A stretch of DNA of 62,820 nucleotides, filler included, from Stramenopiles sp. TOSAG23-3 (Eukaryota): the NCBI GenBank assembly GCA_900128585.1. It is 34 parts of 34 records of this genome, joined end to end, with 100 filler letters (N's around TTAATTAATTAA, not from the genome) between each part and the next. Parts side by side here need not be neighbours in the genome. Positions count along the whole stretch, not along the records: positions 33,411 to 35,159 come from LT645445.1; 33 more parts are not named here. One strand, given 5' to 3'. The notes beneath the pieces were generated by a model that was not told the origin of the DNA, ran no database searches, and saw only the letters and a list, made by a program, of their open reading frames with translations. Both the position numbers and the translations under genes were made by a program. Below are positions 1 through 62,820 of the stretch, piece by piece. How positions within the stretch are numbered: position 1 is the first letter of the stretch; each line of letters begins with the position of its first letter.

Positions 1-2
1 GT

Positions 3-1202
3 CTTTGCCGATGCGGTGACGTTACCCATTTACAAAGCAAACTTGCTTTGTCCGCTATAGTCGCTCTGCTGGCCTACACACTGGGTTTTCCTGTTTGGGT
101 ATTGGCAATTATCAGATGGCCTGGAAACAAAAAAAGTATAAAGATTGACCAAATATTGCGGGCGCGAAATGTAACAGACCAAGTGGTCCTTGACTGTTCA
201 AAGGACGCGCACAGAATGCGTGTTCGATACCACAAAATGTATTACCACTTCAAACCTGGCAAGACGTATTGGATATTGTATATCCTTTTAAGAAAAGCTG
301 GTATCGCATTTGCTGGCCTGATGTTCCGGACGCAACCTGGATTTCAAATGGCTGTAATGTTATTGATATTGTTCGTAGCATTTGTTTTACAAGTCAAACA
401 CCAACCTTATATGAGTACGGCACAGCGCGAGTTGGTGCTGGCCGAGCACAAACAAAAAGTTAAGGAGGGCGTTGCTCTCCATAAGAATATTAATGACAAA
501 GTAAAACGGTTCCTTGATGGGGACAGCAATTCGATAAGGGGAAAGAAGAAAAAGAATCTACATTTACATTCCATACAACACGCAGCCTCGAGCCGGAACG
601 TTAAAAACACTGATGCAGGAACGAAGCGGCAGTACTTCTTTGACTACAACACTGTTGAGCAAGTCTTGCTGGCTTGTGCAATTCTAGTCTGCCTAACAGG
701 TGTGATGTTTGAGAGCGATCGTTTTCAAGAATCAGACAATCGTGCTTTGGTCCAAGATCGGTATGGATGGCAAAGGGAATTGATAACATACGTGGCAATA
801 TTTATTGTAATTTTTAGCTTGATGTATTACTGCTTGGTTTTGGTTTCGGAAATATTTGGAATTGCACCCAAGTTTTTGGTGCGGTATTTTGGAGACCGAC
901 AAAAAGCAAATGCTCCAAGCATTGCAATGTTAGATGAAGGGCAAAGGAGTGATAGTATCATTTTGAGCACTAACCCCATTCAAAACGATACGGCAACAAA
1001 AGCAAAACTCTTAGCCCTGCAAAAACAACTCAATTCCCAAAACCAACAAATGATAGAATTGAGCAGCATGAACAGAACGCTTGTGAACGAGAAACGGGGT
1101 GTGAAGAAAGAGGCTGGCAAAACGAAACGAGGAGGAGGGCGAGGAGCTGCAGCGAAGAAGAAGGCTGGCAAAAAGGTGTTTGGGCAAACAACTTTTCAGT
1201 AA
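3..1202 (+). CDS. C-terminal multi-pass transmembrane region of a large membrane protein (5' partial)
   Basis: Frame open from position 3. Several hydrophobic helices, YW-type loop, HQPY motif, then coiled coil and basic tail. Confidence 0.7.
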   Translation, partial: LCRCGDVTHLQSKLALSAIVALLAYTLGFPVWVLAIIRWPGNKKSIKIDQILRARNVTDQVVLDCSKDAHRMRVRYHKMYYHFKPGKTYWILYILLRKAGIAFAGLMFRTQPGFQMAVMLLILFVAFVLQVKHQPYMSTAQRELVLAEHKQKVKEGVALHKNINDKVKRFLDGDSNSIRGKKKKNLHLHSIQHAASSRNVKNTDAGTKRQYFFDYNTVEQVLLACAILVCLTGVMFESDRFQESDNRALVQDRYGWQRELITYVAIFIVIFSLMYYCLVLVSEIFGIAPKFLVRYFGDRQKANAPSIAMLDEGQRSDSIILSTNPIQNDTATKAKLLALQKQLNSQNQQMIELSSMNRTLVNEKRGVKKEAGKTKRGGGRGAAAKKKAGKKVFGQTTFQ

Positions 1203-1763
1203 ACAAGATAAGAAAAGGCAAAAGGCCGGGAAAGGGTGAAGATCAAAGAAAAATAAGACAATGGCTATAATTCAAAGAAAATAAAAAATGCCCCGGTTTG
1301 AAGTATATCTCATATTCAAATTACTTAAATAACAGACGACAGTTTTTTGTTTAAAAAGTATTTTATTATTTAAAAAAAAAACAATTACTATGATACTAAT
1401 AATTTCATTTTGCGGAATGATAATTTTTAACCTTTTTTAAAATCAAACCTTTTTTGATTGGTGGTATAACATCAAATTTAACCTTGATTGGTTTAACATC
1501 AAATTGGAACAGTTTTTAATTATAGTCCAGACTAAGTGACAAGGGTATATCGATTAGTAAAACCACAAGAGCAAAGATAAGTTCGCAGCACATGAAGGAA
1601 TGAAAAACTCCAATTTTTAGTAGATTTCAGTTCGTAGTACAGTTCAGTTCGCAGTACATAAATTTTAATTACTATAATAAATAAAAAAACAAGAAAATTG
1701 GCTGTTATTTAAGTAATTAAATTTAGCGTCCTCATACCCTAATCCTAACTTGGTTCTGTAGTT

Positions 1764-1863
1764 NNNNNNNNNNNNNNNNNNNNNNNNNNNNNNNNNNNNN
1801 NNNNNNNTTAATTAATTAANNNNNNNNNNNNNNNNNNNNNNNNNNNNNNNNNNNNNNNNNNNN
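1764..1863. other. Artificial contig-joining spacer N44-TTAATTAATTAA-N44 (first of 33, recurring about every 1.85 kb)
   Basis: Identical 100-nt block with stops in all six frames. Contig lengths fall monotonically (1762, 1761, 1760, 1759...), i.e. size-sorted concatenation. Confidence 0.98.
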
Positions 1864-2169
1864 ACAACAACAACAAAACACCAATACATTATTAAACAAC
1901 AACACCGATGATGAAGAATGAATGAAGAAGAAGAAGAAAGAGAAAAAACAGGAAAAAAAGCCACAACACACACAGCAGAGAAGAGAGGAGATAAGAGTCA
2001 GAGTTTTTCTGTGTGGTTATAATTTTATAAGATATAAATAGTACAGTATAATTATATTATACATCAACACACCACCATTATTCTTATTTTTTGTTGAGAA
2101 GAAGATTCGAACTTTTTTTGCTTTTTTTTTTAAATAATAATATGGTACCCCGGTAACGAATATTGCACA

Positions 2170-3501
2170 ATGATAATCAATAATTTGTTTCAACGAAAAA
2201 AGTGTTACGAGAAAAGTGGTTGGTTGAAGAAGCAATATAGAGTTAGACACGTTGCGATGATGAGTAGTGATTCAACGAACCATCTGTCCGAGGCCATTGC
2301 CAAGCAATTCAAAGGAACCCGTGAGGACACATCAGACTTTTCGAATATACTGGGCATTGTAGAAGAGGATGAAGCGGTTTGCAGAACGAGCAAATGGCGG
2401 CAGCCAATTGTTTCGCAAAAAGACAAATTTGGTCGAATTCCATTGCATTATGCATTAATTTATCATGCAAACCTTAAGGTGGTAAAAAGGCTTCATGAAT
2501 CTTGGCCGGAGTCAATCTCTGTTACGGACCGTTGGGGAGATTTAAAAATACACACTGCCATTAGAAGGAAATGCTCGCTTGGCATCGTCGAATACTTGGC
2601 AGTGCACAACTACGATTCTTTGGACGCAGAGGACTGCCAAGGGCTTTTGCCGTTACACATTGCCCTGCAAACAAAAGCCGCGGTGACAATTGTTCGCTAC
2701 CTCATCGATTGTTTTCCTGCTAGCGTTGGCAGACCGATGAAGCCGCTCGGATGGCTTCCATTAAGTTACTCTTTGAAACATTTGGTGGAGCATTTGAGTT
2801 CTAAACTATTTGTCAAATTAATAGAGCATACGCCGCGTCATTTGATAAATACGCGGCGGGATCCCGAGCAGACATTACCCATACAGCGCTTGTTCATGCA
2901 GACGCCGCTGTGGACAGAAGAGAAGCAAGTCACCGTGTTGGAACATTTAATAGGAGATTACGATGGTTGGGACCAGCACGGCGAAGATTTGTTTGGAAGA
3001 AGTCTGATGCATTTGGCCGCGCTTTACAAGTGCTCGGAGGGTGTGGTCGCTCTCATCTTACAAATTGCACCCAAGACGATCATGGAGCGGGACAAGGACG
3101 GGCGACTTCCACTTCACGTGGCGATCCAGCGCCGTGCCCCCTTGAAGAGCATTTTGCTCCTGTTGGAGGCGTACCCAAACAGCGCAAAAATAAGCTGTGG
3201 ACTTTCTACATTGCTCCCAATCGAGCTTGTGGCACGGTACGACACGTCGTACTCACCGATAATTTACAACAAATTAATCGAGTTGAACGGAAGGGATGCC
3301 ACTGTGGTGTCTGAATTGCTTTCGATGACCCACAAACCGTTCCGGACGAACGAGCACGAAGCGTATGCCAAAGAGAAAGGCCACAGTGGGGTAAGTTTTG
3401 AAGCTGGACAGCGCATTCATTTTCAAAAACAAGTGTCCGAATCGGTTTTACCTCAACATTTGGAATCCTTTAAATCCTACGTGTCAAAATGGAGGCAATA
3501 A
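2170..3501 (+). CDS. Ankyrin-repeat protein
   Basis: Repeated GRIPLHYA / GLLPLHIA / GRSLMHLA / GRLPLHVA motifs. Start may be the MMSS at 2257. Confidence 0.85.
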   Translation: MIINNLFQRKKCYEKSGWLKKQYRVRHVAMMSSDSTNHLSEAIAKQFKGTREDTSDFSNILGIVEEDEAVCRTSKWRQPIVSQKDKFGRIPLHYALIYHANLKVVKRLHESWPESISVTDRWGDLKIHTAIRRKCSLGIVEYLAVHNYDSLDAEDCQGLLPLHIALQTKAAVTIVRYLIDCFPASVGRPMKPLGWLPLSYSLKHLVEHLSSKLFVKLIEHTPRHLINTRRDPEQTLPIQRLFMQTPLWTEEKQVTVLEHLIGDYDGWDQHGEDLFGRSLMHLAALYKCSEGVVALILQIAPKTIMERDKDGRLPLHVAIQRRAPLKSILLLLEAYPNSAKISCGLSTLLPIELVARYDTSYSPIIYNKLIELNGRDATVVSELLSMTHKPFRTNEHEAYAKEKGHSGVSFEAGQRIHFQKQVSESVLPQHLESFKSYVSKWRQ

Positions 3502-3725
3502 TAAAAAAATTTAAAAAAATATATTATTTACAGGGCAGACAACGATCACCTCTAAAACAATTACGCCGCTGCTTTGAAAATCTCACAGGGAATGAGTCAT
3601 CTATGAGTGAGACACCGGATGAGGANNNNNNNNNNNNNNNNNNNNNNNNNNNNNNNNNNNNNNNNNNNNTTAATTAATTAANNNNNNNNNNNNNNNNNNN
3701 NNNNNNNNNNNNNNNNNNNNNNNNN

Positions 3726-3865
3726 GGCGCAGGCAGCGACTGCTTGCTGATCCACGAGTGAGTGTACTTGAACCGAATCCCAGAGTCGGAATTGGGCCCT
3801 GCCGCCGATGCTATCGGGGAAAGCGAACATAACAGTACGATTGTCAGCGTTCTTAAAACACTCAT
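3726..3865 (-). CDS. N-terminus of a putative secreted protein (3' truncated)
   Basis: ATG, then signal-peptide-like MSVLRTLTIVLLCSLSPIASA; runs into the spacer. Confidence 0.5.
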
Positions 3866-4472
3866 TTTAACTAAGAAGAAAGTGTGGTGTTTTGATTACG
3901 CTGGGACTTCGACAGCACACGTTGAGCTAGAAGATGGTTGTTCTGTTTGTTCGTGCGTAGTGTTTGCTTTGAAAGTTTTGAAAACAGTTTGATCTAAGGC
4001 GTTTTTTGGTAGAACGATTTGTTATTTTTCTATTTTAAAATGCAAACAGTACCCCGAACCCCTCAGCACTCCCTACGTGCGCTTGTACGAACACGTAGTG
4101 AGTCTTGTCTGTCTTTCTGTCTGTCTGTCTGTCTTGTTTGTAGAAAATAAGTATTGTAGTACTTTTTTTTTTATATTTTATATTATTTTTTTATTATTGG
4201 TTGTCATCGCTTTTATTTTATATCACTATGGTGTGTTATGTATGTATATAATTTAAAATTATAAATTAATTTTCATTTCATCATCATCATCATTTTTTTT
4301 GTGGTAGTGCTGCAATGAATTACCAAGTAGCACACAGCAAGAGAAAAGAACAGATTAGAGAAGAAGAACGAAAAAAGAAGAAGAAAAAAAAAAGAAAATG
4401 GAACAACAACAATATTGGAAAAATATATAAATAAATAGAACGACTCAATTCTAAAATTATAGAAGAAATAGA

Positions 4473-4677
4473 TGAAGAAAGAAGAAAGAAGAAGAAAGAA
4501 GAAGATAAAAGAAGAAGAAGAAGAAAGAAGAAGAAGAAGAAAAAGAAGAAGAAAGAAGAAGAAGAAAGAAGAAGAAGAAGAAGATAGAAGAAGATAAAAG
4601 AAGAAGAAAGAAGAAGAAGAAGAAGAAAGAAGAAGAAGAAGAATTAAATAAAAAAAGAAGAAAGAAGAAAGAAGAAG
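4473..4677 (+). repeat. Imperfect (GAA)n microsatellite between divergent genes
   Basis: Direct reading of GAA/GAAA tracts. Confidence 0.9.
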
Positions 4678-5112
4678 TTTAAATTAAATCGTCTTTTAAT
4701 TTATAGATAGGTAAATGATTAATGGTTTTAATACAAATATATATATACTAATATTAAATATAGAAAGATAATACTATTTCCTTATAATTATATATTGTAC
4801 ATTTATATTCTCGTCTAAAAAAAAAGATATTTTTATTATTTTTTATTTTTTATTCTTCTTCTCTTCTTCTCTCCTCTCCTCCTTCTTCCCAAAATTCATT
4901 CTTCACATTCCCCACACATTATTCTAGCTGTATAGAATCCAATGATGAAATATATATGTGTATAGTATAATACAAAAGAGAGGGAGCGTTGTTTGGATTT
5001 TGTCGATTGTTAAGCTTCGATTCGGAATGTTTCTTTTCGTTTTATCGTATTTCAATTCACTGAATAGTTTAAGTTGTTTTATTTAAGGCCGGGTTGACTG
5101 TTGTTCACGAGG

Positions 5113-5486
5113 ATGTTGACGTGGAAGCGGTTCTCGTTCTTCAACAAAGAAGTGCTCCAAGCGCCGGAGGTCAAGCAGCTCGACGTTACCACGGTTGCGG
5201 CGGGGCATGGGTTTGTTTTCTTAGGGGACGGGGAGGGCGGAATCACCACCATGGTCAACAATTTTGTGGAGAGGAAGTTTGCGTTTTCGACCTTCAGGGC
5301 GTACGACCAGCGGGTGACCCACCTTCAGGTCTTGCAAAAGACGCTGTTGGTTAGCATAGGGGACGGCGTGGACGCACGCGCCGAGGGGGAGAGGGCGTTG
5401 GCGCGAAAATTTGTACAGCTGCATTCCAAAGGGGGCGGGCAGGGGCAGGACAGTGGGGGCTACGATAGGTACGAGCGGGGGGGGGG
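5113..5486 (+). CDS. VPS11: Vacuolar protein sorting 11 (HOPS/CORVET), N-terminal fragment
   Basis: N-terminus MLTWKRFSFF, GDxEG, and F.AY..V.HL...LVSIGD match the Vps11 beta-propeller start. Confidence 0.8.
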
Positions 5487-5758
5487 NNNNNNNNNNNNNN
5501 NNNNNNNNNNNNNNNNNNNNNNNNNNNNNNTTAATTAATTAANNNNNNNNNNNNNNNNNNNNNNNNNNNNNNNNNNNNNNNNNNNNTGGATTTGAGTATA
5601 GATAGATAGTGTCCATGTATAGAATGTACGCGATTAAATGTTGTAAAAAATATAGACAAACGCACAGACACATACGTATACGCACAACATTTAACTAGAT
5701 ATTTTCGTTTGTTAGTTTGTGGGTATTACGGGAGAAAGTATTCAACACGTTCGTCAAA

Positions 5759-7346
5759 ATGTCGAGACGAAACTATGGAAGAGTAAAGTCAAGGATTGCC
5801 CAAGGGCACCAGGTAGAGTCAAAAAAATCGAAAGAAAAGAAATGGAAAAGGAAGTCGTTGATCAAAATGAAAATGCGAGACGAGGAAATGAAGTCGGATG
5901 GAGCTTCCCAGGGCTCCTCGTATAAAGTTGAGCCCAATGTCAAGGAGGCGGTGCGGCAGTTTTTGCACGCGTTGGAACAACGAAAGTCATTGTACGGACA
6001 CAATATCGACGTCAACGACTTGACATCAGTCTTCTTGGCCTTTGATCGTGATGGGGAAGGTACGCTGGACGCCACAGAGTTCGAAGAAGGTTTGAAACGG
6101 CTCGGCGCGAACATCCCATTGGCACATTTAAACGCCATCTACGCAACGCTGGGACAGGACAGGAGCCAAGACATCCAATACAGCAAGTTTGCCAAGCTTG
6201 TCCAGACTGTAAAAGCTGAAATCGACGCGGAGGTGACCCTCAGAAGCGACTACCGCGGGGTGTTCGCCGGGGAACGGTCAAGCGGGCGCAAATGGCAAGT
6301 CCTGTTCACCCCACCTCCGGCCCTCTCATTTGGCTTAGCAAAACCCAAGCCCATGTTTGTCGGGCACTTCGACGACGAGGTAGCCGCGGCGATGGCATAC
6401 GACCGGACTGTCGTCGAGCGGTTGGGCCCAATCGACGGGGCCGATTACGTCAACTTTCGGGAGTCTGTGACGAGAGACTGGACGACCGAGGAGAACTTGA
6501 AGATGGAGCGAGAGCGCGACCGGCGCCGAAAAGCAATCGAACGATCAAAGGGGGCCGTGCTGTTTGCCGTCGGGAAAGCCATTGCGTCGAACAGGACGCT
6601 GTATGGCCATACACTGAACAATGTGCGCGAGATGTTCACGACGATTGACGCCGACGGTTCCGGGTCAATTGACGCCAGCGAGCTTGGCGAAGCCCTGGAA
6701 AGGCTAGGGTTGAATTTGTCGAAGAAGCAAATCAGTGACTTAGTAAACCTGATGGACATCGATCAGAATGGCTGCATTGACTTTGAAGAGTTCGCAACTG
6801 CAATGCGCCAAGGAAAGCGAGAGTACGCAGATTCCCTGAAACGGCTTCGTGGGACCAGTGTACAAAGTTTGTTGAAGAAAAAGAAGCGGCTCCTGAAGTC
6901 GCCGGCCACGCGCACGGAGCGTCTCAATGGTTGGAACAATTCGACGAGGGTGCCCTTAGATGTTGAATGGAGCGAACTTGCCTTGCCCCTGTCCAACTTG
7001 GTGCAGTCTGATGGGACAATAATTAGGCCAAACAGCAAAAACCAGCCCTCGTCGCCCTTGGACGCTACTGCCAAGGCCCGAACGACGCCACGCCCACCGT
7101 CGTCTCGCCGGAAACAATCTAGTCTCAAGAGCAACAGGCGCCGCCCACAAACTTCCCCCAACTTGTCTCGAAGAAACCAGTCTCCGGCTATGGTGCCCGT
7201 TTCCCCGATGAGTGGCAGCCGCACGCGACCATCATCTCCTGAGTGGAACCACCGTTTCAGCGCGAGGGATGTGACGGATCCCGGCTTTGTAACTGGCGAC
7301 GAGACGCTGTTGCTGAGCCTCAGTCCGAGCTTGCAGCAGAACATGA
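5759..7346 (+). CDS. EF-hand protein with embedded AP2-like domain (3' truncated)
   Basis: EF loops DRDGEGTLDATEF, DADGSGSIDASEL, DIDQNGCIDFEEF. AP2 signature YRGV...KW...VGHFDDEVAAAMAYD...NF at about 6245-6457. Confidence 0.8.
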
Positions 7347-7446
7347 NNNNNNNNNNNNNNNNNNNNNNNNNNNNNNNNNNNNNNNNNNNNTTAATTAATT
7401 AANNNNNNNNNNNNNNNNNNNNNNNNNNNNNNNNNNNNNNNNNNNN

Positions 7447-9203
7447 TGTACGTTCTGTAAATTATTATCCATGCCATGGACTCTTCGCTGAAGCAGTGAA
7501 TCTGTACTGGCATCGTGCAGAGCATAATTAAATTTCCAGGTCCGTGCAGCATTGTAAACCACTGGATATTGCATTTCTGCAGAAATTTTTATATTCTTCG
7601 TGACAAAAAACGGTTTTGCGTCTCCCTCGATAATTTTTGATATATTGCCATAAGAGCCGTTACGACCTCCAACGTAGATCTCGGCGTTCTTGGCGTCAAT
7701 GTGTACTTTAGATTCGCATCCTGACTCATCTACAGCGTAATAGGGCATTTCATAAGTGATTCTAGAACCTTCTTGAAGAACAATTTCGACCCAATTTAAT
7801 TCTTTCCCGGTAGCAATCGCTTCGCCCAATGGACCGCTTTTGAGTTGTTTCATAGTAATACTTTCTTTCACGGAGTTGCGCTTTCTTCCCGTGCGCTTCT
7901 TGATTGAACTGCCATTAAGATGTTTGCCATCCTCATATGGCCTAGAAGAAGGACCTGTTGTTGATAAGGGGACCATTTCGATACCGCTACCCGGCTGTGA
8001 CTCAGAGAGTCTAGCACTGTCGGAGCTAACTGGCTTTGTGTCATCAGTTTTTGTGCCCTTGTCTGGAGAGCGAGTTAACTTTTCACCCGGTTCATTTATA
8101 TCAAGTGACCTTGGTCCACCAGCCAAATCATGAAGACTCTGCTTTCGATACGGAACTCGTATTGTTGACTTGTAGTGAAAATAAAACTCTATTTTAAGAG
8201 AGGTGTTTTGCCTATAGTCGCCATGACTTGGCACGTAGCGAAGTAAATCTTGATAGTTAGTCGGAAAAAAATGTTCCATAAAAAGGACCCTTTGTCTATC
8301 TGCCCACGCCCCGTAAGAAAACAACGCACCATTCCCTTCTCCAGATATATCAACTTCAATTTTATGAAGTGGTGCCGGCAAATTTTTCGTAGAATACTTC
8401 AACAAAATGTGCCGATTTTGCATGGTGTCGTCTTCGCGCGTAAATCCAGTGTAATAGTTGTCCTCGTAACCTTCGGGGTCCGGCTCACCATCCCATATAC
8501 CCGGATATTCTTCTAAAGTATTGCTTTTGTTCACATGTTTGCCATACGTATTTTCTACGTCACTGCTTGCGTTTCGTGGGTTGTCATTTGTGCTACTGGT
8601 TGATTTGGCTGCCAGCATAACAAAACCTGGATGGTCAAATATATGTTTAATCGTAAGCCGAGAACATTGAAACAACTGTGGCTCTACTTTTCTTCCCTTC
8701 GTACCGTTATTTAGTCTAAAGCGAGACTGACTCCGAGTTGATTTTGCGTATGTGGCTGTGCCATTGCCCACTTGATTTTCCATCGCCGCTGCATACTCTT
8801 CGTCTGCACCGCTAGCGATGCGCCTATCATTTACGTTGTAACCGCCTTGTTTCAATCGGAATGTGCGCTTTTGTTCCTCTTCTGCGTCAATAATATTTTC
8901 GTATTCACTATTGGGTAACATTTCTTCAATCTCATGGACGTCCATCAGGTCTTCGTCGATGTTCCCGTGTATGTCTAAAACTACATGGCTTTGTTTTTCC
9001 AACTTTTGGGGCTCACCGTTTTCTTCCGGTTCATTTTCAGCGTCAGAATCATTTTCAGAATCTGAAGATGAAAGATTGTCCTTTGCCTCCCTTCTTCCAT
9101 CACCAGAGGCTTGATCCGGCGATGTTTTCCGTGCATTGTGAACATGCTCTCTGCCAACAATATCTACTAAATTATCGGCAACAATGTCTGTTGCATCTTT
9201 CAT
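7447..9203 (-). CDS. BLTP1: Bridge-like lipid transfer protein 1 (KIAA1109/Csf1/Tweek family), internal fragment
   Basis: YGAWADRQRVLFMEHFFPTNY matches the conserved YGPWADRQR...FFPxxY motif; later YP..YNA.RTW.F. Confidence 0.75.
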
Positions 9204-9305
9204 AGNNNNNNNNNNNNNNNNNNNNNNNNNNNNNNNNNNNNNNNNNNNNTTAATTAATTAANNNNNNNNNNNNNNNNNNNNNNNNNNNNNNNNNNNNNNN
9301 NNNNN

Positions 9306-10111
9306 ATCAAGGAAATCGTATCCAAGGGAATGCTTGCCAGCATGTCACACCAAAAATACTTCGATTTTAAATATATGTCGCGAACAACTTGGCGGCTCCA
9401 AATGTACTCCGTATCGCCATTTTCTTTATCTCTATGGACAGCTCGACGGCTCTGGACAAACAGGTCTAATAGGAACATGATTTCGATGCAGACTTCAAAA
9501 AAATGTATTTCCGGAGCTTTCGGAGGGTGACCAAAGGTCCATTCGAGAGGGGCAGAAAACAAGTTGTACAGGACCAACGTGACCAAAATATTCGCCCAGT
9601 ACCGGTCAAACGGGCAGAACGGAAGCAAAACAAAACGTGGAAGTTTATGAAAGCTTCGGTGAGTGTCGGCCCCAAAAAGCCAACAATAAAATTTGTATCC
9701 GTAGTGTTTGATTTTGTCGTACTTGGTATGTAAGTTCTTGGTCTCATGCTCTATGTTTGCAACTCGTTTTAGTGCGTCAATAACGAACGCAGTCTTTGCG
9801 TCAAGCACTTCGTTCATCGTCTTTGTATGCTGCACCAGACGATTCGTGCCCTGACCAATGCCCTTACTAATAGACTTCACACCGAAAACAGCACCGCTGC
9901 CTAACAATTTGCCACCTTTTACAATACCTTTGCCGACAGCCTTGCCACCTTTTACAATACCTTTGCCCGCAGCCTTGGCAGTAGCACTCCCGGCAGCCTT
10001 GGCACGATCTTTCGCATTCTTGCCGTTTTTGGCCGGGCGTACATCGTCACCGTACCGCATCTCCCCATGGTAGTCCAGGAGTGGCATCGGAGAGGAAGAT
10101 GAGTCGGACAT
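9306..10111 (-). CDS. Cyclic-nucleotide-regulated / KCNH-like cation channel, N-terminus and S1-S3 (3' truncated)
   Basis: P..PF..YW..ILV.LVLYN.F..P, E...EIMF.LD, YLKS.YFW.D.LASIPLD are S1-S3 signatures. Confidence 0.8.
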
Positions 10112-11435
10112 AATCACTGTCAAATGCCAGCCAACCAAAATGCACTGTTTAAACAAGACAACGATGAAACAAATTATTCAAACAACCTTTCCGCTCCTTC
10201 CGAATAACGTAAATTATAGGTCCAATAATATGTATATATATATAGGATAAATAAATGTGAGTATGTGTACTATATATGAAACATTTTATAAGTTGAAGAA
10301 CCTCTTCTTCTATATAAAAATTCTTTAATAAAACTCGAAAGTACTACCGTACGTATTTTCTTCCTCGGCGGCTCGATGGCTCGATGACCTTTTCCCCTCC
10401 TTATCTTTATATTATACCTTTTTTTGTAAAACGAAGAAGGAATATGAAAATATTCTTCAGCAGTACGAAACGGACAAAAGAAAATTATAAATTTAGTTTA
10501 AATTATTATTATATTTATTATATCAAAATATGTAATAATAGGAGGAATATTAAGTACGGTACCTGTACGATACTATTGCTATGTTTACACACAGTACCAT
10601 AGAAGGAGTTATTTTAACACAAGGACAGGAGGAAATATAATACCTGTATAAAGAAGGTTTGGATATATGCAAAGGAATAAAAATAAAACCCCTTTTATTG
10701 ATCAAACGTTTGTTTTAATCGTTTAAAAAGTGTTTCGTTTTTTATAAGAATTTCTTTTTGCTTTTTTTCGATCCATTTTTTTTGTGCAATGGACTGGCGT
10801 GGAAAGAATCTAGGTATTGGCCGACATACTCTCCATTTGCATTCGGGGAGATGGGGCGCCGTGCCCATTGGGATGCACTCTGTGGAGTCCCTACGCCCTG
10901 CCACCCGTGTTGCCCTACCTGTGGCGTCTGCAGCGGCGGCACTCGCCCCCCCGTGAGGGACTGGGGTTATCGCCCGGACCCTGTGCGGAACTGGGGTTAT
11001 CGCCCGGCCTTCCGGGTGTGCTACTGCCAAGGCTGCGGGCAAAGGTATTGTAAAAGGTGGCAANNNNNNNNNNNNNNNNNNNNNNNNNNNNNNNNNNNNN
11101 NNNNNNNTTAATTAATTAANNNNNNNNNNNNNNNNNNNNNNNNNNNNNNNNNNNNNNNNNNNNCGATTTTTCATCGTTTTCTTTAATTCTTTAATTTAAA
11201 AAATAATGCCAACTTTAATGTATTCTACTCTAGCAAAGACTATAAAAAGAAAACCTAGCTCGGCAGTTATCCAGTTGTTCTGGTTTCCTCCTGTATAACT
11301 CAATTATTCTGAAAGCAACCATCTTTTCTCACGAAAATAGTTTATTCTTCTTCAAGAAATACAGATTCACCAATATAGAGCGTGACGCCCAAATACAATC
11401 TCTATTTTACACAATCGATACTGACAAAATTGACC

Positions 11436-12921
11436 ATGGCCCGCCATTTCTACTTTTTAATATTGTGTTTTGCTCTCGTGAGTTTAGCTAACGGCGATTG
11501 TCTGGAAGATAAAGAGCAATATGATAAGACGTTCAAGGCGATGTTTCCTGTGTGTACGGCAGAATGTATGGAGAAAAAACAGATATACGATAGAAACTTT
11601 AACGACTTATTCCCACGGTGTAAAGCTTCGAAAGAGAGTGAAATAAAACTGCCTGTTAAAAGTTTGGGCAGCAGTGTCAACAGGAGGCGTTTGGCAGAAC
11701 AACGGTATCGCCCGTGTACTCTTTATGATTATAAGGACATAACTAATGATGAAACCTCTTTCCGATGGAACTGCTCGGTTACATCAACAATAGTAATTGC
11801 ATCTGGAAAAACCGCGAAGCTGGCAGGTATGAAGTTACTCAATTATCGACCTGCGATTGACGGAGGATGGGATGGAACCTCAGGCGTCCAGCTCTTTCTT
11901 GTGGATGGGACACTTACCATCGAAAATCTAATATTAACTAATGGTCGAGCTGATCGAGCTGGAGCAATAAGGATCGCTAGTGGGTCGGTTTTTGTGAAAA
12001 ATAGTCTAATCACCGGAAATGGTGCTTCTGCTGCCTGTGCCGCAATCTCGATGCAATCTGATGGGAAATTACAAATTTCCAACTCTGTTGTGACGAACAA
12101 CGACGCAAGCGCAGGAAATTCTGCAATTTGCATAGAGAAGGGGGATGCTCTTATCTTCGACAGTATTATTTCTAGGAATAATGCACAAGGCGTTGAAATT
12201 CACAAACTTGCTAATGTCACTATTGTCGGCAGTAGATTCATAGAAAATACTGGACAGGACTTGTCGTTTCCGAATGGATCTTTCGTAGGCACCTTACAAA
12301 TGATAAACTATAATTCGCAAGGGTCAACCGTATTAAATCTACCTTCTTCCGAAACATGTGACTACTCCGAAACACTCTGCGAAAGCGCAGGATTACCTGG
12401 AAGCACGTGTACAGATCGCACACCTGCATCGCTAGGAGTTTGGTGCAATGCATCTACGTTGGTCCCGCGTATATCAAGCGTTGAAGCGATGAAGCTAACG
12501 GAGCGGGTTTGGATGAACAACTATGGTCTAATGATAACGGGTCTCTATTTTGATCAAACCGGTTCGACAACAAAAAATGTAACGATAGGAGGTGTTCTGT
12601 GTCTCCCTACCGAACCGTGGACCGCGACAAAAATTGTATGCACATTCACAGTGCCAAAAGGTACTGCAAAGAACCTAATTGTTACTGTTACCGCTTCGAA
12701 TGGCATGTCCATGAGGTGCGAAAAGAACTGGTGTCCTACAGTGGTCACAACCACGCACAGACTGGTGCCCTACGGACCAATGATCACGGACTTTTATCAC
12801 CCCGATCACTATAAAAGGCATGACGATGGATCTAATTATGAATTAGATCCAAAGGGTGGTGAACGATTTATTGTTTCGGGATCCTTTGGAGACTTACCTC
12901 CCTCGTTTGATCAACCGATTG
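11436..12921 (+). CDS. Secreted/surface protein with pectin-lyase-like beta-helix and IPT/TIG domain (3' truncated)
   Basis: Signal peptide, duplicated Cys module, RRRL site, GAI..N.A beta-helix repeats, then ITG..F...VTIGG..C...IVC TIG pattern. Confidence 0.7.
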
Positions 12922-13159
12922 NNNNNNNNNNNNNNNNNNNNNNNNNNNNNNNNNNNNNNNNNNNNTTAATTAATTAANNNNNNNNNNNNNNNNNNNNNNN
13001 NNNNNNNNNNNNNNNNNNNNNTAGATATATAGTTTATCCATAACTATTCGGAAGATGACTTCCGAAGTAGGTTCTGTTATAAGCTCTTCACCATTGGATA
13101 TAAATGGAGATAGTGTACTAGCATAAATAGATTCTTAAATAAATTCATATATTTTTACA

Positions 13160-14776
13160 TTAACACAAGTCTGTGTTACTTTTTTTTCTTTTGTTTGGAG
13201 CTGGGCCAGGTGGCTTATGGATGCTTTTCTTTCCACACATATGACATACGCAAACCTGCCTTTCTTTTCCTGTTTCTTTGTCAACAACTGTCTCGTATGG
13301 ACCATGTTTTACTCCCTTCAACTCTGTGTTAAGCTCATACCCCGACTGCTGAACAGTAATCAATGATCCCATCACTTCAAACATTTCTTTGTACTTTTCT
13401 AGTCTCCAATTTACATGACAATATTTATAGGGGTCTAAATTCCGTCGTTTTAAAACTGCCACAGCATGCTTGCAGGGTATACGCCACTCTTGCCACATAT
13501 TGCACGAACAAAAGCCATACCTCAGGTTCACTTGGTAATAAGTGTTTTCTCCTTCATCATGAACAGAACAAACTTGCGTGCCAGTTTCTGAATTGCGAGA
13601 ATATGCTGTTGTGGACAGGGTTTCTAGTAGACTGGTTGACTGACAATTTTTCGACTTTTCAAATCGCTTTTTTATTATTTTCTCACCTTCAGGGGTTAAG
13701 AATCCATCAAACTCCTTTGCCTGCTCCTTCAAGGCAGCAAACCGTCCCATATACCAGTTGTAGCTTACAATTATCATTTTCACAGGATGATAATAGCGCC
13801 ACCATCCACCAAAAAAAGAGCGGCCAGAACCAGGCTGTCCATTGACAATTTCTGAGGTTTGAGTACTGGTGATTCCATTTCTATAATATTTTTCTAGATC
13901 CCCATTTACATTGACAAAGGTCATTTTTGCACGGTAGTAATGTCTCTCATTTGTTTGAATTCTTTCATCCTGATCAGGATCAACATACGAGCCAAAACAG
14001 TACTGATAAAGTTCATCACCAAACTCTTGAATTTTCCCCCTCATGACCTCATATTGTTGAATAGTATACGCGAACGCACAATTTTCAAATAACTCTCCTG
14101 CAACTTTACCAAAACGTTTGACCACATTACCTTTTCTGTGCACAATGCATGCACTCCATTTTGAATATGTGTCATCAACTTTAGCAATTGCTGGACATAT
14201 TGATGTATGTTCATCTGATATAAGAGCCATATTGTTTGGTGTTACAACTAAATCAAACATGGGTTGCAAAAACCATTTCCATGTCAATGTCTTCTCTCTG
14301 CCACTATGCCCCATGCATGTGTGCACATTCATATTGGAATCTTTCATGGTGAATAAATATAGACACCCAAGAGCTGCACGTTTTCCCAGTGTTTTCATGT
14401 GTGCTGCATCAAACGAAATAATGGGAGCACAATACTTTGCTGCTCTTATAAATGCCCCTGGTATACATATAAAGCCTTGATAATGGCCCTCATTATCTCT
14501 TTTCAAATCAAAGTGTGTCTGAGAATCCAATTTTTTCAGTTCACTTTTTATGCTCAGCAATGCCTGGAAATCCTGGTCATTTCCAAAATTGTTTTCACGG
14601 ATTATTTCTCTTGCACGCCATACGAGTTGGTACTGGTCCTCTGGTAAAAACCGGGGGGAATCACGAATTCCCATGTCAGGGCAAAATGCCTCCAGAGCAT
14701 CCATCAATGTTGGTACACTAAGTAAAGGGTTTCTGATTACCATATGCTCAATCTGTTTTGCAATTTCATTTGCAGT
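13160..14776 (-). mobile_element. Mutator-like (MULE) DDE transposase with SWIM zinc finger (5' partial)
   Basis: ISFDAAH (D1), ISDEH (D2), CIVH (CxxH), SEIVN (E), SWIM CSC...IPCKH, C-terminal CxxC knuckle. Confidence 0.9.
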
Positions 14777-14878
14777 AANNNNNNNNNNNNNNNNNNNNNN
14801 NNNNNNNNNNNNNNNNNNNNNNTTAATTAATTAANNNNNNNNNNNNNNNNNNNNNNNNNNNNNNNNNNNNNNNNNNNN

Positions 14879-15961
14879 AGGAAGGTACGTAAACACGCTC
14901 TTTGAGGGCCCAGACAATCTCTCTAAAATGAGTTCAGCCGTCGCTTCCCCCGAAAGCTTTGGCAAAATGTCATTTATTTCGTTTATCAAGACGCCAAGCT
15001 CGGGTATAAATTCAATCAGCCCCTCCGGGATTAGCACCAGCCCGTATTTCTTTCCTGCGCTGCTCCGCGCTTCTATCAATTCGACAAGTTCGCGAGCGAC
15101 TTGGGACAGTGTCATCTGCTTGTGTTCAACTTCTTCTCCGATATAACACATGTTTGGTTGCACCTGCAATGCGCATTCGAGCGCAATATGAGACGCGCTC
15201 CGCCCCATTAGCCTAACAAAGTGGTACTTCTTTTTCGTCGACAAAGCATCCATGGCAAGCGAGCCGATCATTTCGGAGTACGTCTTGCAGGCGGTGTCAA
15301 ATCCAAAAGATACAGGGACAAACTCGTTTTTTAAATCCCCATCGATAGTCTTCGGAGCCCCGACGACGCAGACCTGGCTGCCTTTACTCGCAAAATATTC
15401 TGCAAGCATACACGCATTTGTGTTCGAATCGTCTCCACCGATTACGACGAGGCCATCCAGTTTTAAGTCCTCGCACGTCTTCAAACTGTCCGCAAATTGC
15501 TTGTCGGTATGAATTTTGTCGCGACCGGATCCTATCATATCAAATCCACCCATATTGTGGTATTTCTCAACATCTTGCTCTGTTATTTCTCGGTAATTCC
15601 CAGTGAATATCCCCTTTGGACCATTCAGAAAACCGAACAGTGTACCACCGCTTTCCTTCACGAAGCGATAAATCCCAGTAATGACGTTGTGACCTCCCGG
15701 TGCTTGCCCACCGGAAAGGACAACGGCGGCACGAACAGGGCGAACGGCGTCTTGGGCTCCTTGTTCACCGCTTTGAAAGGACACCGACTTTTGCCCATAG
15801 AGGCACGGGAAAAGATTTTTGATCTGTTCAGCATTCCCCGCTGCCGACGTGGCGGTAAGTCCTTTGACCAGAACACGGCTTTTGTCGTTCAAAACGGAAG
15901 GCAGCACGGGGGACACCTTCTGACGCCTGGCTTGCAGCGTAGAGGGGAAGGCGAAGTGCAT
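14879..15961 (-). CDS. PFP: Pyrophosphate-dependent phosphofructokinase (3' truncated)
   Basis: SGGQAPGGHNVI, GGFDMIGSGRDKI, GGDDSNT (PPi-type), PKTIDGD, RLMGRSASH. Confidence 0.95.
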
Positions 15962-16493
15962 CGCACAGTAGTTGTCCGGAATCAATAGCTGTGTCGTTCC
16001 CAAAGTTTTAAAAACTGAGTTTTGAGCGAGTTATTTCGGTAAAACGTAAAAATGAACGATTTGCAGCCTTTTTAAACCAAGTGGCATGAGACAAACTTTC
16101 ATTGGTGACGATCAATCACTACATACAGATACAATGTAAGCAAAGAAGGAATGAATGAAGAGAATTTAATGGTCGTCAACGCGTTGGTGGTGGTCGGTGA
16201 AGCGAAGGAGCGTCGTAGAGTCGTATATAAATAGATGATGAGCTGTTTTCTTTTCTTCTTCTTCTTCTTATTTTTTTTTACTAAAGAGTTATATAATAAT
16301 ACTAAGAATTACCATAGCCACAGCATCAACAAAAAACAATTTCAGCACCAAAAAATCTTTCAAAGACGCACCACAGACTACAGACCACAGAACACTATTG
16401 GATTATGATTCCACTCATAAAAATTATTGTATTTTTTATCTAAGACTTTTTTGAGTCCTCATAGTCCTCAGAATAGTTAAATTTTTTTGTTCT

Positions 16494-16634
16494 CCTTCGT
16501 TCCTTCGTTCCTTCGTTCCTTCGTTCCTTCCTTCGTTCCTTCGTTCCTTCGTTCCTTCCTTCCTTCCTTCGTTCCTTCGTTCCTTCCTTCCTTCCTTCCT
16601 TCCTTCCTTCCTTCCTTCCTTCCTTCCTTCCTTC
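16494..16634 (+). repeat. (CTTC/GTTC)n tetranucleotide microsatellite
   Basis: Direct reading. Confidence 0.95.
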
Positions 16635-17365
16635 NNNNNNNNNNNNNNNNNNNNNNNNNNNNNNNNNNNNNNNNNNNNTTAATTAATTAANNNNNNNNNN
16701 NNNNNNNNNNNNNNNNNNNNNNNNNNNNNNNNNNACACCAACAATGCGCATGCGTTCCGCCAGTCCTTTACCGTGGTCCTCATAATGTACACTTTTATCC
16801 GTCGCGGGTCAAGCCTGCAATTCTTCCGCCGGTATTTCGAATCGGTGAACGAAACAGGCAGGCGCTTCGACATTTTGATCTCCTGCGGCGTCCGTCCGTC
16901 CGTATATATCTATTATGACTTCTTCGAGATGGTGCAACCAAAAAAAAACAAAACCAATCAATCGGGTGGCTTTTGATTTGTTTACGCAACCAAAACCAAC
17001 AAAAAAATGCGAAGTTCGACGTATGAAAATTCACGCATTCATGCAAAAGCTATGATGATGAATTAAAGATTTAAACTGAGCTTGCTTCAGTGAACACTTA
17101 AAAAAGTAGAGAGTAGTAGAGAGAGAGCGAGAAGAATTATTAATAAAATTATTCTTCATTCACTTTTTTAAAATAATAAAAAAATTTTCAACAAAAAAAA
17201 AAAAAAAAAAAAAAGAAGAAGACGGGATCGGCGGAGAATAAGCTTTATTAAGGAGTTTTAAATCATCGATTTACAATACGTATCGTACTTAATATATAAT
17301 TAACTTGAACTTAAATTATGTTTTATATTACTTAATCCTTAATTATATTTTTCAGTATCTTTGGA

Positions 17366-18400
17366 TTACCGTCTGAATTTGTATTTTGAACTACTAACAA
17401 CACCAATGGATTGTTCGGAACGATTGTACCAAGAAGAGTCGTCTTGTTGATTGTAATTTCCATCTTGATCATTATAGGAACCGTTGCTTTCTCCCTCATC
17501 CCTTTGGTTCAACTTTCGTTTTCCTAAATATACCCCTTTTTGCTTTTCTTTCCCTGCCTCGTTTATGATGTCAACTTTTAGCTTTCGATTGAAACGAGTG
17601 GCGCCATCCAGTTTCTCGATCTCCTCTTTGACGTGTGAGCCTTGCAGAATGATAAACGCAAACCCTCGAAAGGACCCGTCTTGGTTGTTTGCGCGCTTAA
17701 CGCTGAGCACTCTCCCCGTGCTAGAGCAATTGGCAAACAATTTAAACAAATCGTCGTCGTCAGGTTTGCCTTGAAACGGCAGGTTTTTTACACAAATCTT
17801 ACACGACCCCATCGCTTTCCTGGACTTGGTGATCGTTTTCGCTTTCTCAACACTTATCCATCTGCCTCCAAGAGTGGATTTGTTGTACAATTTTATCGCC
17901 TTCTTCACGCTCTTGTTGGTCTTGAACTGGACTATGCATATCCCCTTTAATTTTCTCGAGGGGAACCCAAACTTGTTCTTCACGCACAATATCTCCCCGC
18001 ACTCGCGGAAATGCTCCTTCACGTCGTCGTCGACGCTTTTGAAGGGAAGCCCTTTAACTAAAATTTCAAACCCACTGTGCACCGCCAATGGGGCCGCCAG
18101 TTTCTTTACCGCCTCGGTCTTGGCTGGCTGCTTCGCTGCTGCTGCAGCGGGGCCAGGAACCGCATCTTCCCCGTCGCTACTTTCCGAAGACGACGAAGAC
18201 GACGAACTGCTAGAAGAGGACGACGAAGACGAGGACGAACTGTCCGACCTAACCCTTTTCGTGGTGTTCAACATTTCTATCCCAGAACAAAACAGATCAA
18301 TGGAACTCGCAAACCGGAAAAATGTTTTGTGTTTTTCTGCCATTATGAACCATTGCCTTTTCAAAAACACATTAATACATGCCACGTTGCCCATCATCAC
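17366..18400 (-). CDS. Two-RRM nucleolin/Nsr1-like RNA-binding protein
   Basis: Ser/acidic N-terminal tract, then two RRMs (VKGLPF...KGICIVQF; VKNLPF...RGFAFI). True start uncertain. Confidence 0.8.
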   Translation of the reverse strand: MMMGNVACINVFLKRQWFIMAEKHKTFFRFASSIDLFCSGIEMLNTTKRVRSDSSSSSSSSSSSSSSSSSSSESSDGEDAVPGPAAAAAKQPAKTEAVKKLAAPLAVHSGFEILVKGLPFKSVDDDVKEHFRECGEILCVKNKFGFPSRKLKGICIVQFKTNKSVKKAIKLYNKSTLGGRWISVEKAKTITKSRKAMGSCKICVKNLPFQGKPDDDDLFKLFANCSSTGRVLSVKRANNQDGSFRGFAFIILQGSHVKEEIEKLDGATRFNRKLKVDIINEAGKEKQKGVYLGKRKLNQRDEGESNGSYNDQDGNYNQQDDSSWYNRSEQSIGVVSSSKYKFRR

Positions 18401-18664
18401 ATACTTGCTGAGGTGTAATAGAAAAGAAAGGAAAAAGCGAGGGGAGGAGCGGCGGCGCGTTTTAATATTATTTTTTGTGGCTCGAAAATCNNNNNNNNNN
18501 NNNNNNNNNNNNNNNNNNNNNNNNNNNNNNNNNNTTAATTAATTAANNNNNNNNNNNNNNNNNNNNNNNNNNNNNNNNNNNNNNNNNNNNTCATTGTTCC
18601 GGCCAAAACCTCACCTCAGAATACATCATCCCGACGTTAAAACACAATAACAACAATATTGGCA

Positions 18665-19150
18665 ATGAAAGTTTCAATAATTTTAACAATGGCGGTGGCC
18701 ATCGGCCTAGCCGGGTATACGAACGCTGCGAGGAATTGTGTGTCGCAGTGTGGACAATTTCCGTCGTGTCGGTCTGGTGATTTTTCTTGCTACGCTCGAG
18801 AACGCGCGTTCAGGGCATGCTGGAAACGTTGCGCTGGGGTGCGGCGCTTAGGGTATGCGCTTGACTCTGAAGGGGATGATGATGTATTCGTTCGACGACT
18901 ATCGACGAAGAGAGATAATCGTAATCGATCGTCTAGGAAATGCAAAAAGGCAGGAGAAGCCTTTAGCAGGTGGAGTGGGCATTGTGAAGGTACTTGCGAC
19001 AATCCCAGACCCATGTGCAAAGCGGTTGTCAGCCCGGGCTGCAAGTGCATGAGGGGCTACGTTCGCGACAAGAGGACGGACAAGTGCATCCCACGTGAAT
19101 ATTGTGATTACGCTAAGGTCGATGTAAGTCCCGTACTTTATCGTCTTTGA
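18665..19150 (+). CDS. Secreted Cys-rich precursor with TIL (trypsin-inhibitor-like) domain
   Basis: Signal peptide; C-terminal CEGTCDNP..MC....PGCKC..GYVRD...CIP..C. Confidence 0.8.
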   Translation: MKVSIILTMAVAIGLAGYTNAARNCVSQCGQFPSCRSGDFSCYARERAFRACWKRCAGVRRLGYALDSEGDDDVFVRRLSTKRDNRNRSSRKCKKAGEAFSRWSGHCEGTCDNPRPMCKAVVSPGCKCMRGYVRDKRTDKCIPREYCDYAKVDVSPVLYRL

Positions 19151-19852
19151 TACGAAGGCTAGCGTCGATCCCGTCGATATTTTTACCCGCAAACACAGCG
19201 TGATCGTATCTGGTTCGAACGTTCCAATGGCCGAATTGGAAAAAAAAGAGAGTGCGCGTGTTTGGCACAACTTTCTTACGAACCATATACTCGCTCAGAC
19301 GAAACCAATGCTCCGCTTGGGTTATAAGTATTTAACTACGATAACAAACGACTCTGATGAATTCAGCGAAGAAGTGATCTACTCACAAGGGTCTCCAAAG
19401 GTGGGCGATGTTTTCACGGACTACGATTGGGATTTGGATCGTTTTGTTGAGTACAAATCGCCTCTAAAAAGAAAAGAAATATTATCACCTGGTAATAATT
19501 CTTCTCATTGGAATAGGAATAAAAATAATTCCTCTGTGATGATGATGATGATTGACAACCATCAACGACGAAACGAAATTAAGAAATTTAAAAGATCAAA
19601 TTAAAAAATTGAGATAGGATTAGGGTTGGATTTGAAGTAGTAGTATTTGATTTAAAATGAGAGTCTTAAAACATACTATAGTACTATATATAATTTGTTT
19701 TTTTTTCATATTCATATCATAGTGTAATGCTTTAAAACTCTCATTTTAAATCAATTACATGATATCTTGGTAACGTATTATTTTTGTTCCTTTTTACGTA
19801 AAAATTACTCGCAGCGGTCACTTTCCCTTGCGCCCACGGTGCTTCCCGCTCT

Positions 19853-20344
19853 CTAAAAGTCTGGTATCTTGTCTACCCATTCCGGGTGGTCAATAAAGGG
19901 GGACCGGTTCTTCTGAATCGCGTAGACGTCGTTGTTGAAGGTCATTTCCAAGTCGGTGGGGGGGTCTTGCTTGTGCCACTTCCGCAGGACGTCCTCCATC
20001 CAGGGCTTGATGTGCGATGCGTTCACCCCTGCGACGTTGCAGCAGCTCCACTTTCCAAAGTACGCCGTGGACAAATAAAAGTAGCTCCGGGCAATGTCCC
20101 CTTTGAACTCGTCAGAAATCTCGAAGCAGCTCCCCTCTGGCGCCCCGTCGGAGGAGCAGGGGCCGACCTTGGCCCCGTTCGAGGACGTGTACGTGGGGTT
20201 GGCGACTTCCCCGAGCGGAAAGTTCCCCCGGAGGTTGTTGACGTACCCGTCGGCGGACCACAGCTCGTGAAGGTCGGTCTGGGCCCCTTGGCCTTTCGAA
20301 AATCCGCCCCACCAGCTCTTTGGCCAGCCGTGCTCTCGATTCCA
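19853..20344 (-). CDS. Endonuclease I family nuclease (Bsn/EndA-like), 5' partial; only its tail is in the ORF track
   Basis: Translating from 20344 gives WNREHGWPKSWWGG...TDLHELWSADGYVNNLRGNFPLGEV...KGDIARSYFYL...WHKQDPP...RSPFIDHPE. Confidence 0.9.
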   Translation of the reverse strand, partial: WNREHGWPKSWWGGFSKGQGAQTDLHELWSADGYVNNLRGNFPLGEVANPTYTSSNGAKVGPCSSDGAPEGSCFEISDEFKGDIARSYFYLSTAYFGKWSCCNVAGVNASHIKPWMEDVLRKWHKQDPPTDLEMTFNNDVYAIQKNRSPFIDHPEWVDKIPDF

Positions 20345-20939
20345 GNNNNNNNNNNNNNNNNNNNNNNNNNNNNNNNNNNNNNNNNNNNNTTAATTAATTA
20401 ANNNNNNNNNNNNNNNNNNNNNNNNNNNNNNNNNNNNNNNNNNNNATTGGAATAAAAATAATTCCTCTGTGATGATTGACAATCATCAACGACGAAAAAA
20501 CGAAATTAAAAAATCAAATTAAAATATCAAGATAGGATCATATTAGGGTTGGAACTGAAATAGTAATTGATTTAAAATGAGAGTCTTAAAACATACTACT
20601 ACTATAATAATAGACGACTATATTATAATTTGATTTTACTTACGCTTACAATGGGGCTTATTACATATACAAAAAAAAAAATATTATTTTTTTCAACAAA
20701 ACAACAAAACAAACTAAATTTTAATATAATAAAATAAAACTTGGAAAAATGAAAAAAACAGATTTCGTCTATATTGTCTATTGTATGAAACATAATCGAG
20801 TAGTCCCCCCCTCTTAAGCTTCCCTGCTCTCTTCATTGATTTTTTTCATTCTTTCAAGGACGTTCGAAGCGTTTGATAATTGAACGAAAGTATCACTTTG
20901 ACAGCATTGGAGTATGCCTACGTGGGTGGACTTTGTGTG

Positions 20940-22199
20940 ATGCAGGTATTGGGGATTTTCCTATCGCTACTTAGTTTGGCCGGTGGGGCAGTTTCTGCAC
21001 CTGGGGGGAGCAACGAGGCGACTGCAATATGGCACAATGATCAAGGAAACATCGCTCTAAAATCCGGAAATCTTCTGCGGGCGCTAGATCATTACCAAAA
21101 TGCATACGCTCGCCTCTCCAACCACGCCTCAATCCAGTCGAATATTTTGTCAACTTTAGTTCGCCTGGGGCGACCGTTCGACGCGGTGAACAAGGCAGTC
21201 GAATTTGGCCTGCTGAACGAATCGGGCCTGGTTGGAGATTACATCGTAAGGACCCAGAAAGACCAGAAACGGCTTCAAAAGAAAAGGAGAGAGTTGGGAA
21301 AAACCGAGAGTGATCTTTCTGTGTATGGAGTAATAGGCGTCGCGCTGCACAACATTCACCGCCTGGACATGGCTGTCCTTTCGTTTCGGCAAGCACTTTT
21401 TGAAAATGAAAAGGATGGGGTGACCTGGGTTAACTTGGGAGAGACTCTGTTGCACCAGCGGCGCGCAGGAAGCGCTATCTGGGCATTCGAAAACGCGCTT
21501 CTGGTGCACCGGGTTTCTGACGACTTCTCTCCCTTGTTAAAGGCTCGGAGCTGGCTCTGCGACTGGAGGGACCGAGGGGTTCTCGAGGCAATAGTGCAGG
21601 AAAGCTTTCGAAATAGCACAAAAAGGATACGGGCGACTGGGGATTTCATCAACGTGAAAGCAAGCGAGATGCTCAAACAGAGCAAATTGTTGTGGCCAAA
21701 GTCCAGGGAGACCCCGAGACTGATTGCATCAGGCGTTCGCAGTGTGCTTCGAAAGCGGTGGTCTCGAACGGCGAGCGCCCCGCCACCTCGCCTTCGGGTT
21801 GGACTGTTGTCGGCTGATTTTGGCGTGCACCCGGTGTCGTCCTTGATTCGTGGGGTTGTTGGATTCTTCAATACGAGTAGGATAGACTGCTACCTGTTGA
21901 TATGGACGGAAGAGCAGTCTTGGTGGCGGAAAAATATTACAGCAGTTGCAGAAAACGTCGTGGACCTGTTTGGTCTCAGTGTTGAGGCCGCAGCGAGAAA
22001 AGTCCAAAGTCTCGGTGTCGACGTTCTCATTGACCTCAGTGGCTTGACGCTGCACAGCGGGTTAGAAATACTAGGGCTTCGACCGGCACCCCTCCAGCTG
22101 TCATTTCTGGGGTTTCCCATGTCTACAGGGACTTCCTTCGTTGACTATTTTGTGACAGACTCGAATGCACTGGATCCTGCAGTCTCGAAAGAAGATTTT
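20940..22199 (+). CDS. TPR + glycosyltransferase family 41 (OGT/SPINDLY-like) protein (3' truncated)
   Basis: TPRs, LCDW, LRVGLLSADFGVHPV, DVLIDLSGLT, RPAPLQLSFLGFPMSTG..FVDYFVTD. Confidence 0.9.
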
Positions 22200-22299
22200 N
22201 NNNNNNNNNNNNNNNNNNNNNNNNNNNNNNNNNNNNNNNNNNNTTAATTAATTAANNNNNNNNNNNNNNNNNNNNNNNNNNNNNNNNNNNNNNNNNNNN

Positions 22300-22719
22300 C
22301 TGCCAGCATCAATTTTTGTTATAGACCACGAAACAGAAATATATCAGAAGCGAAAGATGTTGGAATGTTCACGAAAGCGGAAGAGGCGATGTACTAGAGA
22401 GTTGCGACAAACTTTTTCTGTCGCAAAATTTCGCCGTAGATGCAATATGTCACGTCTAAATATAGTGTTTCGATCTTGGCATTCTCGTATTCAATTCGAG
22501 AAAGTTTTGTCTGCCAAATTTTTTCATCGGAAACTTTATTCCAAGGCAATGAAAGCATTTCGTGCGAATGCAAGTGGAGTCCTCCCGAGCGATGAAGAAA
22601 CTGAGGAATGCCGTAGTGATGTCGGGAGTGAAAAGTCCACAAAATTTCCAAAGCCTAAGTCTGGTCCAGGGTATTTAGAATTGTACAAAAGAAAAAAAAT
22701 GTCGCTGGAGAAACAGTAG
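22300..22719 (+). CDS. Hypothetical protein C-terminus (5' partial)
   Basis: Frame open from contig start; basic helical segments with F..W motifs (weak Sfi1-like resemblance). Confidence 0.45.
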   Translation: MPASIFVIDHETEIYQKRKMLECSRKRKRRCTRELRQTFSVAKFRRRCNMSRLNIVFRSWHSRIQFEKVLSAKFFHRKLYSKAMKAFRANASGVLPSDEETEECRSDVGSEKSTKFPKPKSGPGYLELYKRKKMSLEKQ

Positions 22720-23378
22720 CGTCGACTCGAAAAATTACTCGTTGCAAGTCATAAAATTATGAATTGATAATGTGTGTTTCAAATTTGTCAAAATAAATAA
22801 TATTGACAAATGGATTTATTTATCATATTAGATGGAGGAGATGGCGTGTTAGCTTTTACTGCTGCGCGTGTATAATTGTTTTTGTAAAAATTACCCATTT
22901 TTGTTTTTTGTATCCGTTGCAAAGATTAATTGTAAAACAATCCGTTGTTGTATGTCATTTGAGAAAAAAAAATTATATTAGCATTTGTCATTTTAGGAAA
23001 TATTTCACAAGAAAAAGTTTACACCCAGATCTTATTTTCACTTCTTTTATAAAAAGTTTTATGTGATGATAAAAACAAAATCATTGCCAATCCACCTACT
23101 GATTCGGATCATGCATGGAGTACATCTGAGAATGATAGTCAAGACTAAGTGACAAGGGTATATTGTTTAGAATGGACAACAGGAGCAGATTCACGAGGAA
23201 GATAAATTTTAATTTTACACATTTAAATAACAGCCAATTTTTTGTTTTTAAAAACAAAATATGTGCTGGAAACAAAATTTAAATTTAATTATTAAATAAA
23301 AACAAAAAAATTGGCTGTTATTTAAGTAGAAGTTTATATTTTGTTAATTAAAGTTTGAACACGTTAAGTTCCTTTTGT

Positions 23379-24050
23379 TTAGGTTTCTTTATTGCGAAGT
23401 GCGATTGCATCTCTGAACACTTTAACTTTTTCAGAAATATTGCGTGCCCCTAGATTTAACCATTGCTGGGAAAATTCTTGGAGCAAAAATACTTTTTCCC
23501 GCTTCGAATGGTGCAGCTTGAAATTTGGTCGTTCTGTACCGTTCATCGTGATGCCAAGAGTTGAACCATTATTGTTACGGGCAAAGTTTTCCAGGTCCAA
23601 GGTATCTACCTTTTCACTACTCTCCTCAGACAGGCTTGGTTTCGAGTCGCTGTCAATAAGTTCCATTGAATTTTCCTTCTTTGCTTCTTCTGCCTCAGCA
23701 CCCACATCTTCCTCTTCTACAAAACTACTCGAGGGTCGCTCGGCAGCACAGTTTTGTTCGTTCGGAAAAAAACCTTTACCACCTACATACCACCATACGC
23801 TTTCTTCTCCTTGAACCCCGCTTGCCTGTATGTACCCTGGGTCCTTCCTGTATTCTCGCTTTGCCCTTAACACCTCTGATTCAACGTGCAACTTTATATT
23901 TTTGACTCCAGTCGGGGGTTTCCACTCCTTCGCTTTATACTTGTGTGTGTTCACTGGCTCTCCACCAGGTCCTGAGCCCCAGGCTTTTCTTTGTACCGGA
24001 GTACCCTTCTGTTCCTCAGTTTTCGGCAATCGTTTTTTCCTCCTGCGTTG
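23379..24050 (-). CDS. Hypothetical protein C-terminus (5' partial)
   Basis: Open frame with coding-like composition to contig end. Confidence 0.55.
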   Translation of the reverse strand, partial: QRRRKKRLPKTEEQKGTPVQRKAWGSGPGGEPVNTHKYKAKEWKPPTGVKNIKLHVESEVLRAKREYRKDPGYIQASGVQGEESVWWYVGGKGFFPNEQNCAAERPSSSFVEEEDVGAEAEEAKKENSMELIDSDSKPSLSEESSEKVDTLDLENFARNNNGSTLGITMNGTERPNFKLHHSKREKVFLLQEFSQQWLNLGARNISEKVKVFRDAIALRNKET

Positions 24051-24153
24051 CTNNNNNNNNNNNNNNNNNNNNNNNNNNNNNNNNNNNNNNNNNNNNTTAA
24101 TTAATTAANNNNNNNNNNNNNNNNNNNNNNNNNNNNNNNNNNNNNNNNNNNNC

Positions 24154-25791
24154 GGGCACCTCTTTGACAGCGGCTTTATTAACAAGACCCTGGACATAAT
24201 TGAGGCCGATGGGGGCGAGTTCTACCTTGTCGAAATGGATGTTCGACCAAACAGCGAAATGGAGTTCAAAAGTAGCGCAGACATTCAGATAACGATGCCC
24301 GACGGGAGGAACGGCGTCAACGACGTCCTGAAGAAGCTCAATGCCCTCGCTCTGGTCGACCCAACCGCGGAAGCCATGATAACTGAGATGCCGTTCGAGT
24401 ATTGCAGCGGAGACTATTCGAAAACATTGCACGGGGGTGCGCTGCAGACAGAGAAAATTTTCAAAGACCCGCCGTCCATGACGTTTGGGACGAACCCCTT
24501 AGATGCCCGAAAGAAAGTCCTGATCCTTGGGGCCGGCCTTGTGTCCGCCCCCGCCGTGGAGTATTTGTCCCGGAAGAACTTGGTCACGGTCGTCTCCGGC
24601 ATTGAGGGTGAAGCGTCCGGCCTGGTGTCTAAAGTAGGAAGGAACGATGTCAATGCTGAAACTGTGGACGTCTCCCAAGACTCGGGGAGAATTATGGAGT
24701 TGGTGGAAAGCAGCGACGTCGTCCTTAGTCTGCTCCCCGCGCCAATGCACGTCCCCGTTGCAAAGATGTGCATTGGTTCCAAAACGCCCCTGGTCACCGC
24801 CAGTTACGTGAGCGAAGAAATGCAGTCGCTGGACGAGGAGGCAAAGAATGCGAGCATTCCAATCTTGTGCGAAATGGGGTTGGACCCAGGAATGGATCAC
24901 ATGAGCGCGATGAAAATTATTGACGAAGTGCAGGAAGACGGAGGGTATATCAAGTCCTTCTCTTCGCTCTGCGGCGGTTTGCCTGCGCCTGAGGCCGCAA
25001 ACAACCCCCTGCGTTACAAGTTTAGCTGGAGCCCGAGGGGGGTGATTACAGCCGCTCAAAACAACGCTCGCTACTTGCAGGAGGGGAACGTCGTAGAGGT
25101 CGATGGGCAAGATTTATTGCGCAGTGCCGAAGTGGCAGACGTGGTTCCAACGCTCTCCCTAGAGCAGCTCCCAAACCGGGACTCGATGCCCTATGGGGAC
25201 ATATACGGTATTTCCAGCGCGGATACCGTGTACCGTGGAACGCTACGGTACGCTGGTTGGTCCAGCATTATGTATGATTTTAAGAAAAACGGACTTTTGG
25301 AGATGGACCAGACCCTCCCAGAACACGCTCGTACGTGGAAAGACGTTATGGAATCCTTAAAAATCAGTGACGCGACCGTTGACACCAAAACGCACGAGTG
25401 CTTGTCGTGGCTTGGCGCGATGAACGAAGAGTTGAGCGACGACGCGCTTTCTCAGCCGTCTATCGGGGACGCATTTTGCTCCCTTCTGCAGGATAAGCTG
25501 GAGTTTGGATCCACTGAGCGCGACATGGTCCTGATGAGGCATGATTTTGAAGTAACGTACGACGATGGGCGTGCCGCGGAAAGAAAATCTTCTCTCCTGC
25601 TCGACTATGGTGACCCGAATGGGGACAGTTCTATGGCTCGCACGGTGGGACTTACTATCGCTATCGGCGCACAGCTTGTCCTGGACGGTGGCGTCAGCTC
25701 TTACGGTGTGCTACTCCCAACCACCCCTGACATTTATATCCCTTCCTTGAGCATGCTAAAGCGCGAAGGCCTGGATTTTCTCGAGTCTTAA
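24154..25791 (+). CDS. AASS: Bifunctional lysine-ketoglutarate reductase/saccharopine dehydrogenase: interdomain and SDH part (5' partial)
   Basis: GHLFDSGFINKTLDIIE interdomain at contig start; ILGAG, TASY, EMGLDPGMDH, CGGLPAPEAANNPL.YKFSWSP, RGTLRY. Confidence 0.93.
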   Translation, partial: GHLFDSGFINKTLDIIEADGGEFYLVEMDVRPNSEMEFKSSADIQITMPDGRNGVNDVLKKLNALALVDPTAEAMITEMPFEYCSGDYSKTLHGGALQTEKIFKDPPSMTFGTNPLDARKKVLILGAGLVSAPAVEYLSRKNLVTVVSGIEGEASGLVSKVGRNDVNAETVDVSQDSGRIMELVESSDVVLSLLPAPMHVPVAKMCIGSKTPLVTASYVSEEMQSLDEEAKNASIPILCEMGLDPGMDHMSAMKIIDEVQEDGGYIKSFSSLCGGLPAPEAANNPLRYKFSWSPRGVITAAQNNARYLQEGNVVEVDGQDLLRSAEVADVVPTLSLEQLPNRDSMPYGDIYGISSADTVYRGTLRYAGWSSIMYDFKKNGLLEMDQTLPEHARTWKDVMESLKISDATVDTKTHECLSWLGAMNEELSDDALSQPSIGDAFCSLLQDKLEFGSTERDMVLMRHDFEVTYDDGRAAERKSSLLLDYGDPNGDSSMARTVGLTIAIGAQLVLDGGVSSYGVLLPTTPDIYIPSLSMLKREGLDFLES

Positions 25792-26414
25792 TTCTCACCG
25801 TCGGCGGAACAGAGCGTTTAGCGGTCTAGCACGAAGTTTTACGCTTCTTACGAAGCAACGAGAAGTAAACTTAGGAGCTACGATATGACATGAAAAACAA
25901 ATTANNNNNNNNNNNNNNNNNNNNNNNNNNNNNNNNNNNNNNNNNNNNTTAATTAATTAANNNNNNNNNNNNNNNNNNNNNNNNNNNNNNNNNNNNNNNN
26001 NNNNAGAAGAAATCTCGGAATTCGTTCTTCAAATGCTTTTCCTTTGCTGTGTTGATATAAGTTTAACCACCACAAATTTCTTCGCGGACGATTGCTCCAC
26101 AATAATTATTTTCGCTCTCCTTCTTTGCTCAAGATGCTGTGTTCTTATTACTCTCAAGGGACACATTCTTCTTCACCATCCATACTTCACCTTGGTTTAT
26201 TTGGTATTATGCGTCTAGTCCTCGAGTACGAACATGTACGTACACATTTCATCCGGTTTCAAGATGACTTCAGGAATGAGAGAAGAAAGACAAGACTTGA
26301 ATCTATTGAAACAGCTGTATATTTATTTTATTTCTGATAATTCATTCAATTTTACAATAAACACTGTTCGTTCCACATCCAACCCACCTACCTATCCTTT
26401 CCTGCGACTAAGCA

Positions 26415-27680
26415 ATGGTAGAACTCAACCAACAACATACATCTTCCTTGAAGAAGAAAGAAATCAAACCAGATACCTCATCAAACAACAGCTCATCATC
26501 TGAAGATGATAGCGCAGAGAGAAAAGCAGAGCGCAAAAGACTAAAGAAATTAAGCCGTGAAACGGAGAGTCCAAAGGAGAAAGCTGAGAGAAAAGCGGCG
26601 AAAAAGGAAAGAAAACTGTTGAAGCGAAAAAGAAGTGCCGACGGTGAAAGTGTACCGTTGCAACTGAACACTGAAATTGCTGAAAACACTTTCAAAAACT
26701 TGCTGGACGATGAAAAAGCGTTGAAGAAAAGGAAGCAATCGTTGCCAGAGCAGGGCGAAACGGTGGACCCGGTCGAGTTTCGAAAGCAAAATAATATGAC
26801 CATCGTAGGCAACGAAGAAAGTGGAACCCATCGTCCATACCCATGCCCTGCACCAGTTTTAACGTTTAAGAAAGCGCCGTGCATAAACGATACGCTGTTG
26901 AACATTTTTAAAGAATCTGGGTTTACAAAGCCGTCGCCGATTCAATCCCAAGCTTGGCCTATTTGCATGGAAGGCCGTGATATCATTAGTGTCGCGCGCA
27001 CTGGTAGTGGTAAAACACTTGGGTTTTTGATGCCAACGTTTGCGCAGATCAAGCGTGTTCAAAAGTTGCCTGTTGTGCTAAGTCAAGATGAAAAATACGG
27101 AAATAATGGTGCAAGCAACAACAACGGTGCTTGCAAACCCTTAGCAGTTGTCTTGGCACCAACACGCGAGCTAGCAATGCAAATTGACGTTGAAGCGGCA
27201 AATTATGGCCGTGCACTTGGAATTCGCTCCGTATGTATATATGGCGGTCAATCAAAATGGTTTCAAATTTCCCAGATGCAAAGAAAGAAGCCACAAATTA
27301 TTATCGCCACTCCAGGAAGGCTGAATGATTTGTGCAATCTAAAGAAAATCAATTTAAAAAATGTTGCCATCCTTGTCCTGGACGAGGCGGATCGTATGTT
27401 GGACATGGGCTTTGAGCCACAATTGAACGAAATTCGCGGTCATATGTCGCCGCAAGTCGCAAGCAATAACCGGCCGCTCCCCAGTTCCGGCAAGTGCGAT
27501 CGTTTCAGCCGCCAAACAATGATGTTCACAGCTACGTGGCCAAAATGCATCGAACGTATTGCAAGTACTTTGTTGCACAATCCCGTGCAAATTAACGTTG
27601 GCAACGTTGGTGTCCTTGTAGCAAACGAAGACGTAACTCAACAAATTATTGTCTTGGATGAAAGAGATAAAAAAGAGAAG
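26415..27680 (+). CDS. DEAD-box RNA helicase (Dbp2/Dbp3-like), N-terminal RecA domain only
   Basis: Q motif GF.KPSPIQ, ARTGSGKT, PTRELA, TPGRL, DEAD, TAT. Similarity stops near 27680. Confidence 0.9.
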
Positions 27681-28234
27681 TTGTTGTTGTTTCAATGCTG
27701 TGTTTATATAATTATTTCTTTTTCTTTTGTTGTTGTTCTTTCAAAAGTAGAAGCTGNNNNNNNNNNNNNNNNNNNNNNNNNNNNNNNNNNNNNNNNNNNN
27801 TTAATTAATTAANNNNNNNNNNNNNNNNNNNNNNNNNNNNNNNNNNNNNNNNNNNNGTGTTTTCGAGGTATGAACTTTACTTGTTTATTTGTAGACACTC
27901 TCTTGCCCAATCTTAATAAAAAATAAAACGAAAAATTTGGCTGTTATTTTAAGTAATTAAAATATATCTTCTTCATATACCGCGAAAGTGCATCTGCTCC
28001 TTTTGTCCACTAAAGGTTTACGTTCCTTCATATACTGCGGACTTAAAAAAACAAATTATATATCATAGTAACTTATATGTTTAAATATTTAAAGAGCAGA
28101 TCATAGATTAACGTTTGTATATTTATAGTATGTAAGGAGATTGGTGAAAACAATCGATACAAAAGTACGCCCCCGCGCGATGGATACCCCACGGCAGAGC
28201 ACCATCTCTTCAGTAGAAAGATGCCGCGGGGTCC

Positions 28235-28744
28235 TTAGCATTTGCACATGCCTTTTGCACAGTTCTTTATCATAGTTCGTGCAAACGGGATGTACGAGGC
28301 ACAGTACCAGAACAAAGCTATCATCTGACCGATCACAAGAACTGCAATCAACAACCCGGATTTAAGTGTAAAACATACTATAAGCGTCAAGACGAGAAAT
28401 AATAGATAAATCCCGGTAGCAATGCGTCGGACGGGCTTCCACATGTTCTTGCACTGGCTTTTGAAGCCCCAAAGAAACCCGGTGCTTAGCATCGCGACGA
28501 TATTGCCAAGGGAGTACGGAATGGCAAACGCCGAAGGGTCTTTCACTGCGCTGTGCTTGGAACCTGGAATCCACGCCAACGTTCCGATAAAAGTTAAGAT
28601 ACCTCCTGCTATAAAGCAAGCACCGAAGCCCCACAGTCGTTGCTGGTATGTAAGGTTAGGCATGCAACCGTCCTCTTTATGAGTAAAGAAGCCGCCGCCG
28701 CCGCCTTCATTGTTGTTTCCTCCCATTAAGTCACTGAAACCCAT
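28235..28744 (-). CDS. SFT2: Vesicle transport protein SFT2/Got1 family
   Basis: LTYQQRL.GF..C, FAI.YSLGNI, Q.KNM..P.R, WYCASYIPFAR; four TM helices; complete. Confidence 0.92.
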   Translation of the reverse strand: MGFSDLMGGNNNEGGGGGFFTHKEDGCMPNLTYQQRLWGFGACFIAGGILTFIGTLAWIPGSKHSAVKDPSAFAIPYSLGNIVAMLSTGFLWGFKSQCKNMWKPVRRIATGIYLLFLVLTLIVCFTLKSGLLIAVLVIGQMIALFWYCASYIPFARTMIKNCAKGMCKC

Positions 28745-29982
28745 CTTTCTTTCTTTTTCTTCGTAAAACGTTTATATAATTTACCAATTCAATAAACTTT
28801 GTTATTTAGACTAATATATTGTTTTTTAACTCGGTTTATCCCCTTCGAAAAAACACTTATTCCTCTTTCTTTTCGATTCAATCCACATGTAAGAAATAAA
28901 TAAAAGACACTCTTCGTAATCGTAAAAAAAATTACGTAAAAAAAGATTGTTCTGAGATGATTAATTCTTATTCTTTTTTTTTTTTAAATTTTATTATTTG
29001 AAGAAGAAGAAGAAGAAGAAAGAAGAAAGAAGAAGAAGAAGAAGAAGAAGAAAGAAGAAAAAGAAAGAAAGAAGAAAATAAAAAATTGAATGAAAAGAAG
29101 ACGACAGACGGAGTTTTATTCAAAATTACCTATAAATAGTGTACTAGCTACATGAATATAAATACGAATGCTGTGCTGCGCTGATTTTCGAAATAATTAA
29201 ATAAATTTCGAATTTTCTATATATTTTTTATTAGTCGTCTTCTACTAGCTTCTAGAGACTATTATTATTTATTTGGAGGAATGTAAAATATAAATTTATC
29301 ATCACACAAACAAAACAAAACTTTTCTTGCTATTGTTGGTTGGGTGGGAAGCTATACAATTGAGCATTGGTTCTACTTCTAAAAACGAACCCACAAGACT
29401 GTACCAGATTTTACTATGTAGAAAGTCTTTCGTCCATCCTTGTAGACAAATTGATTGATTATTTGGAAAACTTTACGAAGGCGATGGGGCGCAAAGATAG
29501 AAATTCCAATATTCCGAACCGGAGGCAAGGAAACACAAACCGAATGTCAGCGGGGAAGCGGCAGAAGTGGCTTGGGAAGAAGGATAAACGGGTCGGGGGG
29601 GTGGCGGGNNNNNNNNNNNNNNNNNNNNNNNNNNNNNNNNNNNNNNNNNNNNTTAATTAATTAANNNNNNNNNNNNNNNNNNNNNNNNNNNNNNNNNNNN
29701 NNNNNNNNGAGCGTAACTCGTGCGAGTTTCGAATGGGAGTTTGGGGGTTTCTTTTGTTCAACTTTACCGTCTCAAAACTTTTTAGTCCCTTCACTTCTTG
29801 TGATGCGTTGTGCAGTGAGAATGATTGAGTGGCTATCGTAACAAAACTTTTTAGTGGTTAAAACTTTTCTTACCTATTATGGTCTTATTTGGTGTTAGTT
29901 AAAAAAAAAAAGATCCCCCCATATACTACTTTTCATTGCAAATTTCGTTTCCCGGCACCCTGGCGCCGTTGCCGACCAAACT

Positions 29983-30705
29983 TTACTGAAACTGCTCCAT
30001 CAAAGCAGAGATCTGGCTCTGCAGGGACGACAAATGGCTCAGCACCTCTTGCTTCGACTCGTCCGTCAAATTCTTTGCTGCCTCCGGGTCACTGGCATCA
30101 ATGTTCTTCCCAGTCACCGCATCCGTCAACTCCAGCTCGATTTTAGGGATAGCCAAGTCGTCCCCTTTGGTGGCATTGCTCTCGTCCTCGTTCCCCACCC
30201 TCCGCTGTCGCCGAACGAAGGACGTCTTGATGGCGCTAAAGGCGGCCAACGGTTTCGTGGCCATGTTCACAGACGGGGTTTGCGGTACAAACACTCTAGT
30301 TGCGCCTCCTAGTCGGCTGGTAGCAGAGGTGGCTCTGTCTCGAATGACGGCCCGAACGTCGCAGTTATACTTTCTTTTGAACTCCTCCATCGGCATAGAC
30401 TGCACGTGCTTCGGCAAGCGCATAATTTGCAGCGCAAAGTCGTTCTCAATTTTCGTCGTAAACATTTTTACCTTCTCTGTCATCTTTTCAATTCTCTCCT
30501 CTAGTTCCAATTCCCCACCCTTAATGATGTGCTTTAACTTCTCCTGAAGCACACCCCTTTCCGATCGATCTGACGCAGGCGCATTCTCGTCGTTGACATG
30601 GGCACCATCGCTAACATCCTTACTAATACTATTATCATCCACACCACCAACCATGGCCCCGGCGGTCCGCTGTCGTTTTCTTGGAGAATCCTCAGTGCTC
30701 GCCAT
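29983..30705 (-). CDS. Borealin/Nbl1-like chromosomal passenger protein
   Basis: ELEERIEKM...IENDFALQIMRLPKHVQSMPMEEF fits the Nbl1/Borealin N-terminal helix; PQTP motif. Confidence 0.65.
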   Translation of the reverse strand: MASTEDSPRKRQRTAGAMVGGVDDNSISKDVSDGAHVNDENAPASDRSERGVLQEKLKHIIKGGELELEERIEKMTEKVKMFTTKIENDFALQIMRLPKHVQSMPMEEFKRKYNCDVRAVIRDRATSATSRLGGATRVFVPQTPSVNMATKPLAAFSAIKTSFVRRQRRVGNEDESNATKGDDLAIPKIELELTDAVTGKNIDASDPEAAKNLTDESKQEVLSHLSSLQSQISALMEQFQ

Positions 30706-31631
30706 CTTTGCTTTCTGGAACAAACCTACTTACTACCAATGGAAATCAACCCCCCTTGTATAAAATATGTATTGTTAAGTGAGCGTCTTTAAAAAATGAA
30801 TTTCTTCTCTTTCCTTTTGTCCCATACAATCGTATTCAAACATTTAAAAAAGCTTAAAAATCGTTTATAACCTTTTTTGTTATTCATCATTTTATTTGAA
30901 CTTTCAACTCTCCTCTTTCTTTTCTTCTTTCTTCTTCTTATTTTTTTTTATTATTAATAAAATAAAATTATTATTAATTATTATTATTTGAACATTCTTC
31001 TTCTTTGCCTTCCCCTTCCTTCTTCTTTCCTTCCTCCTTCCTGTTGTTTTATTTATATATAAAACTACCTACCAGAAGAGTATTATTAATGTAGAATTAA
31101 ACGAGGAGGTCGAGAAATAAATATTTAACATCATCACACCATGATGGGTTTTACTTTCATTTTTTCTTTTTTTTTCAAAAAAAAAAAAATACTTTTTTTT
31201 CTTTTTGAATTTTTTAATATATATTTGCCTATCATAAAATATTAGAGACTACTTAAAACCAAGTACAAGTACCGAACACACTTCTTTGTTATTTATACTT
31301 CCTACTATTAGCCCTACTCTTAACCCAAAACATATTCGTGTTAAATTGTAGGGCTTAAAAGAGAATGAGGTGATGCTTTCCTTTCTTTTAGAAAAACAAT
31401 TATTATTGTATTGCTTTCCATCTTTCTTCTTTTTTTATTTATATAAATTATACTACCAGNNNNNNNNNNNNNNNNNNNNNNNNNNNNNNNNNNNNNNNNN
31501 NNNTTAATTAATTAANNNNNNNNNNNNNNNNNNNNNNNNNNNNNNNNNNNNNNNNNNNNCAATATACAATCGTGCGCATTTAACGCAATTGAATACTTTT
31601 AGAGCTATATAAAGCCACAATTTTAATCAAA

Positions 31632-33310
31632 ATGAAGACCTGTGCCAAATGCAAACAAAGCAAAGAACGCACGGAGTTTCACAAGGCTACTGGACGAGGA
31701 GATGGACTTAAACACCAATGCAAAGTGTGTAGGAATGCATCGTCTAGAAAGTGGAAACAAATCAAGCGTGAGAAATTAAAGAAGATTCGTGACAATGAGA
31801 TTCGGAAACCAAGATTCGTAACCCAATATGTCGATAAACCGCTGAGCGTAGAGCAAATTGAACGCCTTAAAAGTAGGGTGGTTAAATGTGCTGGCAGAAG
31901 AAAGCATTGTTGTCATCGCCCAAAGAAATTTGGAAAATTTGAAAAAATTTGGGCACATAATCTTGCAGCACTCGAAGCGTGGAAAAACAAGAACGGCAAA
32001 GGGCTGGATCCGGAACCCTCGTGTGTCATACCACAAGGCGAAGGGAAGAAACCTCTCATGTTGGGACGTTGGTGCGATTACCAAAGAAGTAGATACAGAA
32101 ATACCATGAAGGGCCCTAATGAGAAAAAACTAGCCTGTGGATATCTGAGCGCAGAAAGAATTGAACGCCTTGAACGTATTGGGTTTAATTGGGTCGACAA
32201 GAATCTCCTTTGGAAAAAGGTTTGGGAACATAATCTTGCAGCACTCGAAGCGTGGAAAAACGAGAACGGCAAAGAGCTGGATCCGGAACCCTCGTGTGTC
32301 ATACCACAAGGCGAAGGGAAGAAACCTCTCATGTTGGGACGTTGGTGCGATGGTCAAAGAAGGAAATACAGAAATACCAAGAAGGGCCCTAATGAGAAAA
32401 AACTTACCTGTGGATATCTGAGCGAAGAAAGAATTGAACGCCTTGAACGTATTGGGTTTAAATGGCGCAGAATCTTCGAAGAGCAGAAATCTCGATCTCG
32501 TTCAAAGTATCACAGTTGGGAACGCGGGTTTGCAGCACTCAAAGCATGGAAAAAGGAGCACGGCCAAGACCACGCGCACGGCCACGACGCGCAATGGTGT
32601 GGAAAGAACAAAAATGGTGTCAATTTAGGAAAATGGGTCCTTCGCCAAAGATGGAAATATGCATATGCCACGCGGAACCCTGTTGAGATACATAAAAATT
32701 ATCCACCACATACTGCAGAACAAATTGAACGCCTTAACAGTATTGGGTTTCATTGGACTTGGCATGCCTTGAAGATATCTTGGGAAAAATATTTTGCGGC
32801 ACTCGAAGCATGGAAAAAGGAGAACGGCCAAGGTAGGGACCCACCATCGAAATTGATCATACCACGAGGTGAAGGGGGGGGGCATCTTAATTTGGGACAA
32901 TGGTGCAGTAGACAAAGACAAACATATACAAATACCATGAGGAGCCCTAATGAGAGAAAACCAATTGGAACTCTGAGCGCAGAACAAATTGAACGCCTTG
33001 AACGTATTGGGTTTCAATGGCGCATTGTTCAATGGCGCAGCGCTCGTTCAAAGAAGCGGGACGAAGCTTGGGAACGTAACCTTGCAGCACTCGTAGCGTG
33101 GAAAAACGAGAACGGCAAAGGGCTGTGTCCGAAACAATGGGGGGGGAAGCATTATAAGTTAGGAAAATGGTGCAGACGCCAAAGACAAAAATATATAAAT
33201 ACCATGAGGAGCCCTAATGAAAGAAAACCAACTGGAACTCTGAGGGCAGAACAAATTGAACGCCTTGAACATATTGGGTTTCAATGGGAAGTTACAACTG
33301 GGTCATCGTC
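31632..33310 (+). CDS. Zinc finger plus five helicase-associated (HA) domains (3' truncated)
   Basis: KTCAKC..K...F...DG....CKVC, then five W...AL.AWK..NG...LG.W...QR...E.IERL..IGF repeats; first two are near-identical 273-bp units. Confidence 0.88.
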
Positions 33311-33901
33311 NNNNNNNNNNNNNNNNNNNNNNNNNNNNNNNNNNNNNNNNNNNNTTAATTAATTAANNNNNNNNNNNNNNNNNNNNNNNNNNNNNNNNNN
33401 NNNNNNNNNNATCCCAATACTCAACTTTTCTTAATCTAAAATTTTATTCTGGTGCTTGCTTTCCAGTCTCATGCACTTGGTCTTTCACCTCCAGAAAGGA
33501 ATTGTGCTGAAAATGTGTATTTCTCCCGTTTCTTGCATTTAGAAATTTAGTAGAAAGTAAGAGTATTCACACTCTTCATGCAAGCGTTTGATCAATTTTT
33601 AAGGTCCGTTTGAGTACCTTGAACCTGTCATTTGATAGGAAACGATCAATATTACAATACAATATTTCCTAACAATATATAACCAGCACAACCTGAATAT
33701 TTATCTCCATTGATCGCCAGCCGGCTACTCTTTCCAAGAGATCACAGCACCGGGAACAGATTTTTCTTTCTGTGGTGGCTTTCTGTTCTCGATCGTGTGT
33801 GGTAGCTTTCTATTCAAATTTTATTCATATTATATATACTGTAAAATCCTATCTACATACAACAAGAACACATCGTAGCAGAGGGTCCTTCCCAATGCTC
33901 C

Positions 33902-34120
33902 TCCGATGTAGTGTAGTGTAAGTTTAATACAATTACAGCGCTTTACATAGGACAATTTCTAACATAAATCAATTCAACAATTACAGTGGTCAGCATTTCT
34001 GCCTTTCACGCAGGAAAGTACGTATAATAACCGTCAGAGCAGGATTTCTAAAAAGAATCATCTCTAACAACAATTCCCCCATCAAATAAAATAGCCCGGG
34101 TTCGAATCCCGGCATCGGAA
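33902..34120 (+). tRNA. tRNA-Glu(TTC) split by two GT-AG introns; exons 33902-33917, 33987-34017, 34095-34120
   Basis: Joined exons give 73 nt: acceptor TCCGATG/CATCGGA, D-arm GTGT-AGTTGGTCA-GCAT, anticodon arm TCTGC-CTTTCAC-GCAGG, variable AAAC, T-arm CCGGG-TTCGAAT-CCCGG. T-run follows at 34131. Confidence 0.9.
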
Positions 34121-34593
34121 AAATCCTTAATTTTTTTCTTTTTGCAATGCTATTCCGATGGTATAAATTCATATTTTAAGGCCACTACACGAAAGAAGTA
34201 CTAAATTAGTAGTGTAATATACGTAGATAGGTAATAAAATACACCCTACCGTCAATTAATCGTAGTGTAATGTATTTTAGATAGGGAGAATGCTGTATTT
34301 ATTTTATTGATTCTTCACTATTCACTATTTCCTGCACCCAACACTTGGATTAAGGTCTCGATATTTTTTTCAGGTTAATCAATTGATTTTTTAAAATCTC
34401 AATGCTCTGTGGTGTGTATATATTCGTTTACGGCAAAAGTACTTCATGAGAATACACTCTGGATTTCTCATTCCTATGCTGTGCCTACCTTACCTGAACT
34501 ATATAGTATATATAGTTAAAATTTCGACGCTATTTCAATAGTAAACGCTACATACTGTGCTAGCACAGTGTGTCAGTTAGGTTAACTCCTAAC

Positions 34594-34876
34594 TCCCATG
34601 TAGTGTAGTGTAAGTTTAATACAATTACAGCTTTACATAGGACAATTTCTAACATAAAATAATTCAAAAATTACAGTGGTCAGCATTTCTGCCTCTCACG
34701 CAGGAGAGTACGTATACATAAGCATCAGAGCAGGTAAAGGACCATCTCTAACAATCATCCCCCCTATCAAATAAAATAGCCCGGGTTCGGTAAGTACAGT
34801 AAAGAAAAAGACTCCTATTAAGCATTCTCTAACGAAAAACCGTATCTTCCATAATAACAGAATCCCGGCATGGGAA
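34594..34876 (+). tRNA. tRNA-Glu(CTC) split by three GT-AG introns; exons 34594-34609, 34677-34707, 34780-34789, 34861-34876
   Basis: Joined exons give 73 nt: acceptor TCCCATG/CATGGGA, anticodon loop CTCTCAC, variable AGAC, T-loop TTCG|AAT restored only after removing intron 34790-34860. T-run follows at 34883. Confidence 0.9.
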
Positions 34877-35259
34877 CCTTAATTTTTGTTTTTGCCTCTA
34901 AACTATTTTCCCATTCACCCACACTGAGAATAAGGTAGGCACATCGTATACATTATGAGTATGTACTTTCGTAGTGTAATGTATTTAACTGGACATCTCT
35001 CCATCCATCCATTTCCAAATTATATCGAATTTTTTTTCTTTCCGCTAGTCTGTTCCTGTTATTCTCTTCTCCGAGGAGGGTGGTTTCCTCTTCTTCTTCC
35101 TTCTTCTTTTTTTTCTTCTTTCTTCTTTCTTCTTCTTCCTTCTTCCTTCTTCTTTCTTCNNNNNNNNNNNNNNNNNNNNNNNNNNNNNNNNNNNNNNNNN
35201 NNNTTAATTAATTAANNNNNNNNNNNNNNNNNNNNNNNNNNNNNNNNNNNNNNNNNNNN

Positions 35260-37007
35260 CCTGAGATTCGACTGCGGGGAATGAAGGGTCTTGTTAACCT
35301 AACTTGTAGTGACGCCAACATAAAAGCCATGTGGAACGACATTTACACTCGTGCGGCATTTTTGAAAGCCGCAATGGACGAGGCAAACCCTGAGATTCGA
35401 CTGGACGGTATAAGTGGTCTTCTTAACCTAACTGTTAGTGAAGCCAACATAAAAGCCATGTGGAACGACACGGACACTCGTGCGGCGCTTTTGAAAGCCG
35501 CAATGGACGAGGCAAACCCTGAGATTCGACGGCAGGGTATGAATGGTCTTCATAACCTAACTATTAGTGACGCCAACGAGGCACCCATGTGGAACGACAC
35601 GGACACTCGTGCGGCGCTTTTGAAAGCCTCAATAGACGAGGCAAACCCTGAGATTCGACTGGAGGGTATGAAGTGTCTTTATAACCTAACTTTTAGTGAC
35701 GCCAACCAGACACCCATGTGGAACGACACGGACACCCGTGCGGCGCTTTTGAAAGCCGCAATGGACGAGGCAAACCCTAAGATTCGACGGCAGGGTATGA
35801 ATGGTCTTCATAACCTAAAAGCCGCAATGGACGAGGCAAACCCTAAGATTCGACGGCAGGGTATGAATGGTCTTCATAACCTAACTATTAGTGACAACGA
35901 GACAGCGATGTGGAACGACACGGACACTCGTGGCGTTTCCACACGCTTTTCAGCGAAAGTGGAAGTGGCAAAACCTGAGGTTACCAAACTGCACTTACAA
36001 CACTTGCTAAAGAATCGGTTGCAAGAGTTATGTACCAAGTTTGGTCTTGCGACAAGCGGAAATAAGTCAGCTCTCTCGAAGCGATTGGAAGATTCACTCG
36101 GGTTCAATAATGAGTCTACTAATGACTATAGCCTCTTCACTATGGCAACCTTGAACAAAGAGGACAAAGTTAGGATAGCCAAAAAGATGGGGTATTCACT
36201 ACGAAGCGATTTTATTTACGATAAGCAATTTGAATTGCTGTTACGTGGACTCCCTGAAATTAATTGGAGTGACTACGAACAAGGCGTAAAGGTCCGCGTG
36301 ACCAATTCCGATATGAAAATTGATACGCATTACGTGTATATCCCGGGAGAAAGTGGTAAAAAATTGAATTCAAAAAATAGTTCTGACTGCATAAAGAGCG
36401 TAAAGAACAAAACAGTGACTATAGTCTCTGTGAACAAGGATGAAAATTATTTAACTTGTGATTTCAACGGTGTTCTCTTGCGTCTCCCACCAACTCTTGT
36501 ACATGTTGCCAAGAAAAGAATCAAGGTTTCAAAACAGAAAGTAAAGTGGGCTAAAAAAGCGAGAGAGAAAAGAATCAACGTTTCGAAACAGAAAGTAAAG
36601 TGGAATAAAAAAGCGGGAGAGAAAAGAATCTTTGATGCGAAAAGAATCTTGAAAGCGGGAGAGAAAAAAATCTTGGAATGGAACTTAGATGGATTTTCTA
36701 AAGGAATTAGAATGAGTAATGACAGTTCTGGTTCAAAAAGAAAAACGAATCGAACGAAAAGCAAAAGCTGCAGTGAGGTTTCAAAACAGAAAGATCGAAC
36801 GAAAAGCAAAAGCTGCAGTAAGGTTTCAAAACAGAAAGTAAAGTGGGCTAAAATGAAAAGAATCAACGTTTCGAAAAAGAAAGTAAAGTGGAATACAAAA
36901 GCGGTCAAAGCGGTCACGAAAAGCTGCAGTGCCGCGCCGCCGGACAACAGATTATTTAACGTGTGCGGGGATGACAAAGATTTGGGGAGTGCGTCTCAAA
37001 GCTACAG
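35260..37007 (+). CDS. ARM/HEAT-like 43-aa repeat protein with SAP domain and Lys-rich tail (both ends truncated)
   Basis: 129-bp tandem units (NPEIR..G..GL.NLT.SDAN..MWND.DTRAALLKAA); SAP motif LLKNRLQELC..FGL.TSGNKSAL..RL. Confidence 0.75.
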
Positions 37008-37109
37008 NNNNNNNNNNNNNNNNNNNNNNNNNNNNNNNNNNNNNNNNNNNNTTAATTAATTAANNNNNNNNNNNNNNNNNNNNNNNNNNNNNNNNNNNNN
37101 NNNNNNNCG

Positions 37110-38459
37110 AGGTTTTTCCAACTTCTCGCTGCAGCGTGGCATAGAATATTTTGTTTTGACATCACGCACATCCCAGAAATGATCGCATTCACAATGGAAA
37201 CTGTAGTCCAGGTCAGCGAAAGCATCAAGAGCCGGCAGAATGATGCTCACTTTTTCGCCGAGAGGATTATAAACCCATACCTACGGTGCGCCCTTGTCAC
37301 CCTTCTAACCATCCAAAATGGGCAAGAAATAAATCGACACCCGACGGTTCGACATGTGTACACTGGTTACCTGGGGCAATTTGGCGGGCTAGAGTGCTAC
37401 AACTTCAGAACATGCTTACGGTTGATGAGTTGGCGAGAGATTATGTTTTGTCTGCAGAATGAAGTGGAAGAAGGCGACCTGAACAACACATACATACCGT
37501 TCGCCGTCTGTAGCGTGGAGGCCAACACGCGCGTTCCCCTCGACGGGTGCCATCCCATCGCTACAGCAAGGAATCCTTACAAGAAGTGTTACTTTATTGA
37601 TGCTAATAACGGCGGTGCAATAAATCTTGGAATTATGGTCCGGCAATCCAACCGCTCTCAAGGGTACAAGATTATAAAAATGGTGACTTTCATACCGGGC
37701 GAAACGGCCGAGAGTGACTACGGGAGGCCTTTGGTGACGTTTTTTGAGCAGTTTGCAGACAAGCTAGACTCGCAATTCTACAAAGTCGAGGCGCTGTTGC
37801 AAGACGATACTATGATGTCCCATTTCGAAGTGCAAGATTATTTCTCTTCAAACTTTCCGCCGTCTGTTCTCTCCGAAATGCGCAGGATTAACTACGGAAT
37901 AAGCGTATTTCCGCAGCACGGAAAATTTGTGTCCAGGGCCGTGACAAAAAACGAACATTTTCCGAAAGGTATACTTGTAACGGCCCACACGCTACCAGTA
38001 TACGGCACGCAATTTGGGTGGACATATTCTATACGGATCAAAGTCGTTGAGGATGCCGGAAACACCAATCGTTGCCAATTAGTGACAAGGCACTGGCAAA
38101 TAGGAAAGTCTGACGGGCGAAACGAAACTGTGAGTGGTGCTGGTGTTATTGGACTGTTTCCGGTCTTCCACCAGGGCGGATTTGTTAATGTTGGTTCCCA
38201 CCTGAAGAACCACCTGCAACCTTCCGAGGACAATGAAATGTTTGTGTACCAATCGTGCACGGGAGACCGAAACGATACAGTATCGTTCGGTGGTTTTCTT
38301 ACTTTCCGCTTAGTTCCACCCAGCGAGAAACTAGAGGATCACATCGAGTATCGTGACGAAGCCATAGAAGGTTTTGCAGGCCTTGGATTGTTTGATGTAG
38401 AAGTCAAACCTTTCCTCATCGGAACAGAAAAGGATGCAGTTGACCATGGATTGATTTAA
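37110..38459 (+). CDS. ApaG-domain protein (FBXO3/SKIP16-like, 5' partial)
   Basis: WTYSIRI...CQL.TRHW.I...ETVSG.GVIG.FP...FVYQSCT; upstream QNGQ SMI1/KNR4-like segment. Confidence 0.8.
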   Translation, partial: RFFQLLAAAWHRIFCFDITHIPEMIAFTMETVVQVSESIKSRQNDAHFFAERIINPYLRCALVTLLTIQNGQEINRHPTVRHVYTGYLGQFGGLECYNFRTCLRLMSWREIMFCLQNEVEEGDLNNTYIPFAVCSVEANTRVPLDGCHPIATARNPYKKCYFIDANNGGAINLGIMVRQSNRSQGYKIIKMVTFIPGETAESDYGRPLVTFFEQFADKLDSQFYKVEALLQDDTMMSHFEVQDYFSSNFPPSVLSEMRRINYGISVFPQHGKFVSRAVTKNEHFPKGILVTAHTLPVYGTQFGWTYSIRIKVVEDAGNTNRCQLVTRHWQIGKSDGRNETVSGAGVIGLFPVFHQGGFVNVGSHLKNHLQPSEDNEMFVYQSCTGDRNDTVSFGGFLTFRLVPPSEKLEDHIEYRDEAIEGFAGLGLFDVEVKPFLIGTEKDAVDHGLI

Positions 38460-38955
38460 AGATTGCTTTGTTAATGCCAACACAACGACGACGACGTGTT
38501 GTTGTTTTTCTTCGGTTCAGTACAGTTGCTTCTGTGCATCCGACTGCTGTTTACATTAAACCACAATGCTGTGTGCGTGTTAATCAGTTTACTAAAGGTG
38601 TACGAAAGTTGTTGGAAGGGACTAGCATTGTACATTTAACTATATGTTTAATCTACGTTGTAGTTCTGTTTACTTTTACTGTACTACCAGGTACCCGTAT
38701 TTATATTATACCTGGTACGGTACAGGTACCACCTGGTTTTTTACGTACGTACCTGCTGTACTATAAATTATTACGGAATCCAAGTGATTCATGTCGCATT
38801 TTAAAATTATTTTGGAAACCAACCCTTTTATTCGTTTTGTATTCTAATGTGTTTTNNNNNNNNNNNNNNNNNNNNNNNNNNNNNNNNNNNNNNNNNNNNT
38901 TAATTAATTAANNNNNNNNNNNNNNNNNNNNNNNNNNNNNNNNNNNNNNNNNNNN

Positions 38956-39072
38956 TCTTCCTTTCTTCCTTTCTTCCTTTCTTCCTTTCTTCCTTTCTTC
39001 CTTTCTTCCTTTCTTCCTTTCTTCCTTTCTTCCTGGATTCTTCCTTTCTTCCTTTCTTCCTTTCTTCCTTTC
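38956..39072 (+). repeat. (TTCCTTTC)n 8-bp minisatellite
   Basis: Direct reading. Confidence 0.92.
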
Positions 39073-39898
39073 CTCTTCTTTGATTGGATTTGGTTTGGTT
39101 TGGTTTGGCTTACTTGTTTTTAAAATTTCCACCAATCAGAAGAAGTTTAAAATGTGGATACATTACAAAAATAAGGTTTTCGTTTTTACACATTTTGTAT
39201 TGGTATGGAGTATAGTACTGTATAAGGATTAATGATTACTCATTTAAAGCACCTTTCTGTCCTATTTCTTCATTGCTTTTTATGGTATATAGTTGCATTG
39301 TGTATATAACAATAATTAATGGGAAAAGGAGGATCTCCTTAATATGTAATTCTAAAAGGGAAAAGAGAAGAAGAAAAAATCAAATTTAAAAACATGAAAA
39401 TGAATGATATATACATATACCATAGGAACCAAAGGAGTGAAAAATGAATATGAATAAGTGATTCGAAAATAAGGGAAACAATTTTAAAGAAAGAAATGAA
39501 AGAAATTTAAAATATTCAGACGGTGCACAATAACTAGTAATTTAAAATACTCAAACGGCAAGAAAGAGACCCTTGATCGATCTTTAATAGTTCAGAAACT
39601 ACCTTTACTATTATGATTTGATAGTATTCTCTAGTTTTCTATTAATAATACTTAAATCACTCACGCACAATAATAATTAAATATGATTGGGTTAGCAGAA
39701 AAAAGAAGAAAAGTAGATAAAAAATCAGAAAGAAGGGTTATATATAGGATAGTTTTAGTTACTTGTAGAACATTAAATAGTACTGTCTACTGTGTAAATT
39801 TAAAAACTTGTTTCAAAAATGAACCAAGCCTATGCCAAATCGTATTAAATATGTTCCTATCTGACTTGACTTTTTTTTAATTGATTCACTCAAATAAG

Positions 39899-40702
39899 CC
39901 GAAAACAATTAAGGGTTGTGGCTATTCGATTCAGTTCGATACGGAGCTTGGTGATTTGCCACCAATTTGGCTGAACGCTAGTGCACTGCGATTGAACGGG
40001 TCTGCAACGCTGGTAAATCCATCTGTAGGACGCTGCGACAAGTACCGAGTCCAGCGAGTAAGGACAGCTTCCATTGAAGAAGGCTATTCTTCCACTGCTG
40101 GCACGGCGAAACCTAATTCGAAATTAGGAGGCAGTTTTCGATTGCGATACAGAAACGAGTTTACTCGAAATCTTGATCATGCAAGCACCTCCGCAAACGT
40201 CAAGGCAGCGCTAGAAGAACTAGAGAGTATTGTGACAGTCACTGTGTCCCGCAGTACTGCCGATAGCCAAGGGGGCTATACCTGGACTGTCGAATTTCTC
40301 AGTGTGAACCATGAGCCTTCGAGTAAAAATGCTTTATTCTCAGAACTGTATGCTGAAGGTCACTTGCTTTTCAGTAATACAAGTGACGGTAGAGTAGCGA
40401 CTGCTGCTATTCAAGTAGATGAGCTGAGGCAAGGAGAGCATGTTGACTTTTGCCCCCAGAACACACAAGCTGGAAGGTATGGCGACGACTTCTTTGTTCG
40501 TTTAGAAGGCCCAAGTATCGTGAGAGGTGATGTTGAATACATTCACAGTGGAAATTATAAAATCACTTACGAAACGCCAAAAGCGGGTGAGTACTCGATG
40601 TCCGTTGCACGTGCGACAAGAGGTGGCAAAACGAAATGGCATGACCGTCATTTAATTCAAGCCAGAAATGCTCCTACTTTCCTGTGGCAGATTGACAATA
40701 CC
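39899..40702 (+). CDS. Exon of a giant repetitive extracellular protein with filamin-type Ig repeat
   Basis: GGSFRL.Y...VKAALE.L...V.VSRS...GYTW.V.F repeat, then GDDFFV.L.GP...GNY.ITY..PKAGEY. Probable 3' splice site near 39898. Confidence 0.65.
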
Positions 40703-42059
40703 NNNNNNNNNNNNNNNNNNNNNNNNNNNNNNNNNNNNNNNNNNNNTTAATTAATTAANNNNNNNNNNNNNNNNNNNNNNNNNNNNNNNNNNNNNNNNNN
40801 NNGCCTGAAGGAATAGAGGTTGAGGTTGATTGCTACACGTACAGGTGGTAGATACAACACATATGTTGAAGATCGGTGTAGTGTGTAGAGTATTTGTGTA
40901 AATTATTATTTTTATTATTATTATTTTATATTATTTTATTATTAAAAAAAATTATTATTATATATTATTTATTAATTAATTAATAATATAAATAATAAAA
41001 ATTGTGAAAACAATGTTATTTCCCTGTTGTTTATTTATTTCAATTCAAGTGCTTGTCGTCAATCAACAAAATCATCTGCTAAAACTATATTTAATATTAT
41101 TTATAGAAGTAGGCCAAATACGTACAAATAGCATCGGAATTCTTTTTTTCCTCAAGAATTTTCTTTCACCTTCTTTTCGTGACGCACGCATGAGTCCATC
41201 TTCCTTTAACCTATTATAAACTCTAATTGTGGTGGTTCAGGGTGAATTGTGATGAATTATTATTTTAATTGTGAACGTTGAGATGTCGTTCTTTCTTTCA
41301 TTAATTAATACATACGACTGTACTTGTAATAATAGGAAACTATCCCTTTTCAAACGGCATTGTATTTCTATATACTAAAATACGGTATTTCTTTTTTTTG
41401 ATTAAATTGATTTTTATCTAATCTTAAGACGACATAAACATCACACCAAATTCTTCATTCTCCATGCTAAAGTATGTATTCCCTATAGCTATAAATGAAA
41501 ATACTACAATACGATAGAAGGTACGAACGCGGGGTATTTATTCCAATTCTACTTCTTCCCCCTGTCACCTGTTGTCACTTTGCGAATGTGACTCCAACAA
41601 CCGTTACTATTAATTATTATTTTATTTTAATAAAGGAATAGAACCACCAGAGAACCACTATGATCTTTCAAGTTACCAAATTACGATTAACATAAACAGA
41701 AGCTGAAATATGTTCTATTGTACCAACAACCAAAACAACAAATTCATTCTTCTTTTCTACGACATAATTTCATTAACATCAACACAACAAGGAAGAGATG
41801 AGGAGAGAGAGAGAAGAAGAGTGGCGTCTGGCGTCTGTGTAGTAGTTCACCAATAGCAATCATATAGATTTGTGCATAACAAATAACGAACACGATAATT
41901 AATATAAACTCAACAATACATTGTGATTGTTCAATAACAGAATTCATAAGTGTGACCATTGCGCAAACATACAAACATATACACTGTTTTTGCACAGTTT
42001 CGTTCGAACCAGTGTCGATATATATATATTTTTCCCCTCATAAAAAATAGTGAACCACC

Positions 42060-42548
42060 ATGAGCACCGCCACTTCGTCGTCTGAATGGGCGTCTGCAAT
42101 AGATCACAAAGGTCGAACGTACTACTACAATCGAAAGACCAGGCAAAGCAGCTGGGCATTGCCAGTTAAGGAAGACACACAAAAAGAAAATTTTGGAATG
42201 GGCGAGAAGCAAGGAAGCCATCGCTTTGAATCAAAAAACATGTACGAGCAGGTGTTCCAGCAGAAGCCTTGTGGCCAAGACAATGAAAACAGTGTTCCCG
42301 AGGCGCAATATTTTCAGAAGCCAAAGCTAAATTTAATCAGAAAAAAGGCAAAAAAGATCATGACCCCAAGGGCATCTAGCCATAGAAAAAGTCACAGACC
42401 ATCTTCTCACCTCCAAGACTCTACAAATGTTCGAACGGAATCGCAAAAGGTCTCGGAGGACAAGAGTGAAAGCCAGCCCACCAGCAAGCTTCCGCCAAAG
42501 AAAGTGCCGAAGTGGAAGCAGCAGTCCGGCCGTCTTCGACAAGCGATG
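42060..42548 (+). CDS. WW-domain protein (3' truncated)
   Basis: EWASAIDHKGRTYYYNRKTRQSSWALP; ends in PKWKQQS..LRQAM. Confidence 0.8.
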
Positions 42549-42648
42549 NNNNNNNNNNNNNNNNNNNNNNNNNNNNNNNNNNNNNNNNNNNNTTAATTAA
42601 TTAANNNNNNNNNNNNNNNNNNNNNNNNNNNNNNNNNNNNNNNNNNNN

Positions 42649-43931
42649 GAGGCCAGTAAGAACAGAGACGCGATAAGGATGTAATAAAACGCCGTGTACA
42701 GCGACGCAAAGTCGAGACAGTACTGTTCTACGATCGTGTACTGCTGTTCGTAGTACACTAGCTGCGCTTCGGACTCAAAGATCGTCTGATTCAGGACACT
42801 GACTATAGTTCGCCCATTCTCAATTTCCACTTCCGGATCGAACAAACGGCGGCCTCTCCAGGGAGTGAGCATCCGGTATGAGGTCTGGGGCTGCGGTGTG
42901 CTAGAAACAAAGTTTGGCTCTCCAAAACCAGCTACCTTCGACACTTGACCCACTCCACTGTCGGAGAATTGTTTTTGAACATTGTTCCATTTTTGATACT
43001 TGTCAAGTGTCGCGCTCATCATTGCGTCCGTCTGGCCCAGGGCGTCTTTAGCGATGGCCATGTAATCTTTGACGATAGAAATGTACTGCTTCACAAGGTC
43101 GCTAAAGAGGCCGCAGCTGTATGTCATTCCAAACGTAGCCCCCGTCATCAAGGTCGACACCAACAGGAGCACGAGGCCAATAACGTAAATCACAATCAAC
43201 AAGACCGTCCCGATAATAGCCCATACCAACTGACAACCTTTTTGCGCGAACTTCTCCAGCAGAACGCAGAACCACGCACATGGCGAGCGCTTTTTGCAGC
43301 AACAGCACTTACAGCCTGCCCCGCTCCCTCCGGCCTTTGCGCCACAGCACTCCCTCTGGGTTTCCAGAATTCCTGTGCTCAGCCCGTGCAGAAACACGGC
43401 GGAGTGCACGCCGATGAAAAAAATCATAGCAAAAACGTAGTAACCGAGATATTGCCGAGCTATCCCAGACGGGTCGTAGTTCTTAATGGTAAACGAAATC
43501 TGCACCATCGCTGCAGACATAAACATGCAGGACGTTATTGTGATCCCCAAACCGACCAACCCCCCGATCGGAAAGTTGTCCACGGAGCTGTCAAAGCACC
43601 ATGCCACCGCGGTTGCCACCCTCTTCATAGCGGCACCAATTTCCTCCAAGTCTTCTAAGATGTCATCCATATCCGGCAGGTCAAAAAATCCACTGGACTC
43701 GTCGTCGCTTTCTACCGCCTTGTCCTCTCCTACGCTGTACTTTTTTCCAATGTTGGGCACTTCCTTGCGCGGTTGAACGTATGCCGATTCCATCGTACTA
43801 ACGTCTACGTTGTCTAAATCCTCCAGAACAACATCATCGTTTACCGTATCACGCGTAACGTTTCCCCGCCCGTCCTCTTCCAGGTGGGCGTACGACGATT
43901 CTGTGGTATCAACAGGTAATTCGCCCGACAT
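42649..43931 (-). CDS. Multi-pass (tetraspan-like) membrane protein (3' truncated)
   Basis: Three to four TM helices, Cys-rich cytoplasmic loop, large loop containing RRL. Confidence 0.7.
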
Positions 43932-44494
43932 ACCAAACAACTGTATGTTTCTTGCAGGCTTTGGAACTATTCTATTAATCTTTAACGCATTCCGATTTCA
44001 ACAGCCTCTGTTTGTTCGGAAAAACAAAAAGAGGGAAAGAAAGAGATAAAAGAGAGAGATGACATTTTACATTAAAAAAATAACCGTTTAAATAATTTTT
44101 ATATTTTCGGAGTTTTCGTTCTTCGTTCGGAGGTACCAGGTACCCGTAGTAGTAATAATAGTAATAGAAAGGTATAGTACGGTACGGAGTAAAATGTATG
44201 TACTTTTTATTAATTCGATCGCTGCTTTTCGTTATAAAAAAAGTTTTCAGAAATTAGAAACGATCGCATTAGATTCAGACAGATTACTACAACAATTGTA
44301 AATACGTTCTCTCGTATTTTGACTCTTCTACCATACCAAACTTGTCTGCATTTAAAATTATCCCGCTTCCCCAACTGCTACCATCTACTGCCACNNNNNN
44401 NNNNNNNNNNNNNNNNNNNNNNNNNNNNNNNNNNNNNNTTAATTAATTAANNNNNNNNNNNNNNNNNNNNNNNNNNNNNNNNNNNNNNNNNNNN

Positions 44495-45521
44495 TCGATT
44501 TTTTCCCCTTCCCTATCGGTGAATCGTTAAACTCTCCCCAATCGTTGTTTTCGGCAGCACCGTCCTCTTCCACGTCAACGCTGGTATCTTTTTCTTCCTC
44601 CGTTGGCGATTCCGCCGGGGGCAAAGCTGGGGTTTCCTCTGAATTAAAACCGCCTAAGTCGTTCTCTGTGTTTCCTTCCTCCTTTTTGGTTTGCTCCTCC
44701 TCTATTGTTTCTGTAGGCCGCTCTGGTTGTTGAACGGGAACCTCTGGTTCGCGGTCCGATGCTCGGGCGTCTTTGGGCTTAACAGTGTAGTCCTCGGTTG
44801 CACCTGCCTCAAAAATGTCGTTGGCAGCATTTGTTTCCGCTGCCACAGACGCATCTTCAAAATCCCCTAAGGCACTGTCGATGTTTTCAGACTCTTCCCT
44901 GGCATCTTTGCTTTCGCTGGATTTTTTAACAGTTCCGAATAATTCTTCCCCGATTGCCCCAGGCACAGCGCCCCCATCTTCCACCGCTGCCTCTTCTGCA
45001 CCCTTCGTCCTCCTGACCGCTTGAGGCCCAACGCTCTCTACTGCGTCTGCGTCCGTTTTCTCCTCCGTCACATCGTCGCTACCATTATTTTCACTAACCA
45101 TATTGTCCACAACAACAGTGTTGGCCTCGCCTGTCTCCACCACTGCAGTGCCTGGTGCTGGGCTCGGCTCGTTTTCAGCCTGAGGTGGCTCCTCGAAGTC
45201 CCCAAGATCATCGTTCACGGCCTCCTCTGTAACCCCCTGTGAGTTGTTTGTTGTGACGTTTGCGCTTTCCTGGCCGTTCCCAGTATCGTCTGGGCTGGTC
45301 TTGACTTCTTCTGCGGCGTCCAAGGAGGCGGAAAAGTCCCCCCAAGCGTCTTCAATGTTATTCACATCAACACCTTCAACGTTTCCAGTGCTCACCGACT
45401 CTGGGGTTTCAAAATCCCCCCAATCGTCTGCACCATCTTCAACGTTCGTCGTTTTCCCAGGGTCGACCTCACTGGTTTCAAAGTCCCCAAATATATCTTG
45501 AAAACTGCCGTCGTCTGCCAT
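44495..45521 (-). CDS. Acidic disordered protein with repeated [WFL]G[DE]F motifs (aftiphilin/gamma-synergin-like; 3' truncated)
   Basis: IFGDF, DDWGDF, DAWGDF, DLGDF, ALGDF, DWGEF match AP-1 gamma-ear-binding motifs. Confidence 0.65.
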
Positions 45522-46339
45522 TATTTTCAAACGAAAAGTCCAAAAACAAACAAAAATAAAAAAAGGGGACGGCAACAATTGCAAGAAAGAAAAGACAAAC
45601 AATACATAAAATGGAAACACAGAGTGGTTCTTTTCTAATGATTCAATTAAACAATCCTATCATTATTATTTTCTTTCAAATATCCTTACTACAATTTCTT
45701 CTGTTTGTTTTTATTTTAGTTTATTAATAAATTAATATTTATTTTAATAAATTATAATAAAAAAAAAAATATATATTTTTTATTTTGTATGTTAAATAAT
45801 GTATTTATTATATATTAATATTACTTTTTTTTTTAATTCTTCTTCTATTATTATTAGTCTATATATCTTCTCTTTCTTCTTTCTTCTTTTAATATTTATT
45901 ATAATTTTAATATCTCTCTCTTCTCTCTTCTCTCATCCGTCTGTCCTCCTCGTATTTATATCTGTGGTGGAATCGATGCTGTGGGAAGGTGGAAGGACAT
46001 GTTGTACGAGGATGTCTTGTATTATTTTTTGCCAATTATTATTATTATTCTACTATTTTTTTTTTCTTGCTTCCTGCTGCCTGCTCTGCTGTTGCTGTGT
46101 ATTTTATATTATTATATTTATCCAAGAAGAAGAAGAAGAAGATTATTATTTTTTTTTTACGAAGAAGAGGAGAAGAAGAAGACGATGACTCTGGTTTTGT
46201 TTTATTGATTGTTGTTGCAGCTGTTGTTGTGTTGAAGTNNNNNNNNNNNNNNNNNNNNNNNNNNNNNNNNNNNNNNNNNNNNTTAATTAATTAANNNNNN
46301 NNNNNNNNNNNNNNNNNNNNNNNNNNNNNNNNNNNNNNT

Positions 46340-48082
46340 TCGACCCAGCCGACCAGTTGTGGTCTTCGAAGAAGAAAAGGAGGAAATACTTCAGCACCGA
46401 CAAGTGCCCCGAAACAGGAATCAGAGGTGGCACTGACAAGCGAAAAAATCGAAAAGCGGGCAGACCCGCAAAAAGACGACCAGGGGAAAACTCAAAGCAA
46501 GCCCCCTCCGGGCAAAGTGGAAGGCTCGAGGGCAGTCGATGATGAGGACGTGAACGAACCACCGAACGCGTTCAAATGCGCGGAGGAGGGTTCGGCTGAC
46601 ACGGCAGAGCACCAACCTGTCCAAGGGGCAGACGAGAGCAAGAACGATGGGAAGGTCGAAGAACACGAGCCGGAAGAGTTGCTATGCCCTATTTTGCAGA
46701 GCCTGATGACCGACCCCGTCATCACCTCCGACGGGTTTACGTACGAGCGCTCCGCGATTCAGCACTGGCTGAAAAATCACAACACGTCGCCAAAAACGGG
46801 AAAGGGTTTGAAAAATAAAAACTGCATTCCAAACCATATCGTCCGTGCACAGATTCAAGATTACAGAAAAAAGAACAATCTCCCAGAGGTTGCGCCGTGG
46901 GAACCCCCCAAACCGGAAGAAAACGCAGGGACTCGCGGGGGAGATGGCAACAACCCCCAGTCGCGGCAACAACAAGTGCGCGTGGAAATAAGGAACAACA
47001 GACGGGAGCAGCAACAGCCCCTGTCCCGCGCGGAGTACAACCAACTGTACCACATGGTGTGCGACATTTTGAACGCACTTCCTGCGTTTCTGCAGGATTA
47101 TAATCGAATACACAATTCAGAGTCTTCCATTCCGGACGCTGCAAAGATCATCATGGGCAACCCACGGATGCTACGGCCATTTTTGCCTCATATTAACGAC
47201 CAAGCCAAAGCCTTTATGGAGTCAGTGATTGAGCGGCTGGAGGCCCGGGAGCCCAACCGCAACGGCGGTGGGAGCAGCAGCGGCCATGTGCACCCCATTT
47301 TTGAAGCAATCGAAAAGGAGGATGTTACCGCCCTGCAGAGGTTTTTGCCATCGGAAGTGACCGGGCACCGCCCTTGGCCGGGAGTGGAGCCTTGGCCCTC
47401 CTTGAACTGCCGCGACCCCAACGGCAACACGCTTCTCATTGAAGCTGCCCGGACAGGAAAGTTGCAGTGTGTACAGTATCTCCTTAGCCGAAACGCAGAT
47501 GTTCATACGGTCAATCGCGTTAGGTCAACTGCTCTCCATGTCTCCTCGTTCTATGGGCACCACAAAATCGTCTCGGAGCTGCTGAAAGCAGGGGCCGACC
47601 CCAAGAAACGAATGATGCACGGGGATACCCCATTGCACCAAGCCGCATGGAATGGGCACGTGGAAACGTTGAAAGTGCTTTTGGAGAGCAACGGCCCGAT
47701 CGATGCAAAGAAAGAAGATGGCGCGACAGCGTTGCATTTGGCGGCAGTGCGCCGCCAGTGCAATACCGTAAAGTTTCTGCTGGAGCAGGGCGCAAACCCC
47801 TTGGAGAAAGACCTGCAAGACAACTTGCCAATGCACCAAACCGCGTCGAATGGGTGTCAACACAGCATTACCTACCTCATGAATGCCGACAAGGACGGCG
47901 TTGCCATGCTATCGAGGAACAAAATTGGGAACATCCCTATGCACATTGCTGCGTGGAAAGGGAACTTGGGGATTGTAAAGGCCATGGTGAACCACGATAG
48001 TGATTGTGGGATGGAAGCGCTGCGGGTCGGAGACAAAGACAAGTGCACTACCATAAACTTGGCCTGCTTGCGAGGCCACTCC
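46340..48082 (+). CDS. U-box plus ankyrin-repeat protein (putative E3 ligase; both ends truncated)
   Basis: PEELLCPI...LMTDPVITSDGFTYER.AI..WL...TSPKT; multiple ankyrin repeats. Confidence 0.9.
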
Positions 48083-48182
48083 NNNNNNNNNNNNNNNNNN
48101 NNNNNNNNNNNNNNNNNNNNNNNNNNTTAATTAATTAANNNNNNNNNNNNNNNNNNNNNNNNNNNNNNNNNNNNNNNNNNNN

Positions 48183-49202
48183 CTGCTCTTCTCCAGCACC
48201 GCTTGGAGTGCATCGATGTACTTCACTGCTAACAAGTACTCGGTCGGGTTCTCCCCGCTGGAGACGACCGCGCGAGCGATTTCTTTCACGCTCTTGGCCT
48301 CTGCGCCAGCCTTGTTGATAATTGCCTGGGCGTCACCCCTTGCCCTTGAAACGACCTGCTGCAGCGCCCCCCGGGCTTCCGTTACAATTTTGTCCCTCTC
48401 GCCCTCTGCCAGTACCACTGTCTTTTGCTTTGTGGTTTTGGCCTGGATTATGATCTCTTTGTTCTGCAACTCGGCCTGTTTCCGTTTCGCCAAAACGTCT
48501 TTCAACTGCCTTGCCTCGACGTGTTGAATCCCCACCTTCTCTACCGTCACGCCCCAGCGCATGGCGATTTGGTTCAGGGAGTACTGGATACCCGTCAAGG
48601 CGGTCGTGTCGTCGACGATGGAGTCCACGTCCAGGGTACCGGCTACGTTTCTTATTTGTGCCTGGAGCAACTTCGACAGCATGTAAGGAAGGTTTTGCAC
48701 GCCGTAAATCATGACCTCCGGCTTTGTTACTTTGTAGTTGATCACAGCGTCCAACGTAACGCGAGCGTTGTCCCTACTGATAACGTCCTGCTTGGGAAAG
48801 TCCATGACTTCACTCTTTGTGAGAATAATGTGATGGTTGATCTGTTCTACTGCCTTTACCTGGCCGTTCTGGGTGATGTAATACTTCCACCTGTGTGTGA
48901 TTTAAAAAAAAAGAGCGAAAAAGTTGAGATTGGTTAGTTACTTCGTACAAGGCAACGGTGGGAGGGGGGGGGAAGGGGACTTACGTGTAAGTTTTCGGCT
49001 GGTAAAACGGCCATGGGACAAAGTGCGGTCCGGAGTGAAGGACCTTTGCAAAGCGCCCAAAAAACTCAATGACTACTGTTTCTTTCTCTTTAATGAAGTA
49101 TATCGATTTGTACGTGCAGTAGACGAAGAGGAGAGCGACCAACACGGCAATGATTGGGCCGACAACTCCGTCTCCACCTTCTGCTTGTAAAAGGACGAGC
49201 AT
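48183..49202 (-). CDS. SPFH/band-7 (stomatin-like) protein with one intron at 48891-48984 (3' truncated)
   Basis: TM, then VIE.FGRF...L.SG.HF..P and DFPKQDVISRDNA.V.LDAV. The GTAAGT...ACTAAC...CAG intron joins the two ORFs in frame (PKTYT/WKYY). Confidence 0.9.
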
Positions 49203-49706
49203 ATTACCGACTGTAGTTTGAACCTAGTATATGGGGGGGATAGGAAAACAAAGTGAGACAACCACTAACAAAGCAACAAAAAGAATCGAAAACGAAACGT
49301 AACGATTGTTGACTCGAATTGCTTTTCTTTGATGAATCGAAACCTCGAATTATTTCTGTTTCTCTTCATAATATAATCAATCCAATTTTTCTTTTGTTTC
49401 GTTTCCTGTAGTATATGTGTACATATATTTTACTATTATTATTATTATATATTAATTTTTTACTTCTTATTTTAAATCATCATCATCGTATTCAGTGTTA
49501 TACGCATTTAAATAGAGTTAAAAAAAAAAAAAGAAAGATCGAATAAAATATAATAATAAATTATAATAATTTTGTTTTTAGTAACATATATAAAAAGTAC
49601 AAAGTATTAGTAGTGTAATAATGGTATTATCTATCAGGTACTTCTCAATATTCTAAAAATGTTACACTTCAAGGTTTCATCAAAGCAAAATAACACGCAC
49701 ACTCCT

Positions 49707-49926
49707 CCTCTTCTTCCTTTTCTTCTTCTTCTTCTTCTTCTTCTTCTCCTTCTTCTTTTTCTTCTTTCTTCTTCTTCTTCTTCTTCTTCTTCTTTTTCTT
49801 CTTCTTTTTTCTTCTTTTTTCTTCTTCTTCTTCTTTCTTCTTCTTTCTTCTTCTTTCTTCTTCTTTCTTCTTCTTCTTCTTCTTCTTCTTTCTTCTTCTT
49901 CTTCTTCTTCTTCTTCTTCTTCTTCT
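49707..49926 (+). repeat. (CTT)n microsatellite
   Basis: Direct reading; runs into contig end. Confidence 0.93.
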
Positions 49927-50026
49927 NNNNNNNNNNNNNNNNNNNNNNNNNNNNNNNNNNNNNNNNNNNNTTAATTAATTAANNNNNNNNNNNNNNNNNN
50001 NNNNNNNNNNNNNNNNNNNNNNNNNN

Positions 50027-50105
50027 AAGATAATTGAATATAGATAGAAATAGTACAGAAGATAATTGAATATAGATAGAAATAGTACAGAAGATAATTG
50101 AATAT
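50027..50105 (+). repeat. 32-bp tandem repeat, about 2.5 copies
   Basis: AAGATAATTGAATATAGATAGAAATAGTACAG at 50027 and 50059, partial copy at 50091. Confidence 0.9.
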
Positions 50106-50351
50106 TACTTAGAATAGTATCAAGTACAGTTATGCATTTATATTTACAACAGAACGGTTTTGATCCCTATATATGTTCCATCTAAATTTGCATACAATCT
50201 TATTATGCATAGATATGTATCTATATAATACTATCCGTTAAGCATACTATATTGTATACTAAACTGTAGACATTAGAATTGAAATGATTGTTGTCGAAAC
50301 GAACAACGAGAAGAATCCCTCCCCCTCCTTCCCCTGACCTCACCTCACTCC

Positions 50352-51224
50352 TCACCTCACGGTAACGGTTTCCATTGGAGTTTTGTCCCATGATTCATCG
50401 AACGGATCATGGGGTTGTTGTGGTGCACTCTCCCCCTTCTCCCCCTTCTTCAACCCCACGTTCCAGACCTCGTCTGGAAGCTCCAATGCCTCCCTGTCCG
50501 CCAACACGTCGTCCTCCTCAAACGCAAACGTGTGCCCGTTCTCCGCGTGGAACCCGTGCTTCGTCGCCCACGCCCCGTCTTTGTACAGCTGCTTCGCAAA
50601 CATCCACTCCGGGGTCTGCGCGACGTTGCGGTCCAAGTGCTCGATCACTTTTTTCCCCAAATGCTCTGTCTTCATCATCTCCCGCGCCATCTCGTCCGCC
50701 TGTTTATTTCTATGCACCGTGAACGCCTGCAGGCGCGCGATCGCCTCCCCGTTCGACACCCCTTCGAAGACCATGTTCGGGTCGTTCAGCCCTTCCTTTC
50801 GCAGCATCTCGCGGACCCGGGCCGCGTTCTCCTGCAGGGCCTGGTACTCCCGGTTGGACCCCTTATTCTTCCCCAGCGACTCGAACGCCTGCTCGTCCCT
50901 GAACTTCTCCGACTTCTTCTTCCCGTCGTACTCCGCAAGGAGCTCCCCGTGCACGGGGGACGTCAGCGGCAAGTACCCGAGGTCCTTGTACCCCTCGTCG
51001 ATGACCTGGATGTACGTGATCCCGGTCAGCTCTTCTGTGACCTCCGACGACGGCCGGAGCGTCACGATCGTCGGGTAATGGAGGCAGTGCGGAAGGTTTG
51101 TGTCAAGGTCCCAGTGGATGTCGGCGAACGTCGGCGTCTTTCGGAACCCCACGGGCCATTCATGGCTTGTCACTTGGTACTTTTTGAAATGCTTCGTGAC
51201 GTCGGAGGATGCCTCGTTTCCCAT
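50352..51224 (-). CDS. Hypothetical protein with N-myristoylation-like start
   Basis: GC-rich ORF starting MGNEASS (MGxxxS). Confidence 0.65.
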   Translation of the reverse strand: MGNEASSDVTKHFKKYQVTSHEWPVGFRKTPTFADIHWDLDTNLPHCLHYPTIVTLRPSSEVTEELTGITYIQVIDEGYKDLGYLPLTSPVHGELLAEYDGKKKSEKFRDEQAFESLGKNKGSNREYQALQENAARVREMLRKEGLNDPNMVFEGVSNGEAIARLQAFTVHRNKQADEMAREMMKTEHLGKKVIEHLDRNVAQTPEWMFAKQLYKDGAWATKHGFHAENGHTFAFEEDDVLADREALELPDEVWNVGLKKGEKGESAPQQPHDPFDESWDKTPMETVTVR

Positions 51225-51869
51225 AATGGTGGCGAACGGGATCAAACAGCACTTGCGTGTGGTTGGTTGGTCGGTCGGTTCCTACAAATGGAACGATAAA
51301 CAAACACGGAAAACAAAGCGCCAACAATTGCGCACACCGAAAGGGTCTGTACCTTGTGCACAGGAATTCGATGGTGTACTTTCTTTAAAATTAATTAAAG
51401 GAAGAAAAAAAAGGGATGGGGGGAATAATGAATGAACATGAGAATCATATATATAGAATATATAATAATTTTTGTATATGTGTTGGTTTAAAAAATGTCA
51501 CAAAAATATTAAAATAGAAGAAGAAAGAAGAAAGAAAAGAAAGGAGTATTATAATAAATAATAAAGAAGATGAGATGTCAATCAATCAAAAAATTATAAA
51601 AAATAAAAGACTAAGGGTATTATATACTTATATAATTACATTACCTATGAAAATAAATAAAAAGTATTCGTTCTTCTTCTTGTGGTGACCTAACTTAAAC
51701 GCTAATGGAATATCGATGGTATTCGTATGTACTATTCATTGTATTTTTGTTCATTTTGGTTTTACAATTNNNNNNNNNNNNNNNNNNNNNNNNNNNNNNN
51801 NNNNNNNNNNNNNTTAATTAATTAANNNNNNNNNNNNNNNNNNNNNNNNNNNNNNNNNNNNNNNNNNNN

Positions 51870-52104
51870 CGCAGGGGTCGGGAGCCGCCGCCCGGACGTT
51901 TTCCCATACATCGGAGCAGCGATTGTCGCATTTCGGAAACAGTTTAACAAAACTTTGCGGGTGCAAAGCTTTTTTGAGGCCATCGATTTTGAAGGCCTCT
52001 TCGAAGGTTCGGGTGTACCTCTCGCGTGCTTGAGCACAGTGCTGCGAGTGCGTCGCAACGGCAAGGCACGGCAAGAAAAAGCAAAATAATAAGAATTTAA
52101 ACAT
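51870..52104 (-). CDS. N-terminus of a secreted Cys-containing protein (3' truncated)
   Basis: Signal peptide MFKFLLFCFFLPCLAVA, then C...YTRTF...F...LFPKC. Confidence 0.65.
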
Positions 52105-53288
52105 GATTGGTGGTTGAAGATAATTAAAAAACTAGATATGTTTTAGAAAGGTTTGTCTGAGCCATTTACGATTCTTTGTTGTAACTGTGAATTCCTTCTT
52201 TCGAACCTTTTGAAAGGAATAGAAATGGAAATTACTCGGAAACCTTGGTAGAATATAAGTATATGGTATATAATAATAATAAGTGGGAGTGAACAGGCGA
52301 CAACAGGTGAACAGTGAATGAATTATAATAAATAATCCAAAAGTCCAACAATTTTTATTTTCTTTATAGAGTCATAATGCTATTTCCCTTTTATTTTATT
52401 TTGAAACTCCCACCACCAATTGCTCTAATTGGCACTAATAATAGATTATTTCCATCAATCGTTCGTTCTCTTTCTCCTTGTTGTTTTGTCGTTATATTAT
52501 TAGTCTAGCTATATTATATTTGAATAAAATTAGAAATAATATCTTTATAAAAAAATTAAAATTAACAAAGACACAGTATAGAGAATATGTCCTTTGATGA
52601 GTTTTAATGAATACTTCGTTACTTTTGCATAGCTCCGTTATATAATTTATAATACAAGGAATAGCATCCAATTTGGCTTGGACTTCTATTTGTTGGTGTA
52701 TAATGTATTATTCGTTGTCCATCATATTACAATCATATCCGATTACACTAGAGACTAATAACTACCAGTATTTGTATTTAAAATAAACTTACCTATGATA
52801 TACAATCGATTGGCCCAACGTAATGATTTGCCTATATGACTATATGTGCTATTATGATCAAGAAGATACCCCTAATATACGAGGACCTCGTATATTTCTT
52901 TTTCTTCTCTCCTCTTTGAGATCTCTGAGAGATCTCTCTCTGATTTTTCTTTCTTTGTTTCTTGATTATTTTCAAAATTCATGTTTCCTTCTGTTTCATC
53001 AACTGTATCACAATTACTGAACTTATAAGTGCAACCGTAAACAATAGAAGTTTCATTGCACTTCATTCATATTCATTGACAATGTGATTTTATAATCAAT
53101 TTCCGCCCGGATTGGTGAATTTTGCTGTATAAATGCTTCTTCTGAGGAAAATACTGTCTGGTCATTTAACTTGACCGACCAGAGACGCTCTAAGGTTTAA
53201 ATGCGTAACCAACGGTGTGCATGCCGAAAATGGTATAACCCAGTTCCCAATACATCCCTATCACGTTTTAGACCGAAACTAATAAGAG

Positions 53289-53571
53289 ATGGATAGAAAG
53301 CAAGTTCTTATCGTCGGTGGGGCCAGGTATATTGGAAGCACTGTGGCCAAAGAAAATCATATTTAATGTGGGGGGTAACGACCAGAACTTTCAAAAGTTC
53401 CAAATAGGTCAATTGATAAAAGAACGGCTTCCACAAACCAAACCGATTTTGAGATACGACAAAGGCGATCCTATAAGTTACCGAGTCGATCTTGGGAAAT
53501 TATCAAATATGACTGGATTCAAATGTATTCATCGCCCAAAGCAGGAATATCAGGATTGGAAAGCAAACTGA
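53289..53571 (+). pseudogene. Internally deleted NAD-dependent epimerase/dehydratase remnant
   Basis: VLIVGGARYIGS (Rossmann-like), stop at 53364-53366, then FNVG..DQN..K.QI...D..SYRVD..K....GF in another frame. Confidence 0.55.
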
Positions 53572-53712
53572 GTACAATGAAGGAATTGCAAGAAAGTGTT
53601 AACAAACCAGAANNNNNNNNNNNNNNNNNNNNNNNNNNNNNNNNNNNNNNNNNNNNTTAATTAATTAANNNNNNNNNNNNNNNNNNNNNNNNNNNNNNNN
53701 NNNNNNNNNNNN

Positions 53713-53743
53713 AGAAGAAGAAGAAGAAGAAGAAGAAGAAGAA

Positions 53744-53790
<47 letters not shown>

Positions 53791-53806
53791 AGAAGAAGAA
53801 GAAGAA
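53713..53806 (+). repeat. (GAA)n microsatellite
   Basis: Direct reading. Confidence 0.95.
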
Positions 53807-54034
53807 AGGCTCATTTTTTTTTTTATAATAATAATATCTTCTTTTTTTTGAGGGATGGGTACCGACCGGTAAATTAAGGGGTGGGGTATTCTTCTTCCAC
53901 GACTTTTTTGTGCGTTTGTTTGTGTGTGTGTACGTGCGAACGGGATTTTTAGTTTTTGTGGTTTAAGTAGCAATGGCTTAATCGTTGGCTTTTATATTTT
54001 TCATCGGTCGTTTTTTGTTTTTTCTTTTGATTGG

Positions 54035-54670
54035 ATGAAGTGTGGCGTCGGACGGATGGTGGCGTTTCGTGTTTTGAACAAACGAATTGCCAAGGAGTGC
54101 CGCGGGAATGTTGTCTGTTCCAGGCGCTCGTTTTCAACAAGTTTGGAAACACACCGTGGCCTGCGCCATGCTGCATTAGATTTAGAAAATGTGCAATGGT
54201 TAGATTTGTCGGCGAGTCAAGATTTGGTTTGTAAAAATATGATGTGTGAAAAAGTGGGAGAAGTTTGCGTCTGCAAACTGGCCGTTTGGGCGTCGCAGTC
54301 GAGGCCAAGACTTCAACAGTTGAAGCACTTGGATTTGTCGCATAATGGGTTGGAGATTCTGCCCGATAGCGTTTTTGATTTATTGACATTACGGTCGTTG
54401 AACGTGAGCCACAACAAATTCCATGAACTGCCGGAGGAAATAAGCAGACTTACACAGTTGACAACTTTGGACATCCGGGGCAATGCCGAATTGAACCACC
54501 TCCCCGCTGCCCTGTCCAACCCCGAAGAAGTGGCTTCACTGCAGCTTCGACAAATTTTAGTAGATCAGAGCATGGAAAAGTTTCTGGGAAACGTACACCC
54601 CAAACTTTGGGGCGCTCGTAGTGGTAAGGGTGGTAGTGACAACACGGTTGTTTTGGAAAGAAACGTTTGA
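54035..54670 (+). CDS. Small leucine-rich-repeat protein
   Basis: LKHLDLSHNGL..LP, LRSLNVSHNKF..LP, LTTLDIRGN. Confidence 0.85.
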   Translation: MKCGVGRMVAFRVLNKRIAKECRGNVVCSRRSFSTSLETHRGLRHAALDLENVQWLDLSASQDLVCKNMMCEKVGEVCVCKLAVWASQSRPRLQQLKHLDLSHNGLEILPDSVFDLLTLRSLNVSHNKFHELPEEISRLTQLTTLDIRGNAELNHLPAALSNPEEVASLQLRQILVDQSMEKFLGNVHPKLWGARSGKGGSDNTVVLERNV

Positions 54671-55556
54671 AATGTGTGTGCACTCTTTCCGCGCGGCATC
54701 GCAACGTGCACGGACAACACAACGTTTGATAAGCAGGTGGTTGAAAATTCAAAATTTACAAAATATTTAAAAAAATATATGTTTTAAAAACAAGAAAATT
54801 GGCTGTTATTTAGGTAATTAAAAATTAATGTAATACGAACTGAACTCTAAATTTCGAACTTATCTTTGCTCTTGTGGTTTCGCTAAATCAATATATAGAT
54901 GGACTCTATGCACGATCCGAATCGGTACCTGGATTAGCAATGCTGTCAAATGAACCGTAATCAACTTCCTCATCCGATATCTCACTCATAGGTGACTCAA
55001 TCCTTGTCGTTGTCTGCCTTGTAAATATCTTGTTAGTATGTTTTAAAACTCTCATTTTATACCAATTAATATTTCAGTTCCAACCCTAAAATATTAATAT
55101 TTAGGCTGTTTGTTACCAACTTCCACGTATTCAAAAAATTCATAAGCTCAAGTCTTAAAAGATTAAAATATTAACGTCGTATTCAAAAATTTTAAAAATT
55201 GGAAATGTAACAATTGACAAACAACGCGAAAGAAAAATCAATGATTGACATTAAGAGGAAGCTAAATTTTTAAAATTAACTCTAAATAACAGCCAATTTT
55301 TTGTTTTTAAAGTGAGAGTCTTAAAGCATATGATACTAGATAAAATATGTAAAACATACTATATATTTTGGTTTCGAGAAAAAATAATTCATCCGTGATG
55401 ACTAATAACCATTCACCACGACGAGATGAAACTAAAAATCAAATTAAAAGATAAANNNNNNNNNNNNNNNNNNNNNNNNNNNNNNNNNNNNNNNNNNNNT
55501 TAATTAATTAANNNNNNNNNNNNNNNNNNNNNNNNNNNNNNNNNNNNNNNNNNNNC

Positions 55557-56339
55557 ACGGAGAATCTATGGGAACTTCCTGATGCGCTTCGCGAAGGGAT
55601 TGGGATGAACAGTAGGAATCATCACATGTGGTCATCGTACAGCAGTTACTTGGTACGGAAGGTTGCTGGGGTATCGCAGAAGAACAATTCTGTAGCATTT
55701 TCCTTGGTAGAATTATTCCCTGGTACAAATGCAAACGAGTTTTCAGATTTATCATTTGCATCTTCAACGTTGATGCTGAAGAGCGGAGATCTAAAATGGA
55801 GTTGGAAACGCAACGGTGGGACCCACTGCGACCGTGCAGCCGCAGAAGATGAGGTTCATCTGGACTGTGGAAGTGGGGGCACTATCACAAAAGTTCTGTT
55901 TGCTTCATATGGCTACCCTCGTGGGACCGTTTGCAGCGCGTTTGAAGTCCACGAATCTTGCCATGCCGTCGATACAATGAACATTGTAGAAAGAAAATGC
56001 CTCAACAAGCAAAAATGCGACATTTCGGCTTCTGACACCGTTTTCCTGGGGGATAATGCATCGGGTATTTCTTGCCCCAATGAAGATGGAGCAAAGGTCA
56101 AGAAATTGGTCGTTCGAGTTATGTGCTCGAATGAACCCGAGCTTGTCATGAAAGCAAGCTTGCCGCTGGGGAGCACGGCGCAAGTCTTCGTGCCGAAAAG
56201 TAATACCGCGAAATCAATCCAATCACAAGAGTCTAAAAATTTATTAATGGGTAACGACTTGGGCAGTGATGTACATTATAATGATGGACACATATACTTA
56301 TCCAAAGCTGGTCTCTATGAATTTCGAGTTCAATACTAA
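55557..56339 (+). CDS. GH78 alpha-L-rhamnosidase C-terminus with SUEL-type lectin domain (5' partial)
   Basis: NLWE...MNSRNHHMWSS...L...VAGV, then L.C..G..I..V.FASYG.P.G..C...C...V..KCL.K.KC (SUEL). Confidence 0.75.
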   Translation, partial: TENLWELPDALREGIGMNSRNHHMWSSYSSYLVRKVAGVSQKNNSVAFSLVELFPGTNANEFSDLSFASSTLMLKSGDLKWSWKRNGGTHCDRAAAEDEVHLDCGSGGTITKVLFASYGYPRGTVCSAFEVHESCHAVDTMNIVERKCLNKQKCDISASDTVFLGDNASGISCPNEDGAKVKKLVVRVMCSNEPELVMKASLPLGSTAQVFVPKSNTAKSIQSQESKNLLMGNDLGSDVHYNDGHIYLSKAGLYEFRVQY

Positions 56340-56875
56340 GATAAGAAAGTGGGCGCTTGTGTGCGTAGGGAGGGTAAACAGACAAGAGGGGAATCCCTAA
56401 TTCATTAACATTTGTGTTTTAATAAAGAATTGTGAAAGCGCAGTGCTAAACCCAAACTAAATTAAAAAGCGTTTTACTAATTTAAAATTAAGAAAATTGG
56501 CCCTTACTGCGAACTGAACTCTACTTAATTTAAGGCTTTGAATCATAAATTTTAGTCAAGTCTTCTTTACCTAATTCAGTTTACCTAAAAATAAAAAATT
56601 TGTTTTCTTTGTTTAATTAAACAACAGCCAATTTTCTTGCTTTTTGTGTAGAAAATTGGCTGTTATTATTTAAGTATCATAATTAAAAGATTTAAAATGA
56701 GAGTCTTAAAACATACTATAATTTGGTTTTTTTTTTTCATAATTAAAATAACAGCCAATTTTCTTGAAAAAAAAAATAAAATTTTAATGTACTGCGAACT
56801 GAACTCTAAATTTAGACATTCGAGGTTTACATTCCTTCATGTACTGCGAACTGTTTTTCTTATAAAAACTAAAAA

Positions 56876-57295
56876 TCATCGATTAAAAGCGCCAATTGGG
56901 TGTTTTTTTCGCAAAGAGCCAGCATTGATCTCTCTTGCTATTTTCTCTACGTGTTTTCGACGATTGAATGCGTTTTGCTTCTTGCTCGGTGGAAGTAGGA
57001 TTGTTTTGCTCTTCGAAAGGTTGGGTTTTGTATCTAAAAATTCGAAGATATTGCTTCGCCCCGGCCATCGATTTACAGTCGATAGTCTATCGTACGGTGC
57101 GTCTTGGGGGACCTGGCCCCGATATGATGCGCGGAAAGCAAGTGCTTCCGGCCTAATTGGTTTAAAGTTGGACCTGTTCTCAGTTGTGTCTTGAAAATTA
57201 CCAGTAAATTTTAGCTGTGAACGTATCCTTGTTGCAGGCTCAATCTTTCTCAAACGTTCAGGGTACGTTTTGTATGAATCCCTTTGCGTGGATCC
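56876..57295 (-). CDS. Hypothetical protein C-terminus (5' partial)
   Basis: Open frame with coding-like composition at contig end. Confidence 0.45.
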   Translation of the reverse strand, partial: GSTQRDSYKTYPERLRKIEPATRIRSQLKFTGNFQDTTENRSNFKPIRPEALAFRASYRGQVPQDAPYDRLSTVNRWPGRSNIFEFLDTKPNLSKSKTILLPPSKKQNAFNRRKHVEKIAREINAGSLRKKHPIGAFNR

Positions 57296-57453
57296 AGNNN
57301 NNNNNNNNNNNNNNNNNNNNNNNNNNNNNNNNNNNNNNNNNTTAATTAATTAANNNNNNNNNNNNNNNNNNNNNNNNNNNNNNNNNNNNNNNNNNNNACT
57401 TCTTGTAAATAAAATATATATATATATTGATTGCGATATATATTGTACCTTTG

Positions 57454-57945
57454 ATGATGCACAGTAGTTTGCCAACCAATGAATTGCGCCGACGTTTCTA
57501 TTCGTTCAAAAAGTTGGCGATGTTCTGCGTTCTCTTGAACGTGTTCGTTTGTGGGCCTCCAATGGTATCATCGCAATCATTGGATAGTATGTTGCATGAT
57601 GAAAACCATCCTGCACCAAAAGTTGTAGATGGGAGGATTGTTGACCAAGATAAAGTCGCGGTGGAAGGTGAAGACACTTTAGAGAACGAAGCTAAAAAAG
57701 ACCTGAAAAAATTTCAAGAAGAAAAGGCTGCCCCGGCAGGTGCTGCCGGACCGTTCTTTCCAGCGACCAAGGCCGAGTTAGAGGAAGCGGCAAAAGCACC
57801 AACGGACCCTGAGGCGGCAAAGGCAAAAGCCACCCAGACGTCGTTCATGCCGTCGGTTCCCAATTACGAAGGTAACATTGGCCTCAGCGCCGAATGGACG
57901 GGGCAATCGATGCTACGCGGGGGAAGCATTGGTCCGAAAGGGTAA
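57454..57945 (+). CDS. Hypothetical, possibly secreted protein
   Basis: Hydrophobic N-region, then Ala/Glu/Lys-rich body. Confidence 0.55.
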   Translation: MMHSSLPTNELRRRFYSFKKLAMFCVLLNVFVCGPPMVSSQSLDSMLHDENHPAPKVVDGRIVDQDKVAVEGEDTLENEAKKDLKKFQEEKAAPAGAAGPFFPATKAELEEAAKAPTDPEAAKAKATQTSFMPSVPNYEGNIGLSAEWTGQSMLRGGSIGPKG

Positions 57946-58578
57946 ATACCCAGGGGAGAAGGGCTTGGTCTGCCATGAACATTGATTACACCACTCTTAA
58001 TTTATAATTATTCTATATTGCATACACAAAGAAGAAGCGAGCACGACGGTACTGTATCGGAGGCCGTTCCTTTACCGGTACCTGGCCGTACAATTAATTA
58101 CATTCAGTCTGCACTATGGTACTGGTACTATACCAACCATATTTTCGTTGATTTTCGACCTACCGTTAGTTAGTTCCTCCACCAGAGCTCCAGAGAGGTA
58201 CCCGTACGTACCAGGTATTTATCTTGGTAGGTACAGGTACAGGTACCCGCACCGAACAGCAGGAGAGATCATTCTTCTTCTTTTCTCTTTTTTTCTTTTT
58301 TATTACGCAAAAAAATCACAAGAAACATTTATACATTCACTTTATATATCATTTTAGTGACAACAGACGATTTTCTACGGCGCATGTTGCCATAAATCAT
58401 AGGACTTGTATGCCCGAACAATATTTTTCGTTTCTTTATTTGCTCGTCCACGGAGATTGTTTACTGCCGCTTTATCTCATAGCTACGCTTTTTTGTTTGA
58501 GAATTGCACTTTTTTGGGGTATAAAAAGCCCGCTATTGACAGTGTTGTGTTTGTACATATATATGCAAGTGTCATAGG

Positions 58579-59139
58579 ATGAAAAAAATAGACCAACATG
58601 CGATTGCAGCGCGGATCCAAAGTTTGATCGTGCAGCGGCACACGCGAGGCGAAGAGGAAAAGCAGTCGACGGAAATTCTCCTTTTGACTAATTCCTTGCA
58701 TTCTCAATACAACAACGAGTCGACGTTTGTAATGACGCCGAGAGAAGCTCGCATTCGCAAATTAGAAGAGCAAAACAGATACCTGGAGCAGTGCTTGAAC
58801 AAGCTGAAATCTGAGCAGAAGCCTGCCAAACGCTCAAGAATAAACAAATTTAGAGCCGTGGGAAAAGCCATCATTGGTGCAAAGCGTGTTGCAGGAAGCA
58901 GGTGGAAGAAACGGGTCATTCAACGCGTATGGAAAACGGACCTGAAGATCAACGACCTCAACTTTGCGTCAATTTTACTCGCGGCGAAGAAAGAGAAACA
59001 CGAGGCCCTGTTCCGCGCCGCCGTCACGTACGTCGCACGGGGTTTGAAACGCTTGAAAACGACCGAACAGTTCAAAAAGCTGCAGAATGACCCAGACATA
59101 CTGATTAGCATTTTGGAGCAGGCGAAGAGTCCCAGGGGG
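58579..59139 (+). CDS. Hypothetical coiled-coil protein (3' truncated)
   Basis: ATG-initiated ORF with coiled-coil segment. Confidence 0.55.
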
Positions 59140-59239
59140 NNNNNNNNNNNNNNNNNNNNNNNNNNNNNNNNNNNNNNNNNNNNTTAATTAATTAANNNNN
59201 NNNNNNNNNNNNNNNNNNNNNNNNNNNNNNNNNNNNNNN

Positions 59240-59938
59240 GATACTGTAGGGCGAAAGCGGTATTGGGCCAGGTCCATCATTGGGTATGCGTGGTTTGATG
59301 CCGCCGAGCCGAACATCGGCCATAAAGCCTTGGAGAAACTCACCAGGAGGGGAGTCGTGGGGGATATCATCACGCAAAATGTCGATAGTTTACACTACAA
59401 AAGCGGGACGAGGGACGTCATTGAGCTGCATGGGACAAACCGGTCCTGTGAATGCCTTTCGTGCGGGTTCGTCGAACCTCGGCCGGATTTCCAAGACAGA
59501 ATTAGGGAGCTGAACAAAAGTTGGATAGAAAGGTACTTACCAACCAATTTCAAACATAGCGACTTTCGTGCCGATGGAGACGCCGTGCTCGGGGACGTCG
59601 ACTACTCCACTTTCGAGATTCCAGGGTGTTTAAGGTGCGGTGATCTTGGAATGATGAAGCCCAGCGTCGTATTCTTTGGGGCCAACTTGAAGCCTGCTGT
59701 TCGGCAGCGCAGCATGGATGCCGTCAGGAACGCCAGTAAAATTTTAATGGTCGGGACGTCCGCCCAAGTGTTTAGCGTTTACCGACTATGTCTTTTGGCG
59801 AAGGAGTTGGAGAAACCATTAGGGATTCTAAACATTGGTGAGACGCGGGCAGATCCTTTGGCCTCTTTTAAAATTGAAGGCCAGTGTGGATCCATGTTGC
59901 ATAAATTGGCTTCGAGGGTGTGTCAACAGAATATATAA
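59240..59938 (+). CDS. SIRT4: Class II sirtuin (5' partial)
   Basis: RKRYWARS..G, ITQNVD.LH, ELHG, R.DFQ, RADGD, KPSVVFFG, NIGETRAD. Confidence 0.9.
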   Translation, partial: DTVGRKRYWARSIIGYAWFDAAEPNIGHKALEKLTRRGVVGDIITQNVDSLHYKSGTRDVIELHGTNRSCECLSCGFVEPRPDFQDRIRELNKSWIERYLPTNFKHSDFRADGDAVLGDVDYSTFEIPGCLRCGDLGMMKPSVVFFGANLKPAVRQRSMDAVRNASKILMVGTSAQVFSVYRLCLLAKELEKPLGILNIGETRADPLASFKIEGQCGSMLHKLASRVCQQNI

Positions 59939-60727
59939 ACAGACAGAAAGCTGTAGACGACTATGAAATCGATTGAAAAAACTAAGGAGCCTCTTATAAT
60001 TTAATGTATATTATTATATAGTCGATATGTATATTTTTTATGTTTTACGTGTTTTTATTAAACATATTTATTATTACGAAGAAGAAGAAGGGGAGGAGTG
60101 GTCCGTACCGGTACCCGTAACCCGTACCCGTTGGACCGTATAGGGTGGTACTTTTGTATTTTCATACCTGGTGTGTCAGTCCATTGAGTCTCTATTTATT
60201 AAGGTATTGTTTTACATACACATTAGAGATGGACACCTACCACCCATAGGAGGAAGGTCACCAACACCACCACAGCAGGTTCAATAAATATATTGGTTCA
60301 AAAAAAAAAAGGTTTTTTCTTCTTCTTCTTCTTCTTTTTTTTTTTTCTTATTTATTCGCTGTAATGATGGTACTACCTGTATTAATACTTTTAAAAAAAT
60401 ATGAACACTTCTTGAAGAAGAAGAAGAACGAACACACCACCACACCCCACACCCCCCACCAACCACACATACCAAGGTATAAATAATAATCATCTTTCTT
60501 CTTCTTCTTCTTCTTCTTCTTTCTTTCTTCTCTTTTTCTCAAATAATATAATTGCAAAGTGTGTATGTATGAAAGTATCTGCACGGGGCAAACCTCGCTG
60601 GTGCACATGACAAGAAATAAACTTATCATGTCAACACGGTTAGATTAACGGTTGAATGGTTCTCCAGTAATATTGAATTCCAATCGTTCTACGTAATTTC
60701 CATTGTTATTTCTTCCCGATCGATAAT

Positions 60728-60980
60728 ATGTTAAGTCGCACACCCAGTATTGTGTCGCGCCGCTTGTTGTTCAACGCGGCGTCGGCGCGCACTTTTACCA
60801 GCACGAAACAGCGTGGGTTTGACATCACGGACGAACAACGGCAGTTTCAGAATTTGGCGCGCGATTTTGCACGTGATGAAATGATGCCATTAGTAGCCCA
60901 ATACGATAAGTCGGGAGAGTTTCCCCAGGACATTTTTCAGAAAGCTTGGGAGCTGGGCTTAGTGAACACTCACATTCCGC
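60728..60980 (+). CDS. ACADM: Medium-chain acyl-CoA dehydrogenase, N-terminus with mitochondrial presequence
   Basis: GF..TDEQ..FQ.LAR.FARDE..P....YDKSGEFP....KAWELGLVNTHIP. Confidence 0.88.
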
Positions 60981-61564
60981 NNNNNNNNNNNNNNNNNNNN
61001 NNNNNNNNNNNNNNNNNNNNNNNNTTAATTAATTAANNNNNNNNNNNNNNNNNNNNNNNNNNNNNNNNNNNNNNNNNNNNTTTTAAAGTATGTATTTGTA
61101 ATTGCATTGTATATATTGAAATGTTTTTTTGTTTGATGATTATTGCGGGTGATTTTTTTGTTGTTTTTTTGTTGTTTTGTTGGGGCCGCCGCCGGCGGCG
61201 GGGGGGGGCAATTATTTAATGAGGACACAGCAGGAAGACAGCAAAAAAACAAAAAATAACAAATTTTTTTTCTTCTTCTTCTTTTTTCTTCTTTCTTCTT
61301 CTTCTTTGCTATTTTGTTTTCTTCTTCTTTCTTCTTTCTTCTTCTTCTTCTTTCTTTTCTTCTTCAAAATGTTTTTTACGGCGGCCCCTCTATACGTGAA
61401 TAGGTAAAATGGATGAAAGAAAGAAAGAAAGAAAAACAATGGTGTAAATTTACTTCAGCAGAAAGAGAAACAGACCTGAAAGTTCATATGAAGATGTATT
61501 CGTGTTGTGTATATAGAATGAATTGAATCGATAGAAATTTTTTGTGCAAAGTAGAGTTTGGGTC

Positions 61565-62820
61565 ATGAAGAAAGGAGGGAAGCGTCAACTGGATACCGGT
61601 GCCGATAATGGGCTTCCGCGAAAGAGGCACTGCTTGCCCAACGACAACAGCTCGTCTACGGGGATGCCATTAAGGGAAATGTTGAGTTTGATGATTGGCC
61701 CAGAGTACGAGGAGGCTTTCCGTCGGACTTTGGAAGGGTGGAACGATTTTGTAAAGTCTACGAGTACGACGCTCGAGAAGATAGACGCGAGGGGTGTGCC
61801 GCTTCGGGCTGAACTGAAAAGGACACTAGTGTGCCGAGGGAAATGGGAAGGTTTTCATTTGCAACACTATTTTGAATTCAACAAACGTCTGGCCCAGTAC
61901 GAAGAACTGCGAAAGGGCAATGGCGAGACCCAAGAGCATTTTGTATATGCAACGTTTGCGTACTGCTGCGCCAAATTAGAGTGGGCCGCAGAACAAGGCG
62001 TCGACGTGCTTGTCCCCGTCGGGAAGGCGTTGATGACGGCTTTGGCCAACGGGGTATTGATGGAACATAACAAAGGGGAGGCGACCGATGGCAACCCCGA
62101 AGAGGCAGCGAAAGCAGCATTTCGTCGCAGCCGCAGCTTGGTTGGTTTCGTAGACATATCGCGGAGACGGTACAAGATTCCTTTGGAAGGGATTACCGAG
62201 TCGATGTTGGATATTGTAATGCAACTCGACGGGGGCTGGGAACAATCTTGGGCAAAGAGCCAGGTAGTGCCCTTGGAAATTATGCTCACGTTGAACAAAC
62301 GAAACCTTGGGTACCTCCTGTTGCGTTACAAAAAGTCGCCGTCGTCGGGCGGCGCCCTCTGCTTCCGGGGGCTGAGGGTCAACTCGAAATGGCGAAAATT
62401 AAACATTGGAAAACTTTTGATCAGGGTATGGCTCCGGCTGTGCAGGCGGTACAATTTTACGGCAGAAACGGAGCTGATGAACAAGCCCGTAATTTGCCTG
62501 CTCTTGCGGCACCATTTTGGGTTTGCCCCAGATCGACTGCACAGTCCAGTGGAGGTGGCTTGTTCCGGTCCAGGAGAAACGAACGACAAGGTACGAATTT
62601 GGGCAAACGATTACAGCCGGTTGAAGGGGCTGTACAGCAATAGTTTTCTGAAATCACAAAATATAGAAATTATGAAGGACAAGCCGGGAACCTCCCGGAC
62701 GATATACGTCAAAACGAGGTACAGGCGGGCGGACAACTCCTTCGCAGAAAAGGAGACCACCGCAATTGCATTTTACGCCTCCCGCCTTTACCGGTTTGTC
62801 GACACCGTTCTAACCCATTG
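61565..62820 (+). CDS. Protein with GNAT-like C-terminal domain; runs off the window and is absent from the ORF track
   Basis: Manual translation from ATG 61565 is stop-free to the end; contains FRGLRVNSKWRKLNIGKLLIRVW...NKP...FGF. Confidence 0.7.
   Translation, partial: MKKGGKRQLDTGADNGLPRKRHCLPNDNSSSTGMPLREMLSLMIGPEYEEAFRRTLEGWNDFVKSTSTTLEKIDARGVPLRAELKRTLVCRGKWEGFHLQHYFEFNKRLAQYEELRKGNGETQEHFVYATFAYCCAKLEWAAEQGVDVLVPVGKALMTALANGVLMEHNKGEATDGNPEEAAKAAFRRSRSLVGFVDISRRRYKIPLEGITESMLDIVMQLDGGWEQSWAKSQVVPLEIMLTLNKRNLGYLLLRYKKSPSSGGALCFRGLRVNSKWRKLNIGKLLIRVWLRLCRRYNFTAETELMNKPVICLLLRHHFGFAPDRLHSPVEVACSGPGETNDKVRIWANDYSRLKGLYSNSFLKSQNIEIMKDKPGTSRTIYVKTRYRRADNSFAEKETTAIAFYASRLYRFVDTVLTH

What the first reader, a model, noticed from the sequence alone, without database searches (positions are those of the whole stretch)
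33902..34876. Two tRNA-Glu genes interrupted by spliceosomal-type (GT..CTAAC..AG) introns
Seen: five inserts of 67-77 nt (33918-33986, 34018-34094, 34610-34676, 34708-34779, 34790-34860). Each starts GTAAGT or GTACGT, has TCTAAC with the branch A 24-28 nt from the end, and ends CAG or TAG. The mRNA intron at 48891-48984 uses the same signals. Excision exactly at GT/AG gives two 73-nt cloverleaves. The exons differ only at the anticodon wobble base, one variable-loop base and a compensatory acceptor pair (G4:C vs C4:G), while the introns, especially intron 2, have diverged more. Known: nuclear tRNA introns are cut by the tRNA splicing endonuclease, canonically at 37/38 or at BHB motifs. Spliceosomal introns in ncRNAs are known from fungal snRNAs (e.g. 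S. pombe U6) and rRNA; I know of none established for tRNA. Inference: tRNA maturation here depends on the U2 spliceosome, and standard tRNA finders would miss these genes.
Basis: partly seen in the sequence, partly recalled or inferred. Interest (0 to 1): 0.97.

Follow-up and report, generated by a model that had tools for sequence, protein, structure and literature searches.

The report
Spliceosomal-type introns inside tRNA-Glu genes
Two neighbouring glutamate tRNA genes of an uncultured marine protist are broken up by five short inserts that look exactly like messenger-RNA introns, something not described for tRNA genes, although the actual splicing has not yet been seen in RNA.

Summary
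Removing the five 67-77 nt inserts gives tRNA-Glu(UUC) and tRNA-Glu(CUC) cloverleaves. The spliced UUC gene is 72/72 identical to intron-less tRNA-Glu genes on three marine metagenome contigs, which score 66.7 bits with Rfam tRNA. For introns 1 and 2 only the GT/AG borders give that product. The motif GTAAGT or GTACGT..TCTAAC..YAG matches only these five places in 62.8 kb, against 0.03 and 0.00 matches expected. Contigs from other runs carry the same exon-intron structure. Their 22 variable intron sites avoid all 75 signal bases, and only 2 variable sites fall in 146 exon bases. A bulge-helix-bulge test fails. A related contig has another such insert at T-loop 58/59.

Limits: the window is 34 unlinked ~1.75 kb contigs, so context is 1749 bp. 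No spliced RNA was seen, and RNA contigs carry the introns. No whole genome is held. Nine literature searches found no precedent.

Best reading (0.75): functional tRNA genes whose loop-sited introns are removed by the U2-type spliceosome, probably from Pol III transcripts.

The parts
33411..35159 (.). The contig that holds the finding (1749 bp, GC 0.359). It is bounded on both sides by 100-nt artificial spacers and has no ORF of 100 aa or more.
33902..34120 (+). Gene 1, tRNA-Glu(UUC), 219 nt unspliced and 73 nt spliced including discriminator A. Exons are 33902-33917, 33987-34017 and 34095-34120.
   Evidence: ARAGORN cloverleaf; 72/72 identical to intron-less genes in L001, L002, L003
33918..33986 (+). 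Gene 1 intron 1, in the D-loop between positions 16 and 17. GTAAGT..TCTAAC..CAG, branch A 24 nt from the end.
34018..34094 (+). Gene 1 intron 2, in the variable loop between positions 46 and 48. GTACGT..TCTAAC..TAG, branch A 27 nt from the end.
34131..34137 (+). T7 run 12 nt after gene 1, a Pol III terminator-like site.
34594..34876 (+). Gene 2, tRNA-Glu(CUC), 283 nt unspliced and 73 nt spliced. Exons are 34594-34609, 34677-34707, 34780-34789 (10 nt) and 34861-34876.
34610..34676 (+). Gene 2 intron 1, at the same site as in gene 1 and 93% identical to it.
34708..34779 (+). Gene 2 intron 2, at the same site as in gene 1 and 80% identical to it.
34790..34860 (+). Gene 2 intron 3, in the T-loop between G57 and A58, which splits the B-box. 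GTAAGT..TCTAAC..CAG, branch A 28 nt from the end. Absent from gene 1.
34883..34887 (+). T5 run 8 nt after gene 2, followed by a second T5. Terminator-like.
33831..33837 (+). TATATAT 71 nt upstream of gene 1. Gene 2 has one at 34507-34513 (-87). The intron-less relatives have it at -52/-53. Its role is not shown.
48891..48984 (-). Comparator on another contig: a 94-nt mRNA intron, GTAAGT..CTAAC..CAG. Its removal opens a 315-aa frame of a Band_7/SPFH protein. Unlike the tRNA introns it is T/C-rich, with a T9 run.

Best explanation
These are two functional nuclear tRNA-Glu genes (UUC and CUC isoacceptors) of an uncultured marine stramenopile-like protist. Their D-loop, variable loop and, in gene 2, T-loop are interrupted by U2-type GT-AG spliceosomal introns. 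Proposed course (inferred): each gene is transcribed into a 219- or 283-nt precursor, most likely by RNA polymerase III. The signs of Pol III are an A-box-like sequence kept in the unspliced DNA, an intact B-box in gene 1, T-runs 8-12 nt downstream, and no T4 inside the introns. Because every intron sits in a loop, the acceptor, D, anticodon and T stems can still pair and hold the tiny exons (10-31 nt) together. U1 pairs with GUAAGU/GUACGU and U2 pairs with UCUAAC. The introns leave as lariats and the exons are joined at exactly the GT/AG borders. Ordinary RNase P/Z trimming and CCA addition then follow. Shown here: the signals, the exact borders, identity of the product to intron-less tRNA-Glu genes, conservation of exons and signals in nature, and absence of BHB motifs. 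Inferred: that splicing happens, that the spliceosome does it, and which polymerase transcribes the genes.
For: (1) ARAGORN calls both in-silico spliced products perfect tRNA-Glu cloverleaves. (2) Spliced gene 1 is 72/72 identical to intron-less tRNA-Glu(UUC) genes in 3 of the 4 metagenome loci found (L001-L003). Those genes score 66.7 bits with RF00005 against a cut-off of 29. For introns 1 and 2 no other cut positions give that product, read directly from the border bases. (3) The combined signal pattern matches the five inserts only, against 0.03 and 0.00 expected. (4) The one verified mRNA intron in the window uses GTAAGT, CTAAC and CAG. (5) Contigs from a run whose kind the tool guessed as DNA, and from three metatranscriptome runs of two studies, span the exon-intron junctions, so the structure is not an assembly artefact. 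(6) Across those contigs, 22 variable sites lie in the introns and 0 of them in the 75 signal bases (P = 0.0055). Only 2 lie in the 146 exon bases (Fisher P = 0.0065). Both exon changes are the states of the other isoacceptor, anticodon 34 and position 45. (7) The compensatory 4:69 pair between the two genes points to selection for a paired acceptor stem. (8) At the real borders only 3-5 of 12 BHB pairs form, against a null mean of 4.4. (9) L004 is 97% identical to intron-less L002 over 2675 nt. It carries a further insert after A58 that begins GTATGT and has TTTCTAAC. A variant contig has an intron starting GTAAGTA at 57/58 in the gene-1 locus. (10) For Pol III: there are 0 TTTT and 11 AAAA in 356 intron bases, against 38 TTTT in 1250 flank bases and a T9 run in the mRNA intron. 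T-runs lie at +8 to +12.
Against: No spliced RNA was seen. All RNA contigs laid (9 records in 3 runs) carry the introns, and no RNA joint was reported. Such contigs can hardly show a 73-nt mature tRNA, and DNA carry-over is possible. Some RNA contigs run past the T-runs (33888-34288, 34734-35001), which fits Pol II or DNA better than Pol III. Intron 3 splits the B-box of gene 2, so the unspliced reading matches only 6 of 10 specified consensus positions (consensus recalled). Given the introns' own base composition, the lack of TTTT is not significant (P(0) = 0.33). The stretch between branch and 3' site is A/C-rich, not T-rich. One internal exon is only 10 nt. The DNA-like run contains forms that lack intron 1 or intron 3 precisely. 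Copies with fewer introns therefore exist in the population and could supply the tRNA. The source genome is not held, so I could not count its tRNA-Glu genes. Only one mRNA intron, on an unlinked contig, serves as comparator.
Confidence: 0.75

Rival explanations
1. Same genes and same spliceosomal removal, but the precursors are made by RNA polymerase II as short non-coding host transcripts. They are spliced co-transcriptionally like mRNA, and the tRNAs are then cut out by RNase P and RNase Z.
For: [quoted passage not shown] RNA contigs extend beyond the T-runs and, for gene 2, start at least 115 nt upstream, at 34479. The B-box of gene 2 is split by intron 3. TATA-like elements lie upstream.
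Against: T-runs follow both genes at +8 to +12, as in the intron-less relatives. The introns have no T4 and are A-rich, while the flanks and the mRNA intron are T-rich. The A-box-like sequence survives in the unspliced DNA, and gene 1 has an intact B-box. Pol III transcripts can be spliced, as with S. pombe U6 (PMC5855946, passages). The RNA contigs may be DNA carry-over, and contig ends do not mark transcript ends.
Confidence: 0.2
2. The two genes are dead or dispensable copies hit by intron-like mobile insertions (introner-type elements). They are not spliced into working tRNA, and intron-less tRNA-Glu genes elsewhere in the genome supply the pool.
For: Forms without intron 1 or without intron 3 exist in the DNA-like run. 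Relatives carry intron-less genes. Insert presence varies between close relatives (L004 against L002), as expected of mobile DNA. No spliced RNA was seen.
Against: The exons show no decay: 72/72 identity to functional relatives. Only 2 of 24 variable sites fall in exons, and both are isoacceptor states. The acceptor pair 4:69 is compensated. Splice signals are invariant across variants. A real degenerate copy exists for contrast: the second tRNA-Glu copy of L001 is not called at all by ARAGORN or Rfam, and that of L002 scores 44.3 bits. The three intron sequences do not resemble each other or anything else in the window or loci.
Confidence: 0.07
3. The inserts are non-canonical tRNA introns cut by the tRNA splicing endonuclease at bulge-helix-bulge motifs, as in Cyanidioschyzon, nucleomorphs and Archaea. 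The GT..AG look would then be incidental.
For: Multiple introns at D-, variable- and T-loop positions are known for endonuclease-type introns in those lineages (recalled; the abstract of PMC3978253 in the listing mentions BHB-based disrupted tRNA genes).
Against: At the true borders only 3, 5, 3, 5 and 4 of 12 BHB pairs form, at or near the null mean of 4.4. A 4-bp central helix for intron 1 appears only with a shifted cut, which would give the wrong product. All 5 of 5 inserts, plus 2 further ones in other data, carry full 5' splice site and branch signals that an endonuclease has no use for. Those signals are conserved.
Confidence: 0.02
4. Assembly or amplification artefact: chimeric joins in a fragmentary single-cell or binned assembly.
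For: The assembly is highly fragmented, in contigs of about 1.75 kb.
Against: Contigs from four other runs, of three studies, span exon-intron junctions of both genes. The inserts carry coherent splice signals.
Confidence: 0.01

Closest known systems
mRNA-type (spliceosomal) introns in U6 snRNA genes of Schizosaccharomyces pombe and other fungi, and also in U1, U2 and U5 snRNA genes
   Same: Canonical 5' splice site, branch site and 3' splice site inside a small, structured non-coding RNA gene. U6 is a Pol III transcript that is nevertheless spliced by the spliceosome. There can be up to four unrelated introns per gene, gained repeatedly and not conserved in sequence outside the signals (PMC5855946, passages read).
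   Different: The host RNA there is part of the spliceosome, and the introns cluster near its catalytic core. That supports an origin by reverse splicing at the active site. A tRNA has no such proximity. That review lists U6, U2, U5, U1 and rRNA as hosts and does not list tRNA.
Endonuclease-type (BHB) tRNA introns, including multiple non-canonical introns in Cyanidioschyzon merolae, nucleomorphs and Archaea
   Same: tRNA genes interrupted at one to three places, including D-, variable- and T-loop sites. Standard finders miss them, and removal restores a cloverleaf.
   Different: Those introns are defined by RNA structure (bulge-helix-bulge), are cut by a protein endonuclease and are joined by a ligase. 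Here BHB is absent, and the inserts carry GTAAGT/GTACGT, TCTAAC and YAG. What I say of those lineages is recalled, apart from the abstract of PMC3978253 seen in the listing.
Spliceosomal introns in nuclear rRNA genes of lichen-forming fungi (Bhattacharya et al. 2000, cited in PMC5855946)
   Same: Spliceosomal introns in a gene for a structural RNA that is not transcribed by Pol II.
   Different: A Pol I product and a different lineage. I saw this only as a citation in the passages.
Introner-type transposon-derived introns of marine protists
   Same: Recent presence/absence differences of short introns between close relatives in a marine protist (L004 against L002; variants).
   Different: Introners form families of near-identical copies with terminal repeats. 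The three intron sequences here are unrelated to each other and to the rest of the 62.8 kb and 24 kb examined. That is too little sequence to exclude a family. My knowledge of introners comes from recall and from the search listing.

Membership tests
U2-type GT-AG spliceosomal intron | 5' splice site consensus at the exact 5' border | tested here: met
   GTAAGT (3 of 5) or GTACGT (2 of 5) at the first base of each insert.
U2-type GT-AG spliceosomal intron | Branch-site consensus at a short, fixed distance from the 3' end | tested here: met
   TCTAAC in 5 of 5 inserts, branch A 24-28 nt from the end. It is invariant among natural variants.
U2-type GT-AG spliceosomal intron | 3' splice site YAG, taken as the first one after the branch | tested here: met
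   CAG or TAG in 5 of 5. In the scan the first YAG beyond the branch is the border.
U2-type GT-AG spliceosomal intron | Precise removal restores the functional sequence | tested here: met
   The product is 72/72 identical to intron-less genes in L001-L003.
U2-type GT-AG spliceosomal intron | Pyrimidine (T-rich) tract before the 3' site | tested here: not met
   The stretch between branch and 3' site is A/C-rich and no T4 is present. This tract is not obligatory where the branch site is strong (established knowledge).
U2-type GT-AG spliceosomal intron | Spliced RNA and lariat formed in vivo | tested here: inconclusive
   Only intron-containing RNA contigs were found, with no RNA joints. Contigs cannot show mature tRNA or lariats.
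tRNA (Rfam RF00005), tRNA-Glu | Cloverleaf with a Glu anticodon that scores above the family threshold | tested here: met
   After removal ARAGORN calls Glu(ttc) and Glu(ctc). The sequence identical to spliced gene 1 scores 66.7 bits against 29. Spliced gene 2 was not scored with Rfam. The unspliced genes give 0 hits.
Endonuclease-type (BHB) tRNA intron | Bulge-helix-bulge motif at the two cut sites | tested here: not met
   3-5 of 12 pairs form at the true borders, against a null mean of 4.4 and a 95th percentile of 7.
Endonuclease-type (BHB) tRNA intron | Canonical position 37/38 | tested here: not met
   The sites are 16/17, 46/48 and 57/58, plus 58/59 in L004.
Pol III type-2 (tRNA-type) gene | Internal A and B boxes, and a T-run terminator just downstream with none inside | tested here: inconclusive
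   T7 lies at +12 and T5 at +8, and the introns hold 0 TTTT. The A-box-like sequence is kept in the unspliced DNA. The B-box is intact in gene 1 but split in gene 2 (consensus recalled). RNA contigs pass the T-runs.
Introner / mobile intron family | Many near-identical copies in the genome | tested here: inconclusive
   No similar sequence was found elsewhere in the window or in L001-L004. Only 62.8 + 24 kb could be searched.

The most novel reading that the evidence does not exclude
This is the first case of spliceosomal introns in nuclear tRNA genes. Pol III pre-tRNAs of a marine stramenopile lineage would need the U2-type spliceosome to mature. The introns were gained and lost recently at four or more loop positions of tRNA-Glu (16/17, 46/48, 57/58, 58/59). 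The likeliest route is reverse splicing into the exposed loops of folded tRNA, followed by reverse transcription and gene conversion between copies.
Probability: 0.6. Interest if true: 0.92.

Novelty: new variant of a known kind. Interest (0 to 1): 0.87.

Why it matters
Textbook accounts keep the nuclear intron types apart. Spliceosomal introns sit in Pol II transcripts and a few snRNA and rRNA genes. tRNA introns are cut by a protein endonuclease (PMC12530127 introduction; PMC5855946). A tRNA that needs the spliceosome would cross that line. It would give a second, independent case of Pol III transcripts entering the spliceosome. It would also offer a very small natural substrate, with 10-31 nt exons held together by tRNA stems, for asking how splice sites are found without exon definition, caps or Pol II coupling. 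The presence/absence differences between near-identical loci make it a live system for studying how new spliceosomal introns arise. On the practical side, tRNA finders miss such genes, so tRNA sets of some protists may be under-counted.

Tried and rejected
(1) Whole-genome census: no genome is held for the window, and the records behind L001 and L003 are not held. I could not count tRNA-Glu genes or look for other split tRNAs beyond the window. In the window and loci a B-box motif scan found no further tRNA-like piece.

(3) The exon-2 pattern gave 0 hits in viral contigs and 0 in genome contigs.

(4) RNA evidence: three metatranscriptome runs gave only unspliced contigs. Their restriction to 33883-34288 and 34479-35001, with no cover of 33411-33882 where the DNA-like run has cover, hints at transcription. 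Contig ends may simply be repeat borders, so I do not count this as evidence. I also draw no habitat or abundance conclusion from the small shares.

(5) I tested whether short look-alikes of exon 1 plus the intron start downstream of each gene (about 34262 and 34971) are relics of decayed copies. Local alignment scores of 22-24 lie within the shuffled range, whose maximum is 25-29. Rejected.

(6) TATA spacing as a guide to the transcription start: the element lies at -52/-53 in the intron-less relatives but at -71 and -87 here. No conclusion.

(7) One protein search, with the L001 EF-hand ORF, found nothing.

(8) Looking for further short introns in L001-L004 found none.

(9) The paper on U6 intron gains (PMC4829304) is not held. 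Supplementary files were not consulted.

Full report
**What the window is.** The 62,820-base window is not one locus. It is 34 contigs of 1763 to 1740 bp, sorted by length and joined by 100-nt spacers of N44 + TTAATTAATTAA + N44. The finding lies on one contig, 33411-35159 (1749 bp, GC 0.359). This contig has no ORF of 100 aa or more in any frame. Neighbouring ORFs are therefore not linked to it, and the contigs need not all come from one organism.

Proteins on other contigs are eukaryotic. A saccharopine-dehydrogenase ORF has oomycetes as its best named relatives, at about 47-50% identity. A DEAD-box ORF has as its best named relative a EukProt entry with the prefix INCI (59%), followed by diatoms and other ochrophytes at about 45%. 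Five helicase-associated (HA) domain repeats occur in another ORF. I read the source as an uncultured, intron-poor marine stramenopile. That INCI stands for a nanomonad (MAST-3) flagellate is my recollection, not a tool result. No whole genome is held.

**The observation.** Their lengths are 69, 77, 67, 72 and 71 nt. They start GTAAGT or GTACGT, contain TCTAAC with the branch A 24, 27, 24, 28 and 28 nt from the end, and end CAG or TAG.
- The combined patterns match 3 + 2 times in both strands of the window. These are exactly the five inserts, against 0.03 and 0.00 expected from shuffles.
- A looser scan gave 21 candidates. Eight were 100 nt or shorter, and five of those eight are these inserts.
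- Joining the exons in a script gives two cloverleaves that ARAGORN calls tRNA-Glu(ttc) and tRNA-Glu(ctc).
- On the unspliced sequence, ARAGORN (with or without intron options) and Rfam at gathering thresholds find nothing. At a lowered threshold ARAGORN miscalls a tRNA-Leu with a 154-nt intron.
- In standard tRNA numbering the inserts sit at 16/17 (D-loop), 46/48 (variable loop) and 57/58 (T-loop, gene 2 only).

**The strongest new evidence.** A scan of metagenome contigs with the 31-nt exon 2 gave four loci. In three of them (L001, L002, L003) an uninterrupted tRNA-Glu(UUC) gene is 72/72 identical to spliced gene 1. It scores 66.7 bits with Rfam tRNA, against a threshold of 29.

These loci carry ordinary eukaryotic genes: EF-hand, rhomboid, Hsp70-like and a 1982-aa helicase/PHD ORF. 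They also carry a tRNA-Gly(GCC) nearby. Given that reference, the excised segments of introns 1 and 2 can only be the GT...AG segments, because the border bases allow no shift. Intron 3 allows a one-base shift, and GT-AG is one of its two readings.

**The structure is real DNA and it varies in nature.** The stretch is held by one probable source run, 13 marine or seawater metagenome runs and 6 metatranscriptome runs, 20 holders from 15 studies. I laid four of the 22 listed runs: X2, whose kind the tool guessed as DNA, and the RNA runs X15, X16 and X17 from two studies. Their contigs span exon-intron junctions of both genes.

The variants are informative:
- X17 carries a gene-1-type copy whose only exon changes turn the anticodon to CTC and position 45 to G. 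These are the gene 2 states. Its intron 2 has many substitutions and indels.
- X16 carries a gene-1-type copy with an extra intron starting GTAAGTA at exactly 57/58.
- X2 has one contig that lacks intron 1 of gene 2 precisely (joint 34609 to 34677, ends GT..AG). Another X2 contig has a gene-2-type body, a continuous T-arm without intron 3, and the 3' flank of gene 1.

Counting the differences listed inside the two gene bodies gives 22 variable sites in the introns. None lies in the 75 bases of splice signals (P = 0.0055), and only 2 lie in the 146 exon bases (Fisher P = 0.0065 against non-signal intron). The table is filtered and a few indels were not shown, so these counts are approximate.

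**A fourth site.** L004 is 97% identical to L002 over 2675 nt. Its tRNA-Glu gene is interrupted after A58 by an insert that begins GTATGT and has TTTCTAAC about 45 nt in. The contig ends 62 nt into the insert. Near-identical loci therefore differ by the presence of such an insert in the T-loop.

**Rivals tested.**
- BHB. At the true borders only 3, 5, 3, 5 and 4 of the 12 pairs of a bulge-helix-bulge motif can form, against a null mean of 4.4. A 4-bp central helix for intron 1 appears only with a shifted cut that would give the wrong product.
- Pseudogenes. The exons are intact and the 4:69 pair is compensated (G:C against C:G). For contrast, real decayed second copies exist beside the intron-less genes. 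The second copy in L002 scores 44.3 bits, and that in L001 is not called.
- Mobile family. The three intron sequences resemble neither each other nor anything else in the window or loci. Little sequence was available for this test.
- Artefact. Excluded.

**Comparison of the two copies.** Exons match at 68 of 72 positions, intron 1 at 64 of 69 columns and intron 2 at 63 of 79. The 100 nt on either side match at about 53%, which means they are unalignable. Between strains the intron interiors vary freely. I therefore read the near-identity of intron 1 within the genome as gene conversion between the copies, not constraint. The mixed alleles fit this. It is an inference.

**Which polymerase.** Several features point to Pol III.
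- T7 and T5 runs lie 12 and 8 nt after the genes, as they do after the intron-less relatives at +8 to +10.
- The 356 intron bases contain 0 TTTT but 11 AAAA (A 0.40-0.46). The flanks have 38 TTTT in 1250 bases, and the mRNA intron has a T9 run.
- The A-box-like sequence reads equally well with intron 1 in place, and gene 1 keeps an intact B-box (direct reading; consensus recalled).

Other features point against it. Given the introns' own composition the lack of TTTT is not significant (P = 0.33). Intron 3 splits the B-box of gene 2. Some RNA contigs run through the T-runs. I put Pol III ahead of Pol II but not by much. The precedent for a spliced Pol III transcript is U6 of fission yeast (PMC5855946, passages).

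**RNA.** No RNA contig joins exons. All nine laid RNA records carry intron sequence. Assembled contigs of ordinary metatranscriptomes are unlikely to contain a modified 73-nt tRNA, and pieces of 10-31 nt would hardly be laid. This is therefore absence of a test, not a negative result. Splicing is not shown.

**The mRNA comparator.** Removing 48891-48984 on the minus strand of another contig opens a 315-aa frame. Its downstream part matches Pfam Band_7 from profile position 38 onward. It is a true intron with GTAAGT, CTAAC and CAG, and its branch A lies 43 nt from the end. I confirmed no other intron in the window, and my scan found none in the 24 kb of L001-L004. Five introns in two tRNA genes are thus remarkable for this lineage.

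**Literature.** Nine full-text searches listed no paper reporting spliceosomal introns in tRNA genes. The exact phrase 'spliceosomal introns in tRNA' occurs in none of the papers searched. I judged the listings by title and start of abstract only. I read passages of PMC5855946, which names U6, U2, U5, U1 and rRNA genes as non-coding hosts of spliceosomal introns. I also read the outline and passages of PMC12530127, which treats spliceosomal and tRNA introns as unrelated classes. Subscription journals are largely outside the library and supplements were closed, so an earlier report cannot be excluded.

**Verdict.** The splicing reaction, the enzyme and the polymerase remain to be shown.

Noticed in passing
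window 1-62820 (spacers at 1764-1863, 3626-3725... 60981-61080): The window is 34 contigs of 1763-1740 bp in descending length, joined by N44 + TTAATTAATTAA + N44 spacers. ORFs that the ORF listing reports across spacers are artefacts, and gene neighbourhood has no meaning here.
   Followed up: yes
window 34119-34295: The stretch just downstream of gene 1 has 5-7 times the depth of its surroundings in run X2. In one X2 contig it follows the 3' end of a different tRNA. It looks like a dispersed repeat tied to tRNA genes, perhaps a tRNA-targeting element or a shared downstream module. A second high-depth patch with loose ends lies at about 33470-33534.
   Followed up: partly
window 34331-34843: One X2 contig joins 34331 to 34843 with 11 other letters between, skipping 511 nt. 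This variant lacks most of gene 2 and keeps only the last 18 nt of intron 3 plus the last exon.
   Followed up: no
L001 about 5800-5900 (-), L002 1413-1485 (-): About 160 nt downstream of the intron-less tRNA-Glu gene lies a second, degenerate tandem copy. In L002 it scores 44.3 bits and has a compensated acceptor change. In L001 it is not called by ARAGORN or Rfam.
   Followed up: partly
L004 1-62 (-), junction at 62/63: A contig 97% identical to L002 has its tRNA-Glu gene interrupted after A58 by an insert with GTATGT, an A15 run and TTTCTAAC. The contig ends inside the insert, so the 3' border is unseen.
   Followed up: partly
window 48183-49926 (-): A Band_7/SPFH gene with one 94-nt intron. 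The 5' end of this contig on the minus strand is a long purine-rich low-complexity run that translates to K/E/R repeats. Similar CTT/CTTC repeats end the tRNA contig at 35083-35159.
   Followed up: partly
window 58160-58211 (-): This 52-nt GTACGT..CTAAC..YAG candidate is the only other short intron-like match in the window. I did not check it against a reading frame.
   Followed up: no

Follow-up and report, generated by a model that had tools for sequence, protein, structure and literature searches.

Can a nuclear tRNA gene be transcribed by RNA polymerase III (Pol III) and have its introns removed by the spliceosome? The question is raised by two tRNA-Glu loci in the window, that is, the whole 62,820-nt stretch of DNA from Stramenopiles sp. 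TOSAG23-3 (assembly GCA_900128585.1) that was analyzed; both lie in the part derived from LT645445.1. Judged from the DNA, the best explanation, which we regard as probable taken as a whole, is that both are functional nuclear genes of a marine stramenopile, one for tRNA-Glu(UUC) and one for tRNA-Glu(CUC), with U2-type spliceosomal introns. Transcription by Pol III followed by spliceosomal splicing is the likely route to the mature tRNAs. Because the introns are of mRNA style and poor in T-runs, and because similar genes occur in fungi, the mRNA splicing machinery probably helps to make some tRNAs.

Anatomy of the two interrupted genes

The tRNA-Glu(UUC) gene (gene 1; 33902-34120, + strand) comprises three exons (33902-33917, 33987-34017 and 34095-34120), the final base being the discriminator A, and in silico removal of its introns yields a 73-nt cloverleaf with a 7-bp acceptor stem as identified by ARAGORN. 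Intron 1 (33918-33986; 69 nt) interrupts the D-loop after tRNA nucleotide 16 and has the form GTAAGT..TTTCTAAC..CAG. Intron 2 (34018-34094; 77 nt) lies in the variable region and has the form GTACGT..TCTCTAAC..TAG, with a longest A-run of 5. The D-loop intron begins with G, so that the A-box match is mostly kept in the DNA. The T-arm sequence GGTTCGAATCC (34099-34109) is intact and stands ~180 nt 3' of the A-box region because the introns intervene; it corresponds to the B-box consensus. An oligo-T pair, T7 (34131-34137) and T5 (34139-34143) separated by a C, follows the gene and forms a putative Pol III terminator (34131-34143). The T7 run begins 11 nt past the discriminator and is directly preceded by CCTTAA (34125-34130).

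The tRNA-Glu(CUC) gene (gene 2; 34594-34876, + strand) is divided into four exons (34594-34609, 34677-34707, 34780-34789 and 34861-34876), the third of which is a micro-exon of 10 nt. In silico removal of its three introns again gives a complete cloverleaf with a 7-bp acceptor stem (ARAGORN). Intron 1 (34610-34676; 67 nt, D-loop) is a paralogue of gene 1 intron 1 with 93% identity, and intron 2 (34708-34779; 72 nt, variable region) is a paralogue of gene 1 intron 2. Intron 3 (34790-34860; 71 nt), of the form GTAAGT..TCTCTAAC..CAG, is inserted in the T-loop after TTCG, where it splits the B-box sequence; it is missing from gene 1 and from one relative's copy. A motif search of this intron and of the other AT-rich-group introns returned no substitute B-box-like motif, so that TFIIIC-type promoter recognition is unexplained for gene 2. 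The gene is followed at 34883-34893 by two T5 runs (34883-34887 and 34889-34893) separated by a G, the first of which begins 7 nt past the discriminator, directly after CCTTAA (34877-34882).

The initial annotation had also described TATA-like tracts upstream of both genes. These are present on the + strand, as a TATATATA tract of presumed function 71 nt 5' of the gene 1 mature end (33831-33838), which aligns with the gene 2 copy of TATATATA, and as TATATA/TATATATA tracts 87-94 nt 5' of the gene 2 mature end (34500-34514). They lie farther upstream than had been implied and, at 71-94 nt rather than ~30 nt, too far for classical Pol III TATA boxes.

The five introns measure 67-77 nt. The 5' splice site is GTAAGT in three and GTACGT in two, which agrees with GTRNGT, and this donor was not imposed by the search. 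A CTAAC box is found 22-27 nt 5' of the terminal CAG or TAG in all five, and the same box is found in the sole convincing mRNA intron of the window (48891-48984, - strand; GTAAGT..AACTAAC..CAG). The stretch between branch point and AG is A/C-rich, as initially described, and the usual U-rich tract is not present: these segments have A.47 and T.23 in the tRNA introns vs A.26 and T.35 in predicted mRNA introns. A U-rich (pyrimidine) tract before the 3' splice site is usual, although not universal, in U2-type introns. The insertion sites (D-loop after nucleotide 16, variable region and T-loop) do not include the canonical 37/38 position. In the unspliced window DNA, neither ARAGORN nor Rfam (E<=10) found a tRNA for either gene. 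Genes of this design would escape tRNAscan-type and Rfam searches, and the tRNA sets of the genomes that carry them would therefore be under-annotated.

At acceptor pair 4:69, gene 1 has G:C where gene 2 has C:G, and this compensatory change connects exons that are >200 nt apart. The exons are near-invariant, whereas the introns differ by substitutions and indels, both between the paralogues and in relatives. These features stand against the suggestion that the loci are decaying tRNA pseudogenes, their intron-like insertions unspliced and functional tRNA-Glu supplied by other, uninterrupted genes, as does the retention of 5' splice-site, branch and 3' splice-site signals with exact boundaries in 5/5 insertions. 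The design also recurs in 19/24 loci of other organisms, where exons and terminators are conserved. Decay of this kind would fit the existence of relatives with copies that miss single introns and the lack of spliced RNA among the RNA-library contigs described below; taking both sides together, it is very unlikely.

A mobile-intron search found no further copy of any of the five introns within the window, and the idea that they are introners (repeated mobile introns) was dropped for that reason. Exact-sequence matching of five window ORFs returned no match in the sequence collection searched, and a protein comparison of the saccharopine dehydrogenase gave no useful taxonomic signal. A scan of the window for bacterial-type promoters and terminators was set aside as not relevant to a eukaryote.

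T-runs in the window and in related loci

Four or more consecutive T residues terminate Pol III. On the + strand, the 501 nt of the two genes contain no run of T>=4 and eight runs of A>=4, as against 17 T>=4 runs in the 1248 nt of the flanks. The initial annotation had noted that no tRNA intron exceeds T3, that the mRNA intron carries T9 on its sense strand and that both genes are followed by CCTTAA and a T-run, and it had inferred selection against premature termination. Each of the three observations is borne out. The longest T-runs in the introns, in order along the two genes, are 3, 3, 3, 1 and 2, with A-runs of up to 5, and the mRNA intron has both T5 and T9 between its branch point and 3' splice site. 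Taken alone, the absence of T4 from the window introns is not beyond chance given their composition. Composition shuffles leave the five introns T4-free in 33% of trials (P=0.33) and the three independent introns in 53%, the number falling from five to three since introns 1 and 2 of one gene are paralogues of those of the other. As the window holds just one convincing mRNA intron, a comparison between tRNA and mRNA introns is impossible inside it; most candidates that a loose intron pattern coupled with an ORF test returned there were false positives, and stricter rules were used instead.

A metagenome scan extended the sample. Among 24 loci, 19 are tRNA genes with a T-loop intron of this kind, and they derive from Alternaria-like fungi and from stramenopiles other than this one; the pattern had 0 matches in viral contigs. 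Four loci were left out of this count: L001 probably represents an mRNA intron within an ORF, L016 contains no tRNA, and L003 and L014 are tRNA-like with additional GT..AG segments. A tRNA-Gln truncated by its contig end (L019) is not among the 19, but the intron set includes its intron, which was identified by eye. The donor GTA[ACT]GT occurs in 21/21 non-redundant related introns, being imposed by the search pattern for T-loop introns, and the looser rule GT[AG]NGT was imposed for the first intron of tRNA-Pro(CGG) (L020). Several of the related genes also carry an ordinary tRNA intron at 37/38.

A run of T>=5 begins 3-28 nt past the tRNA in 22/22 intron-bearing genes (2 in the window and 20 in the 19 loci), against a background of 1.91 T5+ runs per kb per strand. 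These terminators measure T5-T9, all within 28 nt of the tRNA end, in several unrelated lineages. Yeast terminators lie 5-15 nt past the tRNA, and where the first is weak a second often backs it up (PMC4937561).

The 21 non-redundant tRNA introns (1327 nt) contain one T4, no T5+ and 17 runs of A>=4. Shuffling predicts 4.3 introns with T>=4, of which 1 was observed (P=0.038, n=21), and 1.2 introns with T>=5, of which none was observed (P=0.27, n=21). A comparison set of mRNA introns was predicted at the same loci by an ORF-joining rule, which gave 19 real candidates vs 2 control candidates on reversed sequence; the resulting set (n=17) is small and of mixed organisms. T>=4 occurs in 1/21 tRNA introns vs 9/17 predicted mRNA introns (p=0.0019), or at 0.75 vs 11.25 per kb (p=5e-4). 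Orthologous introns among the 21 are not independent; with the tRNA introns merged into 16 families, the counts become 1/16 vs 9/17 (p=0.0066). At T>=5, the length of the shortest terminator in these genes, the depletion is borderline (0/21 vs 3/17, p=0.08). By composition, the AT-rich (stramenopile-type) group has T>=4 in 0/8 tRNA introns vs 3/4 predicted mRNA introns (p=0.018), with A.47 and T.23 in the former vs A.25 and T.33 in the latter. The fungal-type loci have equal composition in the two kinds of intron (A.29, T.29), and T>=4 occurs in 1/13 vs 6/13.

The fungal-type loci also account for all 8/21 related introns that contain TTCGA, a number that compares with 0.68 expected and that is reached in 0/3000 shuffles. 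In five tRNA-Gly(GCC) loci the B-box-like motif TTCGAT[TC]C (TTCGATTC) is invariant in an otherwise diverged T-loop intron. It is absent from all five window introns.

The lack of T-runs may instead be non-adaptive, reflecting chance together with an A-rich, T-poor sense strand that stems from intron origin or from mutation bias in highly transcribed small genes. The window shuffles, the modest P values of the 21-intron shuffle test and the occurrence of A-runs at the frequency that composition predicts are all consistent with this explanation. Against it, the fungal-type loci differ in T-run content at equal base composition, and the AT-rich-group tRNA introns have a composition opposite to that of the predicted mRNA introns at those loci, as avoidance of U-rich sequence would produce. 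In yeast, Pol III termination is associated with the U density of the nascent transcript (PMC4937561). A purely non-adaptive origin therefore seems unlikely. Selection against premature termination is unprovable from the five window introns, and draws support from the related loci, namely the terminators in all 22 genes, the T>=4 contrast and the fungal B-box-like motif.

Transcription, splicing and natural variants

As a working model, Pol III would transcribe each gene from just 5' of the tRNA to the double oligo-T 7-11 nt behind it. The AT-richness of the ~70-nt introns would come from sense-strand A, not T, with an A/C-rich region replacing the U-rich tract; since the introns hold no T-run long enough for termination, a full-length Pol III precursor is possible. 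The spliceosome would then remove the introns post-transcriptionally, uncoupled from the Pol II CTD, as for the S. pombe U6 precursor, and RNase P, RNase Z and CCA addition would complete the tRNA. What the sequences show directly is the structure of the genes and introns, the T-run counts, the terminators and natural copies differing by entire introns; which polymerase acts, whether the spliceosome is required and in what order the processing steps occur are inferred. The further suggestion that splicing would proceed without a cap does not follow, since in yeast and human cells 5-22% of the pre-tRNAs made by Pol III carry a cap (PMC10275265).

Assembled contigs from several sequencing runs were compared over 33411-35159. 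A contig from run X2 has gene-2-type exons without intron 3, and a joint in run X2 omits exactly 34610-34676 (GT..AG), although in a single contig with only 30 nt on one side. In a contig from run X16, the UUC gene is interrupted at its T-loop site by a GTAAGT intron. Natural copies that lack intron 3 at its exact boundaries thus exist, and copies that likewise lack intron 1 probably do.

Among the RNA-library contigs (runs X15, X16 and X17), which are of low depth, neither a spliced form nor a lariat was found, and the sequence is unspliced only. One contig (33888-34288) extends ~150 nt beyond the gene 1 T-run, and another (34479-34694) begins 115 nt 5' of gene 2, upstream of the TATA tract. 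Carry-over of DNA, read-through by Pol III and transcription by Pol II could each account for such contigs. RNA contigs begin at 33883 and 33888 and end at 34287 and 34288; a structural breakpoint in a DNA run has a loose end at 34285, and this coincidence is why the contig ends were not taken as transcript ends.

The principal mechanistic alternative is transcription by Pol II, either from small units of the genes' own or as part of a longer + strand transcript shared with both neighbour genes. Splicing would be co-transcriptional, RNase P and RNase Z would release the tRNA, and the T-runs would be either Pol II 3'-end elements or ordinary sequence of an AT-rich intergenic region. The unspliced RNA-library contigs, which span gene bodies and flanks, agree with such transcripts, as does the position of the TATA-like tracts, at a spacing that in some organisms is more typical of Pol II. 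The B-box sequence of gene 2 is split, and the spliceosome normally acts on Pol II transcripts (PMC12530127). The contigs, however, do not separate Pol III from Pol II, because in yeast Pol III commonly reads through by 50-200 nt (PMC4937561). The T5-T9 run behind every one of the 22 genes, the depletion of T-runs relative to predicted mRNA introns and the conservation of a B-box-like motif within fungal T-loop introns all argue for Pol III, and AATAAA, which is present within intron 2 of both genes, would be awkward for Pol II. Pol II transcription is accordingly considered doubtful, with a probability somewhat below that of the non-adaptive account of T-run content.

Removal of the introns by a TSEN-type endonuclease and ligase at bulge-helix-bulge motifs, in which the splice sites occupy two 3-nt bulges flanking a 4-bp helix, as in red algae and nucleomorphs, is the least probable explanation: although no other pathway is so far known for non-canonical intron positions in nuclear tRNA genes (PMC3978253), 5/5 introns have GTAAGT or GTACGT, CTAAC 22-27 nt before YAG and lengths of 67-77 nt, much like the window mRNA intron, and in neither precursor does a splice-site pair fall in a bulge-helix-bulge (MFE folds only, a weak test).

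Comparison with known systems

The loci may well represent a class of spliceosome-dependent nuclear tRNA genes that is present in at least two distant lineages, the marine heterotrophic-type stramenopiles and the Pleosporales (e.g. Alternaria relatives). Its members would be transcribed by Pol III, and the rules of that polymerase would have shaped their introns, which have no T-runs and an A/C-rich rather than U-rich 3' region; among the fungi, the B box would have moved into the T-loop intron. Their splicing would be uncoupled from Pol II and would stand upstream of translation, and the presence or absence of introns would reflect ongoing gain or loss in wild populations. If this is true, the spliceosome can routinely handle CTD-independent transcripts that have no cap, or only rarely one, and exons down to 10 nt, and the genes offer a natural system in which splicing can be studied apart from its coupling to Pol II. 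Intron sequence would visibly be shaped by the rules of Pol III termination and promoter recognition, a clean case of selection on intron content, and the marine presence/absence variants would give a view of recent intron gain or loss in an unexpected host gene. The tRNA catalogues of stramenopiles and Dothideomycetes would be incomplete, possibly by entire isoacceptor families. Because the Alternaria-type loci come from culturable fungi, every step can be tested at the bench.

A literature search found no report of spliceosome-type introns in tRNA genes. In the available portions of PMC12530127 and PMC10946435, spliceosomal and tRNA introns are treated as separate systems, the former as a feature of mRNAs and of the other RNAs that Pol II makes, and these portions, together with those of PMC10275265, describe tRNA intron removal by the endonuclease pathway only. 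Like canonical TSEN introns (position 37/38, tRNA ligase), the introns described here lie inside putative Pol III tRNA genes and their removal is needed for function. Unlike them, they occupy D-loop, variable-region and T-loop sites, measure 67-77 nt and have GT..CTAAC..YAG signals.

The non-canonical introns and permuted tRNA genes of Cyanidioschyzon merolae, green picoalgae and nucleomorphs depend on a bulge-helix-bulge motif and the tRNA endonuclease. Nuclear tRNA genes of C. merolae, green picoalgae and nucleomorphs are disrupted at unusual positions and missed by standard finders (PMC3978253), and the window genes share both properties; they differ in having spliceosomal signals and no bulge-helix-bulge in MFE folds.

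Spliceosomal introns also occur in U1, U2 and U5 snRNA and in ascomycete rDNA, the last being a non-Pol II case (PMC5855946). These hosts are structural RNAs, as here, and tRNA is not among them in the available part of that source. Apart from U6, they are Pol II or Pol I transcripts, to which the oligo-T termination constraint does not apply.

The closest parallel is the S. pombe U6 snRNA gene, a Pol III gene whose intron has canonical splice and branch sites and is removed by the spliceosome; U6 genes of other fungi have multiple introns (PMC5855946). Splicing is demonstrated for S. pombe U6 and predicted for the window tRNA introns. The host also differs, being a tRNA with up to three introns per gene and a 10-nt micro-exon. 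As a tRNA is not a spliceosome component, the origin proposed for U6 introns, reverse splicing at the active site, is not obviously applicable. The S. pombe U6 intron holds the B box (Frendewey et al. 1990, cited in PMC5855946); the window T-loop intron, unlike it, has no B-box-like motif, and the fungal T-loop introns with TTCGATTC parallel it. In both systems the gene for a small stable RNA, putatively transcribed by Pol III in the present case, is interrupted by an intron of the mRNA type.

Anatomy and probable function of the split tRNA-Glu genes

Sequence inspection of 33700-35100 revealed a split tRNA in two direct copies. ARAGORN found no tRNA anywhere in the raw window; Rfam, at gathering thresholds, gave no match in the whole window, and none at E ≤ 10 over 33411-35159. 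After in silico removal of 33918-33986 and 34018-34094 (gene 1) and of 34610-34676, 34708-34779 and 34790-34860 (gene 2), ARAGORN returned a 73-nt tRNA-Glu(UUC) (33902-34120, +) and a tRNA-Glu(CUC) (34594-34876, +), both with a complete 7-bp acceptor stem and normal arms. The five introns are 67-77 nt long, start with GTAAGT or GTACGT, end with CAG or TAG and have (T)CTAAC 22-27 nt from the 3' end, the same splice signals as in the mRNA intron at 48891-48984 (-). Both genes have one in the D-loop, following tRNA nucleotide 16, and one in the variable region; gene 2 has a third, which interrupts the T-loop behind TTCG and sets off a 10-nt exon (34780-34789). A splice-aware search across the whole window, with ARAGORN run on each chain of up to four candidate introns, recovered only these two genes. 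The MFE folds of the precursors contain no bulge-helix-bulge at the splice sites, and the acceptor stem still forms in the unspliced molecules.

The mature sequences differ at four positions: the anticodon, one variable-region base and both members of acceptor pair 4:69 (gene 1, G:C; gene 2, C:G). The difference in this pair is a compensatory change across exons separated by more than 200 nt of DNA. Intron 1 (93% identical), intron 2, a TATA-containing upstream stretch and a CCTTAA-oligo-T trailer are also common to both paralogues. Both are, almost certainly, working tRNA-Glu genes that contain spliceosome-type introns.

An identical 18-nt repeat occurs downstream of both genes, ~140 nt after gene 1 (34260-34277) and ~95 nt after gene 2 (34969-34986). 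It is similar to the exon-1/intron-1 junction (GTAGTGTAATGTATTT vs GTAGTGTAGTGTAAGTTT) and may have been left by additional, degenerate gene copies. Genes are dense in the window and introns few, with a single convincing mRNA intron in its 62.8 kb. The protein encoded next to the tRNA genes (31632-33362, +) has five Helicase-associated (HA) repeats, and ankyrin, SWIM, SAP and ApaG-domain ORFs are also present. The nearest Atlas clusters of a saccharopine-dehydrogenase-like ORF (24235-25791, +) are mostly bacterial (Bacteroidota), possibly through gene transfer or merely as feature-space neighbours. At intervals of about 1850 nt the window carries masked blocks (44 N, 12 bases, 44 N), which cut several ORFs.

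Wild relatives and metagenome loci

Close relatives occur in marine metagenomes and metatranscriptomes; four runs were aligned on 33411-35159. Exons are conserved, and introns vary by substitutions and small indels. In a contig from run X2 (labelled 'DNA?'), gene-2-type exon 2, intron 2 and exon 3 are joined directly to exon 4, without intron 3 and with a gene-1-type downstream flank; the same arrangement recurs in a contig from the RNA-library run X17. An X2 joint that omits exactly 34610-34676 (GT..AG) is weak: one contig supports it, and one side of the joint spans 30 nt. A UUC-type gene in a contig from the RNA-library run X16 has a GTAAGT-type T-loop intron after 34104, absent from gene 1 of the window. 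It is thus at the predicted boundaries that natural copies in these runs differ by whole introns.

Intron presence/absence is accompanied by structural polymorphism among the relatives in these three runs (33411-35159), including a variant with 34332-34842 replaced by 11 letters. The UUC/CUC anticodon switch is carried on otherwise near-identical genes. At a loose end of an X2 metagenome contig, a different tRNA 3' end with a Pro-like acceptor is joined to the same CCTTAA/TTAA-oligo-T flank (34125 onward), and this trailer seems common to several tRNA genes of the lineage.

Metagenomes were scanned for T-loops split by a GTA[ACT]GT..CTAAC..AG intron. Intron removal yielded a complete tRNA in 19 of the 24 matching loci, comprising Leu-CAA, His-GTG, Gly-CCC, Gln-TTG, Pro-TGG, Pro-AGG, Pro-CGG, Gly-GCC (seven loci) and Glu-CTC (six). 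An ordinary 37/38 intron is also present in 11 of 20 locus genes. Locus L020 holds two tRNA-Pro genes 300 nt apart (reverse-strand coordinates 7334-8028), one with a single T-loop intron and the other with two extremely A-rich introns (60% A, 17% T, up to A9) around a 14-nt exon; L019 is a tRNA-Gln truncated by the contig end. The matches at L001 and L016 are not tRNAs. L003:2809-2872(-) and L014:4423-4486(-) are tRNA-like, with an Ala-AGC-type anticodon arm bearing a 37/38 insert, a T-loop GT..AG intron and an extra GTAAGC..CTAAC..CAG segment immediately after the T-arm. Neither could be assembled into a complete cloverleaf; they may represent a tRNA-derived element or a tRNA split still further. 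Viral contigs gave no match to the pattern.

By protein neighbours, L008 and its homologues L006, L012, L015 and L022 are Alternaria-like Pleosporales (with an Alternaria dauci protein 93% identical), and L020 falls among stramenopiles. The DDX5-type helicase of the window is closest to stramenopiles (59% to the EukProt entry coded INCI; diatoms 42-47%), and the window has no detectable DNA or protein homology to any locus.

Putative terminators and intron T-runs

The initial annotation, which proposed Pol III transcripts spliced by the spliceosome, listed sequence features that can all be confirmed. The longest intron T-runs are 3, 3, 3, 1 and 2, within its limit of three; the mRNA intron contains the T9 it named and also a T5; and CCTTAA plus a T-run follows both genes (T7 at 34131-34137; T5 at 34883-34887, starting at +7 from the end of gene 2), each backed by a second T5. 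The TATA-like tracts are present (33831-33838 and 34500-34514), 71-94 nt upstream, a distance that counts against the Pol III reading. Runs of T ≥ 4 on the + strand number 17 in 1248 nt of flanks versus 0 in the 501-nt gene body, and the two genes contain eight A ≥ 4 runs. The five introns (356 nt, 26% T) were free of T4 in 33% of shuffled trials, or 53% for three independent introns. The window has only one good mRNA intron for comparison, and the T4 paucity within it could be due to chance.

Across the two window genes and the 20 genes of the 19 loci, a T5-T9 run begins 3-28 nt past the tRNA in 22/22 genes, against a background of 1.91 T5+ runs per kb per strand. In passages of PMC4937561, the main yeast Pol III terminators lie 5-15 nt past the tRNA, a weak first one often has a second behind it, and transcripts commonly read through for 50-200 nt. 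In fungal-type loci, GC nearly always follows the terminator T-run (TTTTTGC).

Collapsing 27 tRNA introns at 85% similarity left 21 (1327 nt), with one T4 (L005), no T5+ and 17 A ≥ 4 runs. Shuffles predict 4.3 introns with T ≥ 4 (1 observed, P = 0.038) and 1.2 with T ≥ 5 (0 observed, P = 0.27). An ORF-joining predictor, applied to window and loci, supplied 17 candidate mRNA introns ≤120 nt (control: 2 candidates on reversed sequence versus 19 real). The comparison suggested genome-wide, made here on window plus loci, held for T ≥ 4 (1/21 tRNA versus 9/17 predicted mRNA introns, Fisher p = 0.0019; 0.75 versus 11.25 per kb, p = 5e-4), also after orthologous introns were collapsed to 16 families (p = 0.0066), and was weak for T ≥ 5 (0/21 versus 3/17, p = 0.08). 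T4 depletion is clear and depletion of T5, the shortest terminator seen, is weak, as measured against an mRNA set that is small, predicted and of mixed organisms. The branch-to-AG region is, as the initial annotation observed, A-rich in tRNA introns; it is T-rich in the predicted mRNA introns.

The favoured explanation, which we consider reasonably probable, is that Pol III transcribes the genes, that selection acts against T-runs inside them and that the spliceosome removes the introns post-transcriptionally. Non-adaptive composition, partly overlapping with it, is an unlikely source of the T-run paucity: composition does differ in the AT-rich group (window, L004, L010, L020; tRNA introns A.47 T.23, predicted mRNA introns A.25 T.33), and in the other loci it is equal, yet T ≥ 4 occurs in 1/13 versus 6/13 introns. 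Transcription by Pol II, the other main rival, is less likely still. No spliced RNA was found among RNA-library contigs covering 33411-35159. These contigs are unspliced and reach into the flanks past the T-runs, a point against the Pol III reading; precursor, read-through or DNA carry-over fit them alike. Absence of a cap, as further proposed, cannot be read from Pol III transcription: passages of PMC10275265 put the capped share of pre-tRNAs in yeast and human at 5-22%.

Possible promoter elements and known systems

An intron in the T-loop interrupts the B-box sequence. Eight of the 21 introns, all from fungal-type loci, carry TTCGA ~23-29 nt from their start (0.68 expected; 0/3000 shuffles reach 8); no such B-box-like motif is present in the five window introns, including the one that splits the B box of gene 2. 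Five tRNA-Gly(GCC) genes (L009:8341-8579(-), L011:3122-3361, L013:991-1230, L017:1228-1472(-), L023:3040-3278(-)) combine a canonical 16-17-nt 37/38 intron with a 52-58-nt T-loop GT..AG intron, in which TTCGAT[TC]C, like the splice signals, is invariant and the remainder has diverged. On this conservation, TTCGAT[TC]C is probably a B-box-like element moved into the intron. Alternatively, the motif is a leftover of T-loop duplication, but its conservation argues for function. A conserved motif, TCCATCAA(ATCACGTGAA), lies 10-45 nt upstream of fungal-type tRNA-Gly/tRNA-Glu genes (the same five loci and L006, L008 and L015) and could be a start-site or promoter element.

Passages of PMC10275265, PMC12530127 and PMC10946435 describe tRNA splicing as endonuclease-based only, and the latter two assign spliceosomal introns to mRNAs and other Pol II transcripts. 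The full-text literature searched, with subscription journals and supplements outside it, held no report of spliceosomal introns in tRNA genes; an earlier report is possible. Culturable fungi allow a direct test of such introns. The documented hosts of spliceosomal introns given in section 14 of PMC5855946 are U6 (Pol III), U1, U2, U5 and ascomycete rDNA, a list without tRNA. According to the title of Frendewey 1990, the S. pombe U6 intron holds a B box, and the fungal-type T-loop introns likewise carry a B-box-like motif. The arrangement is the U6-type situation in tRNA hosts, here in two distant lineages.

Follow-up and report, generated by a model that had tools for sequence, protein, structure and literature searches.

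Putative spliceosomal-type introns interrupt the D-loop, variable loop, and T-loop of two tandem tRNA-Glu genes from a stramenopile-like protist

The window, by which we mean the whole 62.8-kb stretch of Stramenopiles sp. TOSAG23-3 DNA that was analyzed, contains a tandem pair of tRNA-Glu genes on the plus strand, the UUC gene (TTC in the DNA) upstream and the CUC gene (CTC) downstream, between two ORFs of the same strand (31632-33362 and 35281-37059). The tRNA-Glu(UUC) gene (33902-34120) is made up of three exons (33902-33917, 33987-34017, and 34095-34120), which are separated by a 69-nt intron 1 in the D-loop, between tRNA positions 16 and 17 (33918-33986), and a 77-nt intron 2 in the variable loop, between positions 46 and 48 (34018-34094). 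The tRNA-Glu(CUC) gene (34594-34876) has four exons (34594-34609, 34677-34707, 34780-34789, and 34861-34876), and its intron 1 (34610-34676, 67 nt) and intron 2 (34708-34779, 72 nt) are located at these same two sites, 16/17 in the D-loop and 46/48 in the variable loop. A third intron of 71 nt (34790-34860) enters the T-loop of the CUC gene between positions 57 and 58 and splits the B-box. It is preceded by an internal exon of 10 nt (34780-34789), which reads CCCGGGTTCG and supplies the T-arm's 5′ half, ending at G57, and is followed by a last exon of 16 nt (34861-34876) that begins AATCCCGG. The UUC gene contains an intact GGTTCGAATCC at 34099-34109, which is the sole match in the window when up to one mismatch is allowed. 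Both the intact element of the UUC gene and the CUC T-loop split by a 71-nt insert next to a 10-nt exon had been described in the original prediction, and both are borne out here.

Contigs from three RNA-library runs and one DNA run (X2) were aligned to the locus. A contig from the DNA run spans 34665-34834 with 6 other letters in 170, and one from an RNA-library run (X4) spans 34665-34868 with 4 other letters in 204. Both contain intron 2, the 10-nt exon, and intron 3, at 96-98% identity, and because the two cover the locus independently, the structure of the CUC gene is not an assembly artefact. No spliced joint was seen at any of the five introns in the contigs of these three RNA-library runs and one DNA run, and no clear transcript start in the same set. 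Such contigs would not be expected to include a mature 73-nt tRNA, and the missing joints therefore neither support nor refute splicing. The RNA-library contigs that lie over the tRNA-Glu genes (X4 at 34665-34868, X16, and X17) retain introns, and these may represent DNA carry-over or unspliced precursor.

When the raw window is analyzed, ARAGORN reports no tRNA and Rfam gives no family match at gathering score. When the exons are joined by their coordinates, each gene yields a 73-nt cloverleaf, and ARAGORN calls tRNA-Glu(ttc) and tRNA-Glu(ctc), respectively, with the correct anticodon loop, while a CUC construct in which intron 3 is retained receives no tRNA call. The insertion sites are 16/17, 46/48, and 57/58, with none at the canonical 37/38, and since all three are in loops, the body of the tRNA would be unable to form before the introns are removed. 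The two Glu genes were also the only ones recovered by ARAGORN from 913 constructs of the window from which one, two, or three candidate GT..AG introns had been subtracted, and hence no further split tRNA was found there by this approach. A search for a split form of the tRNA-Gly gene that neighbors tRNA-Glu on three related contigs (L002, L004, and L007, see below) gave chance-level matches only.

All five inserts in the window start with GTAAGT or GTACGT, have CTAAC 24-28 nt before the 3′ end, end in YAG, and are free of runs of four or more T (T4+). Specifically, intron 1 of both genes starts with GTAAGT and has CTAAC 24 nt before a CAG end, intron 2 starts with GTACGT and has CTAAC 27 nt (UUC) or 28 nt (CUC) before a TAG end, and intron 3 starts with GTAAGT and has CTAAC 28 nt before a CAG end. 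Intron 3 is 44% A and contains two A4+ runs. A strict intron pattern (GT[AG][ACT]GT..CTAAC..AG within 200 nt), sought on both strands of the 62.8-kb window, occurs 19 times. Twelve of these occurrences, including all five exact introns, fall within 33795-34860 and seven are elsewhere, and this clustering at the tRNA-Glu locus is not due to chance. A screen for mRNA introns by frame joining gave 106 candidates, mostly spurious, with one convincing case on the minus strand (48891-48984) that joins two ORFs and has GTAAGT, AACTAAC, and CAG. Its signals agree with those of the tRNA inserts, in a comparison with n = 1 mRNA intron. Two further candidates that start with GTAAGT (19124-19298 and 54271-54453) were rejected as mRNA introns as they have no branch signal and are coding-like in composition. 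Elsewhere the window is occupied by long ORFs without interruption other than, chiefly, assembly linkers. Hence the genome looks intron-poor and strict in its splice signals, to which the tRNA inserts appear to conform.

Related loci were obtained from metagenomes. A scan with exon 2 together with the start of intron 2 gave no match, and a shorter anticodon-arm pattern, which is specific to tRNA-Glu and confines the comparison to tRNA-Glu genes, gave 12 contigs. All six complete tRNA-Glu inserts on the related contigs start with GTAAGT, GTATGT, or GTAAGC and end in YAG. CTAAC is located 10-23 nt before the 3′ end in five of the six, and the insert of L011 has its sole CTAAC 41 nt before the end, with CCTAAT nearer to the 3′ end. 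The spacing from branch to end is 23-28 nt in the marine group versus 10-12 nt in the fungal-group contigs L001, L003, and L012, and such a difference between lineages is expected if the spliceosome of each lineage sets its own rule. The fold of the precursor is not unusually stable (z = -1.05), and no bulge-helix-bulge was seen at the splice sites on inspection of its minimum-energy structure, which, as a single fold, is weak evidence. Self-splicing of the group I or group II type was rejected, given that the inserts are only 67-77 nt long and that no Rfam family matches the window at gathering score. The GT, CTAAC, and YAG signals, together with the lack of unusual structure and of a bulge-helix-bulge, lead us to read the inserts as spliceosomal-type introns, and we infer that they are removed by the spliceosome.

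It could be argued that the inserts are real introns but are cut out by the protein tRNA splicing endonuclease and joined by a ligase, as in Cyanidioschyzon, cryptophyte nucleomorphs, and archaea. Multiple introns in the D-arm and T-arm are known to be removed in these systems independently of the spliceosome, according to the available sections of a 2014 review (PMC4090602). However, the introns described in those sections need a bulge-helix-bulge, and the nucleomorph examples for which lengths are given are 3-24 nt long and are without GT-AG or branch signals (PMC4090602). The introns in the window carry spliceosomal signals with a lineage-specific branch-to-end spacing, and the predicted precursor fold is both unremarkable in stability and without the motif. 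In addition, only 3 nt separate the 3′ splice site of intron 3 from the T-stem, which is too few for the central helix of 4 bp. We consider removal by the endonuclease to be highly improbable at this locus, and spliceosomal removal is the reading that we pursue.

The positions of the introns affect the internal promoter elements of both genes. The A-box (positions 8-19) is interrupted by intron 1, as the original prediction had it for both genes, and each keeps a 2-mismatch A-box across the junction of exon 1 and intron 1, where the DNA reads TAGTGTAGTGT, two mismatches from TRGCNNAGTGG. The claim that intron 3 breaks the B-box of the CUC gene likewise stands, as the region 33700-35160 contains no B-box with up to two mismatches other than that of the UUC gene itself. 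Thus a perfect B-box is found in the UUC gene alone, and a 2-mismatch A-box in both genes. Terminator-like T-runs follow both genes on the plus strand. A T7 and a T5 run (34131-34143) begin 11 nt downstream of the UUC gene and are the first T4+ runs after its gene body, and two T5 runs (34883-34893) begin 7 nt downstream of the CUC gene. There are 14 T4+ runs in 33700-35160 and none of them is inside either gene body. T4+ runs are likewise absent from all 11 tRNA introns that were examined; five of the 11 have A4+ runs (eight runs altogether), and their A content is 34-46%. The mRNA intron at 48891-48984 has T5 and T9 runs. The presence of T-runs after the genes and their absence inside them is consistent with an enzyme that terminates at T-runs, as polymerase III does, and we regard polymerase III as the enzyme that most likely transcribes the tRNA-Glu genes.

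A TATA-like element resembling GTATATATAC is located on the plus strand 71 nt upstream of the UUC gene (33831-33840), and another lies 87 nt upstream of the CUC gene (34507-34516). On L002, L004, and L007, similar elements precede the intronless tRNA-Glu and tRNA-Gly genes by 52-82 nt, and on L010 one precedes an intron-containing tRNA-Glu gene by 62 nt; in most cases a CAA-rich motif lies downstream of the element. The original prediction held that the CUC gene may need a non-canonical promoter, and this upstream element provides a hint of one, but the same element precedes the UUC gene and intronless relatives and so is not special to the CUC gene. We suggest that an external promoter may be a trait of the lineage, under which damaged internal boxes can be tolerated. 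The element is also open to a different interpretation, in which RNA polymerase II starts from it and the tRNA is cut from a spliced, mRNA-like precursor. It is conserved at a variable distance (52-87 nt), the spliceosome normally acts on polymerase II transcripts, and an X4 RNA-library contig (34479-34694) extends 115 nt upstream of the CUC gene. That contig may, however, be DNA carry-over, and the T-runs directly 3′ of both genes, with no T4+ run inside them, agree with an enzyme that terminates at such runs. Moreover, the U6 genes of fission yeast demonstrate that polymerase III transcripts can be spliced, as reported in the accessible part of a 2018 review (PMC5855946). Transcription by polymerase II therefore seems improbable to us, and polymerase III is retained in what follows.

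The exons and introns 1 and 2 are much better conserved between the two paralogs than are their flanks. Intron 1 is identical at 64 of 69 alignment columns and intron 2 at 63 of 79, versus 61 of 116 for the 100 nt upstream of the genes and 65 of 120 for the 100 nt downstream. The proposed homology of introns 1 and 2 between the genes is confirmed by these values, and the same comparison agrees with the earlier statement that intron 3 has no counterpart in the UUC gene. The spliced UUC and CUC products differ at 4 of 73 positions, namely the anticodon wobble base, one base in the variable loop, and positions 4 and 69. The last two form an acceptor-stem pair that has changed in a compensatory manner, as it is G4:C69 in one paralog and C4:G69 in the other, and its two halves are in the first and last exons and thus span all of the introns. 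The spliced UUC product is letter-for-letter the same as the intronless genes on three of the 12 fetched contigs (L002, L004, and L007), which defines the exon borders without recourse to the GT-AG rule. In the fungal group (L001, L003, L011, and L012), removal of the inserts gives one identical 72-nt tRNA-Glu(CTC) product. An upstream cytochrome P450 gene is common to L003, L011, and L012, the L012 copy of which is 87% identical to a protein of Hyaloscypha (Helotiales), and the 57/58 T-loop introns of these three contigs (50, 52, and 65 nt) cannot be aligned with one another. Taken together, the compensatory change at 4:69, the identical intronless genes, and the invariance of the fungal exons suggest that selection acts on the joined product of the tRNA-Glu exons.

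These comparisons bear directly on whether the genes are dead, that is, whether they are tRNA-Glu pseudogenes broken by insertions in a cell that relies on intronless copies elsewhere. The genome is incomplete, so other tRNA-Glu copies are possible, the CUC gene has lost its B-box, and the aligned contigs of the four runs contain no spliced RNA. Insertions in the D- and T-arms of eukaryotic tRNA genes are, moreover, taken as probable pseudogenes in the available text of the 2014 review (PMC4090602). Random insertions, however, would not all carry correctly spaced GT..CTAAC..YAG signals, nor would their excision leave a perfect tRNA identical to an intronless homolog. The compensatory change between the paralogs, the exons that are invariant at orthologous fungal loci where the introns diverge, the lack of T4+ runs in all 11 introns, and the terminator-like T-runs retained 3′ of both genes are further arguments against decay. 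Hence we find it very unlikely that the two genes are dead.

We now put forward a hypothetical pathway for the expression of these genes. With a probability of roughly 0.7, we propose that both tRNA-Glu genes are working nuclear genes, the transcripts of which cannot fold until their mRNA-type GT-AG introns, two in UUC and three in CUC, have been removed, and that the host is an intron-poor marine stramenopile-like protist. Transcription would be carried out by RNA polymerase III, perhaps helped by the upstream TATA-like element. The spliceosome would then recognize GUAAGU or GUACGU together with CUAAC and excise each intron. In the CUC transcript, the introns on either side of the 10-nt exon would have to be spliced out one after the other rather than simultaneously, and ordinary end processing would follow splicing. 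Two points count against the proposal, namely that an internal exon of 10 nt is very short for the spliceosome and that the CUC gene is without a B-box and has an A-box with two mismatches at the DNA level. According to textbooks and current reviews, the introns of nuclear tRNA genes occupy site 37/38, and their removal is the task of a protein endonuclease and in no case of the spliceosome. The tRNA-Glu introns resemble such canonical introns in that they interrupt nuclear tRNA genes but differ in that they are never at 37/38. If the tRNA-Glu genes work, the rule of endonuclease-only removal at 37/38 has exceptions, and the spliceosome would act on very short, uncapped transcripts, probably made by polymerase III, with exons of 10-31 nt.

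The T-loop intron of the CUC gene has parallels of its kind on other contigs, some of which derive from Helotiales-like fungi. An insert at exactly 57/58 is found in the CUC gene of the window, on L003, L011, and L012, and on a contig of run X16. L009 has an insert at 58/59 (GTATGT..TTTCTAAC..), within which the contig ends, and the 68-nt intron of L010, at 59/60, is complete. The T-loop of L001 is uninterrupted, and both L001 and L003 have an additional intron close to the 5′ terminus of the acceptor stem. L002 and L004 represent the same locus as L009, with a nearly identical upstream flank (on inspection of the alignment) and no insert, and the intronless L007 has the same tRNA-Gly neighbor as L002 and L004. 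From this comparison, L009 looks like a recent gain of a T-loop intron. The X16 contig, from an RNA library, is of the TTC type. It matches 33882-34104 with 2 other letters and 1 gap and diverges exactly after G57, where 46 letters starting with GTAAGTA follow. An X2 DNA contig also stops matching at 34104, with 40 further letters beyond. The X17 contig has the CTC anticodon and introns 1 and 2, the latter of the CTC type, but no T-loop insert, and could be either a partly spliced precursor or a genomic variant. Thus all four combinations of anticodon and T-loop intron appear to be present among close relatives.

The original prediction held that intron 3 is exclusive to the CUC gene and that it was gained or lost after the duplication. 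Exclusivity holds within the window but not beyond it, as the TTC-type X16 contig carries an insert at 57/58 and the CTC-type X17 contig lacks one. Similarly, the presence of the intron in one paralog and its absence from the other stand, but a single gain or loss after duplication is too narrow a description in light of a UUC-type gene with the insert and a CUC-type gene without it. A search for a second copy of intron 3 in the window and the 12 fetched loci found none, the best other matches being 10-16 nt (E >= 0.4), and the intron shares nothing detectable with introns 1 and 2. A mobile element had been named as the alternative to a spliced intron, and in a comparison that covered the 62.8 kb and the 12 loci, intron 3 showed no target-site duplication at its borders and belonged to no repeat family. 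An origin of intron 3 as an introner or from a transposon was accordingly rejected, as there is neither a second copy in this material nor a direct repeat at the borders.

The possibility that intron 3 was gained just once, in the CUC gene after duplication, as opposed to having been lost from the UUC gene or turned over repeatedly, must be seen against this background. The CUC gene is the only carrier in the window, its intron 3 resembles none of the other sequences compared, and the contrast between L009 and the insert-free L002, L004, and L007 makes a recent gain at the same loop plausible. On the other hand, an insert at exactly 57/58 is present in a UUC-type gene among the relatives and missing from a CUC-type one. 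When introns are lost through a cDNA of the spliced RNA, the 3′-most intron is expected to be the first to go, and the intron absent from the UUC gene of the window is the 3′-most, just as cDNA-mediated loss would have it. A single gain in the CUC gene is thus rather unlikely in our view. The contigs point instead to ongoing turnover at the T-loop site, or ongoing exchange between copies, and the change in the window may have been either a gain in the CUC gene or a loss from the UUC gene. We regard the CUC T-loop intron as one case of recurrent T-loop intron turnover that is not bound to the CUC anticodon.

Turnover of this kind raises the question of how introns enter tRNA genes, and we infer that reverse splicing was the origin of the tRNA-Glu introns. 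A wider proposal, which we offer tentatively and hold to be somewhat less probable than its opposite, is that spliceosomal introns are repeatedly reverse-spliced, even now, into mature tRNA at exposed loops (16/17, 47, and 57-60) and copied back to the genome, and that polymerase III tRNA precursors are routinely processed by the spliceosome in at least two eukaryotic supergroups, represented by marine stramenopile-like protists and Helotiales-like fungi. In the folded tRNA we take these sites to be on the elbow or close to it, with positions 16, 17, 59, and 60 presumably forming the exposed "variable pocket" of the elbow and position 47 presumably bulged out, and exposed positions of this type would suit reverse splicing into a folded tRNA. 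All insertion sites of the marine group are indeed in loops, but the fungal intron in the acceptor stem (L001 and L003) is at odds with the idea. If the reverse-splicing proposal is true, tRNA-Glu would be a natural, still-active system in which intron gain can be watched, and standard tRNA finders would overlook a hidden class of essential tRNA genes. Near-identical loci that differ in an intron (L009 versus L002 and L004, and the variants in the runs) provide cases of gain or loss that can be dated, and in a host of 73 nt every position can be interpreted, so that the long-standing model of intron gain by reverse splicing becomes directly testable. It should be noted that ARAGORN and Rfam both miss intron-split tRNA genes, and hence the incompleteness that protist and fungal tRNA sets seem to show may be an artefact.

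Spliceosomal introns in a structural RNA gene reportedly occur in ascomycete rDNA, as Bhattacharya et al. are said to have described in 2000. Like the tRNA-Glu introns, these are of the mRNA type, reside in a gene that is not transcribed by polymerase II, and have a patchy distribution, although both the polymerase and the host RNA are different. Introns of the mRNA type are also found in U6 snRNA genes of fungi, fission yeast among them, and in three further snRNA genes (U1, U2, and U5) of Rhodotorula hasegawae, which are covered in the accessible part of the 2018 review (PMC5855946). According to the same part, these introns likewise combine GT-AG borders with a branch signal, their hosts are genes for small, highly conserved non-coding RNAs, of which U6 is transcribed by polymerase III, their presence varies by species, and they are proposed to have arisen by reverse splicing (PMC5855946). 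The snRNA hosts differ from tRNA in that they are spliceosomal RNAs positioned in the catalytic center, which explains why introns are targeted there, and tRNA has no such contact. The non-coding hosts listed in that part of the review are U6, U2, U5, U1, and rRNA, and not tRNA (PMC5855946).

With respect to tRNA itself, up to three introns per gene are described at D-arm, variable, and T-arm positions in archaea, Cyanidioschyzon merolae, and nucleomorphs in the available sections of the 2014 review, and their non-canonical positions cause standard tRNA finders to miss the genes, as is the case at the tRNA-Glu locus (PMC4090602). These introns are, however, cut by the endonuclease at a bulge-helix-bulge and are without GT-AG or branch signals in that account, in contrast to the tRNA-Glu inserts, which have spliceosomal signals and no such predicted motif. 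The available sections of that review and of two others, from 2023 and 2026, present the endonuclease as the sole means of tRNA splicing (PMC4090602, PMC10275265, PMC13149111), and the latter two state there that the spliceosome takes no part in it (PMC10275265, PMC13149111). A search of the full-text literature, from which subscription journals and supplements are largely absent, returned no description of spliceosomal introns in tRNA genes, and a prior report is possible. We propose that tRNA genes are a new class of host for mRNA-type introns.

A quarter to a third of the words of the locus are contained in many marine metagenome runs. Runs X16-X20 contain small shares of the locus words only and are not evidence of habitat or strain. 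A yeast source, to which the long ORFs and the CTAAC signals had first pointed, was rejected on the strength of the protein matches given next, and we conclude that the DNA comes from a marine stramenopile-like protist. Pfam identifies helicase-associated-domain, O-GlcNAc-transferase-like, ApaG, and U-box/ankyrin proteins in the window, and the best named relatives of a saccharopine dehydrogenase ORF are oomycete proteins with approximately 50% identity.

A comparison between loci with and without a T-loop insert comes from three metagenome contigs of the marine group, the relatives of the two tandem tRNA-Glu genes of the window. On contig L009, an insert that begins GTATGT and continues to TTTCTAAC follows T-loop position 58 (L009 1-75, minus strand) and is seen in part, as the contig end falls within it, and the orthologous locus on L002 and L004 has no insert. 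The upstream flank of L009 is nearly identical to those of L002 and L004, as judged by inspecting the alignment by eye. Both L002 and L004 carry a further tandem tRNA-Glu(TTC) copy about 230 nt 3′ of the tRNA-Glu gene; that on L004 is called by ARAGORN, and that on L002, which has several substitutions, received no ARAGORN call.

Spliceosomal-type introns are also found in tRNA-Glu(CTC) of the Helotiales-like fungal group, where they occupy the T-loop and a site close to the acceptor stem's 5′ end (L003 2230-2279 and 2331-2380; L011 1505-1556; L012 1688-1752; L001 2251-2301, minus strand). The 5′ acceptor-stem intron is at 6/7 in L001 versus 5/6 in L003, an offset of one base that looks like an intron slide.

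In the marine group, all tRNA-Glu and tRNA-Gly genes have a GTATATATAC-like TATA element 52-87 nt before the mature 5′ end, at variable spacing. It lies at 33831-33840 and 34507-34516 in the window, 5′ of the tRNA genes, and also on L002, L004, L007, and L010; on most marine-group tRNA genes a CAA-rich motif, ACAACAAG or ATAACAAG, is situated some 20-25 nt after it. The intronless tRNA genes of the group are likewise preceded by a GTATATATAC-like element, so an external promoter, with long 5′ leaders, may serve the tRNA genes of this lineage.

Downstream of the window genes, an exact 18-nt motif, similar to the end of exon 1 and the start of intron 1, is present about 140 nt 3′ of the UUC gene (34260-34277) and about 93 nt 3′ of the CUC gene (34969-34986); there is no further site in the window, and two matches were reached in 0 of 100 shuffles. 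The wider block, 34123-34290, has the peak depth in DNA sequencing run X2, where it is also found linked to another tRNA's 3′ end, and thus it seems to be a repeated element located 3′ of tRNA genes.

Open reading frames are interrupted by N runs around TTAATTAATTAA linkers (9206-9305, 14778-14877, and 35161-35259, among others); the window thus consists of contigs joined into a scaffold, and many of its genes are cut. The only convincing mRNA intron found in it is 94 nt long (48891-48984, minus strand; GTAAGT, AACTAAC, and CAG, with T5 and T9 runs) and connects two open frames upstream of the frame at 48131-48805. The gene neighboring the two tRNA-Glu genes, at 31632-33362 (plus strand), codes for a protein in which the helicase-associated (HA, PF03457) domain occurs five times (E 1e-71).
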